Shown here one piece after another: positions 1 to 64,000 of a stretch of DNA of 64,000 bases. The stretch is taken from positions 192,001 through 256,000 of the forward strand of contig CBDAON010000004.1 of NCBI GenBank assembly GCA_965198065.1, given 5' to 3'. Source of the DNA: Longimicrobiales bacterium (GTDB lineage Bacteria > Gemmatimonadota > Gemmatimonadetes > Longimicrobiales > Gaopeijiaceae). The notes below the pieces were generated by a model that was not told where the DNA came from, searched no databases, and saw nothing but the letters and a program-made list of their open reading frames with translations. Positions within the stretch are counted from its first letter, which is position 1, and the number at the start of each line of letters is the position of its first letter. The translations under genes and the position numbers were made by a program.

Positions 1-42
1 CTGACCGGTCTCCCCCGGGGGCCGGCTTCCAGCCGGGGCTCT

Positions 43-942
43 TCAGGCGCGGGGGTGATAGCGCCGATGCACCTGGCGCAGGTAGTCGCGGTCGATGTGC
101 GTGTAGATCTGCGTCGTCGCGATATCAGCGTGCCCTAGGAGCTCCTGCACAGCGGCAAGGTCCGCTCCCCCCTCCAGCAGGTGGGTGGCAAACGTGTGGC
201 GGAGCGTGTGCGGGGAGATCCGTCGCTCGACTCCGGCCCGGCGTGCTGCCTCCTTCACGACCCCCCAGACCCCCATCCGGGTGAGCGGCCGGCCCCGCTG
301 GTTCAGGAAGATCGCGCCCGCGCCCCGCCCCCGATCCAGGCGGGGCCTAAGCTCCCGCAGGTAGCGAAGGGCGACACCGAGGGCCACGCGGCCGACGGGA
401 ACGATCCTCTCCCTCGAGCCCTTCCCGAAGACAGTCAGAAGACCCGCTTCTGCATCCAGGTCGGGGATCCGCGCCGTGGTGAGCTCCGACACGCGAATCC
501 CCGTCGCGTACAGGAGCTCTAGGATCGCGCGGTCCCTCCAGTGGACTCCGCTCTCCGGGGAGGGCGACTCGATCAGCGCTACCGCCTCCCGCTGGGTCAG
601 GACATCCGGGAGCGTTCGCCCCGTCTTGGGAGCCTCCAGGCGCTCAGTGGGGTCCGCGCTCACCACGCCCTCCTCGAGAAGAAAGCCGTAGTAGCTCCGA
701 AGGGAGGAGAGGGAGCGCCGGATCGACGTCGGGGCCAGCCCAGCTTCCTTCAGGTGGAAGAGGTACTCGCGGAGCGTGACGTGCGAGACCTCCTCAGGGG
801 AGTGTACCTCCCGCTCGACGAGGAACCGCGCGAGCCGTTCCACGTCACGGTAGTAGGCGGCTACCGTCCGGTCGGAGAGTCCGCGCTCGAAGGCCAGGAA
901 GTCCCGATATGGCTCGGTCCGGAAGGCCCCCCCGTCGGACAT
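43..942 (-). CDS. xerD: Site-specific tyrosine recombinase XerD
   Basis: 299 aa; RDRAILELLYATGIRVSEL, GKGSRERIVP, HTLRHTFATHLLEGGADL, LLGHADIATTQIYTH, C-terminal HPRA. Confidence 0.9.
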   Translation of the reverse strand: MSDGGAFRTEPYRDFLAFERGLSDRTVAAYYRDVERLARFLVEREVHSPEEVSHVTLREYLFHLKEAGLAPTSIRRSLSSLRSYYGFLLEEGVVSADPTERLEAPKTGRTLPDVLTQREAVALIESPSPESGVHWRDRAILELLYATGIRVSELTTARIPDLDAEAGLLTVFGKGSRERIVPVGRVALGVALRYLRELRPRLDRGRGAGAIFLNQRGRPLTRMGVWGVVKEAARRAGVERRISPHTLRHTFATHLLEGGADLAAVQELLGHADIATTQIYTHIDRDYLRQVHRRYHPRA

Positions 943-956
943 CGAGCCGCGCAGCG

Positions 957-1448
957 TCAGGCAGGAGCAGACAACGAGACGAGCAGGGCCACCGCATGGA
1001 CCGCGACGCCCTCACCCCTGCCCTCCCAGCCCATGCCTTCATTCGTCTTCCCCTTCACCGACACGGATCCCGGTGCCACGTCCAGCGCGCGGGCCAGCGA
1101 GTCCCGGATAGAATCGGCGACCGGGGCGATCCTGGGCCGTTCGCATACGACCGAGACGTCCACGTTCCCGACACCGTACCCAGCGTCCCGGACCATCCGC
1201 ACGGCCGCACGCAGAAGGTTCATGGAGTCCGCTCCCCGCCAGCGCTCGTCTCCGGGCGGAAAGTGGGTCCCGATATCCCCGAGCCCCGCGGCCCCCAGGA
1301 TGGCGTCTGTCACCGCATGCGCGAGCGCGTCCCCGTCGGAGAACCCCGCGAGCCCCGGGGTGTCGGGGATCGGGACCCCACCCAGGACACAGGCCCGATC
1401 GGGGTCGAAGCGGTGAGAGTCGAAGCCGAGCCCAATCCTCAGCCTCAA
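957..1448 (-). CDS. ispF: 2-C-methyl-D-erythritol 2,4-cyclodiphosphate synthase
   Basis: RIGLGFDSHRF, SDGDALAHAVTDAILGAAGLGDIG, SVKGKTNEGMG; TTG start overlapping the fabF stop is inferred. Confidence 0.93.
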   Translation of the reverse strand: MRLRIGLGFDSHRFDPDRACVLGGVPIPDTPGLAGFSDGDALAHAVTDAILGAAGLGDIGTHFPPGDERWRGADSMNLLRAAVRMVRDAGYGVGNVDVSVVCERPRIAPVADSIRDSLARALDVAPGSVSVKGKTNEGMGWEGRGEGVAVHAVALLVSLSAPA

Positions 1449-2707
1449 TCCTCCTGCGCGATGGCGATGCACGCGTTGTGGCCGCCGAAGCCGAAGGAGT
1501 TCGAGAGCGCCAGGCGGACCGGCTTCTCCCGCGCCCGGTTCGGCGCGTAATCAAGGTCGCACTCGGGATCGGGCGTGTTCAGGTTGATCGTAGGCGGAAT
1601 CGTCCCGTCCTGACATGCCAGCACGCAGATGATGGCCTCGACCGCCCCCGCCGCACCCAGGAGGTGTCCGGTCATCGACTTGGTGGAGCCCACGACAACC
1701 CGGTCGGCGTGAGGGCCGAGAACGGCGCGGATCGCCTGCGTCTCGGTGCGGTCGTTGTGCGGCGTGGAGGTCCCGTGCGCGTTGATGTAATCCACGTCCT
1801 CGGGCCGAATCCCCGCGTCCTGCAGGGCCGCACGCATGGCCGACTGCGCCCCCGCGCCGCCGGGCACCGGAGACGTGATGTGGTACGCGTCAGCGGACAT
1901 GCCGAAGCCCGCGATCCGACCGAGGATCCGAGCACCCCGCCGCTCCGCGACCTCGCGGGCCTCGAGGATCAGACACCCCGCGCCCTCCCCCATCACGAAC
2001 CCGTCCCGGTCGGCGTCGAACGGGCGGCTCGCCTTCTCGGGCTCGTCGTTCCTCGTGGACATGGCCTTCATGGAGCCGAAGCCGGCCATCGTGAGGGGCG
2101 TGATCGTGGCCTCCGTGCCGCCCGCAATGATCCGATCCGCATCTCCCCGCTCGATGATGCGGAGCGCGTCGCCGATGGCGTGCGCGGAAGAAGCGCACGC
2201 CGAGACGGTCGTGTAATTCGCCCCTCTCGCGCCATAACGGATCGAGATGAGGCCCGGTGCGATGTCCGGAATGAACATGGGGACGAAGAAGGGGCTGACC
2301 CGGCTCGGGCCCCGGTCGAGGAGGATCTTACACTGCACCTCGAAGGTCCCGATGCCGCCGATGCCGGTGCCAACGATGACCCCGAAACGATCGGGATCGA
2401 CCCCTTCGGATGGGGCGTCCACCAGCCCGGCGTGTCGCACCGCTTCATGCGCCGCCACGAGCGCGAACTGCGCAAATCGGTCGTATCGACGGATCTCCTT
2501 CGCATCCAGGACGCCCGCAGGGTCGAAGCCCTTCACCTCGCACGCGATCCGCGTGGGATACTCGAGCGTGGCCTCGAAATGGGTCACGGGCCCGCACCCG
2601 GGCGTGCCTGCCAGGAGAGCGCCCCACGCCGCCTCGACGCCCACGCCGACCGGGGTGACGAGCCCAAGGCCCGTCACCACCACTTCCCTCCCGGCGTTGT
2701 CAGTCAT
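1445..2707 (-). CDS. fabF: Beta-ketoacyl-ACP synthase II
   Basis: VVVTGLG, SACASSAHAIG, YINAHGTST, KSMTGHLLGAAG, SNSFGFGGHNA. Confidence 0.97.
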   Translation of the reverse strand: MTDNAGREVVVTGLGLVTPVGVGVEAAWGALLAGTPGCGPVTHFEATLEYPTRIACEVKGFDPAGVLDAKEIRRYDRFAQFALVAAHEAVRHAGLVDAPSEGVDPDRFGVIVGTGIGGIGTFEVQCKILLDRGPSRVSPFFVPMFIPDIAPGLISIRYGARGANYTTVSACASSAHAIGDALRIIERGDADRIIAGGTEATITPLTMAGFGSMKAMSTRNDEPEKASRPFDADRDGFVMGEGAGCLILEAREVAERRGARILGRIAGFGMSADAYHITSPVPGGAGAQSAMRAALQDAGIRPEDVDYINAHGTSTPHNDRTETQAIRAVLGPHADRVVVGSTKSMTGHLLGAAGAVEAIICVLACQDGTIPPTINLNTPDPECDLDYAPNRAREKPVRLALSNSFGFGGHNACIAIAQED

Positions 2708-2758
2708 CGCGTCCGCCCGCGCGGCCGTCGCGCTGAGCCAACCACAGCCCGATGACCG

Positions 2759-3007
2759 TCACTCGCTCCCTTTGGAATGCTTCTTCAGGTACTCGATCGC
2801 GTCGCCCACGGTGCCCATCTGCTCCGCATCTTCGTCCGGAATGTCGATTCCGAACTCCTCCTCGAAGGCCATGACGAGCTCCACTGTGTCGAGCGAGTCG
2901 GCTCCAAGATCCTCCACGAACGAGGCTTGCGGCGTCACCTTTCCAAACTCGACTCCCAGCTCGTTCACGATGATCTCCTTCACCTTCGCCTCGATGCTTT
3001 CCCCCAT
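2759..3007 (-). CDS. acpP: Acyl carrier protein
   Basis: [20 protein letters not shown] phosphopantetheine motif. Confidence 0.98.
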
Positions 3008-3061
3008 TCGTCACCCCTTCGGTTGATGGTCCCGACGATCGAGCGATCGGCGGAAGGCCGG

Positions 3062-3796
3062 TCACATGAGCATGCCCCCGTCCACGGTGAGCACCTGGCC
3101 CGTAATGTAGCTAGCCGCCGGGCCGGCGAGAAAGCGCGCCGCGCCTGCGATGTCCGCGGGAGATCCGAGGCGCCCGAGGGGAATCTGGCGCCTGAGCTCC
3201 TCGGTCTGCTCATCGGTCAGAGAGGCCGTCATGTCCGTGGTGATGTACCCGGGGGCAATCGCGTTTGAACGGATCCCTCGGGAGGCGAGCTCTCGCGCGA
3301 CGCTTTTGGCGAACCCGATGAGCCCGGCCTTCGACGCCGCGTAGTTAGCCTGTCCCGCGTTGCCCGACAGCCCCACCACCGACGTGACGTTCAGGATGAC
3401 CCCGTCGCGGCGCTTCATCATCCCGCGGACCACGGCGCGCGTCATGTTGAACGCGCCCTTGAGGTTCACCTCCATCACCTCGTCCCAATCCTCATCTTTC
3501 AGGCGAACGAGGACGTTGTCCCTCGTGATCCCCGCATTGTTCACGAGGATGGAGACGCCGCCGAGGGCCTGCTCCACGGAGGACACAGTCGCCTGGACCT
3601 CGGCGGGACTCGCCACGTCACACCGGAACCCTTGGTGTCCGCTCCCTGGGAGCCCGGCGGCGGCCGCGCGCGCGCTCTCCGCGTCCCGACCGATCACGGC
3701 GACCCTGGCGCCTCCATCCGCTAGCGCCGCCGCGATGGCGAGTCCGATCCCGCGAGATCCCCCGGTTACGAGGGCAATCTGACCGGCGAGCTCCAT
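3062..3796 (-). CDS. fabG: 3-oxoacyl-ACP reductase
   Basis: TGGSRGIG, NNAGITRD, NYAASKAG; fab cluster context. Confidence 0.97.
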   Translation of the reverse strand: MELAGQIALVTGGSRGIGLAIAAALADGGARVAVIGRDAESARAAAAGLPGSGHQGFRCDVASPAEVQATVSSVEQALGGVSILVNNAGITRDNVLVRLKDEDWDEVMEVNLKGAFNMTRAVVRGMMKRRDGVILNVTSVVGLSGNAGQANYAASKAGLIGFAKSVARELASRGIRSNAIAPGYITTDMTASLTDEQTEELRRQIPLGRLGSPADIAGAARFLAGPAASYITGQVLTVDGGMLM

Positions 3797-3808
3797 GGCG
3801 CCTCCAGG

Positions 3809-4756
3809 CTACCCGACCGACCCGAGGAGAAGCACCTCCAGGGCGGCGATGTCTCCGGGCTCGCCCACCGAGACGGTCGGGATGCCCCGAGCGTTCTTCC
3901 GGTTCAGGCCGGCGAGCACGGACCCCGGACCGATCTCGACGAAGCGGTCCGCGCCCGCAGCCACCATGGCCCGGACCGAGGCTGCCCAGCGCACGGGAGA
4001 CGTGAGCTGCCGCACGAGAAGCTCCCTGGCGACTCCCCCGTCGCTCACCGGCTCCGCCGTGACGTTCGAGTACACCGGGTAGAGAGGGCGACGGAACTTC
4101 ACGGCCTCCAGCCGCTCTCGCAATCCCCTCTGGGCCGGCTCCATGAGGGAAGAGTGAAAAGCGCCGGATACGCCGAGCGGGACCACTTTCTTCGCGCCCA
4201 TCCCCGGACCGAGATCGACCGCGCGCTCCACCGCGTCCCGATCCCCGGAGACGACCACCTGGCCCGGCGAGTTCAGGTTGGCCGGGACTACGATCGAATC
4301 CGGTGGGCGCGACGACGCCTGGCAGAGCGCCTCCGCGGCTTCCTCCTCCATCCCGAGCACGGCCGCCATCCCGCCTGGGCGAGCCCCCCCGGCTTCCGCC
4401 ATGAGCCGGCCCCGCGCCCGGACGGCCGCGAGCGCATCCGGAAAGGGAATCGTGCCTGCAGCCACATGAGCGGTAAACTCGCCCAGGGAATGTCCCGCCG
4501 CGAGCGCCACGGGCCCGAGGCGGTCTCGGACCACCTTGAGCGCGGCCACGGAATGCGTGAGGATCGCCGGCTGCGCGTTCTGGGTCAGGACCAACTTCTC
4601 CTCAGGGCCCTCCCAGAGGAGGGTCGAGAGCGGCTCCCCGAGGATGCCGTCAGCCTCGGCGAAAAGCGCCGCCGCGACCGGAAAGGACCGGGCCAGGGAT
4701 CGGCCCATCCCGACGAACTGCGATCCCTGCCCGGGGAACAGGAGCGCGAGGGACAC
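3809..4756 (-). CDS. fabD: Malonyl-CoA:ACP transacylase
   Basis: FPGQGSQ, AGHSLGE, SGAFHS, EIGPG. Confidence 0.97.
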   Translation of the reverse strand: MSLALLFPGQGSQFVGMGRSLARSFPVAAALFAEADGILGEPLSTLLWEGPEEKLVLTQNAQPAILTHSVAALKVVRDRLGPVALAAGHSLGEFTAHVAAGTIPFPDALAAVRARGRLMAEAGGARPGGMAAVLGMEEEAAEALCQASSRPPDSIVVPANLNSPGQVVVSGDRDAVERAVDLGPGMGAKKVVPLGVSGAFHSSLMEPAQRGLRERLEAVKFRRPLYPVYSNVTAEPVSDGGVARELLVRQLTSPVRWAASVRAMVAAGADRFVEIGPGSVLAGLNRKNARGIPTVSVGEPGDIAALEVLLLGSVG

Positions 4757-4764
4757 CGGATCGG

Positions 4765-5769
4765 CTAGTCCTCGGACGGCGCAAGCAGGCCATGGAGGTC
4801 GCCCGCCAGGTCGCGAGCGATGTGCTCGACCATCCTGGTGCGGACGGCCTGCTCCGCCACGGCAATCGCGTTCCGGATCGCCTTGGGCGGCGATTGTCCG
4901 TGGCAGACGATCGAGACCCCGTTCACGCCGAGGAGGGGCGCGCCCCCGTACTCGGCGTAATCGAGAACGCGGAAGACCTCGTCCAGGTCCATCGAGGTCC
5001 CGGCCTTATCCATCTCGCGCGTTAGCAGGCCGATTGTGAACTCCGCAACGGACTCGTAGAACTTGAGGAGCACGTTCCCGACGAACCCGTCGCAGACGAG
5101 CACGTCGCAGGCCCCGCGGATGATGTCCCGACCCTCGACGTTTCCGATGAAGTGGAGCCCGCTTCCGGACAGGAGTTCGTGCGCCTCGAGGGCGAGCTCG
5201 CCCCCCTTGCCCGGCTCCTCCCCGATGTTCAGGAGCGCCACGCGCGGTTGCTCCAAACCCATCAGATCCTGAGCGTAAATCGCGCCGAGCCGGGCGAACT
5301 GGAGCAGGTGCTGCGGCTTCGAGTCCACGTTGGCCCCGGAATCCAACATCAGCGTGGGGCGCCTCGAGGTAGGGAGGAGCGTGCCAATGGCGGGGCGCGC
5401 TACTCCCGGGAGAGGGCGGAGCAGGATCCGGGAGGCCGCCATGACGGCCCCCGTCGAGCCCGCGCTCACGAAAGCGTTCGCGTGGCCGTACTTCAGGAGA
5501 CGGATGCCGGTGACGATGGACGAGCGCGGCCGGCGTCTGACGGCCTGGGCGGGTGACTCCCCCGGCAAGATCCGATCGGGCGCGTGGACGATGTCGAGCC
5601 GCCCCCGGGAGGCGGGATCCACGTCCGTGAGACCCCACTCGATGTCCTCGAGGTTTCCTACCAGGGAGATGGTGAGATCTTCCGGGCCACCCTCCAGCGC
5701 CTGCACGGCCCCGGCGATCTCGATGGCCGGTGACCCGTCCGAGCCCATGCAGTCCAGGGCGATACGCAC
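4765..5769 (-). CDS. plsX: Phosphate acyltransferase PlsX
   Basis: RIALDCMGSD, SAGSTGA, LLNIGEEPGKG, CDGFVGNVLLK, YGGAPLLG. Confidence 0.96.
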   Translation of the reverse strand: MRIALDCMGSDGSPAIEIAGAVQALEGGPEDLTISLVGNLEDIEWGLTDVDPASRGRLDIVHAPDRILPGESPAQAVRRRPRSSIVTGIRLLKYGHANAFVSAGSTGAVMAASRILLRPLPGVARPAIGTLLPTSRRPTLMLDSGANVDSKPQHLLQFARLGAIYAQDLMGLEQPRVALLNIGEEPGKGGELALEAHELLSGSGLHFIGNVEGRDIIRGACDVLVCDGFVGNVLLKFYESVAEFTIGLLTREMDKAGTSMDLDEVFRVLDYAEYGGAPLLGVNGVSIVCHGQSPPKAIRNAIAVAEQAVRTRMVEHIARDLAGDLHGLLAPSED

Positions 5770-5868
5770 CGGCCGCCTCCCCGTCAGTCGATCTCCACCC
5801 CGTGGGTCGCTCGGAGGAGCGCCGACGACGGGGATGGCCCCGTGCTGCCCGTGACCCGAAGGGCTTCC

Positions 5869-6054
5869 CTACACTTCGTCAGCGACCTGGAGGACCTCTG
5901 TACCACGGTAAAATCCACAGGAGCCACAGACACGGTGGGGCTGCTTGGGATCTCCGCAACGCGGACAGGCGTGCGTCACCACCGGCTCCGCCTTGAAGTG
6001 GGTCCGACGCTTCCGTTTCCTCTGCTTCGATGTGCGCTTCTTGGGGACGGCCAT
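5869..6054 (-). CDS. rpmF: 50S ribosomal protein L32 (Zn-ribbon form)
   Basis: [23 protein letters not shown]...[10 protein letters not shown]. Confidence 0.98.
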
Positions 6055-6067
6055 GGCCTGCCTCGCC

Positions 6068-6589
6068 TCATCCGTTTCGGGGCAGCCGGAGGGCTTCCCA
6101 CCGGGAATCCACCTCCTGACCCTCGCAGCGACATTCCTCTTCGTTCAGATCGATCCCGCATCGGGGACAGATCCCCCGGCAAGCGTCCACGCAGAGGAGG
6201 TACGCGGGCGCAGCAAGGAGCATCTCTTCCCGGATCGCATCCCGGACGTCCAGATCGGCCGCGCCGGCTGGAATGGTCCGGATCTCGCCATCCAGCTCGA
6301 ACGTCTCCGACCCGTCGTCCCCGTACGACCAAACCAGGGCGAGCGGCTCCCTTACCACGTGCCTGACGGCGGCCAGGCAGCGTCGACACGCACCGCCCAG
6401 TCGCGCCGACATCTCGCCGCGGGCCACGACCTGCTCGCCCGCCGCGGCCCGAGACACCAGGAGCTCCACGTCCACCCCCGAGAGGAGCTCGAGGTCCGAG
6501 CCCTCCCAGAGCGGGTCATCCGCCGCGATCGTGTGACGCACCCGCACGGAGCCCACCCGCTCGAGCTCCCTGAGCCCGATCCTGAACAT
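6068..6589 (-). CDS. yceD: DUF177/YceD family protein
   Basis: CRRCL and [16 protein letters not shown] motifs, D.RW..L ending; directly upstream of rpmF. Confidence 0.9.
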
Positions 6590-6598
6590 AGACCAGAA

Positions 6599-6627
6599 AC
6601 GCTATTGTAGCTCCGCCCGAGTGTCAA
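6599..6627 (-). promoter_or_regulatory. Candidate sigma70 promoter for yceD-rpmF-plsX-fab
   Basis: Minus strand TTGACA (6627-6622), 17 bp, TAGCGT (6604-6599); ATG only 9 nt after the -10. Confidence 0.5.
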
Positions 6628-6759
6628 TCGAGGGTTGTGCGCCAGGTGGACGGCGGACGGGGCGCCCGGTTGGGCGCCGGCCGCCGCACGGCCTCACCCT
6701 TCCGGGGTAGCTCCGTAACCGACCAATCTGGCATCCGAGCCGGGGAGAGCAGGGGGCCC

Positions 6760-7413
6760 GTGGATTCACACGCCTTTCCCGTGGGAGCACTGATCGCGGG
6801 CGGTCGCAACACGCGGTACGGAGCGACCAAGGCTCTCGAGCCGGTCCGGGGGCGGCGCCTCGTGGACGGAGTCGCGACCGCGCTCGCGGAGGCGACCGAC
6901 CAGGTGGTGCTGATCACGAACGAGACGGCCCTTCGTGACCACGTGGGCTTCCCCGCGCGCGGCGACGGGGTCCGGGGGCTCGGACCGCTGGGTGGAGTGC
7001 TCACCGCCCTCCACTGGGCGGCGGAGTTGGAAAGGCAGGGGATCCTCGCCGTCGCCTGCGACCTGCCGTTTCCCTCCGCCCCGCTTCTCCGAAGAATCGC
7101 GGAGATCGCGGCGTCGGGTGGGGCAGACGCCGTCGTTCCAGAGAATCCGGGCAACCGGAGGGGGATCGAGCCCCTCTTCGCGTTCTATTCCCGCTCATGC
7201 ATCGAGCCGATCGAGAGCGCAATCAGCCGCCGCGACCACCGCATGGTCGGCTTCCTTGAGGAGATCCGCCTCGAGCGCGTGCCGGTGGACGAGGTGCGTC
7301 GGTATGGCGACCCCTGGCGTCTCTTCTTCAACGTGAACACCCGAGCCGATCTCGAGCTCGCGGAACGCATGGCCCTCCCTCCGGAGGCCGGGCGGTCACC
7401 TGGCGGCCCGTGA
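6760..7413 (+). CDS. mobA: Molybdenum cofactor guanylyltransferase
   Basis: AGGRNTRYG..KAL, GPLGGV, ACDLPF, EPL.A.Y, FFNVNT; GTG start inferred. Confidence 0.9.
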   Translation: MDSHAFPVGALIAGGRNTRYGATKALEPVRGRRLVDGVATALAEATDQVVLITNETALRDHVGFPARGDGVRGLGPLGGVLTALHWAAELERQGILAVACDLPFPSAPLLRRIAEIAASGGADAVVPENPGNRRGIEPLFAFYSRSCIEPIESAISRRDHRMVGFLEEIRLERVPVDEVRRYGDPWRLFFNVNTRADLELAERMALPPEAGRSPGGP

Positions 7414-7557
7414 TCGGGCACGGGGTCCACACGCGGGTCGCGGCCGTTTGGGGCCATTGCGCCTCGGTCACGGGGGTCGCCTAATGGAGAGGTGGTCGCA
7501 GTCGCAGAGGGGGCGCGGCGTCGGAAACGACCGGGGTCCAAGCCAGGGGGTGGCGTG

Positions 7558-9801
7558 ATGAAGAATCGGGCGGACGGGAAGAGGGTCGATCGGGCCGCCT
7601 GGGCCAGCTGGAAGCCCTTTGGGATCGGCGAGCAGCGACCGAACGCCTACCTCGAGATCGTCCAAGCCTTGCGGGAGAACCGCGACCAGCTCGGGTACGC
7701 GTGGCGGATCCTGAAAGAGGGCACCTGCGACGGCTGCTCGCTAGGGACGATGGGCCTCCGCGACTGGACGCTCGACGAGGCCCACCTCTGCAACATCCGA
7801 CTGCGGCTGCTCAGGCTGAACACGATGCCTGCCCTGGACGCGAGCGTCCTGTCGAACGTGGCGTCCCTGAAGACCAAGAGCGGCTCCGAGCTCCGCGATC
7901 TCGGGCGGCTCCCCTATCCGATGATCCGGCGAAAGGGCGAGCCCGGATTCACGCGCGCGAGCTGGGACGAGGCACTGGACGAGATCGCGAGTCGTATCCG
8001 GGCCTCGTCCCCTGACCGTACGGGCTATTACCTCACGAGCCGGGGCCAGCCCAACGAGAACTACTTCGCGGCGCAGAAGGCCGTCCGGGCCATGGGGGGC
8101 AGCTCGATCGACAACGCGGCGCGCGTGTGCCACTCGCCGAGCACGTTCGGGCTCAAAGGCGCCCTCGGGGTCGCGGCAACGACCTGCTCCTACAGCGACT
8201 GGATCGGTAGCGACCTGGTGGTGTTCGTGGGCTCGAACGTCGCGAACAACCAGCCGGTCGCTATGAAGTACCTCTACAAGGCCAGGAAGGCCGGCACGCG
8301 AGTAGTGATGATCAACACTTACCGCGAGCCGGGGATGGAGCGCTACTGGGTGCCCTCGAACCTCGAGAGCGCGGTGTTCGGCACCCGCATCACGGACAGG
8401 TTCTTCCTCATCAACGTCGGCGGCGACATCGGTTTCCTGAAGGGCGCCTTGAAGCACGTGATCGGGCACGGCTGGCTCGACGATGAGTTCGTGGAGCGCC
8501 ACACGACGGGGTTCGAGGACCTGAGAGCGAACCTCGACGCTCAGTCGTGGGAGAGCCTGGAAGCGCTCGCGGGGACCTCCCGGGACGAGATGGAGGAGTT
8601 CGCGCGCATGCTCGGCGAGGCGAGAACGGCCGTGTTCGTCTGGAGCATGGGGATCACGCAGCACGAGTTCGGTGAGGACAACGTCCGCGCTATCATCAAC
8701 CTCGCGCTCACCAAGGGATTCGTCGGTCGGGACAAGTGTGGGGTGATGCCGATCCGCGGGCACTCGGGCGTGCAGGGTGGTGCCGAGATGGGCGCTTACT
8801 CGACCGTGCTCCCCGGAGGCCTGCCGCTGACGCCAGAGAACGCGGCTCGCTTCAGCGAGCTCTGGGGCTTCGAGGTGAGCCACTCGCGGGGCATGACGGC
8901 CCCCGAGATGATCGACGCCGCTCACCAGGGCCGCCTGGACGTGCTCATCGCATCAGGGGGCAATTTCCTCGAGGTCCTTCCGGAGCCGGACTACTGCGAG
9001 GCGACCCTCGAGAGGATGCCGCTCCGTGTGCACATCGATATCGTCCTGTCGAGTCAAATGCTCGTGGACCCCGGGGAGGTCGTAGTCCTCCTTCCGGCCG
9101 CGACGCGGTACGAGATGCCCGGCGGCGTGACTGAAACGACCACGGAGCGGCGGGTCGTGTTCAGCCCGGAGATCCGGGGGCCCCGGATCGCGGAGGCCCG
9201 TCCCGAATGGGAGATCTTCTGTGACTTGGCCAAGCGGGTGGTTCCCCACCTGAGCGACAAGGTGCACTTCGACGGAACGCCCGCGATTCGTGCGGACATC
9301 GCGCGGGCGATTCCCATCTACGACGGGATCCAGCGGCTGGAGGCCTTCGGTGACCAGTTTCAGTACGGGGGCCCTCACCTGTGCGCGGACTGGAAGTTCC
9401 CCACTCCCGACGGGAAGGCGCGTTTCTCGGTGGTGCCCCTCCCCGAAATCCGGCTCCCCCCGGGCCGCTTCATGGTCTCCACGCGGCGCGGGAAGCAGTT
9501 CAACTCCATGGTCCACGAGCGGGTCGATGCCCTCAACGGCGCGGAGCGGGAGGCCGTACTGGTCAGCCGGGTGGACGCGGACGGACTCGGAGTCGAGGAC
9601 GGCGATCGAGTGATCCTCCGTAGCGACGTCGGGGAGCTTCGCGGGCGCGCGATGATCGCGCCCGTCACGCCGCGTAGCCTCCAGGTCCACTGGCCCGAGG
9701 GGCTCGTGCTGATCGACCGCCGGAAGCGCTCGCCCCAGGCCGGGATCCCCGACTACAACGCCGTCGTGACCCTCGAGAAGGCCGCCAGCCCCCGGGCATG
9801 A
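7558..9801 (+). CDS. FdhF/YdeP family molybdopterin oxidoreductase (formate dehydrogenase alpha-like)
   Basis: CDGC..G, ARVCHSPS (Cys at the Mo-ligand position), PIRGHSGVQG, STRRGKQFNSMV, PDYNAVV; flanked by mobA and fdhD. Confidence 0.9.
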   Translation: MKNRADGKRVDRAAWASWKPFGIGEQRPNAYLEIVQALRENRDQLGYAWRILKEGTCDGCSLGTMGLRDWTLDEAHLCNIRLRLLRLNTMPALDASVLSNVASLKTKSGSELRDLGRLPYPMIRRKGEPGFTRASWDEALDEIASRIRASSPDRTGYYLTSRGQPNENYFAAQKAVRAMGGSSIDNAARVCHSPSTFGLKGALGVAATTCSYSDWIGSDLVVFVGSNVANNQPVAMKYLYKARKAGTRVVMINTYREPGMERYWVPSNLESAVFGTRITDRFFLINVGGDIGFLKGALKHVIGHGWLDDEFVERHTTGFEDLRANLDAQSWESLEALAGTSRDEMEEFARMLGEARTAVFVWSMGITQHEFGEDNVRAIINLALTKGFVGRDKCGVMPIRGHSGVQGGAEMGAYSTVLPGGLPLTPENAARFSELWGFEVSHSRGMTAPEMIDAAHQGRLDVLIASGGNFLEVLPEPDYCEATLERMPLRVHIDIVLSSQMLVDPGEVVVLLPAATRYEMPGGVTETTTERRVVFSPEIRGPRIAEARPEWEIFCDLAKRVVPHLSDKVHFDGTPAIRADIARAIPIYDGIQRLEAFGDQFQYGGPHLCADWKFPTPDGKARFSVVPLPEIRLPPGRFMVSTRRGKQFNSMVHERVDALNGAEREAVLVSRVDADGLGVEDGDRVILRSDVGELRGRAMIAPVTPRSLQVHWPEGLVLIDRRKRSPQAGIPDYNAVVTLEKAASPRA

Positions 9802-9802
9802 C

Positions 9803-10648
9803 GTGGACCGACGACCCGGAGGCAGGACCCGAACACGCGTGCGAATCGTCGAGCGCGAGGGCGCGCGGTGGCGTTCGGACCACGTCGCCACGGAGGAGCC
9901 GCTCGAGATCCGTCTCGTGGCCGGGGGCACCTCGCGAACCGTGGCGATCACGATGCGCACTCCCGGCGGCGACTTCGAGCTCGCGGCCGGTTTCCTCCGC
10001 GGCGAGAGGGTAATCGATCAGCGCGCCCAGCTCCGTAAGATCCGGTACTGCACGGACCCGGAACTGGACACCGATCAGCGGTACAACGTCGTGAGCGTGG
10101 AGCTGTCCACCCCGTCCCTCCCCGAGCTCGGAAAGCTCGAGCGCCACTTCTACACGACGAGCGCCTGCGGCGTGTGCGGAAAGGCGAGCCTGGAGGCGCT
10201 CGAGATCAGGGGCTGCGGCGCTCCACCGCCCGGGCCCGAGGTTAGCGCCGAGGTCGTCCTGGGCCTCCCGGATCGCCTTCGGGAGGCCCAGGGACTCTTC
10301 GCCTCCACCGGAGGCCTCCACGCGGCCGGGCTCTTCGACGCCGCAGGCGAGCCCGTGTGCGTGCGGGAGGACGTGGGCCGGCACAACGCGGTGGACAAGG
10401 TCGTCGGCTGGGCGCTACTGGAGGACCGGCTGCCTCTCACGGATCATTTGCTCGTGGTGAGCGGCCGGTGCAGCTTCGAGATCATGCAGAAGGGCCTCGT
10501 CGCCGGCGTGCCTCTCGTGTGCGCGGTCTCGGCACCCTCCAGCCTCGCCGTGGCCGTGGCCCGCCAGTTCGGAATGACGCTTGTCGGCTTCCTGCGAGAG
10601 AACCGCTTCAACATCTACGCCGGCCAGGAGCGAATCGTCCCATGGTAA
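9803..10648 (+). CDS. fdhD: Formate dehydrogenase accessory sulfurtransferase FdhD
   Basis: EEPLEI, TMRTPG.D, SACGVCG, TGGLHAA, EDVGRHNAVDK, SAPSSLAV. Confidence 0.96.
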   Translation: MDRRPGGRTRTRVRIVEREGARWRSDHVATEEPLEIRLVAGGTSRTVAITMRTPGGDFELAAGFLRGERVIDQRAQLRKIRYCTDPELDTDQRYNVVSVELSTPSLPELGKLERHFYTTSACGVCGKASLEALEIRGCGAPPPGPEVSAEVVLGLPDRLREAQGLFASTGGLHAAGLFDAAGEPVCVREDVGRHNAVDKVVGWALLEDRLPLTDHLLVVSGRCSFEIMQKGLVAGVPLVCAVSAPSSLAVAVARQFGMTLVGFLRENRFNIYAGQERIVPW

Positions 10649-11916
10649 CCACAGCGGATGGAAACCCGACCCGCGGGCGCTGGCTTCTGGCCGGTGCCGC
10701 CGTGCTCATCCAGCTGGCGCTCGGCGCCGTTTACGCGTGGAGCATCTTCGTCAACCCGTTCATCGAACAAATGGGGTGGTCCCGCACCGAGACCGCGCTC
10801 CCGTTTATCGTCACGATCGGCGTGCTCTTCGTCGGCACCTTCGTGGGCGGCCGCATCCAGGACCGGATCGGACCCAGGCCTGTTGTGCTGGCCGGCGGCA
10901 TCATCTACTCCGTGGGAGTCATGCTAGCGTCGCTCGTCGAGACGCCCGACCAGCTCTGGCTCTTAGTCCTCACGTACGGTGTGATCGCCGGGCTTGGGCT
11001 CGGGGCCGGGTACATCGTGCCGATCGCCATGTTGGTCAAGTGGTTCCCGGACAAACGCGGGCTCATCACCGGCATTGCCGTGGCGGGGTTCGGGGCGGGA
11101 GCGCTGGTCACCGCCCCCGTCGCGAACCGGCTCCTGGTGGCGGAGGACGTATCCCAGGTGTTCCTCCCCCTCGGCCTCGCCTACCTGGTCGCCACCCTTG
11201 CCGGCGGCTCGTGGTTTCGGAACCCGCCGCCGGGGTACGCCGTGCCCGGGTTCCAGCCCGGGGTGAAGAGCGCGCCGGCTACCGCCGACTCGTACACGCT
11301 GTCGGAAGCCCTTCACACGCCGCAGTGGTACGCGATGACGGCCATCCTCGCCCTGAACGTCACGGCGGGGATCGCGCTCATCTCACAGGCGGCGCCCGCG
11401 GCCCAGGCAATCACGGGCACAAGCGCCGCGGGAGCGGCGAGTCTGGTCGGCGTGCTCGCGATCTTCAACGGAGCGGGGCGGGTGTTCTGGGGATGGACGA
11501 GCGACCACGTGGGCCGGATGAAGGCCTTTCTCGCCATCTTCGGCCTGCAGGTGATCTGTTTCGGGGTCCTGCCCAGCGCCGCCCCCATCTGGCTGTTCTT
11601 CCTCCTGAGCTCTGTCGTGTACCTCTGTTACGGGGGGGGCTTCGGGACCATGCCGGCGACCGCGGCCGACTTCTTCGGCCCGAAGAACGCCGGCGCCATC
11701 TACGGCGCCGTGATCGTGGGGTGGAGCGTGGGCGGGGTGCTGGGGCCATTCGCGATCGCCGCTCTCACGGACGCCACCGGAGGCTTCGCCGTTCCCTTCT
11801 ATCTCATCTCCGGGATCATGCTGATATCGATGCTCATCCCGGCCTCTCTGCGAAAACCGGAGGAGCGCACGGGGGCAGTGGAGTCGGGCAGCGGCGGAGG
11901 CGTGAGCGCCCGTTAG
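10642..11916 (+). CDS. OFA-family (oxalate/formate antiporter-like) MFS transporter
   Basis: LGAVYAWS, KWFPDKRGLITG, NGAGRVFWG..SD..GR, YGGGFGTMPA; about 12 hydrophobic segments. Confidence 0.88.
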   Translation: MVTTADGNPTRGRWLLAGAAVLIQLALGAVYAWSIFVNPFIEQMGWSRTETALPFIVTIGVLFVGTFVGGRIQDRIGPRPVVLAGGIIYSVGVMLASLVETPDQLWLLVLTYGVIAGLGLGAGYIVPIAMLVKWFPDKRGLITGIAVAGFGAGALVTAPVANRLLVAEDVSQVFLPLGLAYLVATLAGGSWFRNPPPGYAVPGFQPGVKSAPATADSYTLSEALHTPQWYAMTAILALNVTAGIALISQAAPAAQAITGTSAAGAASLVGVLAIFNGAGRVFWGWTSDHVGRMKAFLAIFGLQVICFGVLPSAAPIWLFFLLSSVVYLCYGGGFGTMPATAADFFGPKNAGAIYGAVIVGWSVGGVLGPFAIAALTDATGGFAVPFYLISGIMLISMLIPASLRKPEERTGAVESGSGGGVSAR

Positions 11917-11982
11917 CTGAGCGGGAGTGCGCCGCCGCGGGGAGGCGTGAGCGCCCGTTCGTGTCGCGTCAGCGTGAGCGCC
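11896..11982 (+). repeat. Short direct repeats between convergent genes
   Basis: ggaggcgtgagcgcccgtt at 11896-11914 and 11941-11959; partial gcgtgagcgcc at 11972-11982. Confidence 0.7.
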
Positions 11983-11984
11983 AT

Positions 11985-13268
11985 TCAGCGCACGCGGTTC
12001 GCGGCGATCCAAACGCCGTGGATGTCTCGGGTGCCGAGGATGTCCTCTCGAGGGTCTCGGTTCAAGACGAGGAAGTCCGCCCAGGCACCAGGCCGAATCG
12101 TGCCCACCACGCCATCCAGCCCGATGCACCGCGCGGCTACGCTTGTGGCCGAGGTCAGCGCCTCCTCCGGCGTGAGCCCCGCGTCCACCATTATCTCGAG
12201 CTCGAGATGCTCGAAGTAGCCCTGGAAGCGACCGGTCGGGCCCGTGTCCGTCCCCATTGCAATCCCCACGCCCGCCCGGTGAAGCTGCACCATGTTTTCC
12301 ATGGCCAGGGGGAACGATTCCCTCCAGTACTCCGCGCTCGCGCTCCGAGATTGCGCCTGCCGCCGGGGCGTGAGGAAGGAGTCGAGGCGCGGAGGCGCCG
12401 ATCTCTCCAAGAAGAAGGGATCGTCGAAGAAGTCGGGTCGCTCGGCGTAGACGAAGGTGGAGAGCTCCCGCGTGAGCGTGGGCACCAGGCACGCGCCGCT
12501 GGCCCGCATCAGATCGATCAGCTCCTCGTCTACGGGGAGGTCCCGAACACTGTGGGCAACGAGCGCGGCACCGGCGTTCACCACGCTCTTCGCATCCTGG
12601 AGCTCCGTGATGTGGACGGCCACGGGGAGGTTCCTCGCATGCGCCGCCGCGATCACCGCCGCGTGCGTTTCCCGGCCACGCGAGCCGGTGACGTGCATCT
12701 TCACCCAATCGACGCCCATGGCGGAAACTCTCGCCACCTCCCCGGCCGCCGCCGCGGGCGAAGGAGGCCTCAGGCTCGGCCCGGAAACGAAGAGGCGAGC
12801 GCGGCGCAGTTGGGGACTCCACCGCTCCTCCCGCATGTGCTCGGCGTCGTCCCCTAGGCTTAGGACCGTCGTGACGCCATAGTGCGCGTAGATCTCGAGC
12901 TGCTCGGGGATCGACGACCGGTCACCCGAATCGTTCACGTGACCATGCGCGTCGATTAGCCCAGGAAGCAGCCAGCGGCCCCCCAGCTCGATGACCTCGG
13001 CATCCGGTGGCACTACGACGGATGCCGAGGGGCCAACCTCCGAGATGATCCCCGCTCGCGACACGACTGTGCCGGCTTCCAGCGCGGGGGCCCCGGCGCC
13101 CGTCCAGATTCGCGCGTTCGTGAAGGCCCGAACGGTGGGACCCAAGCCCGCTGCGGCGCCGGGCCCGGGAGCGCCTTGCGCTCCGTCGCCCACCCGGGGC
13201 TCCGCGCAGCTCGCGAGAGCCAGGGCCAGGGACGCAGGTAGAAGGACCGCTGTGCTCGCGCGCCTCAT
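11985..13268 (-). CDS. Amidohydrolase family protein, probable lipoprotein
   Basis: Signal ending LALASC; LLPGLIDAHGH, VAVH, VAHS, MGTDTG, GTIRPGAWADF. Confidence 0.88.
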   Translation of the reverse strand: MRRASTAVLLPASLALALASCAEPRVGDGAQGAPGPGAAAGLGPTVRAFTNARIWTGAGAPALEAGTVVSRAGIISEVGPSASVVVPPDAEVIELGGRWLLPGLIDAHGHVNDSGDRSSIPEQLEIYAHYGVTTVLSLGDDAEHMREERWSPQLRRARLFVSGPSLRPPSPAAAAGEVARVSAMGVDWVKMHVTGSRGRETHAAVIAAAHARNLPVAVHITELQDAKSVVNAGAALVAHSVRDLPVDEELIDLMRASGACLVPTLTRELSTFVYAERPDFFDDPFFLERSAPPRLDSFLTPRRQAQSRSASAEYWRESFPLAMENMVQLHRAGVGIAMGTDTGPTGRFQGYFEHLELEIMVDAGLTPEEALTSATSVAARCIGLDGVVGTIRPGAWADFLVLNRDPREDILGTRDIHGVWIAANRVR

Positions 13269-13789
13269 GAGGGGTTCTCGACTCCCGCGCTTCGACCGGC
13301 GGGTCCCGACCGTTGGTAACGAGGCGAGTCCGCACGAAGGACGCCGTTGGTCAGGATCCTCGCCCGGAGCCCACCCTTCCCCGCCAGCGCTTTCTCCGCC
13401 ATCGGCGCAAACGCGTGGTCCATCCAGTAGCACGGGCTGCAGTGGGCAACTCCCAGGAACTCCACTCCCTGGACGCTGAAGCGCCGCCCGATGAGCTCGT
13501 TCAGCCGAACGCCCCGGGTCGTGACGTTCCGCCGGAACACCCCCGGGTGGCGGTCCGAAACGTCCAGGGTACGACAAAGCTCCTCGTAAACCTCCAGCTC
13601 GAAAAAAGTGATCTCTCCCGCATAACCCGGCATGTGGCCGTAGAAACGGTCGCCCACCACTCCGCGGCCGGTCACGCAGCGCACCTCCTCGACCTCCACG
13701 GTCGGGTACTCGCCGGGCGGCTGGCCGTGATGCCCGAAGAAGTTGTGTCCCGGGGAGACGTACAGGTGGGCGATCGAGATGTCGTTCAC
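13265..13789 (-). CDS. MOSC domain protein
   Basis: SPGHNFFGHHG, GRGVVGDRFY, FRRNV, CSPCYWMD, GGLRARIL; GTG start inferred. Confidence 0.85.
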   Translation of the reverse strand: MNDISIAHLYVSPGHNFFGHHGQPPGEYPTVEVEEVRCVTGRGVVGDRFYGHMPGYAGEITFFELEVYEELCRTLDVSDRHPGVFRRNVTTRGVRLNELIGRRFSVQGVEFLGVAHCSPCYWMDHAFAPMAEKALAGKGGLRARILTNGVLRADSPRYQRSGPAGRSAGVENPS

Positions 13790-13889
13790 TGGCACCTCAC
13801 CAGCCGAGTGTCCCTGCCGAGCCCGAAGGACCGGCGCGTCCCGGAATAGTAGCCGCCCCCATGGAGGGGCTGAGGTTCCCCTGGTCCGG

Positions 13890-14260
13890 GCAGCTGCGAG
13901 CCGAACCGGTAGCTGACCAACACGCCGTGGAGGAGGTGGAGAACCGGAGGGGGCTCCCTGCCCTGGTCGTAGCCTGAGGCGTGTAGACGTAGACCTGCCG
14001 GGGCCATCCCCGCCACTCGCGAGTCGTGGGTCCGGAGCTCGACCGTTCCGTGAGCGACGCGCCGGACACGGAGACTTCCTAGGCCCCGGGCGCCCTGAGC
14101 CTGAGGTAACCGCGCGGTCGGCGTGGACCTCCGGCGGGAGGACAGAGCGAGTGCCGCCGTGTTGGAGGTCGGCCAGCGGTGCCGCCCCACCGGGGCCACA
14201 GGCCGGAACCAGCGCAAGGAAGAGGGGGGTGATGGCCGCCGGGTTACTACGGTTTCGCAC
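13890..14260 (-). pseudogene. Eroded CBM48-like/alpha-beta hydrolase esterase gene remnant
   Basis: Fragments in different frames: RBS ggagg plus GTG with a signal-like peptide, PEVHADRAVT, VAHGTVELRTHDS, RQVYVYTP, GYDQGREPPPVLHLLHG; 3' boundary approximate. Confidence 0.6.
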
Positions 14261-14510
14261 GTTTACCTCCGTCCGATCGAGCCCGCCGAGGCCGGCAGAG
14301 GCTTCCCGGTGGCGAACCCGCATCGGGACCAAGGTGCCGTCGGAGGTCGCGGACGGCAAGCCGGATCGTTTGCGTAGCGGCGCCTTCCGACGTAACATGC
14401 GTCCACACCCCCCCGGCTCGTGCCGGGCGGGGTCACAAGTGTTCGGGGCTCCGGCCCGGCGCCCAGGTGGCGCGCCGCCGCGAAGCCCCCTTAGGGAAGA
14501 GAGGCCATCG

Positions 14511-15698
14511 ATGAGATCGAAGCGGGGGATGGCCGGCGCCGCCGGTCTGGTCCTGGCGCTTGGCGTGCTGTGGCTCGCTCAGGGACAGCTCCAGAACAGA
14601 GTGGAGGCCCAAAGCGCGCAGGCACCAATGTTCCAGGTGGACCCGTTCTGGCCGAATCCGATGCCGAATGCCTGGCTGCTGGGTAGCTCCATCGGCATAT
14701 GGGTGGACGACTCGGACGTGATCTGGATGGTCCACCGCGGCAACCTCACTGGAGGCGAGGCCGGGGCGGTCGATGGGGGGGCCGAGTGCTGCATCGCGGC
14801 GCCGCCCATCCTGGCGTTCGACCTAGAGGGGAACATTGTCCATGCCTGGGGGCCCGAGGCGGGAGCCATGTACCAGGGGGCCGAGTGGCCCTCCTCGAAC
14901 CACGGGATCTTCGTGGACCACGAGGGCTACGTCTGGGTCGGCGGCAACGGCGGCGGTGATTCGCACGTCCTGAAGCTCACCCAGGAAGGGAACGTGGTGC
15001 AACAGTTCGGCCACGCGAACGCCCGGGCCGACGCGTCGGGCAACATGGTGCGCGGGAGCCACGACATGGAGAGCTTCGGCCGCGTGGCCAAGATCTTCGT
15101 GGACGAGGTGACGAACGAGGTGTACCTCGCGGACGGCTACTTCAACCGGCGCGTGGCGGTCCTGGACCAAGAAACCGGCATGGTGGACCGCTACTGGGGC
15201 GCGTATGGGAACCCGCCCGACGACAATTACGAGCACCCGGAGGGTGGCGCCGTGTCGCAGCAGTTCCGGGGGCCGGTGCACTGCGCCGACGTGTCTGTTG
15301 ACCGGCTCGTCTACGTCTGCGACCGCGGGAGCAGGCGGATCCAGGTCTTCACAACCGCAGGAGAGTACGTGAGCGAGCACTTCTTCGGAAACATCGGTGC
15401 CTCGACCTGGGACGTGGCCTTCTCGCCCGACCCGGAGCAGACCTACATCTATATCCCGGACGGGACGAACCAGAGGGTCCGCGTGGTGCTTCGCGAGACG
15501 ATGCAGGAGCTCACGACCTTCGGCCAGGGGGGACGCTACCCGGGCATGTTCTTCGGAGCTCACAGCATTGCCACGGACTCGTTTGGCAACATCTACACGA
15601 CGGAAACCTACGAGGGTAAGCGCATCCAGAAGTTCGCGTACATGGGTATGCGTGCCGTGAACGCTCGGGTGCAGGGCCCGACGTGGCCCGGGCAGTAA
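14511..15698 (+). CDS. Secreted NHL-repeat beta-propeller protein
   Basis: Signal peptide; FQVDPFWP, NHGIFVD, YLADGY.NRRV, YVCDR..RRIQVF, HSIATDS.GNIYT. Confidence 0.85.
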   Translation: MRSKRGMAGAAGLVLALGVLWLAQGQLQNRVEAQSAQAPMFQVDPFWPNPMPNAWLLGSSIGIWVDDSDVIWMVHRGNLTGGEAGAVDGGAECCIAAPPILAFDLEGNIVHAWGPEAGAMYQGAEWPSSNHGIFVDHEGYVWVGGNGGGDSHVLKLTQEGNVVQQFGHANARADASGNMVRGSHDMESFGRVAKIFVDEVTNEVYLADGYFNRRVAVLDQETGMVDRYWGAYGNPPDDNYEHPEGGAVSQQFRGPVHCADVSVDRLVYVCDRGSRRIQVFTTAGEYVSEHFFGNIGASTWDVAFSPDPEQTYIYIPDGTNQRVRVVLRETMQELTTFGQGGRYPGMFFGAHSIATDSFGNIYTTETYEGKRIQKFAYMGMRAVNARVQGPTWPGQ

Positions 15699-15737
15699 CG
15701 ACGAGTCACTAAAGAGACTCGTCCGTCGACCGAAGGG

Positions 15738-15777
15738 GGGCAGTGAGTGATCCGCGAGAGCGGATCACTCACTGCCC
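15738..15777. terminator. Perfect 18-bp hairpin, likely bidirectional terminator
   Basis: gggcagtgagtgatccgc-gaga-gcggatcactcactgccc between convergent genes; a second 8-bp hairpin at 15700-15723. Confidence 0.65.
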
Positions 15778-16187
15778 AGCAGGTCCGCCTCCGAGAAAAA
15801 AACCGCGATCTCCCGAGCGGCGTTCTCCTCGGAATCCGAGGCGTGGATCGCGTTCCTCTCTGTTGAGTTCGCATACAGGGCCCGGACCGTGCCGGGCGCG
15901 GCTTCCGCGGGATCCGTAGCCCCGATCGCCTCGCGAAGCCGTGGAACAGCATCGTCCGCCTCCAGCACCATTGGAAGGACCGGCCCCGAGGTCATGAAGG
16001 AGACCAGGGACGGGAAGAAGGACCGGTCCCGGTGGACTGCGTAGAACGCCTCCGCCTGAAGCCGGTTCAGTCGCGTGAAGCGGCACGCCCGGAGCCGGAA
16101 GCCCCCTGCCTCGAGGTGAGCCAGGATCTTGCCCGCATGGCCCGCCGAAATCGCGTCCGGCTTCAGGATGGCCAGGGTCCTCGTCAT
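15765..16187 (-). CDS. ndk: Nucleoside diphosphate kinase
   Basis: TLAILKPDA, FMTSGP, GATDP..A.PGTVR, NAIHASDS. Confidence 0.97.
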   Translation of the reverse strand: MTRTLAILKPDAISAGHAGKILAHLEAGGFRLRACRFTRLNRLQAEAFYAVHRDRSFFPSLVSFMTSGPVLPMVLEADDAVPRLREAIGATDPAEAAPGTVRALYANSTERNAIHASDSEENAAREIAVFFSEADLLGSE

Positions 16188-16337
16188 CGTCGGCTCGCTC
16201 CGTGTGGACGTGTACACTGATGGCCTACAACGGATGAACACTCGGCATGACCGGCACCTCGTGCCGTTGTCTCGCGGTGGCCGGGTCGCAGGCTCGGAGC
16301 CGAATGGGTCGCCCGGCTCGACGATCGCCGGTCTCGC

Positions 16338-17213
16338 TCAACGTCCCCCGAAAAGGGCTCCGAGGACGGCGTCCCGGGTCAGGATCCCCACGATCTCCCC
16401 TTCCCTGACGACCGGAAGCTGCGCTACGTCCTTGTTGACCATGAGCTGGGCCGCGTCCAGTAGGTCCTGCTCTTCGGGCACGCACATGACGGACCGGATC
16501 ATCGCTTGCCGGGCGGTGGCCGTCCAACGGCCCTCTCCCTCCGACCCACCTCGCCCCTTCTGCTCTAGCGCGTGTCTCAAGGCGTCACCGGCCGTCACGA
16601 CGCCCACGAGGTGGAGGTCCTCGCCGACGACGGGCAGTGCCTGCAACCCCTTCCGGGCCATGAGATCCACGACCTCCTGGAGCGGCGTGTCCGGAAAGAC
16701 CCGGTAAGACAGTGGGACGAGAACGTGCTCGACTCGGAGCGCCTCCGTAAGCTCGATACTCATGAGCCGCCGGGAGGACCGGACCTTGTCGGGCCCGGCG
16801 GCAGCGAGGATCCTCGACTCCACGGCCGGATCCCGGAGCACGCGCGCCAGGTTCTCGAGGGCCCCGCCTTTCACCTCCTGAGAGCGGGGCGTCACGAGGA
16901 CGAGGACGACTCTGGGACCCGGCGCATCGTCTGCCTCGGAGTCCAGAGGCGTGAGAGAGTTGGCGGCCACCCCCAGGGCCGCGACGGCCCCTTCGCCGTC
17001 TCTCGGCCGGAGGCTCAGCACCAGCGTGTTCGGAGACACGCGGCGAACGCTCCCTCCCTCACCCGTCTGCGCCCTCCGAATCCGTTCCTCTGCCGAGCGC
17101 ACGTCGGGCGTGCCCCCCTCGTCCTCGAGGAGCAGCGCGAGGGCCTCGGCCACCGAGGCCGCGGTGAGCCCTAGCTTGATGCGCTCGGGGGAGAGGAGTT
17201 CCGACAGCCGCAT
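16338..17213 (-). CDS. CBS-pair protein with degenerate PTS EIIA-like N-terminal domain
   Basis: MRLSELLSPERIKL start and LARVLRDP typical of EIIA(Ntr/Fru) folds; C-terminal LPVV..LVGVVT.GD and LPVVREGEIVGILTRD CBS motifs. Confidence 0.75.
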   Translation of the reverse strand: MRLSELLSPERIKLGLTAASVAEALALLLEDEGGTPDVRSAEERIRRAQTGEGGSVRRVSPNTLVLSLRPRDGEGAVAALGVAANSLTPLDSEADDAPGPRVVLVLVTPRSQEVKGGALENLARVLRDPAVESRILAAAGPDKVRSSRRLMSIELTEALRVEHVLVPLSYRVFPDTPLQEVVDLMARKGLQALPVVGEDLHLVGVVTAGDALRHALEQKGRGGSEGEGRWTATARQAMIRSVMCVPEEQDLLDAAQLMVNKDVAQLPVVREGEIVGILTRDAVLGALFGGR

Positions 17214-17248
17214 GGTCGTTTCGCGGGGTGTCCCGGATCCGTCGTCCG

Positions 17249-18136
17249 TCAGGCCCGCAGTGCCTTCCTAACGAGGTCTCGGATCTCGACCGGGCGACGC
17301 GCGACGGCGATTCCGTTCTCCTCGAAGGCCGCGATCTTCTCCTCCGCGGTACCCGCCGACCCAGAAATGATGGCCCCCGCATGGCCCATCCGGCGACCCG
17401 GGGGCGCGGTCTGACCCGCGATGAAACCGACCAGCGGAACCGAGAGGTGCTCCTTCGCCCACCGGGCTGCTGCCTGCTCGTCCGTCCCCCCGATTTCCCC
17501 GATCATGACGACGGCCTCGGTTTGACGGTCGTCCCGAAAAGCCGCGAGACAGTCGATGAAGCTCGTGCCAATGATCGGGTCACCCCCGATGCCCACGCAG
17601 GTCGTCTGGCCGATTCCGGCGAGCGTCAGCTGGTTCACGGCCTCGTAGGTGAGGGTGCCGGAGCGCGAGATGACACCGACCGGGCCGGGCGTCGTGATCT
17701 GGGCTGGAATGATCCCCACCTTAGACTGGCCGGGCGAGATCAGTCCCGGGCAGTTCGGCCCGAGGAGCCTCGTTCCCCGGTCCCCCACCATCGCGAGGGC
17801 GCGGGCCATGTCCTGGACGGGAATACCCTCCGTAATGGCCACGATGAAGGGAACGCCGGCGTCCGCCGCTTCCATGATGGCGCTGGCCGCGAACTGGGGT
17901 GGCACGTAAATGACGGAGGCGTTCGCGCCCGTCTCCTCGACCGCGCGCTCAACGGTGTTGAAGATGGGGACGGTCGATCCGTTCCCGGTATCAAAGCTCT
18001 GCCCGCCCTTCCCCGGTGTGACCCCCGCAACGACCGCTGTCCCGTACGCGAGCATCTGCGCTGTGTGGAACGATCCGTCCCGTCCGGTGATTCCCTGGAC
18101 GACGAGACGAGTCGTGCGATCGATGAAGACGGCCAT
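17249..18136 (-). CDS. sucD: Succinyl-CoA synthetase alpha subunit
   Basis: [37 protein letters not shown]. Confidence 0.97.
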
Positions 18137-18138
18137 GG

Positions 18139-19269
18139 CTACTCCGCGAGCCGGACGGCCTGCTCGACCACCTCGTCCATGGACGCATAGGCGGAGAGGC
18201 CCCGTTCCTTTAGGATCGCGATTCCTTCCGCCTCGTTCGTTCCCGTGAGGCGGATCACGATCGGCGGATCGATCGCGATCCGATCGGCCGCCTCGACGAT
18301 CCCCCGAGCGACGTCGTCGCATCGGGTGATCCCACCGAAGATGTTGAACAGGATCACTTTTACGTTCGGGTCCGCCGTGATGATCTCCAGCGCCGCCACC
18401 ACCTTGTCGGGGTTCGAGGAGCCCCCAATGTCCAGAAAGTTGGCCGGCTCGCCCCCGTGATACTTGACCAGGTCCATGGTGGCCATGGCGAGCCCCGCCC
18501 CGTTCACGCAACATCCCACGTTCCCTTCCAGCTTCACGAACGAGAGCCCGGCCTCCCTGGCCTTTCGCTCGGCGGGCGGCTCGGCCGCCGTGTCCCGGTA
18601 GGCCTCGATGTCGGGAAGATGGTAGAGGGCGCTGTCGTCGATCGTGACCTTCGCGTCGATGGCCTTCACCTTCCCCTCGGGCGTCACGATGAGGGGGTTG
18701 ATCTCGGCCAGCGAACATGATCTCACCACGAACGCATCGTACAGGCGGGAGACGATCTTCGAGGCCTGCTTGGCGACGTCCGGATCGTCGTACAGGAAGG
18801 CGGCGATCCCGTAGGCCTGGTGCCGCAGGAGCCCGTACCGAGGATCCACGTGCACCTTCCGGATCGCTCCCGGCCTCGAGTGCGCCACCTCCTCGATGTC
18901 CACACCACCCTCCGCGGACGCCATGACGACGGGGGCCTTCCGACTCCGATCGATCAGGACCGCCACGTAGGCCTCCTTTTCGATCTCTTCCGCCGAAGTG
19001 ACGAGCACCTTGCGGACCGTGAGCCCCCGGATCTCCATGCCGAGGATCCGGGCCGCGTGCTCCCGGGCTTCCGCGGGCGAGCTCGCGAGCTTGACCCCAC
19101 CCGCCTTCCCCCGTCCTCCGGAGTGCACCTGAGCCTTCACGACGACCGTTGGGCCCAGCTGCATCGCCACGCGCTCAGCATCCTCGGGGGTCTCTACGAC
19201 CTCTCCGGGAGGCACCGGAATTCCGGCCTCGCGGAAGAGATCTTTGGCCTGGTACTCGTGCAGGTTCAT
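18139..19269 (-). CDS. sucC: Succinyl-CoA synthetase beta subunit
   Basis: [50 protein letters not shown]. Confidence 0.98.
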
Positions 19270-19412
19270 CGACCCTCGGTGGCGCCGGGGGCAAAAGAGT
19301 CAGCAAGGTACGGAGAGCGTCGGGAGGCGATCAAGATCGGCCCGTCCCCAGAAGTCGCCGGGCGGTGGCGCCCATTACTCGCCCGCCCGTCGCCGGGCCG
19401 CTCGATGACACG

Positions 19413-22184
19413 TCAGGGTGCCGGGTCCGTGCCCTGGAGCTCGTCGGTGAGGATGCGCCTCAGCTCCTCAAGGCCGCGTCCGAACCCCTCCCAATCCCCT
19501 TCCCGAAGGCGCTCTTCGGCCCGATCGAGGGCCTCGACGGCCGCGCTACTCGCACTCTCCCTCGAGGGGAGGAGAATGGACCTTCCCGGGCCGAGGTCGA
19601 TCTCCGTGCCCTCCTCGAGGGCCCCCTGGGCCAGATAGCTCAGGGCGCGCTCGATGGATGTCTCCATCACGACCCTCCGCCCGTCGCTCACCACGAATCG
19701 ACGGATCTCCGGAATCGCGTCCACATCAGCCGCGAGGAAGACGGACTCGAGGTAATAGAGCGTGTTCTCGACCGGGACGAGGTGCAGGTGGCCGGTCCAG
19801 ACCTGGCTCCCCCCCTGTCTCCAGAGCGAGAACTGCTGCGAGATCTCGGGATCCTGCTCCACCATGGCCTCGATCTGCCCGGGGCCGAGGATCTGCTGCT
19901 CGACAGGAGCGTCCCAGAGGGAGAGCCGGCCGCCTTCCCCGGGGACCCAGCGCGCCGCCAGGAACGACGCCAGGTTCTGGCGCCCCTGCGGCACGAAGAC
20001 CGTGGAGAGGACGTATGCCTCCTCGTCCCCCGGACCGGGAAGGTCCAGCAGCCCGTACTCGGCACGGTAGGCGACCGGCAGGGCCGGGTTCGTCGAGAGC
20101 TCAGTTGCGAGGTCCCAGCGGTCCTGCTGCCCGTGGAACACGGGCGGGCTCTCCTGGTGGAAGCGCGTCAGTACCTCGGCCTGCAGCTCCAGGAGAACCC
20201 TTGAGTAGCGGAGGTGGCCCGCCAGCTCGGCCGGCATCTCGGCGAGGTCCCGAAACAGCGTCGGGAATCCCCGGGCGTACGCCTGGATGAGCGGGTCCGC
20301 GGGGTCCACCATGTACAGCCGCGTGTCTCCCGTTACGGCATCCACAGTCGCCTTGACCGAGTTCCTGAGGTAGTTCACCTCCCGCCCGTTCGGCAGCCGG
20401 TGGACACCGGAAAGCGGAAGGGACTCGGAGGCGGTGAACCCCTCCAAGATCCAGAACACGCGCCCGTCCGCGACGATCGGGACGGGCGGCTCGGGAAAGA
20501 GGAGGAAGGGGGCGAGGGCAATCACTCTCTCCTGAGCCTGCCGGCGGTAGACGAGACGACTCTCCGGACCCACTTCCGACGCGAGCAGCACGTTCGGATC
20601 CTGGAACCGCCAGGCCAGCGCGAGCGTGCGAAACAGCGATCCGACCGGGATTCCGTTCGGGTAATCCACGCCCGGCGTTCCGGGCCGGCCCGACGGATTG
20701 AGGAACTCATCCTCCGTCGCGTTGATGACTGAGTAGAGCTGTGGGCGGCTCCCGATGAACACCGAGGGTCGCGTGAGCTGGAGTTGATCGGGAACGCCAG
20801 GTCCGGGTCGAAACTCCGGCGGGATCGCCGTCAGAAACATGGGGAGCCGGCCCTCGGTATGCCGGCTCAACTGGCCCGCCACCGCCCCCATCCCCGAGAT
20901 GTACCGCTCCCTCAAGTGGAGGTTCTGCCAGTTCGGATCCGGAATCCCCGTCGGGTTCACCTCCCGGACCGAGGCCGCGATCGGCGCCACCCCCTCGCTC
21001 GAGGGATATCGGTCGAAGGCGACCTCGCGGAAGTCGTAATACTGGAACCGAGCCTCGAGCTGCCGGAAGGTCGTGAGCAGTGTCGCGTCGGTCCACACCG
21101 GGAGGCGCGTGAGCCGCTCGAGGGCGCCCTCCCATGCGGAGGCGTCGGGCACCGAGTAGTCGAGGCGCTGACGGTCCATCCCGTCCAGCGCAAACCCCAG
21201 GCGCGTGAACGCGACTGCGTCCCGGATATAGGGGGTCTCCCGCTCGATCTCGTTCGGCTGTACCTGGAAGCGCTGCACGAGCGCCGGGTAGACCTGCCCG
21301 AGCCCTACGGCGGCGACGAACACGGCGCCGAAGCTGATTCCCGCGGGGAGGAGCCAGCCGCGTCGAGCTCCCCAGAACACGGCCGCGGCAGCGGCCAGGC
21401 AGAGGAACGCGACCGTTCGGTACCCGGGGATCCGGACCTGGTGGTCGGCGTATCCGAAGATGTTCTGGACTCCTGAATTCCCGTCCATGAGCAGCCCGAA
21501 AGGGACCAGGTAGAACCGGAGCCCGAGGATGATCAGGAAGGCTCCGGCGAGAATCGCGAAGTGCCGTGCCGGGCGTAGCGACATCGAGAGCCGGCCGCTC
21601 GTCCATCCGATCGCCCCCGTGGCCGCGTAGCCTCCGGCCGAGAGCGCCCCGATGAGGACCGTGATAACGAGCCCGAAGGCGACCGCCCCCTCGAGCAGGG
21701 GGAGAAGGAAGACGTAGAATCCGAGATCGCGGCCCAGAATCGGATCGATCGTGCCCCAGGGGTCGCCGTAGAGCGCGAGCATCGCTCGGAGCCCGGTTCC
21801 CCCCGGGATCACGGTGGCGCACCAGAATCCGACGAACACGCTCGCGATAACGGCCGCCCACGCCACGTAGCTCCCGGGCAGCTGCTCCTGGATGACCAGA
21901 TCTCCGAACCTCCTCTTCACCTGGAGCCCCTGGAACGACCTGGCGACGAGCTGGAGGTTGGCCCACGTGACCAGCGCGGTCACCGCACCCGTGACCACCC
22001 GCGCCCCCCACTCCCACATCGCCCTCGTCCAGAACACTTCCGGGATGCCCTCCGCACGGAACCAGAGGAGGTCCACGTAAAGCACGACGCCCCAGCGGCC
22101 CACGAACAGGAGCAGGAGGAGCCCCAGGAAACCCGCCAGGAGGAAGCGCCCTCCCCGGAACGATCGAAGCATTCGGTCAGACAT
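19413..22184 (-). CDS. UPF0182 family membrane protein
   Basis: DLLWF, DPILGRDLGFYVF.LP, V.PNE..RE.PYI, NYLRNSVKATVDAVTG, GPGQIEA. Confidence 0.9.
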   Translation of the reverse strand: MSDRMLRSFRGGRFLLAGFLGLLLLLFVGRWGVVLYVDLLWFRAEGIPEVFWTRAMWEWGARVVTGAVTALVTWANLQLVARSFQGLQVKRRFGDLVIQEQLPGSYVAWAAVIASVFVGFWCATVIPGGTGLRAMLALYGDPWGTIDPILGRDLGFYVFLLPLLEGAVAFGLVITVLIGALSAGGYAATGAIGWTSGRLSMSLRPARHFAILAGAFLIILGLRFYLVPFGLLMDGNSGVQNIFGYADHQVRIPGYRTVAFLCLAAAAAVFWGARRGWLLPAGISFGAVFVAAVGLGQVYPALVQRFQVQPNEIERETPYIRDAVAFTRLGFALDGMDRQRLDYSVPDASAWEGALERLTRLPVWTDATLLTTFRQLEARFQYYDFREVAFDRYPSSEGVAPIAASVREVNPTGIPDPNWQNLHLRERYISGMGAVAGQLSRHTEGRLPMFLTAIPPEFRPGPGVPDQLQLTRPSVFIGSRPQLYSVINATEDEFLNPSGRPGTPGVDYPNGIPVGSLFRTLALAWRFQDPNVLLASEVGPESRLVYRRQAQERVIALAPFLLFPEPPVPIVADGRVFWILEGFTASESLPLSGVHRLPNGREVNYLRNSVKATVDAVTGDTRLYMVDPADPLIQAYARGFPTLFRDLAEMPAELAGHLRYSRVLLELQAEVLTRFHQESPPVFHGQQDRWDLATELSTNPALPVAYRAEYGLLDLPGPGDEEAYVLSTVFVPQGRQNLASFLAARWVPGEGGRLSLWDAPVEQQILGPGQIEAMVEQDPEISQQFSLWRQGGSQVWTGHLHLVPVENTLYYLESVFLAADVDAIPEIRRFVVSDGRRVVMETSIERALSYLAQGALEEGTEIDLGPGRSILLPSRESASSAAVEALDRAEERLREGDWEGFGRGLEELRRILTDELQGTDPAP

Positions 22185-23562
22185 GGACGCCCTGGGTCAG
22201 GAGCCACGATTCCACCTCGCCCCGAATCCCGACGAGGCCCCGCGGATCCCGAGCCTCGAAGCGGGCGACAAGGACGGGTTGGGTGTTCGAGGCGCGGAGG
22301 AGTGCCCATCCGTCAGGGAAGAGGATCCGCGCGCCGTCTACCGACACGACCTCGTGGCGGCGCCGGAAGTGCTCCACCGCGGCGGATATGATGCCAGCCT
22401 TGGACTCCTCGGGCACCTCGATTCGGACTTCGGGAGTGGAGGCGTATGTCGGAAACGCGTCCGTTCTCTCGGAGATCGGGCGGTCCGAGCGAGAGACCAG
22501 GTCCACGAGGCGACACGCGCCGTAGAGAGCGTCGTCCGTGCCGATGAACTCGTCTGCGAAATAGATGTGGCCGGAGAGCTCCCCCCCGATCGGCGCGCCC
22601 GTCTCGATCATCTTCTCCTTCATGAGGGAGTGACCCGTCTTCCACATGAGGCCCTTTCCTCCCGCCTTCCCAAAAACCTCGGGCAGGACCTGCGAGCACT
22701 TCACGTCGTAGACGAGGAGCTGCCCGCGGCCGCGCTTCTCGAGAAGATCGAGGCCGAACAGGAGGAGGAGCACATCCCCGCGGATGATCCGGCCCCGGTC
22801 GTCCACGGCACCCAGTCGATCGGCGTCCCCGTCGAACGCGACGCCCACGTCGGCCCCGGTCGAGCGGACCTCTCGGATCAGCGCCTCGAGGTTCTCGTCC
22901 ACCGATGGGTCGGGGTGGTGGTTCGGAAACGTCCCGTCCGACTCGCAGAAGAGTGGCACGACCTCCGCGCCCAAGCGCTCCAGCAGCGACACCGCCACAA
23001 CCGAGCCCGTCCCGTTGCCACAGTCGACGACCACCTTCACGGGCTTCGCCAGGCGGAACCGGCTCGCCACGTCGTCCACGTATCGATCAAGCACGGAAAC
23101 GTCCGTCCGCTTCCCGTCCCCCGAGCGGAGATCCCCTCCGAGGATGCGCTCACGAAGTGCGCGCACGTCGTCGCCGTAGAACGGGCCCCCCCTAAGCGTC
23201 ATCTTGACGCCGTTCCATTCCGGGGGGTTGTGCGATCCGGTGATCTGGACCGCCCCGTCGGAGCTCTCGATCTGCTCGGCCCAGTAGGTGACCGGGGTCG
23301 GCATCGTCCCCAGGGCCCGCACGTCAACTCCCGCGGACAGGAGGCCCGAGATCACCGCGTCCGCCAGCTCGTCGGACGCCGGGCGGTTGTCGTTCCCCAC
23401 CACGACGACGGGCCTCCGGCCTTCGATCCCGTCTCCCTCCAGGGACTCAGCCAGGACGGTCCCGTAGGCGCGCCCGACGTCCCGAACGAGGGCCGGGGTG
23501 AGGTCCTCCCCCACGATCCCCCGAATATCGTATTCGCGAAAAACGCGAGCCGATAAGTTCAT
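22177..23562 (-). CDS. Phosphomannomutase/phosphoglucomutase
   Basis: FREYDIRG, TGSHNP, FPNHHPDP, FDGDADR, GELSGH, RASNTQP. Confidence 0.95.
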   Translation of the reverse strand: MNLSARVFREYDIRGIVGEDLTPALVRDVGRAYGTVLAESLEGDGIEGRRPVVVVGNDNRPASDELADAVISGLLSAGVDVRALGTMPTPVTYWAEQIESSDGAVQITGSHNPPEWNGVKMTLRGGPFYGDDVRALRERILGGDLRSGDGKRTDVSVLDRYVDDVASRFRLAKPVKVVVDCGNGTGSVVAVSLLERLGAEVVPLFCESDGTFPNHHPDPSVDENLEALIREVRSTGADVGVAFDGDADRLGAVDDRGRIIRGDVLLLLFGLDLLEKRGRGQLLVYDVKCSQVLPEVFGKAGGKGLMWKTGHSLMKEKMIETGAPIGGELSGHIYFADEFIGTDDALYGACRLVDLVSRSDRPISERTDAFPTYASTPEVRIEVPEESKAGIISAAVEHFRRRHEVVSVDGARILFPDGWALLRASNTQPVLVARFEARDPRGLVGIRGEVESWLLTQGVHV

Positions 23563-23608
23563 AGCAGCGCACCGAGGCCTAGTGTGGGGCCGCCGCTTCG
23601 GCAGGGAT

Positions 23609-25117
23609 TCACCTCGCAGCGGCCTCGAATACCCGAAGTCCCAGACCGTCCGCGGCGGTCGTCGCGCCGTCCAGCAGCCCACCGGGGAACACCCCGAGGA
23701 ATAGCAGGACTCCGGCGCACCCCACGAGCACCACGAGGACGCTGAGAGGCGCCATTACGTCCGGGGGGCGCCAGTCTCCGGGAGCCGCACGCATCCACAT
23801 GTGCCACGCGACCCTCAAGTAATAGTAGTACGAAACCACTGTGGTGAGGGCCAGGATGGTGGCGAGGACCCAGAGCCGGCTCTCGGCAGCTCCCTGGAGT
23901 AGGAAGATCTTCCCCATGAAACCGCCCGTACCAGGAAAGCCCGCGAGCGAGAGAAGGAACACCGTGAGAAGCACCCCGAGCAACGGCTGGGACAGCCCGA
24001 ACCCGGAGTAATCCTCCAGCTGGAAGCGGGACTCTCCCTGCTCGCCCACGATCATGACGACCCCGAAAGCCCCGAGGGTCATGACCGTATAGACCAGGAT
24101 GTAGAAGAGGATCCCGGCCGTCGCGATCTCGTTCGCCGCCGCCACCCCCACGAGGAGATACCCTCCGTGGGCGAGGGACGAGTACGCGAGCATGCGCTTC
24201 ACGTTCGACTGCGCCAGCGCGATCAGGTTAGCCGCGATCATAGTGAGTGCGGCCAGCCACCATACGACCGGATACCAGGACTCGTACAGCGGAGCGAAGG
24301 CCGCCGTGAAGACGCGCAGGAAGGCCGCGAACGAGGCGGCCTTGACGGCGGCGGCCATGAAGCCGGTGGACGGGGAAGGCGCCCCCTCGTATACGTCCGG
24401 AGTCCACATGTGGAACGGTACGGCTCCGACCTTGAACGCGAAGCCCACGCCGAGGAGCCCCATTCCCGCGAGGACGAGACCGTTGAAGCCCGAGCCCGCC
24501 TCCACCGTCGCGCGGATCTGTACCAGGTCCACCGTACCCGCGCCTCCCCACACCAAGGCAATGCCGTAGAGCAGAAATGCGGACGAGAACGCTCCCAGGA
24601 TGAAGTACTTGATCCCGGCCTCCGCCGACTTCCGCTCGCGCCGATGATAGGCCGTGAGTACATACGCGGAGATGGACATGGTCTCGAGAGCCAGGAACAA
24701 CAGGATGAGGTTCGTCGTCCCCGCCATGATCATCATCCCGACCGTGGCCATGAGGATCAGCGTGTAGAACTCGCCCGCTTGAAGCCTTTGCCTCGCCATG
24801 TAGGGGAAGGAGACCAGGATGGTGAGCGCGGCCCCGAGGAGGAACACCCAGTTGGCGTAGAGACGAAACGAATCCAGCGCGATCATCCCCGGCCCGCCCG
24901 TGGGAATGACTCCGTGGAGCCATCCGTTCATGACAGCGGCGGCGAGGAGGCCGGCCAACGCCAGCCAGCCCAGCGGCTGGGCTTGATCCGTGGGTTCGCC
25001 TGGGGCGCCCTCGATCCACACCCCGGCAAGGAGCACGGCCATCGCCCAGACCGAGAGGACGATCTCGGGAAGGAGGATCAGCACCAGATGGGCGGAGGAT
25101 CCGAGGTCGAGCGTCAC
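23609..25117 (-). CDS. nuoN: NADH-quinone oxidoreductase subunit N
   Basis: EAGIKYFILG, FKVGAVPFHMWTPDVYEGAP, KRMLAYSS; operon position. Confidence 0.96.
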   Translation of the reverse strand: MTLDLGSSAHLVLILLPEIVLSVWAMAVLLAGVWIEGAPGEPTDQAQPLGWLALAGLLAAAVMNGWLHGVIPTGGPGMIALDSFRLYANWVFLLGAALTILVSFPYMARQRLQAGEFYTLILMATVGMMIMAGTTNLILLFLALETMSISAYVLTAYHRRERKSAEAGIKYFILGAFSSAFLLYGIALVWGGAGTVDLVQIRATVEAGSGFNGLVLAGMGLLGVGFAFKVGAVPFHMWTPDVYEGAPSPSTGFMAAAVKAASFAAFLRVFTAAFAPLYESWYPVVWWLAALTMIAANLIALAQSNVKRMLAYSSLAHGGYLLVGVAAANEIATAGILFYILVYTVMTLGAFGVVMIVGEQGESRFQLEDYSGFGLSQPLLGVLLTVFLLSLAGFPGTGGFMGKIFLLQGAAESRLWVLATILALTTVVSYYYYLRVAWHMWMRAAPGDWRPPDVMAPLSVLVVLVGCAGVLLFLGVFPGGLLDGATTAADGLGLRVFEAAAR

Positions 25118-26670
25118 CGAGATCTCGGGCCCAGGGTCAGCTGCTCCAGCTCCCCCCCTTCGCCCCCTCCCTCCACGTACTCGACGATCGCCCGAACGCT
25201 GGGCTCCATGCGGCGGAGTACAGGGGTGGGGTACACCCCGAGCACGAGCATCAGGGCGAGGAGCGGGGCGAGGATGGCACCTTCCCTCCAGCTGAGATCG
25301 GGCAGGCTCCGATTCTCGGGGCCCTCGAGCCGGTTGAAGAGCAGGCGCTGAACCATCGGCAGCATGTAGTAAGCCGCGAAGATCACACCCGACGCCGCCA
25401 CGACCGCGGCCACCGGGAAGCGCTCGAAGGTACCGAGCAGCGCGAGGAACTCCCCGACGAATCCGCTCGTCCCCGGTACCCCGATCGAGGTGAGCGCCGT
25501 CAGCACGAACGCGGTCGAGAGGAGCGGCGCCACCCTGGCGAGCCCGCCGAAATCCGAGATCAGTCGGGTGTGCCTGCGCTCGTAGAGCATCCCGATGAGG
25601 AGGAAGAGCGCGCCCGTGGACACCCCATGAGAGATCATGACCATGAGGCTGCCCTGCACACCGTTTACCGTGAGCGCGAACGTTCCGATGATGACGAACC
25701 CCATGTGGGCGACCGACGTGTAGGCGATGAGCTTCTTCGCGTCGGGCTGCACGGCGGCAACCCAGGCGGCGTACACGATGCCCGCCACCCCGAGGGTGAG
25801 CATCAAGGCTACGACCGTCGGGTGAACCGAGGCACCGGGAAAGAACGGGAGCACGAATCGGAGGAAGCCGTAGGTGCCCATCTTCAGGAGGACGGCCGCG
25901 AGGACCACGGATCCCGGGGTCGGCGCCTCGACGTGGGCGTCTGGAAGCCACGTGTGGAACGGAAATACCGGCACCTTGATCGCGAACGCCAGGGCGAACG
26001 CAGCGAAGAGCCAGAGCTGCTCCGTGAGCGTGAGCGGCGTGCCGAGCAGGTCGAGGTAGTGGAACGAAGGCGCGGGCCCGGCGTCACTCGCGCGGAAGTA
26101 GAGGTAGATGATGCCCACCAGCATGAGCAGGGACCCGAACGCCGTGTACAGGAAGAATTTCACCGCCGCGTAGACCCGCCGCTCCCCGCCCCAGACCCCG
26201 ATGATGAAGTACATCGGGACCAGGGTCAGCTCGAAGAACACATAGAAGAGAAAGAGATCCATCGCCACGAACACGCCCACGATGCCGGCCTCGAGGAGGA
26301 GCATGAGGGCGTAGAACGCCCGGCGGTGCTCCGTGATGTACTCGAACGATCCGAGGACGGCGAGCGGGATCGTCAGCGTCGTGAGGAGAATCATGAAGAG
26401 CGAGATCCCGTCGATGCCGAGTGCGTAGCTAATCCCCCAGGCCTCTATCCACTCGTTTCGGCTCACCAGCTGGAACAGCTCCCCGGCCGGATCGAACGCC
26501 CACCAGAGCCCAACGCTCAGGACGAAGACCCCCCCGGAGAACGCGAAGGCCACCCGCTTCGCCACCTCCTCGGAGGAAAGCAGAACGACCAGGGCGCCGA
26601 ACGCGGGGAGCCACACGAGGGCGTGGAGGGCCCACGCGTCGTACCCGACGGCCTCCAGGAGCGCGCTCAC
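25114..26670 (-). CDS. nuoM: NADH-quinone oxidoreductase subunit M
   Basis: LGIDGISL, FYVFFE, KVPVFPFHTWLPDAHVEAPT, LLKMGTYG. Confidence 0.97.
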   Translation of the reverse strand: MSALLEAVGYDAWALHALVWLPAFGALVVLLSSEEVAKRVAFAFSGGVFVLSVGLWWAFDPAGELFQLVSRNEWIEAWGISYALGIDGISLFMILLTTLTIPLAVLGSFEYITEHRRAFYALMLLLEAGIVGVFVAMDLFLFYVFFELTLVPMYFIIGVWGGERRVYAAVKFFLYTAFGSLLMLVGIIYLYFRASDAGPAPSFHYLDLLGTPLTLTEQLWLFAAFALAFAIKVPVFPFHTWLPDAHVEAPTPGSVVLAAVLLKMGTYGFLRFVLPFFPGASVHPTVVALMLTLGVAGIVYAAWVAAVQPDAKKLIAYTSVAHMGFVIIGTFALTVNGVQGSLMVMISHGVSTGALFLLIGMLYERRHTRLISDFGGLARVAPLLSTAFVLTALTSIGVPGTSGFVGEFLALLGTFERFPVAAVVAASGVIFAAYYMLPMVQRLLFNRLEGPENRSLPDLSWREGAILAPLLALMLVLGVYPTPVLRRMEPSVRAIVEYVEGGGEGGELEQLTLGPRSR

Positions 26671-26677
26671 GAGGGCG

Positions 26678-28864
26678 TCACAGGATCAGAGCGCCGAGCA
26701 CCGCCAGCGCTCCCACGGTGAGCACGAACGCATAGGTGGTCACCCGACCCGTCTGGAAGAGGGATCCGAACCAGCCAAGCGCCTTCGCGAGCCCACCGAC
26801 GACGCCGACCGTCCCGTCGATCAGGGTCTGATCGATCCAGCGCCACGCGATGCGCGAGGCTCCGAGAAGGCTTCGTACGAAGACTCGGTCGTAGAGCTCG
26901 TCCACGTACCACTTGTGATAGAGGACGCCCCGGAGGCCGGCGGGCGCCGAGGATTCCGCGGCCGGCTTCACGTCGAGCTGCGAGACGATCCGATAGGTGA
27001 GCGCCACAGCGACGAGCACGAGGCCCGTGGCGATCGCCCCCCAGAGAACGTGGCCCCCTCCGAGCGGCGCGGCCGCCGCATACTCGCCCGCGTGCTCCAG
27101 GTGGATCTCGTGGGCCACCTGGGTCACTGGCTCAAGCCAGCGCTCCATCCAGTCAGACATGGGGAGGATCCCGAAGCCGCCGAACGGAGACTCTCGAACC
27201 GCCTCCGGCACGTTCAGCCAGCCGCCGAAGAACGAGAGCGCGGCCAGAAGCCCGAGCGGGATCGTCATGACTAGTGGGGCTTCCCTCAGGTGCTCGGCCT
27301 CCCGCGCGCCCGTTCGGCTCGCGCCGTAGAACGTCATGACCATGAGTCGGGTCATGTAGATCGCCGTGAGGACGGCGGCCAGGAGGGACACGCCCCAGAG
27401 CGTCGTGAACAGCAGCTCGTACCCACCTGAGCGGGCCGCCCCAGCATACCAGATGATCTCGTCCTTCGAGAAGTAGCCCGCGAACGGCCAGATCCCCGCG
27501 ATCGCGAGGGTCGCGATCCCCATCGTGGCCCACGTTACGGGCATCTTGTGGCGGAGCCCACCCATGTTCCGCATGTCCTGCGCGTCCCAGTCCCTGTGGG
27601 TCTGGTGGAAGGCGTGGTGCATCGAGTGGATCACCGCGCCGGCGCCGAGAAACAGGAGCCCCTTGAAGAAGGCGTGCGTCACGAGGTGGAAGATCCCAGC
27701 CACGTAGGCCCCTGCCCCCATGCCCAGGAACATGAACCCGAGCTGGGAGATGGTGGAGTACGCCAGCACCTTCTTAATGTCGTACTGCTGGAGCGCAATG
27801 GTCGCGGCAAAGAGGGCGGTCGCGGCGCCTATGGTCGCGACCGCTGCCGACCCGGCCGGCGCGAGGGCGAAGAGCACGGACGCGCGGGCGACGAGGTATA
27901 CGCCCGCCGTCACCATGGTCGCCGCGTGGATCAGGGCCGACACGGGGGTCGGGCCGGCCATGGCGTCGGGGAGCCACACGTAGAGCGGGATCTGGGCACT
28001 CTTGCCGGCCGCTCCCAGGAGAAGGAAGAGCGTGATGGTCGTGACGGTGATGCCGCCGTATTCCAGCGCTTCCGGGGCCGCTTCGAAGACCTCGACGTAA
28101 TCCACCGTCCCCAGCGACACGAAAATGAGGAAGATCGCGACGAGGAAGCCGAAATCCCCGATCCGATTCACGATGAACGCCTTCTTGCCGGCGTCCGACT
28201 TCTCTGGGTCCTCGAACCAGAACCCGATGAGGAGGTACGAGCAGAGCCCCACCCCTTCCCATCCCACGAACATGAGCGGAAAGCTCGCCCCCATTACGAG
28301 GACGAGCATGAAGAAGACGAAGAGGTTCAGATAGGCGAAGTACCGCGCGTATCCAGGATCCTCCCGCATGTAGCCAACGCTGAACACGTGGATGAGGAAG
28401 CTCACCCCCGTCACCACGAGCATCATGATCATGGAGAGCTGGTCCAGCTGGACGGCCGCATCCACCGTGATTTCGCCCGTCGCCATCCAGCTCCAGTAGG
28501 AGACGACCGCTGGCTCCTCCAATCCACTGCCCGCCATCCGGACGAAGTTCACGAGCACTATGAGGAACGCGGCTCCGACAGCGCCGGGGCCGATCCATCC
28601 CGGGAGCGCGTCCATCGGCGCCGCGGAGGCCCCGTGGCCCACTTCCGACTCCGGGAGCAGAGCACCCACGGGGTCGGCCCCTCGACCGCCGCCGTCGTCG
28701 GCTCCTCCAGCGCCGCCTCGCCCGCTCCCGTGTCCAGCTCCACCCTCGCGGACCCCGGCCGCCGAGCGGACGCCGGCTCGGAGCGCGAGCACCCCGTTCG
28801 CGAGGAATCCCAGGAGCGGGAAGAGGAGCACGAGTCCCGGGAGGAAGGGCTGGAACTCGGTCAT
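26678..28864 (-). CDS. nuoL: NADH-quinone oxidoreductase subunit L
   Basis: GWEGVGLCSYLLIGFW, NRIGD, GKSAQIPLYVWLPDAMAGPTPVSALIHAATMV. Confidence 0.97.
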   Translation of the reverse strand: MTEFQPFLPGLVLLFPLLGFLANGVLALRAGVRSAAGVREGGAGHGSGRGGAGGADDGGGRGADPVGALLPESEVGHGASAAPMDALPGWIGPGAVGAAFLIVLVNFVRMAGSGLEEPAVVSYWSWMATGEITVDAAVQLDQLSMIMMLVVTGVSFLIHVFSVGYMREDPGYARYFAYLNLFVFFMLVLVMGASFPLMFVGWEGVGLCSYLLIGFWFEDPEKSDAGKKAFIVNRIGDFGFLVAIFLIFVSLGTVDYVEVFEAAPEALEYGGITVTTITLFLLLGAAGKSAQIPLYVWLPDAMAGPTPVSALIHAATMVTAGVYLVARASVLFALAPAGSAAVATIGAATALFAATIALQQYDIKKVLAYSTISQLGFMFLGMGAGAYVAGIFHLVTHAFFKGLLFLGAGAVIHSMHHAFHQTHRDWDAQDMRNMGGLRHKMPVTWATMGIATLAIAGIWPFAGYFSKDEIIWYAGAARSGGYELLFTTLWGVSLLAAVLTAIYMTRLMVMTFYGASRTGAREAEHLREAPLVMTIPLGLLAALSFFGGWLNVPEAVRESPFGGFGILPMSDWMERWLEPVTQVAHEIHLEHAGEYAAAAPLGGGHVLWGAIATGLVLVAVALTYRIVSQLDVKPAAESSAPAGLRGVLYHKWYVDELYDRVFVRSLLGASRIAWRWIDQTLIDGTVGVVGGLAKALGWFGSLFQTGRVTTYAFVLTVGALAVLGALIL

Positions 28865-28868
28865 TCGA

Positions 28869-29168
28869 TCACCACTTGAGCACGTTGAAGTTGTCCACGT
28901 CCACCGTCTGGTAGTGCCGGAAGACCGAGATGATGATTGCCAGCCCCACTGCCGCCTCCGCAGCCGCAACCGTCATGACGAAGAACACGAAGACCTGGCC
29001 GTCGATGCCCAGGTACCGGGAGAGCGCCACGAACGAGACGTTCACCGCGTTCAGCTGGAGCTCGATGCAGAGGAAAACGATGATCGCGTTCCGCCGAACG
29101 AGGACCCCGAGCGTGCCGATCACGAAGAGGATCGCGCTCAGTAAGAGGGCTTCCGCGAGCACGGTCAC
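28869..29168 (-). CDS. nuoK: NADH-quinone oxidoreductase subunit K
   Basis: RRN....[19 protein letters not shown]. Confidence 0.97.
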
Positions 29169-29689
29169 GCTCCCCGCTTGGCCAGGGCCACGGCCCCGAC
29201 CAAGGCTACCAAGAGGAGGAGGCCGACGAGCTCAAAGGCCACGAGGTAGTCCGTGAAGAGGGGCCGAGCGATGGCCCCGATGGCCCCGTCCTCGGCCAGC
29301 GCCTGGTCAAGTCCCTCTGGACCCGGCAGGTACGCATAGAGCGGGTTGTCGCCAACGCGCCCTAGCTGGCGGACCATCAGCCCGCCCACCGCTCCCGCGA
29401 CGGCCGAGGAGACGAAAGCACCCAGCCCTCGCTTCAGGTCGGCCCGGTAATCGTGTCCGAGGTTCAGAAGCATGATCACAAACAGGAAGAGGACCATGAT
29501 CGCCCCGGCGTATACCATGACCTGGATGGCCGCCAGGAAGTGGGCCTCCAGGAGGACGTAGATCCCGGCCACGGACGCCAGCGTGCCGATCATGAAGAGA
29601 AGGCTTCCCACGGGATTCTTCTGGAGCACGACGCCCATTGCGCCGCACACCGCCATCGCGGCGAAGATGTAGAAGAGGACCTCAGCCAT
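29165..29689 (-). CDS. nuoJ: NADH-quinone oxidoreductase subunit J
   Basis: [35 protein letters not shown]. Confidence 0.96.
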
Positions 29690-29710
29690 GAGCCGACCTT
29701 GGGGAGAACT

Positions 29711-29820
29711 CGTCAAGCCGGATACCGGGCAAGGCCACCGAGCACGACGACCGAGGCGTACTGAATCGTACGCCGCAAGGAATCGCGCGGAGGCGAACGC
29801 AGCACGGCGCCAGCTTCACG
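29711..29820. repeat. REP/MITE-like imperfect palindromic element between nuoI and nuoJ
   Basis: Central hairpin ggcgtac-tgaatc-gtacgcc (29755-29774); imperfect terminal inverted repeat cgtcaagccgg / ccagcttcacg. Confidence 0.55.
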
Positions 29821-29823
29821 CGC

Positions 29824-30324
29824 TCATTCGGATAAGGGGTCGGAGGGGTCCCATAGAAGCGTGCTCGGGTGGTCCTGCTCCATCAGGCGATCGAGGTCGT
29901 AGACGAAGCGCTCCCGCGTGTACTCCGCGTTCTCGAAGTGGACCCCGACGTGAATCGCCTCGACCGGGCACACCTCCTGGCACATTCCACAGAAGATGCA
30001 ACGGAACTCGTCGATCTCGTAGACGATGGGGTAGCGGTTCCCCATGTCGTCCTCGCCACCGACGAGACGGATGCAGTTGGCGGGACAGACGGTCGGACAA
30101 AGCCCGCACGCCACGCACCTCGGGCGGCCGTCAGCGTGCGTTTCCATGACGTGCGTTCCCCGCCACCGCGGCAAGAGAGCCGGCTGCTCCTCGGGGTATT
30201 CGAGCGTCACCTTCCTGGGGTTCACCAGGTGCTTGAAGGTGAGGGCCATGCCCTTCAGAGTGGCGCGAAGGTAAGAGATCTCGCCCGCCTCCGGGCGGCG
30301 CATCAGCTTCACGGTCACCGTCAT
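29824..30324 (-). CDS. nuoI: NADH-quinone oxidoreductase subunit I
   Basis: CVACGLCPTVCP and CIFCGMCQEVCP 2x[4Fe-4S] motifs. Confidence 0.97.
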   Translation of the reverse strand: MTVTVKLMRRPEAGEISYLRATLKGMALTFKHLVNPRKVTLEYPEEQPALLPRWRGTHVMETHADGRPRCVACGLCPTVCPANCIRLVGGEDDMGNRYPIVYEIDEFRCIFCGMCQEVCPVEAIHVGVHFENAEYTRERFVYDLDRLMEQDHPSTLLWDPSDPLSE

Positions 30325-31622
30325 GTCGAGACTCCCGTGGGATCCGGGCGCGTGACCGTCCGAGCTAGCACCGGCTCCGGACGGCCCGACGCCGGGCTCT
30401 TCCCTCTGGAAGCGCCCTTCAGGATCCGATCGCGATCCAACTGGAAAACGAACACCGCCGTTGCGATCCCGCTCACGACCGTCAGGGCGCCGCCAAAGAG
30501 AAAGCCCTCCACCCCCAGCTGGTCCAGGACGAGCACTGTCGCACCCACGAGCATGACATACGCGAGCGCGACCGGCAGCATCACCTTCCACCCGAGATGC
30601 ATGACCTGGTCATAGCGAAACCGCGGAAGCGTCCATCGCACCCAGATGAAGACCAGGACGAAGAACCCCGTCTTGACCGCGAACGCCAGGAACGTGATCA
30701 GTGTCATCCACCAGGCGGGGTTCGCCGCGATCGGCTGTCCGGTCGGCGTGAGCCCGGAGACGAGCGTGCCTTGGTACCAGAACATGTCGTCCCCGGACCA
30801 GAACGGGACGCTCCAACCGCCCAGGAACAGCGTGGCCATCAGGGCCGAGGCCGTGAGCACGTGGGCGTACTCGGCGATGAAGAACATCGAGAACTTCATG
30901 GCCGAGTATTCCGTGTGGTATCCGGTAATGAGCTCCGACTCGGCTTCCGGAAGGTCGAAGGGCAGCCGGTTCGTCTCTGCGAACGAGGAGATCACGAAGA
31001 GAACGAACGAGAGGGAGAGCGGGAGCGCGTACCAGAACCCGAGGGACTGCTGCTGGTGCACGATCTCGGTCAGAGTCACGTTTCCGGAGAGGATCAGGAC
31101 CGGTACGACGGAGAGCCCCAGGGCCACCTCGTAGCTCACCATCTGCGCTGACGCGCGGACTCCGCCCAGAAGCGCGTACTTGTTGTTCGAGGACCACCCG
31201 GCCAGGAACAGCCCGTACACGCCGAGGGACGCGAAAGCGAGGACGTAGAGGATGCCGATGGGCACGTCCGCCACCACCATGTCCACCACCCCCCAGGGCG
31301 TCGGGAGCGGCGCGGCGAAGGGGATCACGGCAAACGTGACGAGCGCGGGCACGATCGCGAGGGCCGGCGCGAGCACGAAGAAGAACTGGTTGGCGGTCGC
31401 GGGCATCGTCTCTTCTTTGAGCACGTTCTTTACGCCGTCCGCGATCGGCTGGAGGAGCCCGAACGGACCCACCCGATTCGGCCCCAGGCGATCCTGGATG
31501 AACGCCGAGACTCTGCGCTCCGCCAGGGTCATGTACGCCACCGCCAGGAGGATTGCCGTGAATACCGCGACGACCTTGATTACGGTCGAGATCACGAAGA
31601 CGGTCGGGGAGAGCTCGGGCAC
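30321..31622 (-). CDS. nuoH: NADH-quinone oxidoreductase subunit H
   Basis: ERRVSAFIQDRLGPNRVGP, QMVSYE, AETNRLPFDLPEAESEL, RWTLPRFRYDQ. Confidence 0.98.
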   Translation of the reverse strand: MPELSPTVFVISTVIKVVAVFTAILLAVAYMTLAERRVSAFIQDRLGPNRVGPFGLLQPIADGVKNVLKEETMPATANQFFFVLAPALAIVPALVTFAVIPFAAPLPTPWGVVDMVVADVPIGILYVLAFASLGVYGLFLAGWSSNNKYALLGGVRASAQMVSYEVALGLSVVPVLILSGNVTLTEIVHQQQSLGFWYALPLSLSFVLFVISSFAETNRLPFDLPEAESELITGYHTEYSAMKFSMFFIAEYAHVLTASALMATLFLGGWSVPFWSGDDMFWYQGTLVSGLTPTGQPIAANPAWWMTLITFLAFAVKTGFFVLVFIWVRWTLPRFRYDQVMHLGWKVMLPVALAYVMLVGATVLVLDQLGVEGFLFGGALTVVSGIATAVFVFQLDRDRILKGASRGKSPASGRPEPVLARTVTRPDPTGVST

Positions 31623-31625
31623 GAC

Positions 31626-33236
31626 TCAGGTCCCGGGAAGGGCGGCAAGCTCGTTCACGAGCGAGCCTTGAGTGCCGATGGCCTCATAGGTGAGGCCCTG
31701 GAGCTCGGGGGCGAGCTCCGCCGCGCGGAGGAACGCCTCGTAGACGTTCGCGGGCGCCGGATCCCCTCCGACGCGCTCCGCGAGAGCCCCGAGGACCCTC
31801 CACGCCGGGCGGGCCACCCCCGGCGCTCGAACGCCAGGCCAGAAGCGCTGAACCCGCCCCTCGAAGCTCGTGAAGGTGCCCTCTCCTTCCGCAAAGGTCG
31901 TGATCGGAAGGACGGCGTGCGCGGCGGACCAGGCCGGCGTCGAGTAGCTGCCGAGATACACGTAGAGGCCGGCCCGGGCGCCGAACGCGCTCCCGGCGTC
32001 CCGGAGCTCGTCGCCCAGAGCAAGCAAGGTTCCCTCGTGCTCCTCCCAGCCGTCCAGCCCACCCGTGCCGTCGTCCGCCCCGACCCGCTCGAGCCCCAGG
32101 ATCTCTGCCCCCTGCCGGTTCGGCACGAGATCCCGGCGACGGGTGAGCTCGGAGAAGCCCGGTAGAGGAATCTCCCTCTCGGCACGCGGGGACCGGAACA
32201 CCAGCTCTCCACCGCCAAGGGCCCGGACGAGCAGCACGAGAGCGGCCAGGTCTTCGTTCGAGGCTCCCGCCCATGCCACCGCCCGCACGGGACCCGAAGT
32301 TTCGACGAGACGCTCGGCGATCCGGTCAAGAGCCCGTCCCCACTCGGTCGCACCGGCCTCCCGACCCTCCCTGATCAGGGGGACCTCGATCCGGTCCCGC
32401 CGGTTCATCCACCCGTAGCGGTGCCGGCCGTAATCGCACATCCAGTGGTGGTTGACGTCTAGGTTGGGACGCGGCCGGAGGCGCTGGACCACGTCGTCAC
32501 GGACGTGGAGCTCGATGTTGCATCCCTGGGAGCAATTCGGACACACGGAGGGCGTGTGATCCAGGTCCCACGCCCGCGCCTTGTGGAGGAAGTCCTTCGA
32601 TACCAGCGCGCCCACCGGACAGATGTCCACGATGTTGCCCGCGAACGGCGAGCCTTCGACACCCTCCTCGAAGAACGTGTCGATGATGGATCGGTTCCCC
32701 CGCTCGACTACCGTGAGCAGAGGATCCTGCGCCACCTCGTTCATGAAGCGGACGCACCGGGTGCACATGACGCAGCGATCGCCGTAGAACAGGACGTCGC
32801 CCCCGAAGTCGTCCCGCCCGAAGACCCGTTTGGGCTCTCGGCTCCGGCCGTGCATGCGCCCCTCGGCGAACACATAGTCCTGGAGCTTGCACTCTCCGGA
32901 CTGGTCGCAGATCGGACAGTCGAGCGGGTGGTTGGCCAGGTAGAACTCGAGAACGCCCCGGCGCATCGCCTTCGCCTCGTCACTCTCGGTGCGGACCACC
33001 TGCCCGTCCTGAGTCTCCGTGACGCACGAGGCCACCAGCTTCGGCGCACCCTCGACCTCGACCAGACAGAGCCGACACTGTGCCGGGGACGAGAGCCCCG
33101 GATGGTAGCAGTAGTGGGGAACCCGGATCCCGACGGTCTCGGCCGCCTCGAGGATCGTGGTGCCCTTGGGCACGCGGACCGCTCGCCCATCCACGGTCGC
33201 GCTGACCATGGGCTTGGCGTCGACGGTCTCGCTCAT
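31626..33236 (-). CDS. nuoG: NADH-quinone oxidoreductase subunit G (short form)
   Basis: CYHP...CRLCLVE, NHPLDCPICDQSGECKLQD, CVMCTRCVRF, CPVGAL, CPNCSQGC. Confidence 0.93.
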   Translation of the reverse strand: MSETVDAKPMVSATVDGRAVRVPKGTTILEAAETVGIRVPHYCYHPGLSSPAQCRLCLVEVEGAPKLVASCVTETQDGQVVRTESDEAKAMRRGVLEFYLANHPLDCPICDQSGECKLQDYVFAEGRMHGRSREPKRVFGRDDFGGDVLFYGDRCVMCTRCVRFMNEVAQDPLLTVVERGNRSIIDTFFEEGVEGSPFAGNIVDICPVGALVSKDFLHKARAWDLDHTPSVCPNCSQGCNIELHVRDDVVQRLRPRPNLDVNHHWMCDYGRHRYGWMNRRDRIEVPLIREGREAGATEWGRALDRIAERLVETSGPVRAVAWAGASNEDLAALVLLVRALGGGELVFRSPRAEREIPLPGFSELTRRRDLVPNRQGAEILGLERVGADDGTGGLDGWEEHEGTLLALGDELRDAGSAFGARAGLYVYLGSYSTPAWSAAHAVLPITTFAEGEGTFTSFEGRVQRFWPGVRAPGVARPAWRVLGALAERVGGDPAPANVYEAFLRAAELAPELQGLTYEAIGTQGSLVNELAALPGT

Positions 33237-33288
33237 CGGGCCACTCCCCTCCAGTCGGTCACCGAGCCGCGCTCGCTCGCGCCCCCCG

Positions 33289-34581
33289 TCATCCAACCCC
33301 CACGGCTTCGCCGCGTCGGATCAAGGCCAGGTAATCCTCCCGGAACTTCTGGATCGAAGACGCGACGGGAACCGCGGCCGAGTCCGAAAGCACGCAGATC
33401 GTCGTCGCGGTCATCTGCGCGCCCAGCGACAGCAGCGTGTCCAGATCCTCCTCGGTGCCCCTCCCGTTCTCGATACGGGTGAGGATCCTGGCCAGCCAGG
33501 TGGTTCCCTCGCGGCAGGGCGTGCACTGCCCGCACGACTCGTGCGAGAAGAACTCGACCATCCGCCGAACCTGCTTCACGATGTTCGTCCGATCGTCCAT
33601 GACGATGACCGACGCGCACCCGAGCATCGACCCCTGCTTCGCGACCCCCTCGTAGTCCAGTGCGCAGGCATCGCACTCCTCGGCGGACATGATCGGCACC
33701 GAGGCGCCACCCGGGATCACCGCCTTGAGCTTCCTCCCCTCCTCGAACCCGCCGCAGACGTCGTAAATGAGATCCCACATGGGGAATCCGAGCGGAAGCT
33801 CATAGTTCCCCGGCCGACGCACGTGCCCGCTCACGCAGAACAACTTGGTCCCCGGGCTCTTCTCCGTGCCCCACTGCCGGTACCACTCCGCGCCGCTTCG
33901 AACGATGTGCGGGACGGCACACAGGGTCTCGACGTTGTTGATCGTCGTCGGCTGCCCGAACGCACCGACCGCCGCCGGAAAGGGGGGCTTCACCCGGGGA
34001 AGGCCGCGTCGCCCCTCGAGGGAGCTCATCAGGGCCGTTTCCTCCCCGCAGATGTAGGCCCCCGCCCCCTGATGCACTGTCACTTCGATCGTGGTCCCGG
34101 TGCCCAGGATGTCCGAGCCGGCGAGACCCGCTCCGTACGCCTCCTCCACGGCCCGCGCCAGCACCTGATTCGCCTCGAAGAACTCGCCCCTGCAGTAGAT
34201 GTAGACGTGGTCTGCCTGGATCGCGAAGGCTGCGATGAGGCATCCTTCCACGACCTGGTGGGGCGTCCACCGCATCAGCTCCCGGTCCTTGAACGTGCCG
34301 GGCTCGGATTCGTCCGCGTTGCAGCAGAGGTAGTGCGGGCCCTTCTTGTCCTTCGGCATGAAGGACCACTTGAGCCCCGTGGGAAATCCGGCGCCTCCCC
34401 TGCCCCGTAGCCCGCTCCCCTTCACCTCTTCGATGACTGCGGCGGGGCCCATCTCGAGGGCCTTCCGGAGCCCCTCGTACCCGCCCAGCGCCTGCCAGCC
34501 CTCGAGGGTTCGGGCACGCGGGTCGCCCCACCCCCGGCTGAGGACGGTGACCTCCTTCTCGTGAACGTAAGGGTACGCCAT
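33289..34581 (-). CDS. nuoF: NADH-quinone oxidoreductase subunit F
   Basis: SGLRGRGGAGFPTG, NADESEPGTFKDR, GAGAYICGEETAL, ESCGQCTPCREG. Confidence 0.98.
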   Translation of the reverse strand: MAYPYVHEKEVTVLSRGWGDPRARTLEGWQALGGYEGLRKALEMGPAAVIEEVKGSGLRGRGGAGFPTGLKWSFMPKDKKGPHYLCCNADESEPGTFKDRELMRWTPHQVVEGCLIAAFAIQADHVYIYCRGEFFEANQVLARAVEEAYGAGLAGSDILGTGTTIEVTVHQGAGAYICGEETALMSSLEGRRGLPRVKPPFPAAVGAFGQPTTINNVETLCAVPHIVRSGAEWYRQWGTEKSPGTKLFCVSGHVRRPGNYELPLGFPMWDLIYDVCGGFEEGRKLKAVIPGGASVPIMSAEECDACALDYEGVAKQGSMLGCASVIVMDDRTNIVKQVRRMVEFFSHESCGQCTPCREGTTWLARILTRIENGRGTEEDLDTLLSLGAQMTATTICVLSDSAAVPVASSIQKFREDYLALIRRGEAVGVG

Positions 34582-34635
34582 CCTACCTAGCCCGCGAGGC
34601 CGTCGTGCGCCCGCGCATCACCCGCGCCCCCTCCG

Positions 34636-35313
34636 TCATCGGCGCTCCTCCCTCAGGCGCTCGAGGAGCGCCGGAACGCCCGTGGGCGTCACGTTCTCGT
34701 AGTAGCGCGAGTTGATCTGGACGGCGGTGGGAAAGCCGCACGCCGCGAGACACTCGACCTCCGTCACCGTGAAGAGGCCATCCTCCGAGGTCTCCCCGAG
34801 CTCGGTGCCGGCATGCTCGAGGAACGCCTCCAGGACCTCGTCACCGCCGCACAAGTTGCACGAGATGTTCGTGCAGACCTGAATGAGGAAGCGGCCGACC
34901 GGCCGCTTGTTGAACATGGTGTAGAAGGTCGCCACCCCCCTCACGTCCGCCTCCGGAATCCCCGTGAGCTCAGCCACCTCCTGCATGGTTTCGGGCGAAA
35001 CGTGTCCACGGACCTCCTGCGCCAGGGCGAGGACCGGGAGCAGCGCTCCCCGCACATCGGGGTAGCGCGCGAGGATCTTCTCGTAACGCAGCCGATACGG
35101 ACCCTCGAAGAGCGGGGCGTCGGGATTCTTGTCGGCCAGCATGAACGGGTAGGCGGGCGCTCCCGACGCGTGACCGCCGTCCAGGGGTCGGGAGCCGAAG
35201 TAGTCGTCCCCCCGCACCTGGGACTCCGTCAGCTCGAACTCTCCTGTGTTCCCGGCCCACCCCGGATTTCGAAAGGGAGCCTGAGGGTAGGATGGGGTCT
35301 CGGAGTCGCTCAC
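34636..35313 (-). CDS. nuoE: NADH-quinone oxidoreductase subunit E
   Basis: VATFYTMF, CTNISC, ECLAAC; GTG start overlapping the nuoD stop is inferred. Confidence 0.93.
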   Translation of the reverse strand: MSDSETPSYPQAPFRNPGWAGNTGEFELTESQVRGDDYFGSRPLDGGHASGAPAYPFMLADKNPDAPLFEGPYRLRYEKILARYPDVRGALLPVLALAQEVRGHVSPETMQEVAELTGIPEADVRGVATFYTMFNKRPVGRFLIQVCTNISCNLCGGDEVLEAFLEHAGTELGETSEDGLFTVTEVECLAACGFPTAVQINSRYYENVTPTGVPALLERLREERR

Positions 35314-36587
35314 CGGTCGATCTCTCCCAGGACGATGTCCAGGCTTGCGTTCACGACGATGACGTCCGCGAGCAGGCCTCCCTCGACGAGCCGGGGAATC
35401 GCCGAGAGATTGACGAACGACGGGGGCCGGATTCTCCAGCGCACGGGCTTGGAGCCGCCGTCGCTCACCACGTACATGCCGAGCTCCCCCTTCGACCCCT
35501 CGATGGGGCAATACGACTCGCCCGGCGGTGACTTGACGCCCTCCATCACCAGCTTGAAGTGGTGGATCATGGACTCCATATCGTTCATGCAGTCGGTCTT
35601 GTCGGGAAGCACGACCCTCGGGTCGTCGACGTTGATCGGGCCGTCCGGAAGCCGGTCTAGCACCTGGAGCAGGATCCGGCAGCTCTGGCGCATCTCCTCC
35701 ATACGGACCATGTAGCGGTCGTAGCAATCCCCGTGCTCCCCGATGGGTACCTCGAAATCGTAGCTGTCGTAGTCGTAATACGGCCGATCCTTTCTGAGAT
35801 CGTACGGAATGCCGGACGCCCTCAGGTTGGGACCCGAGAGCCCGGCGTCGATCGCGTCCTCGCCCGATATCACTCCGACGCCCTGCGCCCTCCCGATGTG
35901 GATTCCGTTCCTCGCGAGGAGCAGATCGATCTCGTCCAGCGTCTTCGGGACCGTGCTCGCGAACCGCCGCACGCCCTCGGCCCACCCCTCCGGAATGTCC
36001 GCCATCATCCCGCCCACCCGCGTGGCGGACGTGGTGATCCGAGCCCCCGTGAAGGCCTCGTGGAGCTCGTAGACCCGTTCCCGCTCCTGGAACGCGTAGA
36101 GAAACGGCGTGAACGCCCCCACATCGATCGCCCACGTGCCCAGCCAGAGCAGGTGGGAGAAGATCCGGTCCAGCTCCATGCAGATCACGCGAACCACCTT
36201 GCAGCGCTCGGTCACCTCGAGTCCCATCATCTTCTCCACGGCCATTACGTGGGCGCAGTTGTATATGAGGGGCGCCAGGTAATCCATGCGGTCGGTGAGC
36301 GTGACGATCTGATTCCACGTCCGGTACTCACCGAGCTTCTCGAAAGAGGAGTGCAGATATCCGATGTGCGGAATGCAACGGACCACGGTCTCCCCGTCCA
36401 GCTCGAGCACCAAGCGGAGCACTCCGTGCGTGGCGGGGTGCTGGGGCCCGATGTTGATGAGCATGTTCCGCGAATCGAGCTCAGGCGAGGGAGCGTCCGC
36501 CGGGAGCACCGGCCCCCGCGCCGGGCGAAAGTCCATCCCCGCTTCCGGCGTACGGGATACCTCGAGCTCGACCGTCCGCCTCGACAT
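35310..36587 (-). CDS. nuoD: NADH-quinone oxidoreductase subunit D
   Basis: NIGPQHPATHGVLRL, DRMDY, GDCYDRY, DIVLGEIDR. Confidence 0.98.
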   Translation of the reverse strand: MSRRTVELEVSRTPEAGMDFRPARGPVLPADAPSPELDSRNMLINIGPQHPATHGVLRLVLELDGETVVRCIPHIGYLHSSFEKLGEYRTWNQIVTLTDRMDYLAPLIYNCAHVMAVEKMMGLEVTERCKVVRVICMELDRIFSHLLWLGTWAIDVGAFTPFLYAFQERERVYELHEAFTGARITTSATRVGGMMADIPEGWAEGVRRFASTVPKTLDEIDLLLARNGIHIGRAQGVGVISGEDAIDAGLSGPNLRASGIPYDLRKDRPYYDYDSYDFEVPIGEHGDCYDRYMVRMEEMRQSCRILLQVLDRLPDGPINVDDPRVVLPDKTDCMNDMESMIHHFKLVMEGVKSPPGESYCPIEGSKGELGMYVVSDGGSKPVRWRIRPPSFVNLSAIPRLVEGGLLADVIVVNASLDIVLGEIDR

Positions 36588-36589
36588 GT

Positions 36590-37345
36590 TCAGGTCTCCT
36601 CGCTCCCGTTGCTCACTCGCCGACCGGGCTCATCCTCAGCCGGATTGCTCGGCTGCTCGCTCGAATCCTTGGGAACGGCCTCTCCCCCCGTTTCGCGCCA
36701 GGGGACGACCTGCGGCTGTCCTCCCAGCTCGAGCTCCAGGGGGATGTAGTGGTCCTCCGGGTCGTGCGAGAGCGCACGCTGGGTCTGCTCTTCGCGGGAG
36801 AACCGGCCCCTCAGCGGGAAGTCCTTCCGGAGGGGGTGCCCCTCCGCGTAGTTCTGAGGCATGAGGATGCGCCGGAGATCGGGGTGACCCTCGAAGTGGA
36901 CGCCGAACATGTCGTAGACCTCCCGCTCCAACCAGTTCGCGGCTCCCCAGAGCCGCGTGGCCGATTCGATTCGCAGGTCGGACACGGGGAGCTCCGCCTT
37001 CACCCGAAGCGCGCGCCGATGAGGGAGGGAGAAGAGCTGGTACACGACCTGAACCGGCCGCCCGCCCCCGTAGTCGACTGCCGTGATGTCGGAGAGGAAG
37101 TTGTACGCCTCTCCTTGCTCGTCCCGGAGCCATTCCAGGATCTCCACGACTCGGGAGGCTTCCACGAAGATCACGTGCTCGTCCCCCGCCACGACCTCGT
37201 GACGGAGGATCGTAGCGCCGAAGCGCTCGCGGAGGGCGTCCTCCGTGGGGGTCGCCACGGGGGTACCGCGAGCCTCCGGGGACGCGGCAGCGCCGGGCGA
37301 CGCGTCCGCGGAGTCGGAGCGGTCCGGCGTCACGCCCTCAGACAC
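36590..37345 (-). CDS. nuoC: NADH-quinone oxidoreductase subunit C
   Basis: ANWLEREVYDMFGV.FEGHPDLRRIL, GHPLRKDFP. Confidence 0.96.
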   Translation of the reverse strand: MSEGVTPDRSDSADASPGAAASPEARGTPVATPTEDALRERFGATILRHEVVAGDEHVIFVEASRVVEILEWLRDEQGEAYNFLSDITAVDYGGGRPVQVVYQLFSLPHRRALRVKAELPVSDLRIESATRLWGAANWLEREVYDMFGVHFEGHPDLRRILMPQNYAEGHPLRKDFPLRGRFSREEQTQRALSHDPEDHYIPLELELGGQPQVVPWRETGGEAVPKDSSEQPSNPAEDEPGRRVSNGSEET

Positions 37346-37382
37346 GCCGGGGCCTCCAGGACATGCTTGGGGAACGCGGGGG

Positions 37383-38072
37383 TCAAGGAGTCCGGTCTCC
37401 CGGGCGGTCCTGAGGAGCTCCCCTGACCATACCGCTCACACGGTTTTGATCGGTGGAGTTGCCGAACGGACCCGAAAGGGCACGGATCTCCGCCGCCTCC
37501 GCCCTGGGAGCGCCGGCCTCCTCCGCACGCTCGATCCGATGCTCCGAGTGCCGCGCGAGTGTCTCGCCTCGGACCTTCTCCTGGATCATCATGAGCCCAT
37601 AAATCAGCCCCTCGGGGCGCGGGGGGCAGCCGGGGACGTAGACGTCCACGGGGATGACCGTGTCGATCCCCTGAACCATCGAATAGACGTCGAACACACC
37701 CCCCGACGACGCACAAGCTCCCATGGAGACGCACCACTTCGGCTGGGGCATCTGGTCCCACACCCGCCGCAGGACCGGCGCCAGTTTGTACGGAACCCGC
37801 CCGGCGCAGATGAGGACGTCCGCCTGCCTCGGCGAAAACGCCATCCGCTCCATCCCGAAGCGCGCCAGATCCTGATTCGAGGCCGCGGAGGCCATCATCT
37901 CGATGGCGCAGCACGCCGTCCCGAACGGCATGGGCCATAACGAGTTGCGCCGGGCCCAGTTGACCACGAAGTCCACCTTGGTGGTCAGGAACGTAGGCGT
38001 CCCCGACCTGAATATCCCCCCGGTGAGCCCGCGCTTCGCGGGAGCGGGCACCACGGTCCTCGGTTCGCTCAT
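37383..38072 (-). CDS. nuoB: NADH-quinone oxidoreductase subunit B
   Basis: [41 protein letters not shown]. Confidence 0.97.
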
Positions 38073-38425
38073 TCCCAGTCTAGCACTCCTTTTCGCCACT
38101 CGTAGATCAACCCGACGACCAGCACGGCCGTGAAGATCACCACCGCCACGAACGCCTCCCAACCGAGTGCACGGGCCGCCACAGCCCACGGGATGAGGAA
38201 GACGGCCTCGAGGTCGAAGATGATGAAGCTAAGCGCGACCATGTAGAACTTGACCGAGAAGCGGGCCCGCGTGTCCCCGAGGGGGATCATCCCGGACTCG
38301 TACGGCATCTCCTTCTCGGGGGTCGGCCTCCGAGGGTTCAGCACATGCGAGGCCACGAGCATACCCACCGCGTTCGCCACCGATACGCCGAGCAGGATGA
38401 GAATCGGCAGGTAACTGGAGGACAT
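38069..38425 (-). CDS. nuoA: NADH-quinone oxidoreductase subunit A
   Basis: [30 protein letters not shown]. Confidence 0.97.
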
Positions 38426-38446
38426 GTCTCGGGGAGAGCACTACGC

Positions 38447-38464
38447 TTGTGAAATTATTCACTA
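38447..38464. promoter_or_regulatory. Rex-type operator upstream of nuoA
   Basis: TTGTGAA-ATTA-TTCACTA, one mismatch to the Rex consensus TTGTGAA-N4-TTCACAA. Confidence 0.75.
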
Positions 38465-38476
38465 GCAAGTCGCACA

Positions 38477-38506
38477 AATCTACCCGGAAAACGGCGGGGG
38501 TGTCAA
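38477..38506 (-). promoter_or_regulatory. Candidate sigma70 promoter of the nuo operon
   Basis: Minus strand TTGACA (38506-38501), 18 bp, TAGATT (38482-38477). Confidence 0.6.
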
Positions 38507-38700
38507 CCCGACCCAGGCGGTCTATTTATTTACTGTATTTTCAAGGGATTTCGGGGGTTGGCGGCCCGGGGCGACGAGGGTCTTCCCTCGGGGCCGCTGG
38601 CCAACCCGATACTCCTCGACGTCATGGCTCGCTATGCCGCGGCTCGCCGATGGACCCCCTCGGTACGGCCCGATCGCTCCAGTCTCCGCATTTCCTTTCT

Positions 38701-38729
38701 TTGCCCACTGCCCCACCCCCCGGTATACT
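38701..38729 (+). promoter_or_regulatory. Candidate sigma70 promoter of dcd
   Basis: TTGCCC, 17 bp, TATACT. Confidence 0.5.
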
Positions 38730-38798
38730 CTCCCGCGTTCGCCGCAGCTTCCTGTTAAGACGACCCCCTCAACGGATGCCCCCGCGGCCCAGAAACCC

Positions 38799-39353
38799 AT
38801 GACGATTAAGAGTGACCGATGGATCCGGCGGATGGCCGAGGAGCACGGCATGATCGAGCCGTTCGAGCCAGGCCAAGTGCGGAAGGGGACGATATCATAC
38901 GGCCTCTCCTCCTACGGATACGACATCCGAGTCGCTCCTGAGTTCAAGGTCTTCACGAACGTCCACAGCGTTGTCGTGGATCCGAAGGTCTTCGACGAGC
39001 GGTCCTTCGTAGACGTGCCCGCGTCCGAGTGCATCATCCCCCCAAACTCGTTCGCGCTCGCGCGGACCGTAGAGTTCTTCCGCGTCCCCCGCGACACGCT
39101 GGTGCTCTGCGTGGGGAAGAGTACGTACGCGCGTTGCGGGATCATCGTGAACGTGACCCCACTCGAGCCGACCTGGCGGGGCTACCTCACCCTCGAGATT
39201 TCGAACACGACGCCGCTTCCCGCGAAGATCTACGCGAACGAGGGGATCGCTCAGCTCCTCTTCTTCCAGGGTGACGAGGAGCCGGAGATCGCGTACGAGG
39301 ACCGGGGGGGGAAGTACCAAGACCAGAAGGGGGTCACGCTGCCGAAGCTCTAG
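38799..39353 (+). CDS. dcd: dCTP deaminase
   Basis: [53 protein letters not shown]. Confidence 0.97.
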
Positions 39354-39387
39354 CGTGCCCTGAACCAGCGAGCTAAAGCTCCCAGCA

Positions 39388-39534
39388 TTGTACAACAACA
39401 ACTTAGGGGATTCTAGGCATCCGGCCGGATGCTAGGTAGGGCACTCCTAGGGCACAATCTTTTCACCACTGTATCCGCCCCCCGAATTCGAGGGGCGTCC
39501 GCGGCGAAAAACGCTAGGTCGCTGGATGGACACC
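39388..39534 (+). repeat. Long direct repeat, copy A (att-arm-like module)
   Basis: Near-identical to 42275-42419 from ttgtacaacaacaacttag to ggatggacacc; weaker similarity extends left to about 39355. Confidence 0.92.
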
Positions 39535-39579
39535 TCACCACGTAATCCTCGCCTCGTCGAACGTCTCCGATCATGGCAG

Positions 39580-39625
39580 CCTGCCTCCTCGTCGGGGGCG
39601 GCTTTACCCGCTAAGCTACAGGGGC
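39580..39625 (-). pseudogene. Degenerate tRNA 5' fragment (Arg-like)
   Basis: Minus strand GCCCCTG-TA-GCTT-AGCGGGTA-AAGC (acceptor 5' strand plus paired D-arm), then a damaged anticodon arm; no T-arm. Confidence 0.5.
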
Positions 39626-39746
39626 GTGACGGATGACGAATCCGAGGAGTCAGCCTAGAAGGGTCAACGGAAACCCGCCCGCATGTGTCCCCGCCAGTAG
39701 CACGGCTGCCCGTCTCCGCGTTGGTTCCCCCGACTAGAGGTCCTCC

Positions 39747-42092
39747 TTGCTGCGCACTTCCGGCCTTACAGCGGCCCTCGGCATCATGGTGCTCGTGATT
39801 CAGTTTCCGACACGGCTCATCGCCCAGGACCCGCAAAGCCGCGCCGACCAGGACCAACAGGACACGACTCCGGCCGCCCCGTCAACGCCAGAACCACTGG
39901 TGCCGGCGGCCGACCGAAGCGGCTCACCACTCCCGTCCCTGCTGGCCCATCGCATGGATGGGGGCACCGAGATCACCCTGGACGGGAGAGTCGAGGAGGA
40001 CGCCTGGCAGGGCGCGATACCCATCACGGACTTCACGCAGCAGGAGCCCGTGGAAGGGGCAGGCCCCAGTCAACCCACGGAGATTCGGGTCGTCTACGAC
40101 GAGGACAACCTCTACATCGGGGCGGTCATTTACGACGATCCGGAAGGGATCCTCGCCTATCAGCGTCAGAGGGACGCGGGGCTCGGGACGGATGACCGGT
40201 TCATGTGGATCCTGGACACGTTCCATGACGGGCGGACGGGCTACTTCTTCGAGATCAACGCCGCGGGCCTCATGGGAGACGGCATCCTCGGCGGAGGCGG
40301 GGGTCTGAACAAGTCGTGGGACGGGATCTGGGAAGCGCGGACGGCCCGTCGCCCGGACGGATGGTCGGCCGAGATCCAGATCCCCTTCCGCACTCTCAAT
40401 TTCGATCCTGCCCAGGATACGTGGGGCATCAACTTCCAGCGGACGATCCGACGACGGCAGGAGGAGATTCTCTGGAGGGGCTGGCTCCGGAACCAGGGGC
40501 TGTTCAGCCCCGTGTACGCCGGAGACCTGACCGGCTTGGAGGGACTCTCCCAGGGCGTGGGGTTGGAGGCCGTACCCTCCACCATCGTGAGCTGGAAGAG
40601 GACTCCGGACGACGAGGATCCTTCGACCTTCCCCCGGGACCTCAGCCTCGATATCAACTACAGCATCACGTCGAGCCTCCGGGCTTCGCTCTCGGTAAAC
40701 ACGGACTTCGCCGAGGTGGAAGCGGACCAGCGCCAGGTCAATCTCACCCGATTTCCTCTGTTCTTCCCCGAGCGGAGGGACTTCTTCCTGGAGGGATCGG
40801 GAGTCTTCTCCTTCGCGCCGAGGAGCGGCCCCGATCCATTCTTCTCTCGGCGGATCGGGCTCAGGAACCGCCAGGAGGTGCCCATCGACTTCGGAGCCCG
40901 CATGACCGGCCAGGCGGGCATCTACGAGCTGGGCTTCTATCAGATCCGTACCGGACGGGCCACCCCGGATCCGGCGGAGGAGGGAGGGTCGCCAGTGCGA
41001 GGTCCCGTCGAGGACTTTACCGTGGCCCGTGTGAAGCGCCGGATCCTCGAGCAGTCCAGCATCGGAGCCGTTTACACGCGGCGAGCCACCGGGAAGGACG
41101 AGGAAGGATTCGCTCCACCGGACCGCCACACGGTCGGCGTGGACCTGGAGCTCGCTACACGGAGCTTCCTCGGGCAAAACAACGCCGAGATGGAGGCGTT
41201 CCTCCTGTGGAACTCGGACCCCGAGCGGGGCACGGACCGCTCCTTCAACGACCTTTCCGCCCGGGGTTTCCGGCTGAACTTCCCGAACGATATCTGGTCC
41301 GGCCATCTCTCGTACCGGGAATTCGGCGACCACTACAATCCAGAGGTGGGATTCGTGACCCGCAACGACTTCCGCCGGGTCGAGCCCAACATTGGATGGT
41401 CACCGCGACCGGAGAGCGTCCCCTGGCTACGGCGGCTCAACTTCGAGGTCCAGTTCCGCTACCTGACGGAGCTGGGCACGGAGATTCTGGAGGAGCGAGA
41501 GTGGTCGCTCGGGGTCCTGGGGCTGGATTTCGAGAGCGGCGACAACGTGAATATCGGCGTTACCAACACGTACGAATACCTGGACCGACCCTTCGAGATC
41601 TCGGATGGAATCGACATCGGCGCGGGCGGCTATTCCACGTGGAATTACGGAATCCAGGCAGGCACGACGGGAAGGCGGACGGTTTCCGTCCGCGGCTCCC
41701 TCGACCTCGGGGACTTCTGGAACGGTGAGCGGACACGGGTCCAGGGGCGCGTCACGGTGCGGCCCGGGCCCGGCGTCAGCCTGTCTACGGACGTCGAGCA
41801 CAATGACGTGACGCTCCCTCAGGGAAGTTTCGAGGCGAGCGTTTACGGTGTGGACGCCGAGTGGACCCCCTCGCCCTGGGTCAGCGCCATCGGTGAGCTG
41901 CAGTACGACGACCAGAGCAAGATCGTTGGTCTCTACTCCCGACTCCGATGGATCGTAAGTCCCGGAAACGAGGTGTTCCTCGTGTATACACACAACTGGG
42001 AGAATTACGGGACCGGGCTCCTGGAGGGACGGGATCTCGCGACCCGCTCCCAAGGCGCATCCCTCAAGGCGAACTATACGTATCGCTTCTGA
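39747..42092 (+). CDS. Secreted CBM9-like plus DUF5916-type protein (probable outer-membrane beta-barrel C-terminus)
   Basis: Signal peptide; ITLDGRVEE..W, YDEDNLY, WDGIWE, GWSAEIQIPFRTL, VNTDFAEVEAD..VNLTRFPLFFPERRDFFLEG; ends KANYTYRF. Confidence 0.85.
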   Translation: MLRTSGLTAALGIMVLVIQFPTRLIAQDPQSRADQDQQDTTPAAPSTPEPLVPAADRSGSPLPSLLAHRMDGGTEITLDGRVEEDAWQGAIPITDFTQQEPVEGAGPSQPTEIRVVYDEDNLYIGAVIYDDPEGILAYQRQRDAGLGTDDRFMWILDTFHDGRTGYFFEINAAGLMGDGILGGGGGLNKSWDGIWEARTARRPDGWSAEIQIPFRTLNFDPAQDTWGINFQRTIRRRQEEILWRGWLRNQGLFSPVYAGDLTGLEGLSQGVGLEAVPSTIVSWKRTPDDEDPSTFPRDLSLDINYSITSSLRASLSVNTDFAEVEADQRQVNLTRFPLFFPERRDFFLEGSGVFSFAPRSGPDPFFSRRIGLRNRQEVPIDFGARMTGQAGIYELGFYQIRTGRATPDPAEEGGSPVRGPVEDFTVARVKRRILEQSSIGAVYTRRATGKDEEGFAPPDRHTVGVDLELATRSFLGQNNAEMEAFLLWNSDPERGTDRSFNDLSARGFRLNFPNDIWSGHLSYREFGDHYNPEVGFVTRNDFRRVEPNIGWSPRPESVPWLRRLNFEVQFRYLTELGTEILEEREWSLGVLGLDFESGDNVNIGVTNTYEYLDRPFEISDGIDIGAGGYSTWNYGIQAGTTGRRTVSVRGSLDLGDFWNGERTRVQGRVTVRPGPGVSLSTDVEHNDVTLPQGSFEASVYGVDAEWTPSPWVSAIGELQYDDQSKIVGLYSRLRWIVSPGNEVFLVYTHNWENYGTGLLEGRDLATRSQGASLKANYTYRF

Positions 42093-42274
42093 ACTGCCGG
42101 GGGTGCGTCAAGCATACTACTGCCCTTGTCGGTATTCGCTGACGATTGATGCCCTTACCGCCTTCTCGGGTGAGTCCACCGGGCCGAAAATCGCACTTCC
42201 AAGATTGACCTCTCGGTGGGCTGTCGCTAGTCTCACTCCAGGTGCTTTGAGCCAGCGGGGCCAAGCGTACGGCT

Positions 42275-42419
42275 TTGTACAACAACAACTTAGTGGATTC
42301 TAGGCATCCGGCCGGATGCTGGGTAGGGCACTCCTAGGGCACAATCTTTTGACTACTGTATCCGCCCCCGAATCGAGGGGCGTCCGCGCCGAAAAACGCT
42401 AGGTCGCTGGATGGACACC
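42275..42419 (+). repeat. Long direct repeat, copy B
   Basis: Near-identical to 39388-39534. Confidence 0.92.
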
Positions 42420-42468
42420 GCGCTAAGGGAATCTCTGGAGAGGTAAAGCGCGTCGATGACCGCTTGAG

Positions 42469-42885
42469 TCACCGTACGAAATCAGGCGACCCGACGCTCA
42501 CCCTGAAGTCTACCCCGCGCGTTAGCGTGTTCACCATGATGCAGCCGTTCTCCGCGATTCTCACGAGGCGCTCAAAGAGGTCGCTGTCGGCGCAGTCGCC
42601 GGTTACCTCCAGGGAGACGGAAGTGAATCGTGAGGGGCTATCGGCGAGAGTTCCCGTCACGAGGGTCTCTACGTCCGAAACGTCGGCCTCGCGCGCCCTG
42701 ATCGCTGCGAGCATGGTGCTCATGAAGCAACCTGCGACCGCTGCCAAGAAATACTCGCCGCCCATGGGACCTTCGTCGGCGCCGCCTTTGGCCTCGGGCC
42801 GGTCGACGAGCACTTTGTGCTCTCGAATGGTCGCCTCGCTCGTCGACGGGCCAACCTGACGGACTCGGACCTTCATCTCTGCCAC
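42469..42885 (-). CDS. OsmC family protein
   Basis: DRPEAKGGADEGP..GE.FLAAVAGC and second Cys in AENGCIM.NTL. Confidence 0.85.
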   Translation of the reverse strand: MAEMKVRVRQVGPSTSEATIREHKVLVDRPEAKGGADEGPMGGEYFLAAVAGCFMSTMLAAIRAREADVSDVETLVTGTLADSPSRFTSVSLEVTGDCADSDLFERLVRIAENGCIMVNTLTRGVDFRVSVGSPDFVR

Positions 42886-42988
42886 GGTCCGCTCATTCTC
42901 CGGGCGGCATCAAATCGAGTCGCAACGCGCTCCAGCCGCACGTCCGCTCCCGCCTGACGGAGCCGCTCGGCCATCCAGGTCGTGGAGC

Positions 42989-43028
42989 GCGTCCGCGGCG
43001 GAAAACGCTAGGTGGCCGGATGGACACC
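42989..43028 (+). repeat. Partial repeat copy C, abutting the TPR gene stop
   Basis: gcgtccgcggcggaaaacgctaggtggccggatggacacc matches the right part of copies A and B; similarity to copy A continues into the gene end. Confidence 0.85.
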
Positions 43029-46000
43029 TCACCACGTAACCCCCGCCTCTTCGAGTAACGCCTGGTATCTGGGGTCGTCGCGGAGGAGGTCCGGATGGTT
43101 CGAGCGTGCGTCGGCAACGGCCGCGCGTCCGTATAATCCCGCTCGAACGATCTCTTCGAACAGCGCGAGGGCGCGCTCAGATTGCCCGGTCTCAGTGGAC
43201 ATCCAAAACGAACCCCCGGAGACCGTTGGCGGCTGACCAGTTTGGTGGTAGCGTATCGCCGCTTCATACGCGTCTCTCCCGGCTTGAACGTCAACATTGG
43301 CGATTTCCAGATACCTACCAAATGCTTCCAGCCCCTCCTCGTATTCGCCGACCTCCAACAGCGCCTTAGATAGCTCAAACCAGCCATTTTGCCACTCTGG
43401 GGCCAAGGCTATGGTTTCGTAGTGTTGTTCGATCGCCTCGTCAATACGCCCAGCTACCGACAAGGCCCAACCCAGAACCATAGAATGCGCCTGGGAGACC
43501 GGATCGAGTTCAAAAGCCCGCTCTGCATGAATTACTGCCTCGATCGCGCTTCCAGTGCTGTAAGAGTGACCAGCGTACCATTGGTGCGCTTGGGCATATC
43601 CTGGGTTCAGATCGATCGCCAACTCGAACTCCTGTTCAGCTCTTTCCCATTCGCCAAGGTTCTGCAACCCGTAGGCCAGAGAAGCGCGAGCCATGCCGAG
43701 GGAGGGGTCCAGTTCCACGGCTCTGCGGGCTGCGATGAGTCCCTGGTCAACATTCGGCCGCTCATCTTGGCGGGTATCGGTCAAATCGTATAAGCTCACC
43801 AAGAAATAGGGGTCCGCGAGCCCGGAGTACGCTTCTGCGTACTCCGAATCCAGCTCTATCGCAAGCTCGAACTCGGTGATCGCATCGCGAAGTCTCTGCA
43901 CGGTGCGTTGGCTAAAGAAAAACCGGAGTGAGTCCCATCTTTAGTTGAAATTGAAGCGGCCTCCAACCTCAGGTAACGTGGGTGTGCGACCACACCACGG
44001 GATCACAAGAGAGGAAGGAGGGCCACCGATGGGAAGGATGCCAAGGCTCGTCGAGCGGGGGCAAGAAGGACCGGCGGCTCGGGGAACCGAGGGAGGTGAG
44101 TTGGGAGGAGATCGAGGCGCTGGAGCTGGACCCTCGGGTGGAGCTGATCCGGCAGCTGATTCCGCTGGGACTGGCGGAGGTGGGCCGGATGCTCGAGGAG
44201 GAAGTGGAGCAACTGGCGGGGCAACGTCACGCCAGGAAGACCGAGGACGATCGACATTGCCGGCATGGGCATAACCCAGGGTCGGTGCGGTTGGGCGGCC
44301 AGCGGCATCCGGTGCGAGTACCGCGGGTGCGAGGCCCGGCCGGAGAGTCGAGGCTGGCGGCGTATGAGCAGCTGCATGGCTCGCCCGGCGAGATGGACGA
44401 GGGGCTGTTTCGGAAGGTGCTGCTCGGGATCTCGTGCCGGGACTACGAGGCAGCGGTCGAGGCGGTGCCTGGAGCCATCGGGCTGTCGAAGTCGACGGTC
44501 TCGCGGGAGTTCAAGAAGGCCACGGCCGCGAAGCTGAAGGAGTTTCAGGAGCGGGACCTCTCGGGTTACGACGTGGGGTGGCACTCGTCCTGGACGGCAA
44601 GAGCTTTGCCGAGGACGAGATGGTCGTCGCGCTCGGGGTGACGACCAAGGGGGACAAGGTCTTCCTCGGGTTCGTCCAGACCGACACGGAGAACGCCGTG
44701 GTGATCCGATCCTTCCTTCGGAGTCTGAAGGACCGAGGTCTCGACCTGTCGGCCGGAGCGCTCGTGGTGATCGATGGAGCCCGCGGTCTCCGGAGCGGCG
44801 TCCTGGCGGTCTTCAAGGGACAGGTGCTCATCCAGCGGTGCCAGTGGCACAAGCGGAAGAACGTGATCTCGTATCTGCCGAGAGCGGAGCAGAAGGGCTG
44901 GCGCCAGCGTCTGCAGCGCGCCTACCAGCGGCCCACGTACGAAGAGGCCGTCAAGGACCTCAAGGCCCTGCGCCAGGAGCTCGCGGGGGTGAACCAGTCC
45001 GCGGCGGCCAGTCTCGATGAGGGGTTCGAGGAGACCCTCACCCTCCACCGGTTGGGAGTCTTCCCCCTGGTCGGCCAGTCGCTCAAGACCACCAACGTGC
45101 TCGAGTCCGTGAACGCCCTGGCCGAGCAGAGGTGCGGACGCGTGGACCACTGGAAGAACTCGAGCCAGAAGCACCGATGGCTCGCGACCACGCTCCTGGA
45201 GATCTAGTCACGGCTCCGGAGGTTGCTCGGGTACCGACACCTCCCGCTCCTCAGGGCCGCGATCCAGAAGGACCTCGGGATCACCCTTCCCGAGAGCCGT
45301 TCACATGCTGTCGCCTGAGACGGAGGCCGCTCCAGTTTCAACTAACTTTGGGATTGACTCAAAAAACGGCCTCGCTGATACGCCTGGAACGCCTCAGGAA
45401 CGGTGGTCCCCTGTGCCACGAGCGGCGTCTCTGCCCCTCCGGCCAGCGCGACCTGAAGTTCGTCCGTAACTGCGCGGGCTAATGCGTCCTGAATCGCGAA
45501 GATGTTCGAAGCTGGGCCGTCGATTGCCTCCGACCACAGAACAGCCCCAGTTGCAGCCTCTACAAGCCGAGGCCGGACACGAACCGTCTCACCCACCTGC
45601 TGAAGGTCGCATTCCAGCACTGTCGCAACATCCAACGTCTCCGCGATTTCCTCGATGTCGGCGTTCAACTCAAGCGCGATGACTGAGGTAATGCCAATGA
45701 CCTTGAGGCCGGGCAGCTGCGTCAGGCCACCAATGATCCCTTCGGCGAAACCTTGAGTGAGAGGGGTCTGATCTCCTGGCGCGCTCGCATCGGTGCATGG
45801 CATCACCGCGACCGACGGCTCAATGGACGCGGGAGCCTCAGCGGTCGTGGATCCCGTTCCATCGCCGAACATGACCCAGCCCACCCCTACGCCGATCAAC
45901 ACGAAGAAAGCCCCGACTCCCCCCAGGGTGGCTTTCTTCCACGTAAAGAGACGGGACGGGACCGTGGACTCCACTTGATCCCCCGTTTCCTGTGCCGGGG

Positions 46001-46265
46001 CTGTGCTCTTGGCGCGTTGGGCCTCGTGTCCCGGACCGCCTTCCTGCACGAACGCGGTCGCGAGCACGATCGGGAGCCCAACGATTAGCAGACCCAGCGC
46101 AAGCGTAGGGAACCACTCCGGTAGTGCCGTGGTGTCAGTTAGCTCCCCTGCCACCTGCAGCACGACCCAACTAGCCACAGCATAGATCCCCAGCACCTGC
46201 CAGAGACTACGGCGGTGGATCTCGCCGATGAAACGCTTGAGAGGATTGTCGGAGGGGTCAGCCAT
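43029..46265 (-). pseudogene. Membrane-anchored TolB-N-like/TPR protein gene split by IS256-family copy 1
   Basis: 5' part 46265-45361 (EIHRRSLWQV, TM helices, SVAVMP) rejoins in frame with 3' part 43917-43029 (TPRs, ends LEEAGVTW) as AYQRGRFFFSQRT; 597 aa when reconstructed. Confidence 0.9.
43926..45360 (+). mobile_element. IS256-family insertion sequence, copy 1 (inactivated transposase)
   Basis: About 38-bp imperfect terminal inverted repeats (gagtgagtcccatctttagttgaaa... / ...tttcaactaactttgggattgactc); 8-bp target duplication aaaaaccg/aaaaaacg; motifs LDG, VIDG..GL, QRCQWHK, KTTN.LES.N. Confidence 0.93.
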
Positions 46266-46321
46266 ACGTCCCGCCGGTTAACGGCCTTTGAGGGCTCTGC
46301 TCAGTCGGGTGGTAGGGTCGG

Positions 46322-47912
46322 TCACTGATCCGGCACCACCTGCCTCAACTCCTCGAAGAAGTTCTGGACCAGGATAAGGCGCTGTGGCTCGGCAGCGCCC
46401 TCCTCGGCGCAACCTCCGAAGGGACGCACCATTAAGAACCGCTCGCCGTCTGAGCTGACATCGTAGAAATAGTTGCTCGGGCCGACCGGGTATCCAATTG
46501 GGATGGTGAACAGCATCTCTGGGGTCCGGGCCTGACCCGATGCAGGATCGAACCGGGCGGACAGCAGCCTACGCTCATCATCCACGAAGAACAACTCGTC
46601 GCCACTCTTCGCCCAAAGCGGCTCGAATCCCCCGTCGGTCGAGACACGCACTCTGGTCGAGTCCACGTTGGGAAACGGACGAATGAACACTTCGTCACGA
46701 CCTGTCTCGTTCGAGCTATACGCGAGCCAGCGACCGTCTGGAGACAGGGCCGGTCCCTGCTCCGCAAACTCGGCTGAGGCGACCAGGGATACTGCGGAGC
46801 TGTCCACCCCGGGACAGAAGCCGAGAATGTCTCGCAGGCCCAGACCCTCCGATGCTGTCGCGGCGCTGCGGAACACCAACCACTCGCCATCAGAACTCCA
46901 CGATCCCTGGGTGACGCCACGTTCGTCATCGAGTATGAGCACCGCGTCTCCAGTCCCGTCCGCACGCCTGGACCAAATGTTCGACGCCGAGAAGTACGTT
47001 ACGCTTTGCCCATCGGGCATCCAGAATGGCCTGACGTCCGGGTCCTCCGAGAAGGTGATTCTCTCTTCCGGGCCATCGGGCAACTGCTTGATACGAACAT
47101 CAATGTTCCCATCGACTATGCTATTGAAGACGATCTTCGTTTCATCCGGGGACAGCCTCCATCCGTAGTTGCCTACTGTAGGGGCAAACGCGTACCCCGG
47201 ATCGACGGGCGTAGCCTGGCCGGAGCGAGTGACCCATACGAACTCGTTCAATGACGCTGAGGCGGACCCTTCCACGTAGAGGAGCGTCCCGTCGGAACCA
47301 AGGACCATGTCTGCCATACCTGAGTTGCCGAGATTTGCCGTTCTAACACCCTCGAGGAGTGGGACTGAGGAGCCCGCAAGCTGCAACGCAGTGATGTCGA
47401 AAGGTTGGGCCAAGACAGCGCCGTCGGCGCGGACGTAGACGATGTGTCCGGTGGGGACGTACCAAGCTCGTGCGACTCCTGAGAAGAGGACTTCTGATGA
47501 TAGATCCTCCAGATCCACGATGTGGAGCTGGTTGGTATCAAGCGTACAGCCCACTCCTGGGCAAGCGACAACAAGTGCCCCTCGTGCGCCTGGGAGACCG
47601 TGAACCCAAGTGATCGACACCTCTTGCTCGCTAGCCCCAAAGACCACGTTGAGCGGCGCTCCTCCGTCTTCTGAGATCCGCGCAATCCGACGGGTGGACA
47701 CACCCTCCCCAGTACCAAACTGCTCATAGAGAATCGTACCGTCGTCGAGCCAAGAGAGACCTACGAGGCCAGCCGTGCTCGGTGCGTCCTCCGCGATCCT
47801 GATGGGAGAGCCCCCAACGAGTGGACGCTTGAAGAGTTCTGTTCCGATCGAATAGGCGATCCAGTCACCGTCGGGCGAGTACACGACGTCCCTGGCCCCC
47901 TCCGTTCCCTGG
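46322..47912 (-). pseudogene. 5'-truncated PD40/TolB-like beta-propeller gene (probable C-terminal part of a Ser/Thr kinase-propeller protein)
   Basis: Repeated SPDG.W/R motifs, LSPDGRWLAYSSNETGRDEV, YDVSSDGERFLMV, ends VQNFFEELR; start replaced by the IS end. Confidence 0.85.
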
Positions 47913-49346
47913 GAGTCAATCCCAAAGTTAGTTGAAACTGGAGCGGCCTCCGTCTCAGGCGACAGCATGTGAACGGCTCTCGGGAAGGGTGATCCCGAGG
48001 TCCTTCTGGATCGCGGCCCTGAGGAGCGGGAGGTGTCGGTACCCGAGCAACCTCCGGAGCCGTGACTAGATCTCCAGGAGCGTGGTCGCGAGCCATCGGT
48101 GCTTCTGGCTCGAGTTCTTCCAGTGGTCCACGCGTCCGCACCTCTGCTCGGCCAGGGCGTTCACGGACTCGAGCACGTTGGTGGTCTTGAGCGACTGGCC
48201 GACCAGGGGGAAGACTCCCAACCGGTGGAGGGTGAGGGTCTCCTCGAACCCCTCATCGAGACTGGCCGCCGCGGACTGGTTCACCCCCGCGAGCTCCTGG
48301 CGCAGGGCCTTGAGGTCCTTGACGGCCTCTTCGTACGTGGGCCGCTGGTAGGCGCGCTGCAGACGCTGGCGCCAGCCCTTCTGCTCCGCTCTCGGCAGAT
48401 ACGAGATCACGTTCTCCCGCTTGTGCCACTGGCACCGCTGGATGAGCACCTGTCCCTTGAAGACCGCCAGGACGCCGCTCCGGAGACCGCGGGCTCCATC
48501 GATCACCACGAGCGCTCCGGCCGACAGGTCGAGACCTCGGTCCTTCAGACTCCGAAGGAAGGATCGGATCACCACGGCGTTCTCCGTGTCGGTCTGGACG
48601 AACCCGAGGAAGACCTTGTCCCCCTTGGTCGTCACCCCGAGCGCGACGACCATCTCGTCCTCGGCAAAGCTCTTGCCGTCCAGGACGAGTGCCACCCCAC
48701 GTCGTAACCCGAGAGGTCCCGCTCCTGAAACTCCTTCAGCTTCGCGGCCGTGGCCTTCTTGAACTCCCGCGAGACCGTCGACTTCGACAGCCCGATGGCT
48801 CCAGGCACCGCCTCGACCGCTGCCTCGTAGTCCCGGCACGAGATCCCGAGCAGCACCTTCCGAAACAGCCCCTCGTCCATCTCGCCGGGCGAGCCATGCA
48901 GCTGCTCATACGCCGCCAGCCTCGACTCTCCGGCCGGGCCTCGCACCCGCGGTACTCGCACCGGATGCCGCTGGCCGCCCAACCGCACCGACCCTGGGTT
49001 ATGCCCATGCCGGCAATGTCGATCGTCCTCGGTCTTCCTGGCGTGACGTTGCCCCGCCAGTTGCTCCACTTCCTCCTCGAGCATCCGGCCCACCTCCGCC
49101 AGTCCCAGCGGAATCAGCTGCCGGATCAGCTCCACCCGAGGGTCCAGCTCCAGCGCCTCGATCTCCTCCCAACTCACCTCCCTCGGTTCCCCGAGCCGCC
49201 GGTCCTTCTTGCCCCCGCTCGACGAGCCTTGGCATCCTTCCCATCGGTGGCCTCCTTCCTCTCTTGTGATCCCGTGGTGTGGTCGCACACCCACGTTACC
49301 TGAGGTTGGAGGCCGCTTCAATTTCAACTAAAGATGGGACTCACTC
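47913..49346 (-). mobile_element. IS256-family insertion sequence, copy 2 (inverted, no target duplication)
   Basis: Reverse complement of copy 1, with a 1-bp indel and one substitution noticed; flanks ttccctgg / tggttggg do not match. Confidence 0.93.
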
Positions 49347-49842
49347 TGGTTGGGGCCTCGTCAAAGCGTTCGCTCCGCCTTTCGGCCTGCCGGTAGTAGT
49401 TCACGAGGTCCCTCCGAAGCTCAACATCTTCGATAAGGGTCAACCGGCCTGAACTGACCAGCTCGTCAAACGTCGCCTACGTGAGAGGCACATTCCGCAT
49501 CAAGGCCGCGAACGCGACCGCATTCAGGACCGCCATCGTATCGATGGACTGTCCTCTAGGAGCGTCGAGAAACGCGAGAACCTTGTGCGCCGCATCCATC
49601 ATCTCGCGACTCTCGGACAGGATCGTTCGGAGGGCCCGCCCGTTCGCTTCAAAGTCCTGAGCTAGGCGCTCGAGATAAAGTGCCTCAAGGCGCTGTTCTT
49701 CATTGCCTTGTCGCCAGCCCTCGGCCCAAAGGGCGGCTGATACGCCGAGCATGATCACCAGCAACTCTCCAGCCAAACGGAGTCCGAGTGAGGCCCACGC
49801 CCTGGTTCGCCCCGGCATGGACTTAGCGCCCCCGTCCGACAT
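49347..49842 (-). pseudogene. Integron cassette 2 gene: N-terminal TM, helical protein (DUF6090-like), in-frame TAG and IS truncation
   Basis: GELLVIMLGVSAALW..W; the frame continues past TAG (49479-49477) as ATFDELVSSGRLTLIEDVELRRDLVNYY until the IS end. Confidence 0.7.
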
Positions 49843-49898
49843 GCCTGTCCCCCTTCGCCTCGTTGCTCAGCCTTCGATCCGAACGATCATGAGATGCC

Positions 49899-49960
49899 GT
49901 CTAACGTCTCGCCGCTCAGCTGCCGCGCACAGCGCGGGCAGCTGCAGCGGCTTGTTAGCT
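49899..49960 (-). other. Integron attC recombination site (62 bp)
   Basis: Minus strand AGCTAAC-aagccgctgcagctgcccgcgc-tgt-gcgcggcagctgagcggcgagac-GTTAGAC; imperfect palindrome with unpaired bases on the R''-side arm; upstream gene stop TAA lies within R''. Confidence 0.92.
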
Positions 49961-50296
49961 GTCGTCGCCCCGCGAGTCGTCTAGCGCGACGTCGTATAGC
50001 GGTTGGACGTCCACTCGATCCCCGAGGCACTCGCCCATGACCTCTTTGTGCTCCTCATCGATCGCGTGCGTCGACCGAGCGAATGCCTCTCTCCCGCGGT
50101 CGAAGTCGGCCGCCTCCATCGCGTACACGAGGATGGGCCCGTCGACCGTCTGGAGAACGAACGCTTGCTCGTGGCTAATCGTCTCCTCAACGAACGTTGC
50201 CCGGACTTCGTCGGCCCGCGTCGAAAGTTCAGCTAGCCATGCTCGCAACCGGGCCTCTTTGCTCGGCTTTATTCGTCGCAAACTCACGCGCAGCAT
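49955..50296 (-). CDS. Integron cassette 1 gene, 113 aa hypothetical protein (DUF6176-like)
   Basis: ATG with ggag RBS, 43 bp after the G of the core site GTTAGCT; stop inside attC. Confidence 0.8.
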   Translation of the reverse strand: MLRVSLRRIKPSKEARLRAWLAELSTRADEVRATFVEETISHEQAFVLQTVDGPILVYAMEAADFDRGREAFARSTHAIDEEHKEVMGECLGDRVDVQPLYDVALDDSRGDDS

Positions 50297-50332
50297 GTGC
50301 TTGCTCTCCCTGTTCCGCGCCAGCTTTCGTAC

Positions 50333-50400
50333 AGCTAACAAGAAATCGACTGAACTGCGTAATAGGGGCAACGCTGCAGATGCCCGCAACGTTTTGACCG
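50333..50400 (-). other. Putative attI site
   Basis: Minus strand ttacgcagttcagtcgatttctt-GTTAGCTGT; core is complementary over 9 nt to ACAGCTAAC at the cassette attC; no hairpin upstream; lies 3' of intI. Confidence 0.65.
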
Positions 50401-50546
50401 CGCCGGACGTTGCTTCGCCCGTCGCAACTTCTGGGCCGGCAGGTACTTTCCGCCGGCACGCACGCCGTCGCACGTCCGATTATGCCGTGGGGAGAGGCAG
50501 CCTATCACCGTGTGTTCGCGTCGGGCATGGCCGGTCTTCGTGACGC

Positions 50547-50729
50547 TCAGAGTAGGATTCGGTCCGCGGGGCTGCGGACGGCACTGGGTCCACGGTTCAG
50601 GACGTGCGTATAGATCATGGTGGTGCTCACGTCGCGGTGGCCGAGCAATTCCTGGACGGTGCGAATGTCGTGGCCATCCTCGAGTAGATGGGTCGCGAAG
50701 GAGTGACGGAACGTGTGACAGCTCGCCCG
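50547..50729 (-). pseudogene. intI: Integron integrase 3' fragment (about 60 codons)
   Basis: [56 protein letters not shown], the characteristic IntI C-terminus. Confidence 0.9.
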
Positions 50730-50776
50730 ATGATCTGGGTGCTGGAGTGCTCGACCTACGGGGTGGTCGATTACCC

Positions 50777-51163
50777 TCACGCCATCAACCTGCTGGCGAG
50801 CACGGGCACCCACGCCTTCTTGATCTTGTGGATCACAGCCGAATCGGCCTGGGGTAACGCACCTTCGGTCGCGTCCCATAGCTCGTCGATGAGGTCCTGG
50901 TCGTAGGGCTCTTTGGGTAGCCCGAACTTGGCCGCGATGTCGATGGCTTTGAGTTGGTCTGCTGGCCTGGCTTCCTTCCTGCCGGTCGCGAACTCCTCAA
51001 GATGCGGTAGGCCCTTCTCTAGGATGTCGCGCATCGAGCCGCGGAGTTCGTTCGGGGGACGGCCTGGACGAGCATGGTTGCCGCCCTGTTTCAGCGCCCC
51101 ACCGTGCTTCTGCTTGACGAGCTTGTCCCCGGACTTGCTCCCGGACTTCCCATTGTCTCTCAC
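50777..51163 (-). CDS. Hypothetical phage-like protein (terminase small subunit-like N-terminus)
   Basis: Lys/Gly-rich start with [11 protein letters not shown] followed by helical [11 protein letters not shown]; family call is inference. Confidence 0.5.
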
Positions 51164-51239
51164 GCTACCGAAGATGCTGCAGCAATCGCTTGTTAGGCCG
51201 CGCGGCGCCCGCTAAGGGTACGGTGTTCTGGGTCACGAC

Positions 51240-51332
51240 GTGCCCTACCTGTGCCCTAGACATGCGGGCACCGCTGGATAGTCGTTGTGCCACAACGGTT
51301 ATTGCTCATAGAGCGTCTGCTTCCGTAGCAGG
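51240..51332 (+). other. att-arm-like module in opposite orientation with tRNA-like fragment
   Basis: GTGCCCTA x2 (51240-47, 51251-58), palindrome cgttgtg-c-cacaacg (51283-97), GCTC-ata-GAGC-g-TCTGC-ttCCGta-GCAGG (51304-32). Confidence 0.6.
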
Positions 51333-51533
51333 TGGCCGGTCGCCAGATCCCGCTTCCGGGTCGGTGGCGGTCGGCTCGGGGGCGCCTCTGTGGTAGCACG
51401 GATCAGGTAACGAGGAATCGGGGTGGCACCGGGCCGCGAGTCTTCCCATGTTGCCCCGGCCCGGTCTTGAAGCTGGCGCGTTAGTCTTCGCCCCGTCGCC
51501 GCTACCCACCTGCCCCCGGGCCCGGAGGAAGCA

Positions 51534-51975
51534 ATGGCGCGCCCAAGGCTACTTCGTGTTCCACTTGCCCTCGTGCTCGTCTCCTCGGCTACCGTTGCCT
51601 GCGCCGATGCCGGTACCGGAACCCAGGACGGCAGCATCACCGGGACGTACTCGTTGGTCATGGTCAACGGCTCCCCGCTGCCCGGCGTCGTGTACGAGGA
51701 GCCGGGGTACACAGAGGAGGTACTCGAGGGCTCCCCTCACGTTGCTCTCCGACAACACCTACCTGTCCCGATTCGTGTGGCGAGAGACCGAGGGCGGTGC
51801 TACGAGCACCGAAGAAGAAGTCGATGAGGGGACCTATGTCGTGTCCGGTAGTCAGATCACGTTCATAGACACGGAGGACCCGGACGATCCCATCCAGGGG
51901 GTGATCAGCGGGAACACGATTACGGTGACCTTCGAGGAGGACAGGGACCCGCAGGTCTGGGTCTTCGAGAAGTAG
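51534..51975 (+). pseudogene. Lipoprotein (lipocalin-like beta-barrel), frameshifted
   Basis: Signal ending TVAC, ITGTYSLVMVNGSPLP; shifts frame at the C4 run 51733-36 into LTLLSDNTY...GTYVVSGSQITF...WVFEK. Confidence 0.7.
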
Positions 51976-52268
51976 GGGCCCGATCTTCACGACTCCCCCT
52001 CGTTCTGGATGGCCCAGCGTTCGACCCGCGGCTCATTCTGAGTCACGGCCACCTCGTGCGCGTTCTCCAGTACGGCTATCGGCGTGGTCATGGGTCTGTA
52101 CTCGCTGGTTTCGGCGGCGCGATTTTTTCGCTTTGCTTGGTGGGGGGGCTCGTACCGTTCGACGCCACCTCCACGGCAGCGGCTTCCACTTCAACAGCAC
52201 ACGCCAACGACGGGTCACACCCACCGCTCTTTTTTTCTTCGTCCTCCCCCCTGGTAAAACCCCTCCCC

Positions 52269-52320
52269 TCGTGGCTCATTTTGAGTCGTGGACTCATTTT
52301 GGGTCGCGGCTTGTTTTTCG
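52269..52320 (+). repeat. Tandem 17-18 bp iteron-like repeats
   Basis: tcgtggctcattttgag / tcgtggactcattttggg / degenerate tcgcggcttgtttttcg. Confidence 0.6.
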
Positions 52321-52527
52321 CGGCCAGGATGCGCGAGCGCCGTTCAAACGCCTCCAGTCTCGTGACGGCCCGGTGTAACCAGCGGCCGTCTTGTCCGTCC
52401 TCTTCGGCGATCCTGGCGAGACCAGAGCGGCGGGCTCCCGTAGTTGGACACCGTTTTGTGCCATCGCGGCGTGCGAGCTGTGGTTCGGTTAAGCCAGGTA
52501 CAACTCAAGAGAGGTGAGATACCAACG

Positions 52528-53943
52528 ATGAAGGCAACCGCGATTGATGGACGCGAGATCGAACTTGACCAAGACGCACTCGACGCGTTGAGGCTGCGAC
52601 TCCGGGGGCCGGTGGCATTGCCTGGTGACGGCAGTTACGAGGAATCGCGCACGGTGTGGAACGAAATGATCGGCCGCAGGCCCGCCGTGGTAGTGCGGTG
52701 CCTCGGGGTTGCGGATGTGATCGCATGTGTGCAGTTCACGCGCGAACGGGATCGTTGCTCTGCATCAAGGGCGGAGGCCACAACATCGCAGGCCTAGCCA
52801 CGGCCGATGGTGCGCTGATGTTGGATATGTCGCTCATGCGCAGCGTGTGGGTGGACCCGAAGGGGCGAGTAGCTCATGCCCAGGCGGGCTGTCTGCTCGG
52901 CGACGTAGATCGCGAAACGCAGGTGCACGGACTTGCTGCGGTTCTCGGGTTCGTATCACTCACAGGCATCACAGGCCTCACGATGGGTGGCGGATTCGGC
53001 TACCTGACGAGGCGGTGGGGTTGGACGTCCGATAACGTAGTTGGCATGAACCTGGTGACGGCTGACGCGACGGTGGTGCGTGCGAGCAGTGAAGAGAACG
53101 CCGACCTCTTTTGGGGGCTGCGAGGTGGTGGCGGGAACTTCGGTGTTGTCACCGGCATCGACTACGCGCTTCACTCGGTCGGTCCAGAGGTCGTTGGAGG
53201 CGTGGTAGCCTGGCCCGCAAGTGAGGCTCCCGCCGTTCTGGAGCTTTACCGGACTCTCGCCAAGCAGGCTCCGGCCGAGCTCACCCTCGTCGCTTTGATC
53301 CGACCGGCACCGCCAGCGCCGTGGCTCCCGAAGGAAACTCACGGAAAACCGATCGTGGCTGTGTTGGCCTGCCACAGCGGGAGCATCGCGGACGGAGAGA
53401 ACGCCGTTGCTCCCATTAAGTCGTTCGGCAAACCGATCGGTGATGTGCTGGTCCGCCGGCCATACCTGCAGATGCAGTCGTTGTTAGATGCGACGCAACC
53501 CAAGGGACGGCGCTATTACTGGAAGAGCGAGTACCTTTCGCGCATTGAGCCGGAACTGTGCGGAAAGCTCGCGGAGCATGCTGCGAGAATCCGATCCCCG
53601 CACTCCGCCGTCATTCTGTTTCAGCTCGACGGCGCTCTGAACCAGTTTGGGAGCGATCACTACCCAGTTGGAAACCGGGACGCCCGCTACGTGGCTCAAC
53701 ATCGCAGGGTCGTGGGAGCACGCTGGCGAGGATGAGGCCAACATCCAGTGGGCGCGCGACGCATGGAACGACATGAGAGTGTTCTCCACTGGCGGCACCT
53801 ACATCAACTTCTTGACGGAAGACGAGGGTCCTGAGCGAACCCAGGCCGCGCTCGGCGGGGCAATCCAACGGCTTGCCGAGGTCAAGGCAAAGTGGGATCC
53901 AGAAAACGTGTTTCGCACGAACCGAAACATCAGGCCAGTGTGA
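52528..53943 (+). pseudogene. FAD-binding oxidoreductase (berberine-bridge-enzyme-like), two frameshifts
   Basis: Three frames: RTVWNEMI.RRPA / KGGGHN..GGGFGYL..DLFWGLRGGGGNFGVVT / YINFL..KAKWDPENVFR; shifts near 52750 and 53690. Confidence 0.88.
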
Positions 53944-54022
53944 GGGACTGCAGATCGTGCGACGATCATGAGCTCGCGTACACCGGGAAGAGGTCTAACC
54001 AAGCAAGGCGCACGGAGGTGGT

Positions 54023-54427
54023 ATGAAGGAACCTTTTCCGCCAAGCGAATCGGAGGTTACCCAGCTTCTTGTTGTTAGCGACCCCAAACGGTCGAAGACC
54101 TTTTATATAGACGTATTGGGGGCCGAACTGTACCGGGAGTACGGAGGTGACTCGTTAGTCCTTCGGTTCCTCGGCATGTGGCTTCTTCTGGTGAGCGGGG
54201 GTCCTCCGACTGAGGACAAGCCTGGAGTGACGTTCGCCCCGCCTGCGGACGGAAATCGGGTTGATCATCAACTGACGATCCGAGTGCCCGATTGCCGTGC
54301 CGCGTACGCTGCACTGAAATCCAAAGGAGCGCCGTTCCTCACACCTCCCTTTGATCGTGGAGGTGAGGTCCGATGTTTCTTCCGGGATCCAGACGGTCAC
54401 TTGTTGGAGATCAGTGAAGTGACCTAG
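54023..54427 (+). CDS. VOC/glyoxalase family protein
   Basis: LVVSD..RS..FY.DVLG, IRVPDC, FFRDPDGHLLEI. Confidence 0.9.
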   Translation: MKEPFPPSESEVTQLLVVSDPKRSKTFYIDVLGAELYREYGGDSLVLRFLGMWLLLVSGGPPTEDKPGVTFAPPADGNRVDHQLTIRVPDCRAAYAALKSKGAPFLTPPFDRGGEVRCFFRDPDGHLLEISEVT

Positions 54428-54496
54428 GACGGAGCGATACTTGGACGAAGACGACTAGCACATCATGGATGTTCGTGTGAAGCGGGCCCCGGGGCC

Positions 54497-55420
54497 TCAG
54501 CCCAGGGTCGCGATCGTGGAGCGGACCGCGACCGCGCTTCTCTCCAGCTCCGAGCGCTCTTCAGCCGTCAGCTCGACCTCGACGATCTGCTCGAGCCCGC
54601 CCGCCCCGAGCTTGCAGGGTACGCCGAAGAAGATTCCGCTCTGGCCGTACTCGCCCTCGAGGTACGCTGCACAGGGCAGGATCCGCTTCTTGTCCTTCGC
54701 GATCGCTTCGGCCATCTGAACGGCGGCGGACGAAGGCGCGTAGTACGCGCTCCCGGTCTTCAGGAAGGCGACGATCTCGGCCCCGCCGCCGCGCGTGCGA
54801 TCGATCAGGGCCTCGATTCTGTCCTCCGACAGCAGCTGTCGGATCGGGATGCCGCTGATGGTCGTGTAGCTCACCAGGGGCACCATCGTGTCCCCGTGCC
54901 CCCCGAGAACCAGAGCCTGGATGTCTTCGACGCTTACCCCGAGCTCCGCCGCGATGAAGGTCCGATAGCGCGCTGTGTCGAGGACGCCGGCCATCCCGAT
55001 CACCCGCTCACGGGGAAAGCCCGTCGTCTTCATCGCCACGTAGGCCATCGCGTCGAGCGGATTCGACACCATGATGATGATTGAATCGGGCGCCACCCGT
55101 GCGATCTGCTCCGAGACGGACCGGACGATCTCAGCGTTCGTCTTGAGGAGGTCGTCCCGACTCATCCCCGGCTTCCGCGCAATCCCGGCCGTCATGATGA
55201 AGAGGTCCGAGCCCTCGGCGGCTCCGTATTCCGTAGCCCCCACGATGCGCGTGTCGAATCCCTCGACCGGCCCGCTCTGCCACTGATCGAGCGCTTTCCC
55301 CTGGGGAACGCCGTCCACCACATCGATGAGGACGACCTCACGGGCCAGCTCCGCCTCGGCCAGGCGCTGCGCACAGGTGGCGCCGACGTGCCCCGCGCCC
55401 ACGACGGTTATCTTCCTCAT
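54497..55420 (-). CDS. mdh: Malate dehydrogenase (LDH-like)
   Basis: [47 protein letters not shown]. Confidence 0.97.
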
Positions 55421-55471
55421 CCGCTCCTTTCGTCCTCTTGAAAGAGGCCCGTCCCTGGAAAAGTCCGCCGC

Positions 55472-55500
55472 AAGCTACCGGGGGCCCCTAGAGGTGTCAA
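55472..55500 (-). promoter_or_regulatory. Candidate sigma70 promoter of mdh
   Basis: Minus strand TTGACA, 17 bp, TAGCTT. Confidence 0.55.
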
Positions 55501-55562
55501 CGGCGCCCCGAGGACGGACCGACACCAGTGCAGGACAGGGGCTTTCGCCAGCCGGGATTCCG

Positions 55563-55590
55563 AAAAAAAACGGGACCCGCAGGGGCCCCG
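55563..55590 (-). terminator. Rho-independent terminator after the ECF operon
   Basis: Minus strand cggggccc-ctgc-gggtcccg followed by T8. Confidence 0.8.
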
Positions 55591-55622
55591 GCTCGATTCT
55601 CGTCGGCTCAGCGTGATGCCTT

Positions 55623-56144
55623 TCAGGGACCCCCGGGGGGGGCTCCCCCGCGGAGGCGTAGCTGGACGGGACCGTCCTCGGCACCGAGCCTCCGGATCCG
55701 GTTTCCGAACTGGTCTCTGAGATACTGGAGGAGAAGGACCTGCGAGGGCTGGAGGAACTCGAGCAGCCGCTCCTCCTCCTGGACCATCAGCGCCTCTTCC
55801 CGCTCCCGAAGGGCCCGCACCTCGTCGATCAGCCGACGCGCCTCCTGCTGCGAGCCCCCCTGCGTGAGGTTCCGCCGGATCTCACGCTGAAGCTCCATGC
55901 GGCGAGGAAGGATGTCCGCGCGGGTCTCGGCATAGCCGCGAAGCACCTCAGCTAGAAGTGACCTCTCGTCGGGCGCGAGGGCGAGCTCGCGCGCGAGCTG
56001 CTCCTGGAACTGCGTCTGGATGCGGCTCAGCATCTCCTGCCGCGAAACGGGACCCCGGCCGCCGGGGCCTCGCTGCGCCCAGGTCGGACCTGGATGGACG
56101 AGTACCTGCGTGGCGACGGCCAAGACGACGGCGAGGCGTCTCAT
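55623..56144 (-). CDS. Periplasmic helical protein (Spy/CpxP-like)
   Basis: Signal peptide ending AQ; helical body with L.L...E and L.P.Q motifs; third gene of the ECF operon. Confidence 0.7.
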   Translation of the reverse strand: MRRLAVVLAVATQVLVHPGPTWAQRGPGGRGPVSRQEMLSRIQTQFQEQLARELALAPDERSLLAEVLRGYAETRADILPRRMELQREIRRNLTQGGSQQEARRLIDEVRALREREEALMVQEEERLLEFLQPSQVLLLQYLRDQFGNRIRRLGAEDGPVQLRLRGGAPPGGP

Positions 56145-56647
56145 GGTTCCATCTCCTCCATCAGCTGCGCGAGTAAATCGTCCGGGAGAGCATCGAGCAG
56201 CGGCTCACCGGCCACCATCCAGTCATGGCCGTACCAGTCCACCATGGGCTGCGATTCGAGCGCCACCGTCCACACTGGCTCGGGCGCCGGGGCGTCGTCT
56301 CGCCACAGCACTCCGATGCCGACGGCGAGGATCGCGATCGCGGCCGCCCTGAGGAGCCACGGAACGATGGTCCTTTCGGGGCGACGCGGCCGCCGCGAGG
56401 CTTCGATGATGGACGGCGCGAGGGAGTCCGGAGGCTCCGGCCGAGCGAGCTGGAGCCTCTCCACGAGCCGCGCCTCGTCTCGACATTCGGCGCAGGTCGC
56501 CAGATGCTTCACGAGCTCGGCCACCTCCCCACTCGTCGCCGCGCCGGACACGTGCAGGGGAAGCAGGTCTCTCGTCCGGGCACACTCCCCGGCGAGATCT
56601 TCCGTGCGATCGCCCGTCACGAAGTCCTCCTCATCCGTCCCTTTCAT
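56141..56647 (-). CDS. Zinc-finger (zf-HC2) anti-sigma factor
   Basis: HLATCAEC motif and one TM helix, downstream of the ECF sigma gene. Confidence 0.85.
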   Translation of the reverse strand: MKGTDEEDFVTGDRTEDLAGECARTRDLLPLHVSGAATSGEVAELVKHLATCAECRDEARLVERLQLARPEPPDSLAPSIIEASRRPRRPERTIVPWLLRAAAIAILAVGIGVLWRDDAPAPEPVWTVALESQPMVDWYGHDWMVAGEPLLDALPDDLLAQLMEEMEP

Positions 56648-57206
56648 GCAACCACTCCCGCAGCCTGCCGATGCCGTAGTGGTAGTTTACCCGGGCCGCA
56701 CCCTCTGAGGACCCGATCGCCTCCCCAACCTCGCGAAAGCTCAGCCCATCGAACAGCCTCAGCGAAACGCTCAGCCGCTGCTTCTCCGGCAACCGATCCA
56801 GCGCCGCCCGTATCCGCGAGACCTCGTCCGCCCTCATGGCCTCGGCGTCGGGGCCCTCCCTTCCCTCCTCGAAGTTCTCGGTCGCGTGAAGCGGTTCCTC
56901 ACGCCTCCGACTGCGGCTTCGAATGAAACCCAGGGCCTCGTTCCGCGCGATCGCGAGCAACCAGGTGCGGAACGCCGCATCGCCACGGAATCCGTCCAGG
57001 CGGTCCAGGGCCTTCACAAACGTGTCCTGCGTGACGTCCGCCGCCTGATCCTCGTCCTTGAGAAAACCCAGCACGAACCGGTACACGACGCCCTGATGGC
57101 GCACCACCAGCTTCTCGAGCGCCCCCGCCTCACCCCGAACGGCAAGCTTCACCAGCTCGGCATCCGAAGGATCCTGGGACCGACCTGGCTCGCGCACCGA
57201 ACTCAC
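56631..57206 (-). CDS. ECF RNA polymerase sigma factor
   Basis: AADVTQDTFVKA, FRTWLLAIARN, LDRLPEKQR, GLSFREVG. Confidence 0.92.
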   Translation of the reverse strand: MSSVREPGRSQDPSDAELVKLAVRGEAGALEKLVVRHQGVVYRFVLGFLKDEDQAADVTQDTFVKALDRLDGFRGDAAFRTWLLAIARNEALGFIRSRSRRREEPLHATENFEEGREGPDAEAMRADEVSRIRAALDRLPEKQRLSVSLRLFDGLSFREVGEAIGSSEGAARVNYHYGIGRLREWLHERDG

Positions 57207-57295
57207 CGGATAGACGCAGGAGAAGGGGTTTCCGTTAAAGAGGGCGACTCGCCCCCCGGGGCCCTGCTACGGATGAGACCCCTCCCTCGAGGGGA

Positions 57296-57598
57296 TCAGG
57301 ACCGAAGGCCCTTTCCCCGCCGGGCGACCCGCGTGCGAAGCTGCCTCGACGGCTTGAAGACGGGAACGAGCCGCGCGGCGACCCGTACCGTGTCTCCCGT
57401 GCGAGGGTTTCGCGCCTTACGGGCCTTGCGCGCTCGCACCCTGAAGGTCCCGAACCCTCGGATCTCTATGCTCTCCCCGTTGGTGAGGGCCTTCTTCACG
57501 GCGTTGAGGAACCCGTCCACGACCAGAGCGCAGTCCTTCTTCGTGACCCCGGGGCCGATCGCCCCGGAGACTTCCTCGACGAGGTCTGCTTTCGTCAT
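57296..57598 (-). CDS. HU/IHF family DNA-binding protein
   Basis: MTKADLV, IEIRGFGTF, ARNPRTG, PVFKPS. Confidence 0.95.
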   Translation of the reverse strand: MTKADLVEEVSGAIGPGVTKKDCALVVDGFLNAVKKALTNGESIEIRGFGTFRVRARKARKARNPRTGDTVRVAARLVPVFKPSRQLRTRVARRGKGLRS

Positions 57599-57617
57599 CC
57601 CTGCCTCCTCGAATGGT

Positions 57618-58835
57618 TCAGTCCGCCGCCGTCCGTCGTTCCTCCATCAGCTCCGTGAACCTCCGGAAGAGGTGGCGAGAGTCGTGCGGTCCGGGTGCGG
57701 ACTCGGGGTGGTATTGGACGCAAAAGACCGGGCGCGAACGGTGCTCGAGCCCCTCCAGCGTGCCATCGTACAGGTTGATGTGTGTGGCGCGAAGGTCCGG
57801 GGCGCCCGGGATAGCCCCGCCGGGGTCGGCTTCGACGGCAAAGCCGTGGTTCTGCGACGTGATCTCGACCCGGTTCCGATCCATGGCTCGCACCGGGTGG
57901 TTCACCCCGTGGTGGCCGAAGGGGAGCTTGTACGTCCGGGCCCCGAAGGCACGCGCGATGAGCTGATGTCCCAGGCAGATCCCGAACACGGGGATGCCTC
58001 GCTCGGAGAGGCGGACGATCGTGTCGGCCACTCCGGGGACAGCCGCGGGGTCGCCCGGCCCGTTCGAGACGAACACGCCGTCCGGGTTCGCTTCGATAAT
58101 CTCCTCGAAGGTCGTCGTCGAGGGAACGACGGTCACTCGGCATCCCGCCTCGGAAAGGAGTCGCGGAGAGTTGGCCTTGACCCCGAAGTCGAATGCGATC
58201 ACGTGGAAGCGCGCCTCGCCCTGGGCCGGCACGTCATAGCGGGCGGTCGTGGACACCCCGCACGCCAACTCCAGCCCCTCCATGCGGGGATGCGCCTCGA
58301 TCCTGGCGGCTAGCTCCTCGGCGGAGACCGATGCCGGAGCGATCCCGCCGCGCATCGCCCCCCGGTCCCGCAGATGCCTGGTCAGGGCCCGCGTGTCCAC
58401 CTCCTCGATCCCGATCACGCCGTGCCGCGCGAGGTAGGGGCCAAGCCCCTCCTTCGCGCGCCAGGAGGAGGCTCTCCGCGCAGCCTCCCTCACGATGAAG
58501 CCCGCCACAGTGGGCGCGCCGGACTCTCCGTCCTCCTCGTTCAGCCCGTAATTGCCGATTAGCGGATAGGTCATCGCCACGAGCTGGCCGGCGTACGAGG
58601 GGTCCGTGAGGACCTCCTGGTACCCGGTCATGCCCGTGTTGAAGACGACCTCACCGAGGGCGACGCCGGCGTCGCCCAGCTGGCTGCCCTCGAAACGGCG
58701 ACCGTCTTCGAGGAGGAGGTAGGCCCGCGTGGCCGTACCAGAGTCGAACAACTGCAGTCCCGGGGCGGCAGGAACGGGGAAGCTCGGCAAACCGAGCACC
58801 CGGGAGCGCGACGATCGCGGCCCCGGTTCGGGCAA
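57618..58835 (-). CDS. carA: Carbamoyl-phosphate synthase small subunit
   Basis: GEVVFNTGMTGYQE.LTDPSY, SNGPGDP, GICLGHQ, ITSQNHGF, QYHPE; start uncertain. Confidence 0.96.
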   Translation of the reverse strand: MPEPGPRSSRSRVLGLPSFPVPAAPGLQLFDSGTATRAYLLLEDGRRFEGSQLGDAGVALGEVVFNTGMTGYQEVLTDPSYAGQLVAMTYPLIGNYGLNEEDGESGAPTVAGFIVREAARRASSWRAKEGLGPYLARHGVIGIEEVDTRALTRHLRDRGAMRGGIAPASVSAEELAARIEAHPRMEGLELACGVSTTARYDVPAQGEARFHVIAFDFGVKANSPRLLSEAGCRVTVVPSTTTFEEIIEANPDGVFVSNGPGDPAAVPGVADTIVRLSERGIPVFGICLGHQLIARAFGARTYKLPFGHHGVNHPVRAMDRNRVEITSQNHGFAVEADPGGAIPGAPDLRATHINLYDGTLEGLEHRSRPVFCVQYHPESAPGPHDSRHLFRRFTELMEERRTAAD

Positions 58836-58989
58836 TGTAGAGTGGGCCGAACCCGCGTCAAGGAGCGAACTTACCGCCTTCCCTCCAGGGCACGCTCAAT
58901 CCTATCTTCTGATCCGATCTTCCTGGCCCGGCCGCCTCGTCACTCCAGCCGACCCCCGCGCCCGAGCGAAACGTGGTGCCCAGCCCAGC

Positions 58990-59598
58990 ATGAACGAACG
59001 GCCGCGACCAAGCTCCCACGCGCCCTCCCGACCCCTGGTCTTGATCTATGCGGACGAATCGTGCCTCGGGAATCAGTTTCGGGACCGCGAGAATCCCGGG
59101 GGCGCCGGAGGGCTCGTCGAATTCTGGACCGGGGACGGTTGGGTCCGACGGGACTACTGGGTGTCCGAGCCAGCCACGACGAACAATCGAATGGCGCTTC
59201 GGAGCGCCATCGAAGGACTCCGGGCGCTTACACAACCGTGCCGGGTCGGGTTCGTATCCGACTCTCAATACGTGGTGAAGGGAATGCGGGAATGGCTCCC
59301 CGTGTGGAAGGCCCGCGGCTGGAAGCGGAAGGGGGGGCCGATCGAGAACTTGAAGCTCTGGAAGGATCTGGACCTGGCGGCGGACACGCACCAGATGCGA
59401 TGGGAGTGGGTGCGGGGACACAGCGGGATGCCCCGCAACGAGTATGCGAACCACCTGGCCGTGGAGGCCGCCAGGAGCCAGGAGCCCTCGAACGGGCTCG
59501 TGGACTCGCGCTTCGAGGAGTGGCTGGACGCCGAGCGTGCGAAGAGCGGCCGCTACCTCGACTTCGAGGAGTCGGCCCCTCCTCCACCGCCGTTCTAG
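58990..59598 (+). CDS. rnhA: Ribonuclease HI family protein (non-canonical active site)
   Basis: IYADESCLGN, TTNNRMAL, SDSQYV..G, W...GWK, N..LW, WVRGHSG, NEYANHLA. Confidence 0.88.
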   Translation: MNERPRPSSHAPSRPLVLIYADESCLGNQFRDRENPGGAGGLVEFWTGDGWVRRDYWVSEPATTNNRMALRSAIEGLRALTQPCRVGFVSDSQYVVKGMREWLPVWKARGWKRKGGPIENLKLWKDLDLAADTHQMRWEWVRGHSGMPRNEYANHLAVEAARSQEPSNGLVDSRFEEWLDAERAKSGRYLDFEESAPPPPPF

Positions 59599-60389
59599 GG
59601 AAGTTCCGTTCGAGTACCGCGCGCGGGGTCTGCGCGGCTCGGAGCGGGAATGGCGGGGCAGCCCACCCGCCGGGGGTGCTGCCGACCGGTCTCCGCCCGA
59701 AGCGACCGCCTGAACACGCTCGCGAAAACCGCCGCCGTGCGCCCGGCCACCTCCTCCATTGGTGGGGCCGTTCCGAGAAGGCGCTCCATCGAGGTCACCG
59801 AGCTACTCTCGATTCCGCACGGGACGATCGTCTCGAAGTAGCTGAGATCGGTCCCGACATTCAACGCGAACCCGTGGGACGTGATCCAGCCGGACGACAC
59901 CCGGATCCCGATCGCCGCCACCTTGCCGGATGCCGTCCACACCCCCGTCCTTCCGTCAACGCGGCCGGACTCGACACCGTATTCGGCCAGCACGCGGATC
60001 AGGACTCCCTCGAGGTCACGGAGGTAGCGATGCACGTCCTTCCGGTCTGGCCTCAGATCGAGGATCGGGTACCCGACGAGCTGTCCGGGTCCGTGATAGG
60101 TGACGTCGCCGCCGCGACCCGTCTCCTGGAGCTCGATCCCGAGGGCCTCCCGACGTCCGGGGTCCGCGAGCACATGCTCCGGGTGCGACCCGGAGCCGAG
60201 CGTGATCACGTGCGGGTGCTCGAGCAGAACGAGTTGGTCGGGGATCTCGCCCGCGCGACGACGCGAAACGAGGTCCTGCTGGAGGGCGACCCCGTCCCCA
60301 TAAGGAACCGTCCCGAGGCGCCGGACCTCGAGAACCCTACCCGGGGGCCGAAACGTGGAGGCCTCGGACGCAGTCGAGTGGGCGGTCAT
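59595..60389 (-). CDS. lipB: Lipoyl(octanoyl) transferase
   Basis: LLEHPHVITLG, RGGDVTYHGPGQLVGYPI, KVAAIG, HGFALNV, IVPCG. Confidence 0.96.
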   Translation of the reverse strand: MTAHSTASEASTFRPPGRVLEVRRLGTVPYGDGVALQQDLVSRRRAGEIPDQLVLLEHPHVITLGSGSHPEHVLADPGRREALGIELQETGRGGDVTYHGPGQLVGYPILDLRPDRKDVHRYLRDLEGVLIRVLAEYGVESGRVDGRTGVWTASGKVAAIGIRVSSGWITSHGFALNVGTDLSYFETIVPCGIESSSVTSMERLLGTAPPMEEVAGRTAAVFASVFRRSLRAETGRQHPRRVGCPAIPAPSRADPARGTRTELP

Positions 60390-60424
60390 GACATCTCTGC
60401 GCGCCGTCCGGCACACTATCCGGC

Positions 60425-61897
60425 CTACGCGTCGTCCGGGAAGTCCTCCAGGAGCTGCTTGAGGCGAGCCATGAAGCGCGCGGCGTCCGCACCGTCCACG
60501 ATCCGGTGATCGTATCCCAGGGAGAAGATCGACCGCTTGCGGATCGCCATCGAGTCCTGTCCCGTGATGGGATCTCCCACCACCACGACCCGCTTCTCGA
60601 TAGAGCCCGTGCCCAGAATGGCGGCTGTTCCCTTGGGGATGATGGGGAGCCCGACCAGGGTTCCGAGGACCCCCGGATTGGTAACGGAGAACGTAGCTCC
60701 CTGGATCTCCTCGGGCGCCAGCGCCCGCTTCCGGGCCCGCTCGGCCAGGTCCACGACCTTCTTTCCGATCCCGACGAGGGAGAGGTCGTCCGCATCCCGG
60801 ATCACCGGCACGATCAGACCGGGGTCCAGGTCTACGGCAATCCCGATGTTCACGCTCCCGCGATAGATGACGTTGTTGCCCGAGACCGTCGCGTTCACGA
60901 TCGGGAACTCCCGGAGGACACGGGACACGGCCCATGTCACGAAGGCCGTGAAGCTCACCCGCGCCCCCTGCTCCTGCCACTTCTTCGCGTTCGCCTTCCG
61001 AAGCGCGTCCACGCTCGTGAAGTCCATCTCGATCGAAGTGTGGACGTGCGGGGCAATTCGCTTGGCCAGAACCATGTGCTCGGCGGTGAGACGGCGGATC
61101 TTGTCCATCATCACCACCTCGTCTCCCTCCCGCACGGGAAACTCCGGGTGCTGCACCTGTGTGTAAAAGGTCCCCCAGAGCTCGGACGCAGGGACGGGGG
61201 GGCCGAGAGGGGCCGAGCGCGGAGCCGGGGCGGCGGGCCGCTCGGCTGCGGGCGTCGCGGGCACGCCCTCGGCCCTCTCCGGCGGCGCGGGAGCCGGCCT
61301 GGCGGGAGGAGGCGGCGCGGGCACCTCCACGGTGGCATCCTCTTTCCCGAGGTACGCAAGCAGGTCTTGCTTGGTCACGCGCCCCGCGTGTCCGCTTCCC
61401 TTACCCTCCAGGCTGGTCAGATCGACTCCGTGCTCCTCCGCCATCCTGCGCACGAGGGGGGTGGAGCGCTGCCGGAGCCGCTGCTCCTCCGACAGCTCGC
61501 CGTCCGATCGGAGCGAGCCGTCGGTTGGAGGCGGGGGAGCCGCCGCCGAGGGGACGGGTTTCGGGGTGGGCTCGGGCGGCGCCGACGGCGCGGCCGCCTG
61601 ACTCCGGGCGGCCTCCGGCTTCGGGGATTCCGCCGCACCCGCGGGCGCGGCGGCCGGCTCCGTATCGATGTACGCAACGACCGTGCCCACCTCCACGGTC
61701 TCGCCCTCCCCCACCACCACCTCCATCAGAGTACCGGCCTGGGGCGCCGGGATCTCGGCGTCCACCTTGTCCGTGGAAATCTCAAGGATGGGCTCGTCCC
61801 GCTCGATCGCATCCCCGACCTTCTTCAGCCACTTGGACACGGTCCCCTCGGCGATGGACTCACCCATCTGAGGCATCGCCACTTCGATTCGGGCCAC
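60425..61897 (-). CDS. sucB: 2-oxoacid dehydrogenase E2 (dihydrolipoamide acyltransferase), single lipoyl domain
   Basis: MPQMGESIAEG, STDKVDAE, TPLVRRMA.EH, GRVTKQD, YDHRIVDGA; substrate specificity inferred. Confidence 0.85.
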   Translation of the reverse strand: MARIEVAMPQMGESIAEGTVSKWLKKVGDAIERDEPILEISTDKVDAEIPAPQAGTLMEVVVGEGETVEVGTVVAYIDTEPAAAPAGAAESPKPEAARSQAAAPSAPPEPTPKPVPSAAAPPPPTDGSLRSDGELSEEQRLRQRSTPLVRRMAEEHGVDLTSLEGKGSGHAGRVTKQDLLAYLGKEDATVEVPAPPPPARPAPAPPERAEGVPATPAAERPAAPAPRSAPLGPPVPASELWGTFYTQVQHPEFPVREGDEVVMMDKIRRLTAEHMVLAKRIAPHVHTSIEMDFTSVDALRKANAKKWQEQGARVSFTAFVTWAVSRVLREFPIVNATVSGNNVIYRGSVNIGIAVDLDPGLIVPVIRDADDLSLVGIGKKVVDLAERARKRALAPEEIQGATFSVTNPGVLGTLVGLPIIPKGTAAILGTGSIEKRVVVVGDPITGQDSMAIRKRSIFSLGYDHRIVDGADAARFMARLKQLLEDFPDDA

Positions 61898-61925
61898 GGT
61901 CGCGGTTCCTAGGGCGCGAGAATCG

Positions 61926-62303
61926 TCAGGGCTGGCTAGGCGGAGTCGCGTCGGGGCCGCCGCCCGGGGCGGCGGGGATCTCGGTGGACGGCTGGGCCTG
62001 GGGAACGACCGGAGTCGGGGTCACGGGCACTTGGAGGGCGTCCTGCAAGACGGAGCCCGGCTGCTGCTGCTGCGAGGACCTGATTGATAGCACGAGAGCC
62101 AAGACCATGAAGATGGCGCCCGTCGTCCACGTTGTCCGGGTCAGGAACGTGGCCGCCTGACGCCCGCCCAGGACCCCTTCCGTGGCCCCCGGCATACCGC
62201 CGCCCATGGCCGCGAGCCCCCCTCCCTTTCCCGCCTGAAGGAGGACGGCGACCGTCAGGACGATCCCGTCGAGGACGAGGAGAGCGAGAAGGAATCCGTA
62301 CAT
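61926..62303 (-). CDS. secG: Preprotein translocase subunit SecG
   Basis: VLLQAGKGGGLA, FLTRTT; follows tpiA. Confidence 0.93.
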   Translation of the reverse strand: MYGFLLALLVLDGIVLTVAVLLQAGKGGGLAAMGGGMPGATEGVLGGRQAATFLTRTTWTTGAIFMVLALVLSIRSSQQQQPGSVLQDALQVPVTPTPVVPQAQPSTEIPAAPGGGPDATPPSQP

Positions 62304-62366
62304 GGAAGAACCATCGGGAGCGGGTTCGGCCCTGGCGAGAAAAGGTCGTCGGAGGGAACAGCAGTG

Positions 62367-63140
62367 TCAACACAGAGCGCGGCCTGCGTCCACGATCCTG
62401 GAAAAGGATCCAGGATCGAGCGAAGCCCCCCCCACGAGCACCCCGTCTACCCCCTCCGCCTGGAGCAGGTCGGGGGCGTTCTCCGGGGTCACAGATCCCC
62501 CGTAGAGAATCGGGAGGCCGCGCGCTCGACCGTCCCCCAGGTGTCTCCCCGCCGCCTCCCGCAGGATCGCGTGAGCCTGGGCGGCGTCCTGCGGGGTGGC
62601 CGTTTCCCCCGTCCCGATGGCCCAGACCGGCTCGTAGGCCAGGACGAGGGGGGCCCCGTCCCGCACGGCCCCACCCGCGCCTTCCGCTCCCAGCACGGCG
62701 TCGAGCTGACCCACGATCACGTCCTCGAGCCGACCCACCTTTCGCTCCTCGATTCGCTCCCCCACACAGAGGACGGGAATGAGTCCTGCGCGGAGCGCGG
62801 CCTCTACCTTGTCGGCGGCGTCCTCGTCGGTCTCTTGGAAGAGCCACCGCCGCTCCGAGTGACCGACGAGCGCGTAGGCCGCTCCAGCCTCCATGGCCAT
62901 CTCCGCGGCCACCTCACCGGTGAACGCCCCAGACGGGTGCGCGTGCACGTTCTGGACTCCGAGCGAGATTGGAGCGCCCGGTCCCAGAGCCCCGCGGGCA
63001 GCCGAGAGTGAAACGGCGGGAGGAAATAGGACGACCGTCACGCAGCGCAGGTTGCCTAGCGGCAGAAGCTCCTTCACGAAACGCACCGTGGCGCCCGGGC
63101 CGTGGTTCATCTTCCAGTTACCGGCCACGAACCGCTTCAT
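62367..63140 (-). CDS. tpiA: Triosephosphate isomerase
   Basis: AGNWKMN, GAFTGE, GHSERR, AYEPVWAIGTG, LYGGSV, LVGGASL. Confidence 0.98.
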   Translation of the reverse strand: MKRFVAGNWKMNHGPGATVRFVKELLPLGNLRCVTVVLFPPAVSLSAARGALGPGAPISLGVQNVHAHPSGAFTGEVAAEMAMEAGAAYALVGHSERRWLFQETDEDAADKVEAALRAGLIPVLCVGERIEERKVGRLEDVIVGQLDAVLGAEGAGGAVRDGAPLVLAYEPVWAIGTGETATPQDAAQAHAILREAAGRHLGDGRARGLPILYGGSVTPENAPDLLQAEGVDGVLVGGASLDPGSFSRIVDAGRALC

Positions 63141-64000
63141 CCGCCGATCGCCCCCTCGCGCGGGACGCCGTCGTCCTCCTCCGGAGCCTCCACGGTGTCG
63201 AGCACCTGGACCCCCGGGAGCTCCTTTCCCGCCAGGAACTCGAGCGACGCGCCCCCTCCGGTGGAGATATGCGTCATTCGCCTCGCCACACCGGCTCTCT
63301 CGGCCGCGGCGGCCAAGTCGCCCCCCCCGACGACGACCACCGCTCCCCGGTCCGCCGCCTCCGCGAGCGCGCGAGCAACATCGAACGTGCCTTCGGAGAA
63401 CGGTCCGATCTCGAACTTCCCGAGCGGCCCGTTCCAGAACACGGTCGCGGCCTGGGCCACCTCGCTGCAGAAAATCTCCCGGGAACGGGGACCGATGTCA
63501 CCGATCTTCACACCCGGCGGGATCTCGGTCCGGTCCACGGGACGGGTCCGGGCCGCCATAGTCAGGTCCTCGGCTACGACGCTGTCCACGGGAAGGACGA
63601 GCTTGTCCCCCGCCTCTTCCAGGAGCTCGCGCGCCAGCTCGACCCGATCGTCCCCCTCAAACGGGTCCCCGGTGTCCACGCCGAGCGCGCGGAGGAACGT
63701 GTTCGCCACGATACCGCCGACGAGCAGGCGATCGACTCGGGAAAGGATCGCCCGGATGAGGTCTATTTTCCCCGAAATCTTGGCTCCCCCCATGATCGCC
63801 ACGAAGGGTCGGCTCGGGCTCCGGAGCGCGTCGTCGAGGACGTGAAGCTCCCGAGCCATGAGAGCGCCCGCCACGACGGGCCCGCCCCGCTCGCGAATCA
63901 GGCGCGGCGCCCCCACCGTCGATGCGTGGGTCCGATGGGCTGCGCCGAACGCGTCATTGACGAAGACGTCCGCGAGGTCCGCGAGCGACCTTGAGAGATC
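63137..64000 (-). CDS. pgk: Phosphoglycerate kinase (5' end outside window)
   Basis: NDAFGAAHR.HAS, GGAKISGKI, DIGP, FWNGP.G.FE, HISTGGGASLEF. Confidence 0.96.
   Translation of the reverse strand, partial: DLSRSLADLADVFVNDAFGAAHRTHASTVGAPRLIRERGGPVVAGALMARELHVLDDALRSPSRPFVAIMGGAKISGKIDLIRAILSRVDRLLVGGIVANTFLRALGVDTGDPFEGDDRVELARELLEEAGDKLVLPVDSVVAEDLTMAARTRPVDRTEIPPGVKIGDIGPRSREIFCSEVAQAATVFWNGPLGKFEIGPFSEGTFDVARALAEAADRGAVVVVGGGDLAAAAERAGVARRMTHISTGGGASLEFLAGKELPGVQVLDTVEAPEEDDGVPREGAIGG

Follow-up and report, generated by a model that had tools for sequence, protein, structure and literature searches.

The 64,000-nucleotide stretch of DNA analysed here (the window, whose positions serve as coordinates throughout; C4 denotes a contig of the same genome) carries three modules, A, B and C, in which a tandem box pair is followed by a short motif and a degenerate tRNA-like segment, and the question they raise is whether they are the ends of an uncharacterised integrative system, as was proposed when the DNA was read from its letters alone (the sequence-only reading). 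The answer reached below is that they are probably remnants, now decayed, of insertions at off-target sites, and not a new system. Exact GTGCCCTA-N3-GTGCCCTA pairs are present at all three places and on the strands that the sequence-only reading gave, and three in the window is above the background frequency of 0.01 expected by shuffling (mean of 100 shuffles, up to two mismatches allowed).

The modules lie in an acquired mosaic between the host genes dcd and mdh (Table 1), which has a GC content of 62.7%, as against 67-68% in the flanks, and CTAG at both junctions. In the suggested comparison of dcd-mdh synteny, the two genes are adjacent in relatives G001 and G004, and no tRNA gene intervenes there. 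The site has no tRNA in a congener, and none lies directly 3' of dcd in 29 relatives (two weak calls at relaxed score are 0.5-1 kb away) or in G001. The tRNA part of module A stops at the dcd stop codon, where the acquired region has its left junction, apparently with no loss of host DNA relative to G001; no IS end is present at either mosaic junction, and no attL arm was seen at the right one (54427). Module C falls short of the region's edge, as 3 kb more mobile DNA lies beyond it. Parts of the mosaic have copies elsewhere in the genome: the OsmC module has a 98% identical copy at C4:2444326 that adjoins an undecayed tRNA-Val(TAC) 5' fragment, and the TPR-repeat gene has an 87% paralogue at C4:1894274-1896109. 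The OsmC module has a 40-bp repeat on either side (42380-42419 and 42989-43028), which was weighed as a possible cassette site but dropped because it proved to be the 3' flank of a TPR gene family with further genomic copies.

Table 1. Features of the dcd-mdh region, in window positions
Feature	Position	Strand	Remark
Host dcd	38799-39353	+	left flank
Acquired mosaic between dcd and mdh	39354-54427		15.07 kb
Module A tRNA part	39355-39383	-	decayed tRNA-Val(TAC) 5' part, nt 1-29
Module A motif TAAGTTGTTGTTGTACAA (TAAG...GTACAA)	39388-39405	-	IHF-like; begins 22 nt ahead of tRNA position 1
Module A box pair, tandem GTGCCCTA	39437-39455	-	11-bp period; same pair at mapped island ends of relatives
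DUF5916/CBM9-like gene	39747-42092	+	sole cargo between modules A and B
Two TGCCCT boxes	42121-42155	+	face module B from outside; post hoc
Module B tRNA part	42239-42270	-	tRNA-Val(TAC) 5' part to nt 32; decay stronger than in A
Module B motif TAAGTTGTTGTTGTACAA (TAAG...GTACAA)	42275-42292	-	
Module B box pair, tandem GTGCCCTA	42324-42342	-	
OsmC-like gene module	42420-42985	-	
TPR-repeat gene	43029-46265	-	interrupted by IS256-family copy
IS256-family copy (Mutator transposase)	43921-45360	+	
Second IS256-family copy	47913-49351	-	inverted relative to first
Integron remnant (IntI C-terminal fragment, DUF6176 gene, attC-like hairpin)	49899-50732	-	not cognate to modules; IntI fragment 50547-50732, hairpin 49899-49960
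Module C box pair, tandem GTGCCCTA	51240-51258	+	
Module C motif TAGTCGTTG...CAACG	51279-51297	+	resembles motif at Arg-type ends of relatives (L202)
Module C tRNA part	51304-51332	+	decayed 5' part of tRNA-Arg: anticodon arm and remains of the D-stem
Host mdh	54497-55420	-	right flank

Over a length of 180 bp, A and B share 89% identity, whereas C has little in common with them beyond the boxes and the motif. The motif lies 31 bp from the box pair in A and B and 20 bp in C. From the pair to tRNA position 1 on the same strand is 72 nt in A and B, 71 nt at the genome's own Arg(CCT) copy (a fourth GTGCCCTA pair, at C4:164458, which leads into an intact tRNA-Arg(CCT)) and 73-98 nt in relatives; the shorter spacing in C is consistent with deletion, and most of nt 5-19 is apparently deleted from its tRNA-Arg part. 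The boxes are putative arm-type sites bound by the integrase N-terminal domain, to judge by their position and the PF13356 domain of the linked integrase described below. The IHF consensus is WATCAA-N4-TTR; a TAA-N4-TTG-like motif is found at the corresponding distance in both A and B and in 6 of 15 related ends, and the match deviates from that consensus at two of nine specified positions. The TAAG motif is a putative IHF/HU site between arm and core.

The tRNA-like parts of the modules are real but weak. For A and B the best-scoring partner is the 5' portion of tRNA-Val(TAC) from this genome, and in each case the score is reached by 1 of 300 mononucleotide shuffles; C matches an Arg D-stem and anticodon arm with a score reached in none of 300, and the sequence 3' of this part is not tRNA-like (86/300 shuffles reach its score). 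An Rfam scan of A and C gave no tRNA (three chance matches below the gathering score at A), and ARAGORN found no tRNA over the window. Module C retains its anticodon arm, whereas tRNA similarity ends at nt 29 in A and nt 32 in B, short of the nt 38-44 to which fresh junctions extend. The tRNA part shows 11 differences between A and B in 32 positions, the arm side 5 in 90 (Fisher p = 1.5e-4), so uniform decay does not explain them; the inner 58 bp of the two modules, which are not part of the att site, differ at only three positions.

In related genomes tRNAs and integrases do accompany the pair, which supports the sequence-only reading in taking the modules for att ends of one tyrosine-integrase family, with tandem arm-like boxes, an IHF-like motif and a tRNA-derived part. 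In a scan of the family, 20 of the 21 matches outside this genome adjoin a tRNA or tRNA half: 12 lead into the 5' end of an intact tRNA and two into a 5' half only, three follow a displaced 5' half, three are at Lys 3' ends and one is internal. The reversed pattern gave 17 matches against 25 real ones, tRNA adjacency being known for the real matches alone. A displaced tRNA 5' half (nt 1 to 39-44) lies upstream at 17 of 22 integrase homologue loci, and these halves cover six isoacceptors (Pro, Ala, Lys, Arg, Thr and Val(TAC)). Both island ends could be mapped in 6 of 9 elements checked, and these have an intact tDNA at one end and a displaced 5' fragment at the other, as in the Islander definition. 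That definition also asks for a tyrosine integrase, neither Xer nor IntI, inside the element, and relatives have one. The candidate cognate integrase, whose gene comes after the attL arm, has Arm-DNA-bind_3, Phage_int_M and Phage_integrase domains and a PRK09692 match below cut-off; in G017 the domains are PF13356, PF22022 and PF00589, with AlpA upstream. The pair in relatives marks the att ends of islands with a P4/IntS-like integrase that supply the 5' half of their target tRNA. The clade comprises at least 154 proteins at E <= 1e-40 and is Gemmatimonadota by source labels; in a tree its 20 rows separate from the six G000 integrases included, with the fork drawn open (88/99). One clade member, L168, is flipped.

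In a wider GTDB sample (the first 80 loci with an exact GTGCCCTA pair, with 533 windows as controls), an intact tRNA lies within 200 bp of the pair at 21 loci versus 4 control windows, and an intact tRNA or fragment at 35 versus 10. There the pair is mostly at 3'-side sites, with the 5' layout at only 2 of the 21 intact tRNAs, so the box alone is not clade-specific. A metagenome scan with an A/B-specific 20-mer matched a single locus, which is the element end already seen in G017. Viral contigs gave 15 loci with the pair, three with an integrase-like ORF; ARAGORN and BLAST found no 5' layout at these 15 loci, and no clade integrase was found in viral contigs.

The earlier statement that the window has no cognate integrase and no intact tRNA stands, though the window does contain tyrosine recombinase sequence, namely XerD (43-942), which is not the cognate enzyme, and the IntI fragment; no tyrosine integrase other than these was found in it. 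IntI as the enzyme of the modules was rejected, since it is only a fragment and the modules lack attC features: when 39-55 kb was scanned for the consensus palindrome RYYYAAC...GTTRRRY, a candidate appeared only near 49899.

From the box pair through the TAAG motif, some 22 nt ahead of tRNA position 1, to the tRNA 5' part, the modules have the order and spacing of the restored-tRNA end of the relatives' complete islands. We favour, at odds of roughly two in three, the reading that the modules are orphan attR-type ends of islands with P4/IntS-like integrases, which inserted off-target between dcd and mdh and decayed afterwards. The integrase would likely cut a tRNA gene at the anticodon loop and supply a new 5' half; module A would be an insertion at a secondary site, the dcd stop codon, and B a junction between stacked elements, the integrase ends perhaps having been lost later, as IS256 copies inserted, cassettes were captured and cargo was exchanged. 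The two TGCCCT boxes outside B, noticed post hoc, are a possible remnant of a neighbouring element's opposite arm; two on one strand occur in 29 of 19,255 equal-sized genome tiles. With neither an intact tRNA nor a partner end in the window, the modules are filed as relic ends and not as islands. G133 offers a parallel: one of its ends (L221) adjoins an intact tRNA-Arg, while a nearly identical sister (L229) lies within a coding sequence, the break being in the anticodon loop, as in an off-target insertion by an attR-type end.

This G133 insertion, made directly by the same end type, bears against the idea that such ends were made at genuine tRNA genes and then moved passively by IS256 rearrangement and exchange of island cargo, as do the exact end of A at the host junction, apparently without host loss, and the lack of IS ends at the mosaic junctions. 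In favour of that idea, tRNA-half fragments number more than 30 in the genome, many of them distant from the corresponding genes, and there are about 17 IS256 copies that are nearly identical; the OsmC module beside B has its close copy next to an undecayed Val(TAC) fragment, and A is truncated short of the normal crossover. We nevertheless judge passive carriage unlikely. Another possibility is that A and B are ends of integrase-less mini-islands, mobilised in trans, of a clade branch that abandoned tRNA targets, keeping arms and motif while the tRNA half decays and inserting outside tRNA genes, for instance at the dcd stop codon; an example would be the A-B unit, 2.9 kb long with the DUF5916 gene. 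The excess of differences in the tRNA part, the non-tRNA junction of A and the facing TGCCCT boxes suit it. However, the inner 58 bp are equally conserved, for which a duplication or conversion in the recent past is a better account than selection acting on the arms, and a tRNA piece lies upstream of all 18 near-full-length clade integrases examined. A/B-type modules number only two in the genome, a DNA search with module A across 300 family genomes gave no match, and the genome (87.6% complete) has no close clade integrase, the best being 29-34% identical. Mini-islands of this kind seem decidedly improbable.

The sequence-only reading had the copies bracket about 12 kb. On a further rival reading they would be the two inverted ends of a single 12-kb unit, invertible or transposable by some unknown system, A and B being opposite to C in orientation and the boxes common to all. 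This is already largely refuted, and we give it hardly any credence: all three modules fit a single end type found in known islands, their tRNA relics differ (Val(TAC) in A and B, Arg in C), with little else shared beyond boxes and motif, C is inside the acquired region, and no A/C or B/C pair is among the 25 longest inverted repeats. As the modules are of the same end type, with no left/right pair among them, their inverted arrangement requires no new mechanism.

Nor is the layout uncharacterised. Islander lists 159 of 3919 genomic islands with a 5' tDNA fragment and an anticodon-centred attP (PMC4383910, Table 1), and a Sinorhizobium survey 9 of 88 (PMC11476347). The complete relatives resemble these in having a tyrosine integrase, crossover in the anticodon arm, and a displaced 5' fragment at one end with a restored tRNA at the other; the window copies, with a decayed tRNA part and without integrase, intact tRNA or partner end, differ, and Islander filters would reject them. 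We regard them as relics of this known, less common kind of island that restores the front half of a tRNA. The candidate cognate integrase, with its three domains, its PRK09692 match below cut-off and the AlpA gene upstream, is close to the heterobivalent P4/IntS-like integrases, such as KplE1 IntS with arm-type sites, IHF and an RDF (PMC2951348); KplE1, however, uses the 3' end of argW, whereas the present clade restores the 5' half (17 of 18 loci showing a tRNA piece) and is found at six isoacceptors. Secondary-site integration by a tRNA-targeting tyrosine integrase is known from mycobacteriophage Fionnbharth (PMC10865867), likewise at non-tRNA sites sharing few bases with the core, but those sites were demonstrated experimentally and the window insertions are deduced from junctions alone. 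Tandem island arrays are also documented (PMC4383910); B resembles an internal junction and the A-B unit an integrase-less cassette, but the window has no tRNA anchor and the opposite arm at B is two 6-bp boxes only.

The modules are thus a mobile-DNA scar, and their useful by-product is the integrase clade, on whose lineage a literature search found nothing, although the clade may already stand in the TIGER/Islander database. With att pairs mapped at six isoacceptors and nearly fixed restoration of the tRNA 5' half, it gives testable integrase/att sets for Gemmatimonadota. If the target-switch reading were true, it would present a tRNA-targeting integrase turning low-specificity. The clade could also serve for studying the interconversion of 5'- and 3'-restoring layouts and for learning whether the tRNA promoter has to come from the element; a promoter-like sequence adjoining module B failed a consensus scan, and an element-supplied -10 box (TAnnnT) is present in only 7 of 15 related ends.

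The paired 8-bp boxes on which the sequence-only reading built its proposal are a real feature: the window contains three exact pairs (0.01 expected from 100 shuffles), all at the positions claimed, and the downstream motif it described lies 31, 31 and 20 bp past the pairs of modules A, B and C, respectively. The tRNA-like segments are genuine too, though weak. A and B, which are 89% identical across 180 bp, score highest against the 5′ part of tRNA-Val(TAC) among the genome's own tRNAs (a score reached by 1 of 300 mononucleotide shuffles for each module), and C resembles the D-stem and anticodon arm of tRNA-Arg (0 of 300 shuffles); the stretch after C's anticodon arm is not tRNA-like (86 of 300 shuffles reach its score). 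Rfam gives no tRNA at modules A and C, and a search of the window found no intact tRNA, as had been claimed. The motif begins 22 nt upstream of tRNA position 1 in A and B and in this genome's Arg copy, and 23–25 nt upstream in four relatives.

Positions and composition of the three att-like modules in the window
Module	Position	Strand	Parts
A	39355-39534	minus	box pair, motif, Val(TAC)-like 5′ part
B	42239-42419	minus	box pair, motif, Val(TAC)-like 5′ part
C	51240-51332	plus	box pair, motif, Arg-like part

The window covers C4:192001-256000, and a fourth exact pair in the same genome, at C4:164387, leads via a similar motif to an intact tRNA-Arg(CCT) 71 nt on. Scanning other genomes, as the sequence-only reading had suggested, finds the pair associated with tRNAs. 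There are at least 80 GTDB loci, and among the 80 with flanks in the matches listed an intact tRNA lies within 200 bp of the pair in 21, versus 4 of 533 control windows of those loci (35 of 80 and 10 of 533 when tRNA fragments are included); an integrase-like ORF is present at 18 of the 80, a raw count with no control figure. The tRNA-linked pairs among these listed loci are mostly at ordinary 3′-side sites, and the box therefore appears to be a general arm-type motif. In the family, 16 of the 313 other genomes scanned contain matches, 21 in all. Twelve of these lead to an intact tRNA, meeting it at its 5′ end, and two to a 5′ half alone; three follow a displaced 5′ half, three are at Lys 3′ ends and one is internal. 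These 313 genomes also contain 17 matches to the reversed pattern (a count that does not include tRNA context), so the family evidence lies in the link to tRNAs rather than in how many matches there are.

A relative (G017) carries one complete island that spans two overlapping contig ends; in its boxes and inner flank it closely resembles A and B. Its order is displaced tRNA-Pro 5′ half, arms, alpA, a 409-aa integrase (PF13356, PF22022 and PF00589), cargo, box pair, motif and restored tRNA-Pro. This integrase has at least 154 homologues at E <= 1e-40 (7998 candidates scored). A displaced 5′ half (nt 1 to 39–44) of a Pro, Ala, Lys, Arg(CCT), Thr or Val(TAC) tRNA lies upstream at 17 of 22 homologue loci, and the four loci with no upstream tRNA half are all N-terminally incomplete. 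The remaining locus (L168, from genome G121) has the inverted 3′ half of its tRNA there instead, a flipped core in the same clade. A restored tRNA was found about 5–18 kb downstream in six of nine elements checked, with GTGCCCTA-type boxes in five of the six and GGACCCCA in the other. The source genome, in the 87.6% of it that is assembled, has no close member of the clade, its best match being 29–34% identical. The G017 island also encodes a 518-aa ORF (L011:1625-3181) that looks terminase-like by eye and has no Pfam hit; with alpA aboard, the island is possibly a phage satellite.

The order of parts in A, B and C is that of the restored-tRNA (attR-type) end. The three are the same end of different elements, and the opposite orientation of A and B versus C, which had seemed anomalous for an attL/attR pair, needs no special explanation. 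By analogy with lambda and P4 (PMC2951348), the boxes are putative arm-type sites and the motif a putative bending-protein site. The junctions suggest that elements targeting Val(TAC) and Arg inserted at secondary sites in the dcd–mdh gap, that B may be a junction of stacked elements, and that the integrase ends would have been lost subsequently. In genome G133 this end type occurs both at an intact tRNA-Arg and within a coding sequence, the two copies differing at 3 of 133 positions, and secondary-site use has been demonstrated experimentally for another tRNA-targeting integrase (PMC10865867).

Synteny in relatives, a comparison also proposed earlier, shows that the locus was acquired. The end of mdh lies ~96 bp after dcd in the congener (G001), and G004 has the same adjacency; because the two genes adjoin in both, the 15.07-kb stretch at 39354-54427 is an acquisition. 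The region has lower GC than its flanks and CTAG at both junctions. Module A reaches the left junction and C sits 3 kb inside the right one (54427), where no attL arm is visible. The cargo comprises two IS256 copies, one of which interrupts a TPR gene, together with a DUF5916 gene, an OsmC module, the remains of an integron and other small genes; several pieces have close paralogues adjoining other att-like ends elsewhere in the genome.

Some features fit less well. The tRNA similarity ends at nt 29 in A and nt 32 in B, before the end point of a fresh junction. Between the two modules, 11 of 32 tRNA-part positions are different, versus 5 of 90 arm-side positions (p = 1.5e-4) and 3 of 58 in the inner stretch outside att. 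Such uneven divergence is what a recent duplication or conversion of the inner block would produce. Descent of A and B from integrase-less mini-islands that moved in trans and had no further need of a tRNA half would account for the excess in the tRNA part too, but every one of the 18 near-full-length clade integrases has part of a tRNA upstream, and neither this genome nor 300 family genomes contain another match to the A module, which weakens the idea and makes it quite improbable.

Relic attR-type ends of tRNA-targeting islands would be a known kind of element end, and the earlier interpretation is right in part: att ends of one integrase family stand, their layout being shared with relatives' integrase islands, and a novel, uncharacterised system is not supported. 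Islander catalogues 5′ tDNA fragments in 159 of 3919 islands (PMC4383910), and a Sinorhizobium survey in 9 of 88 (PMC11476347). The complete relatives fit the Islander 5′-fragment definition, whereas the window copies, having neither integrase nor intact tRNA, fall outside it and are therefore relic ends. PMC9897764 and PMC12884075 contributed nothing decisive to this comparison, and the article searches yielded no description of this particular clade, which may already be listed in the Islander/TIGER database.

The source genome carries 34 PF00589 (tyrosine recombinase) matches in 3 Mb, ~17 near-identical IS256 copies and over 30 dispersed tRNA halves. Many of these halves lie at a distance from the corresponding genes, among them Leu-TAA, Cys, Arg-CCG, Val-TAC and Ala. 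The TPR gene family (window 43029-46265; paralogues at C4:678230, C4:1894268 and C3:45666) has a tail that adjoins att-like ends at several sites. Both window IS256 copies are apparently frameshifted, the transposase match being split over two frames (43982-45207). In the integron remnant (49899-50732) the cassette lies downstream of the intI fragment in the same orientation, the first bases of this DUF6176 cassette are complementary to the start of its attC-like hairpin, and the next cassette is interrupted by IS256. The HU/IHF-family gene (57296-57598) and XerD (43-942) are ordinary host genes. The congener's dcd (L176:2169-3704) has an in-frame insert of ~330 aa, placed before a cysteine codon, with an Intein_splicing match (E 9e-12). 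A second, GTGCCGTA-type family of paired boxes occurs on C4 at 678133, 2713236, 2803705, 2807011 and 2813075, and four of these five pairs run into tRNA-Leu(TAA) or tRNA-Cys 3′ halves distant from those genes.
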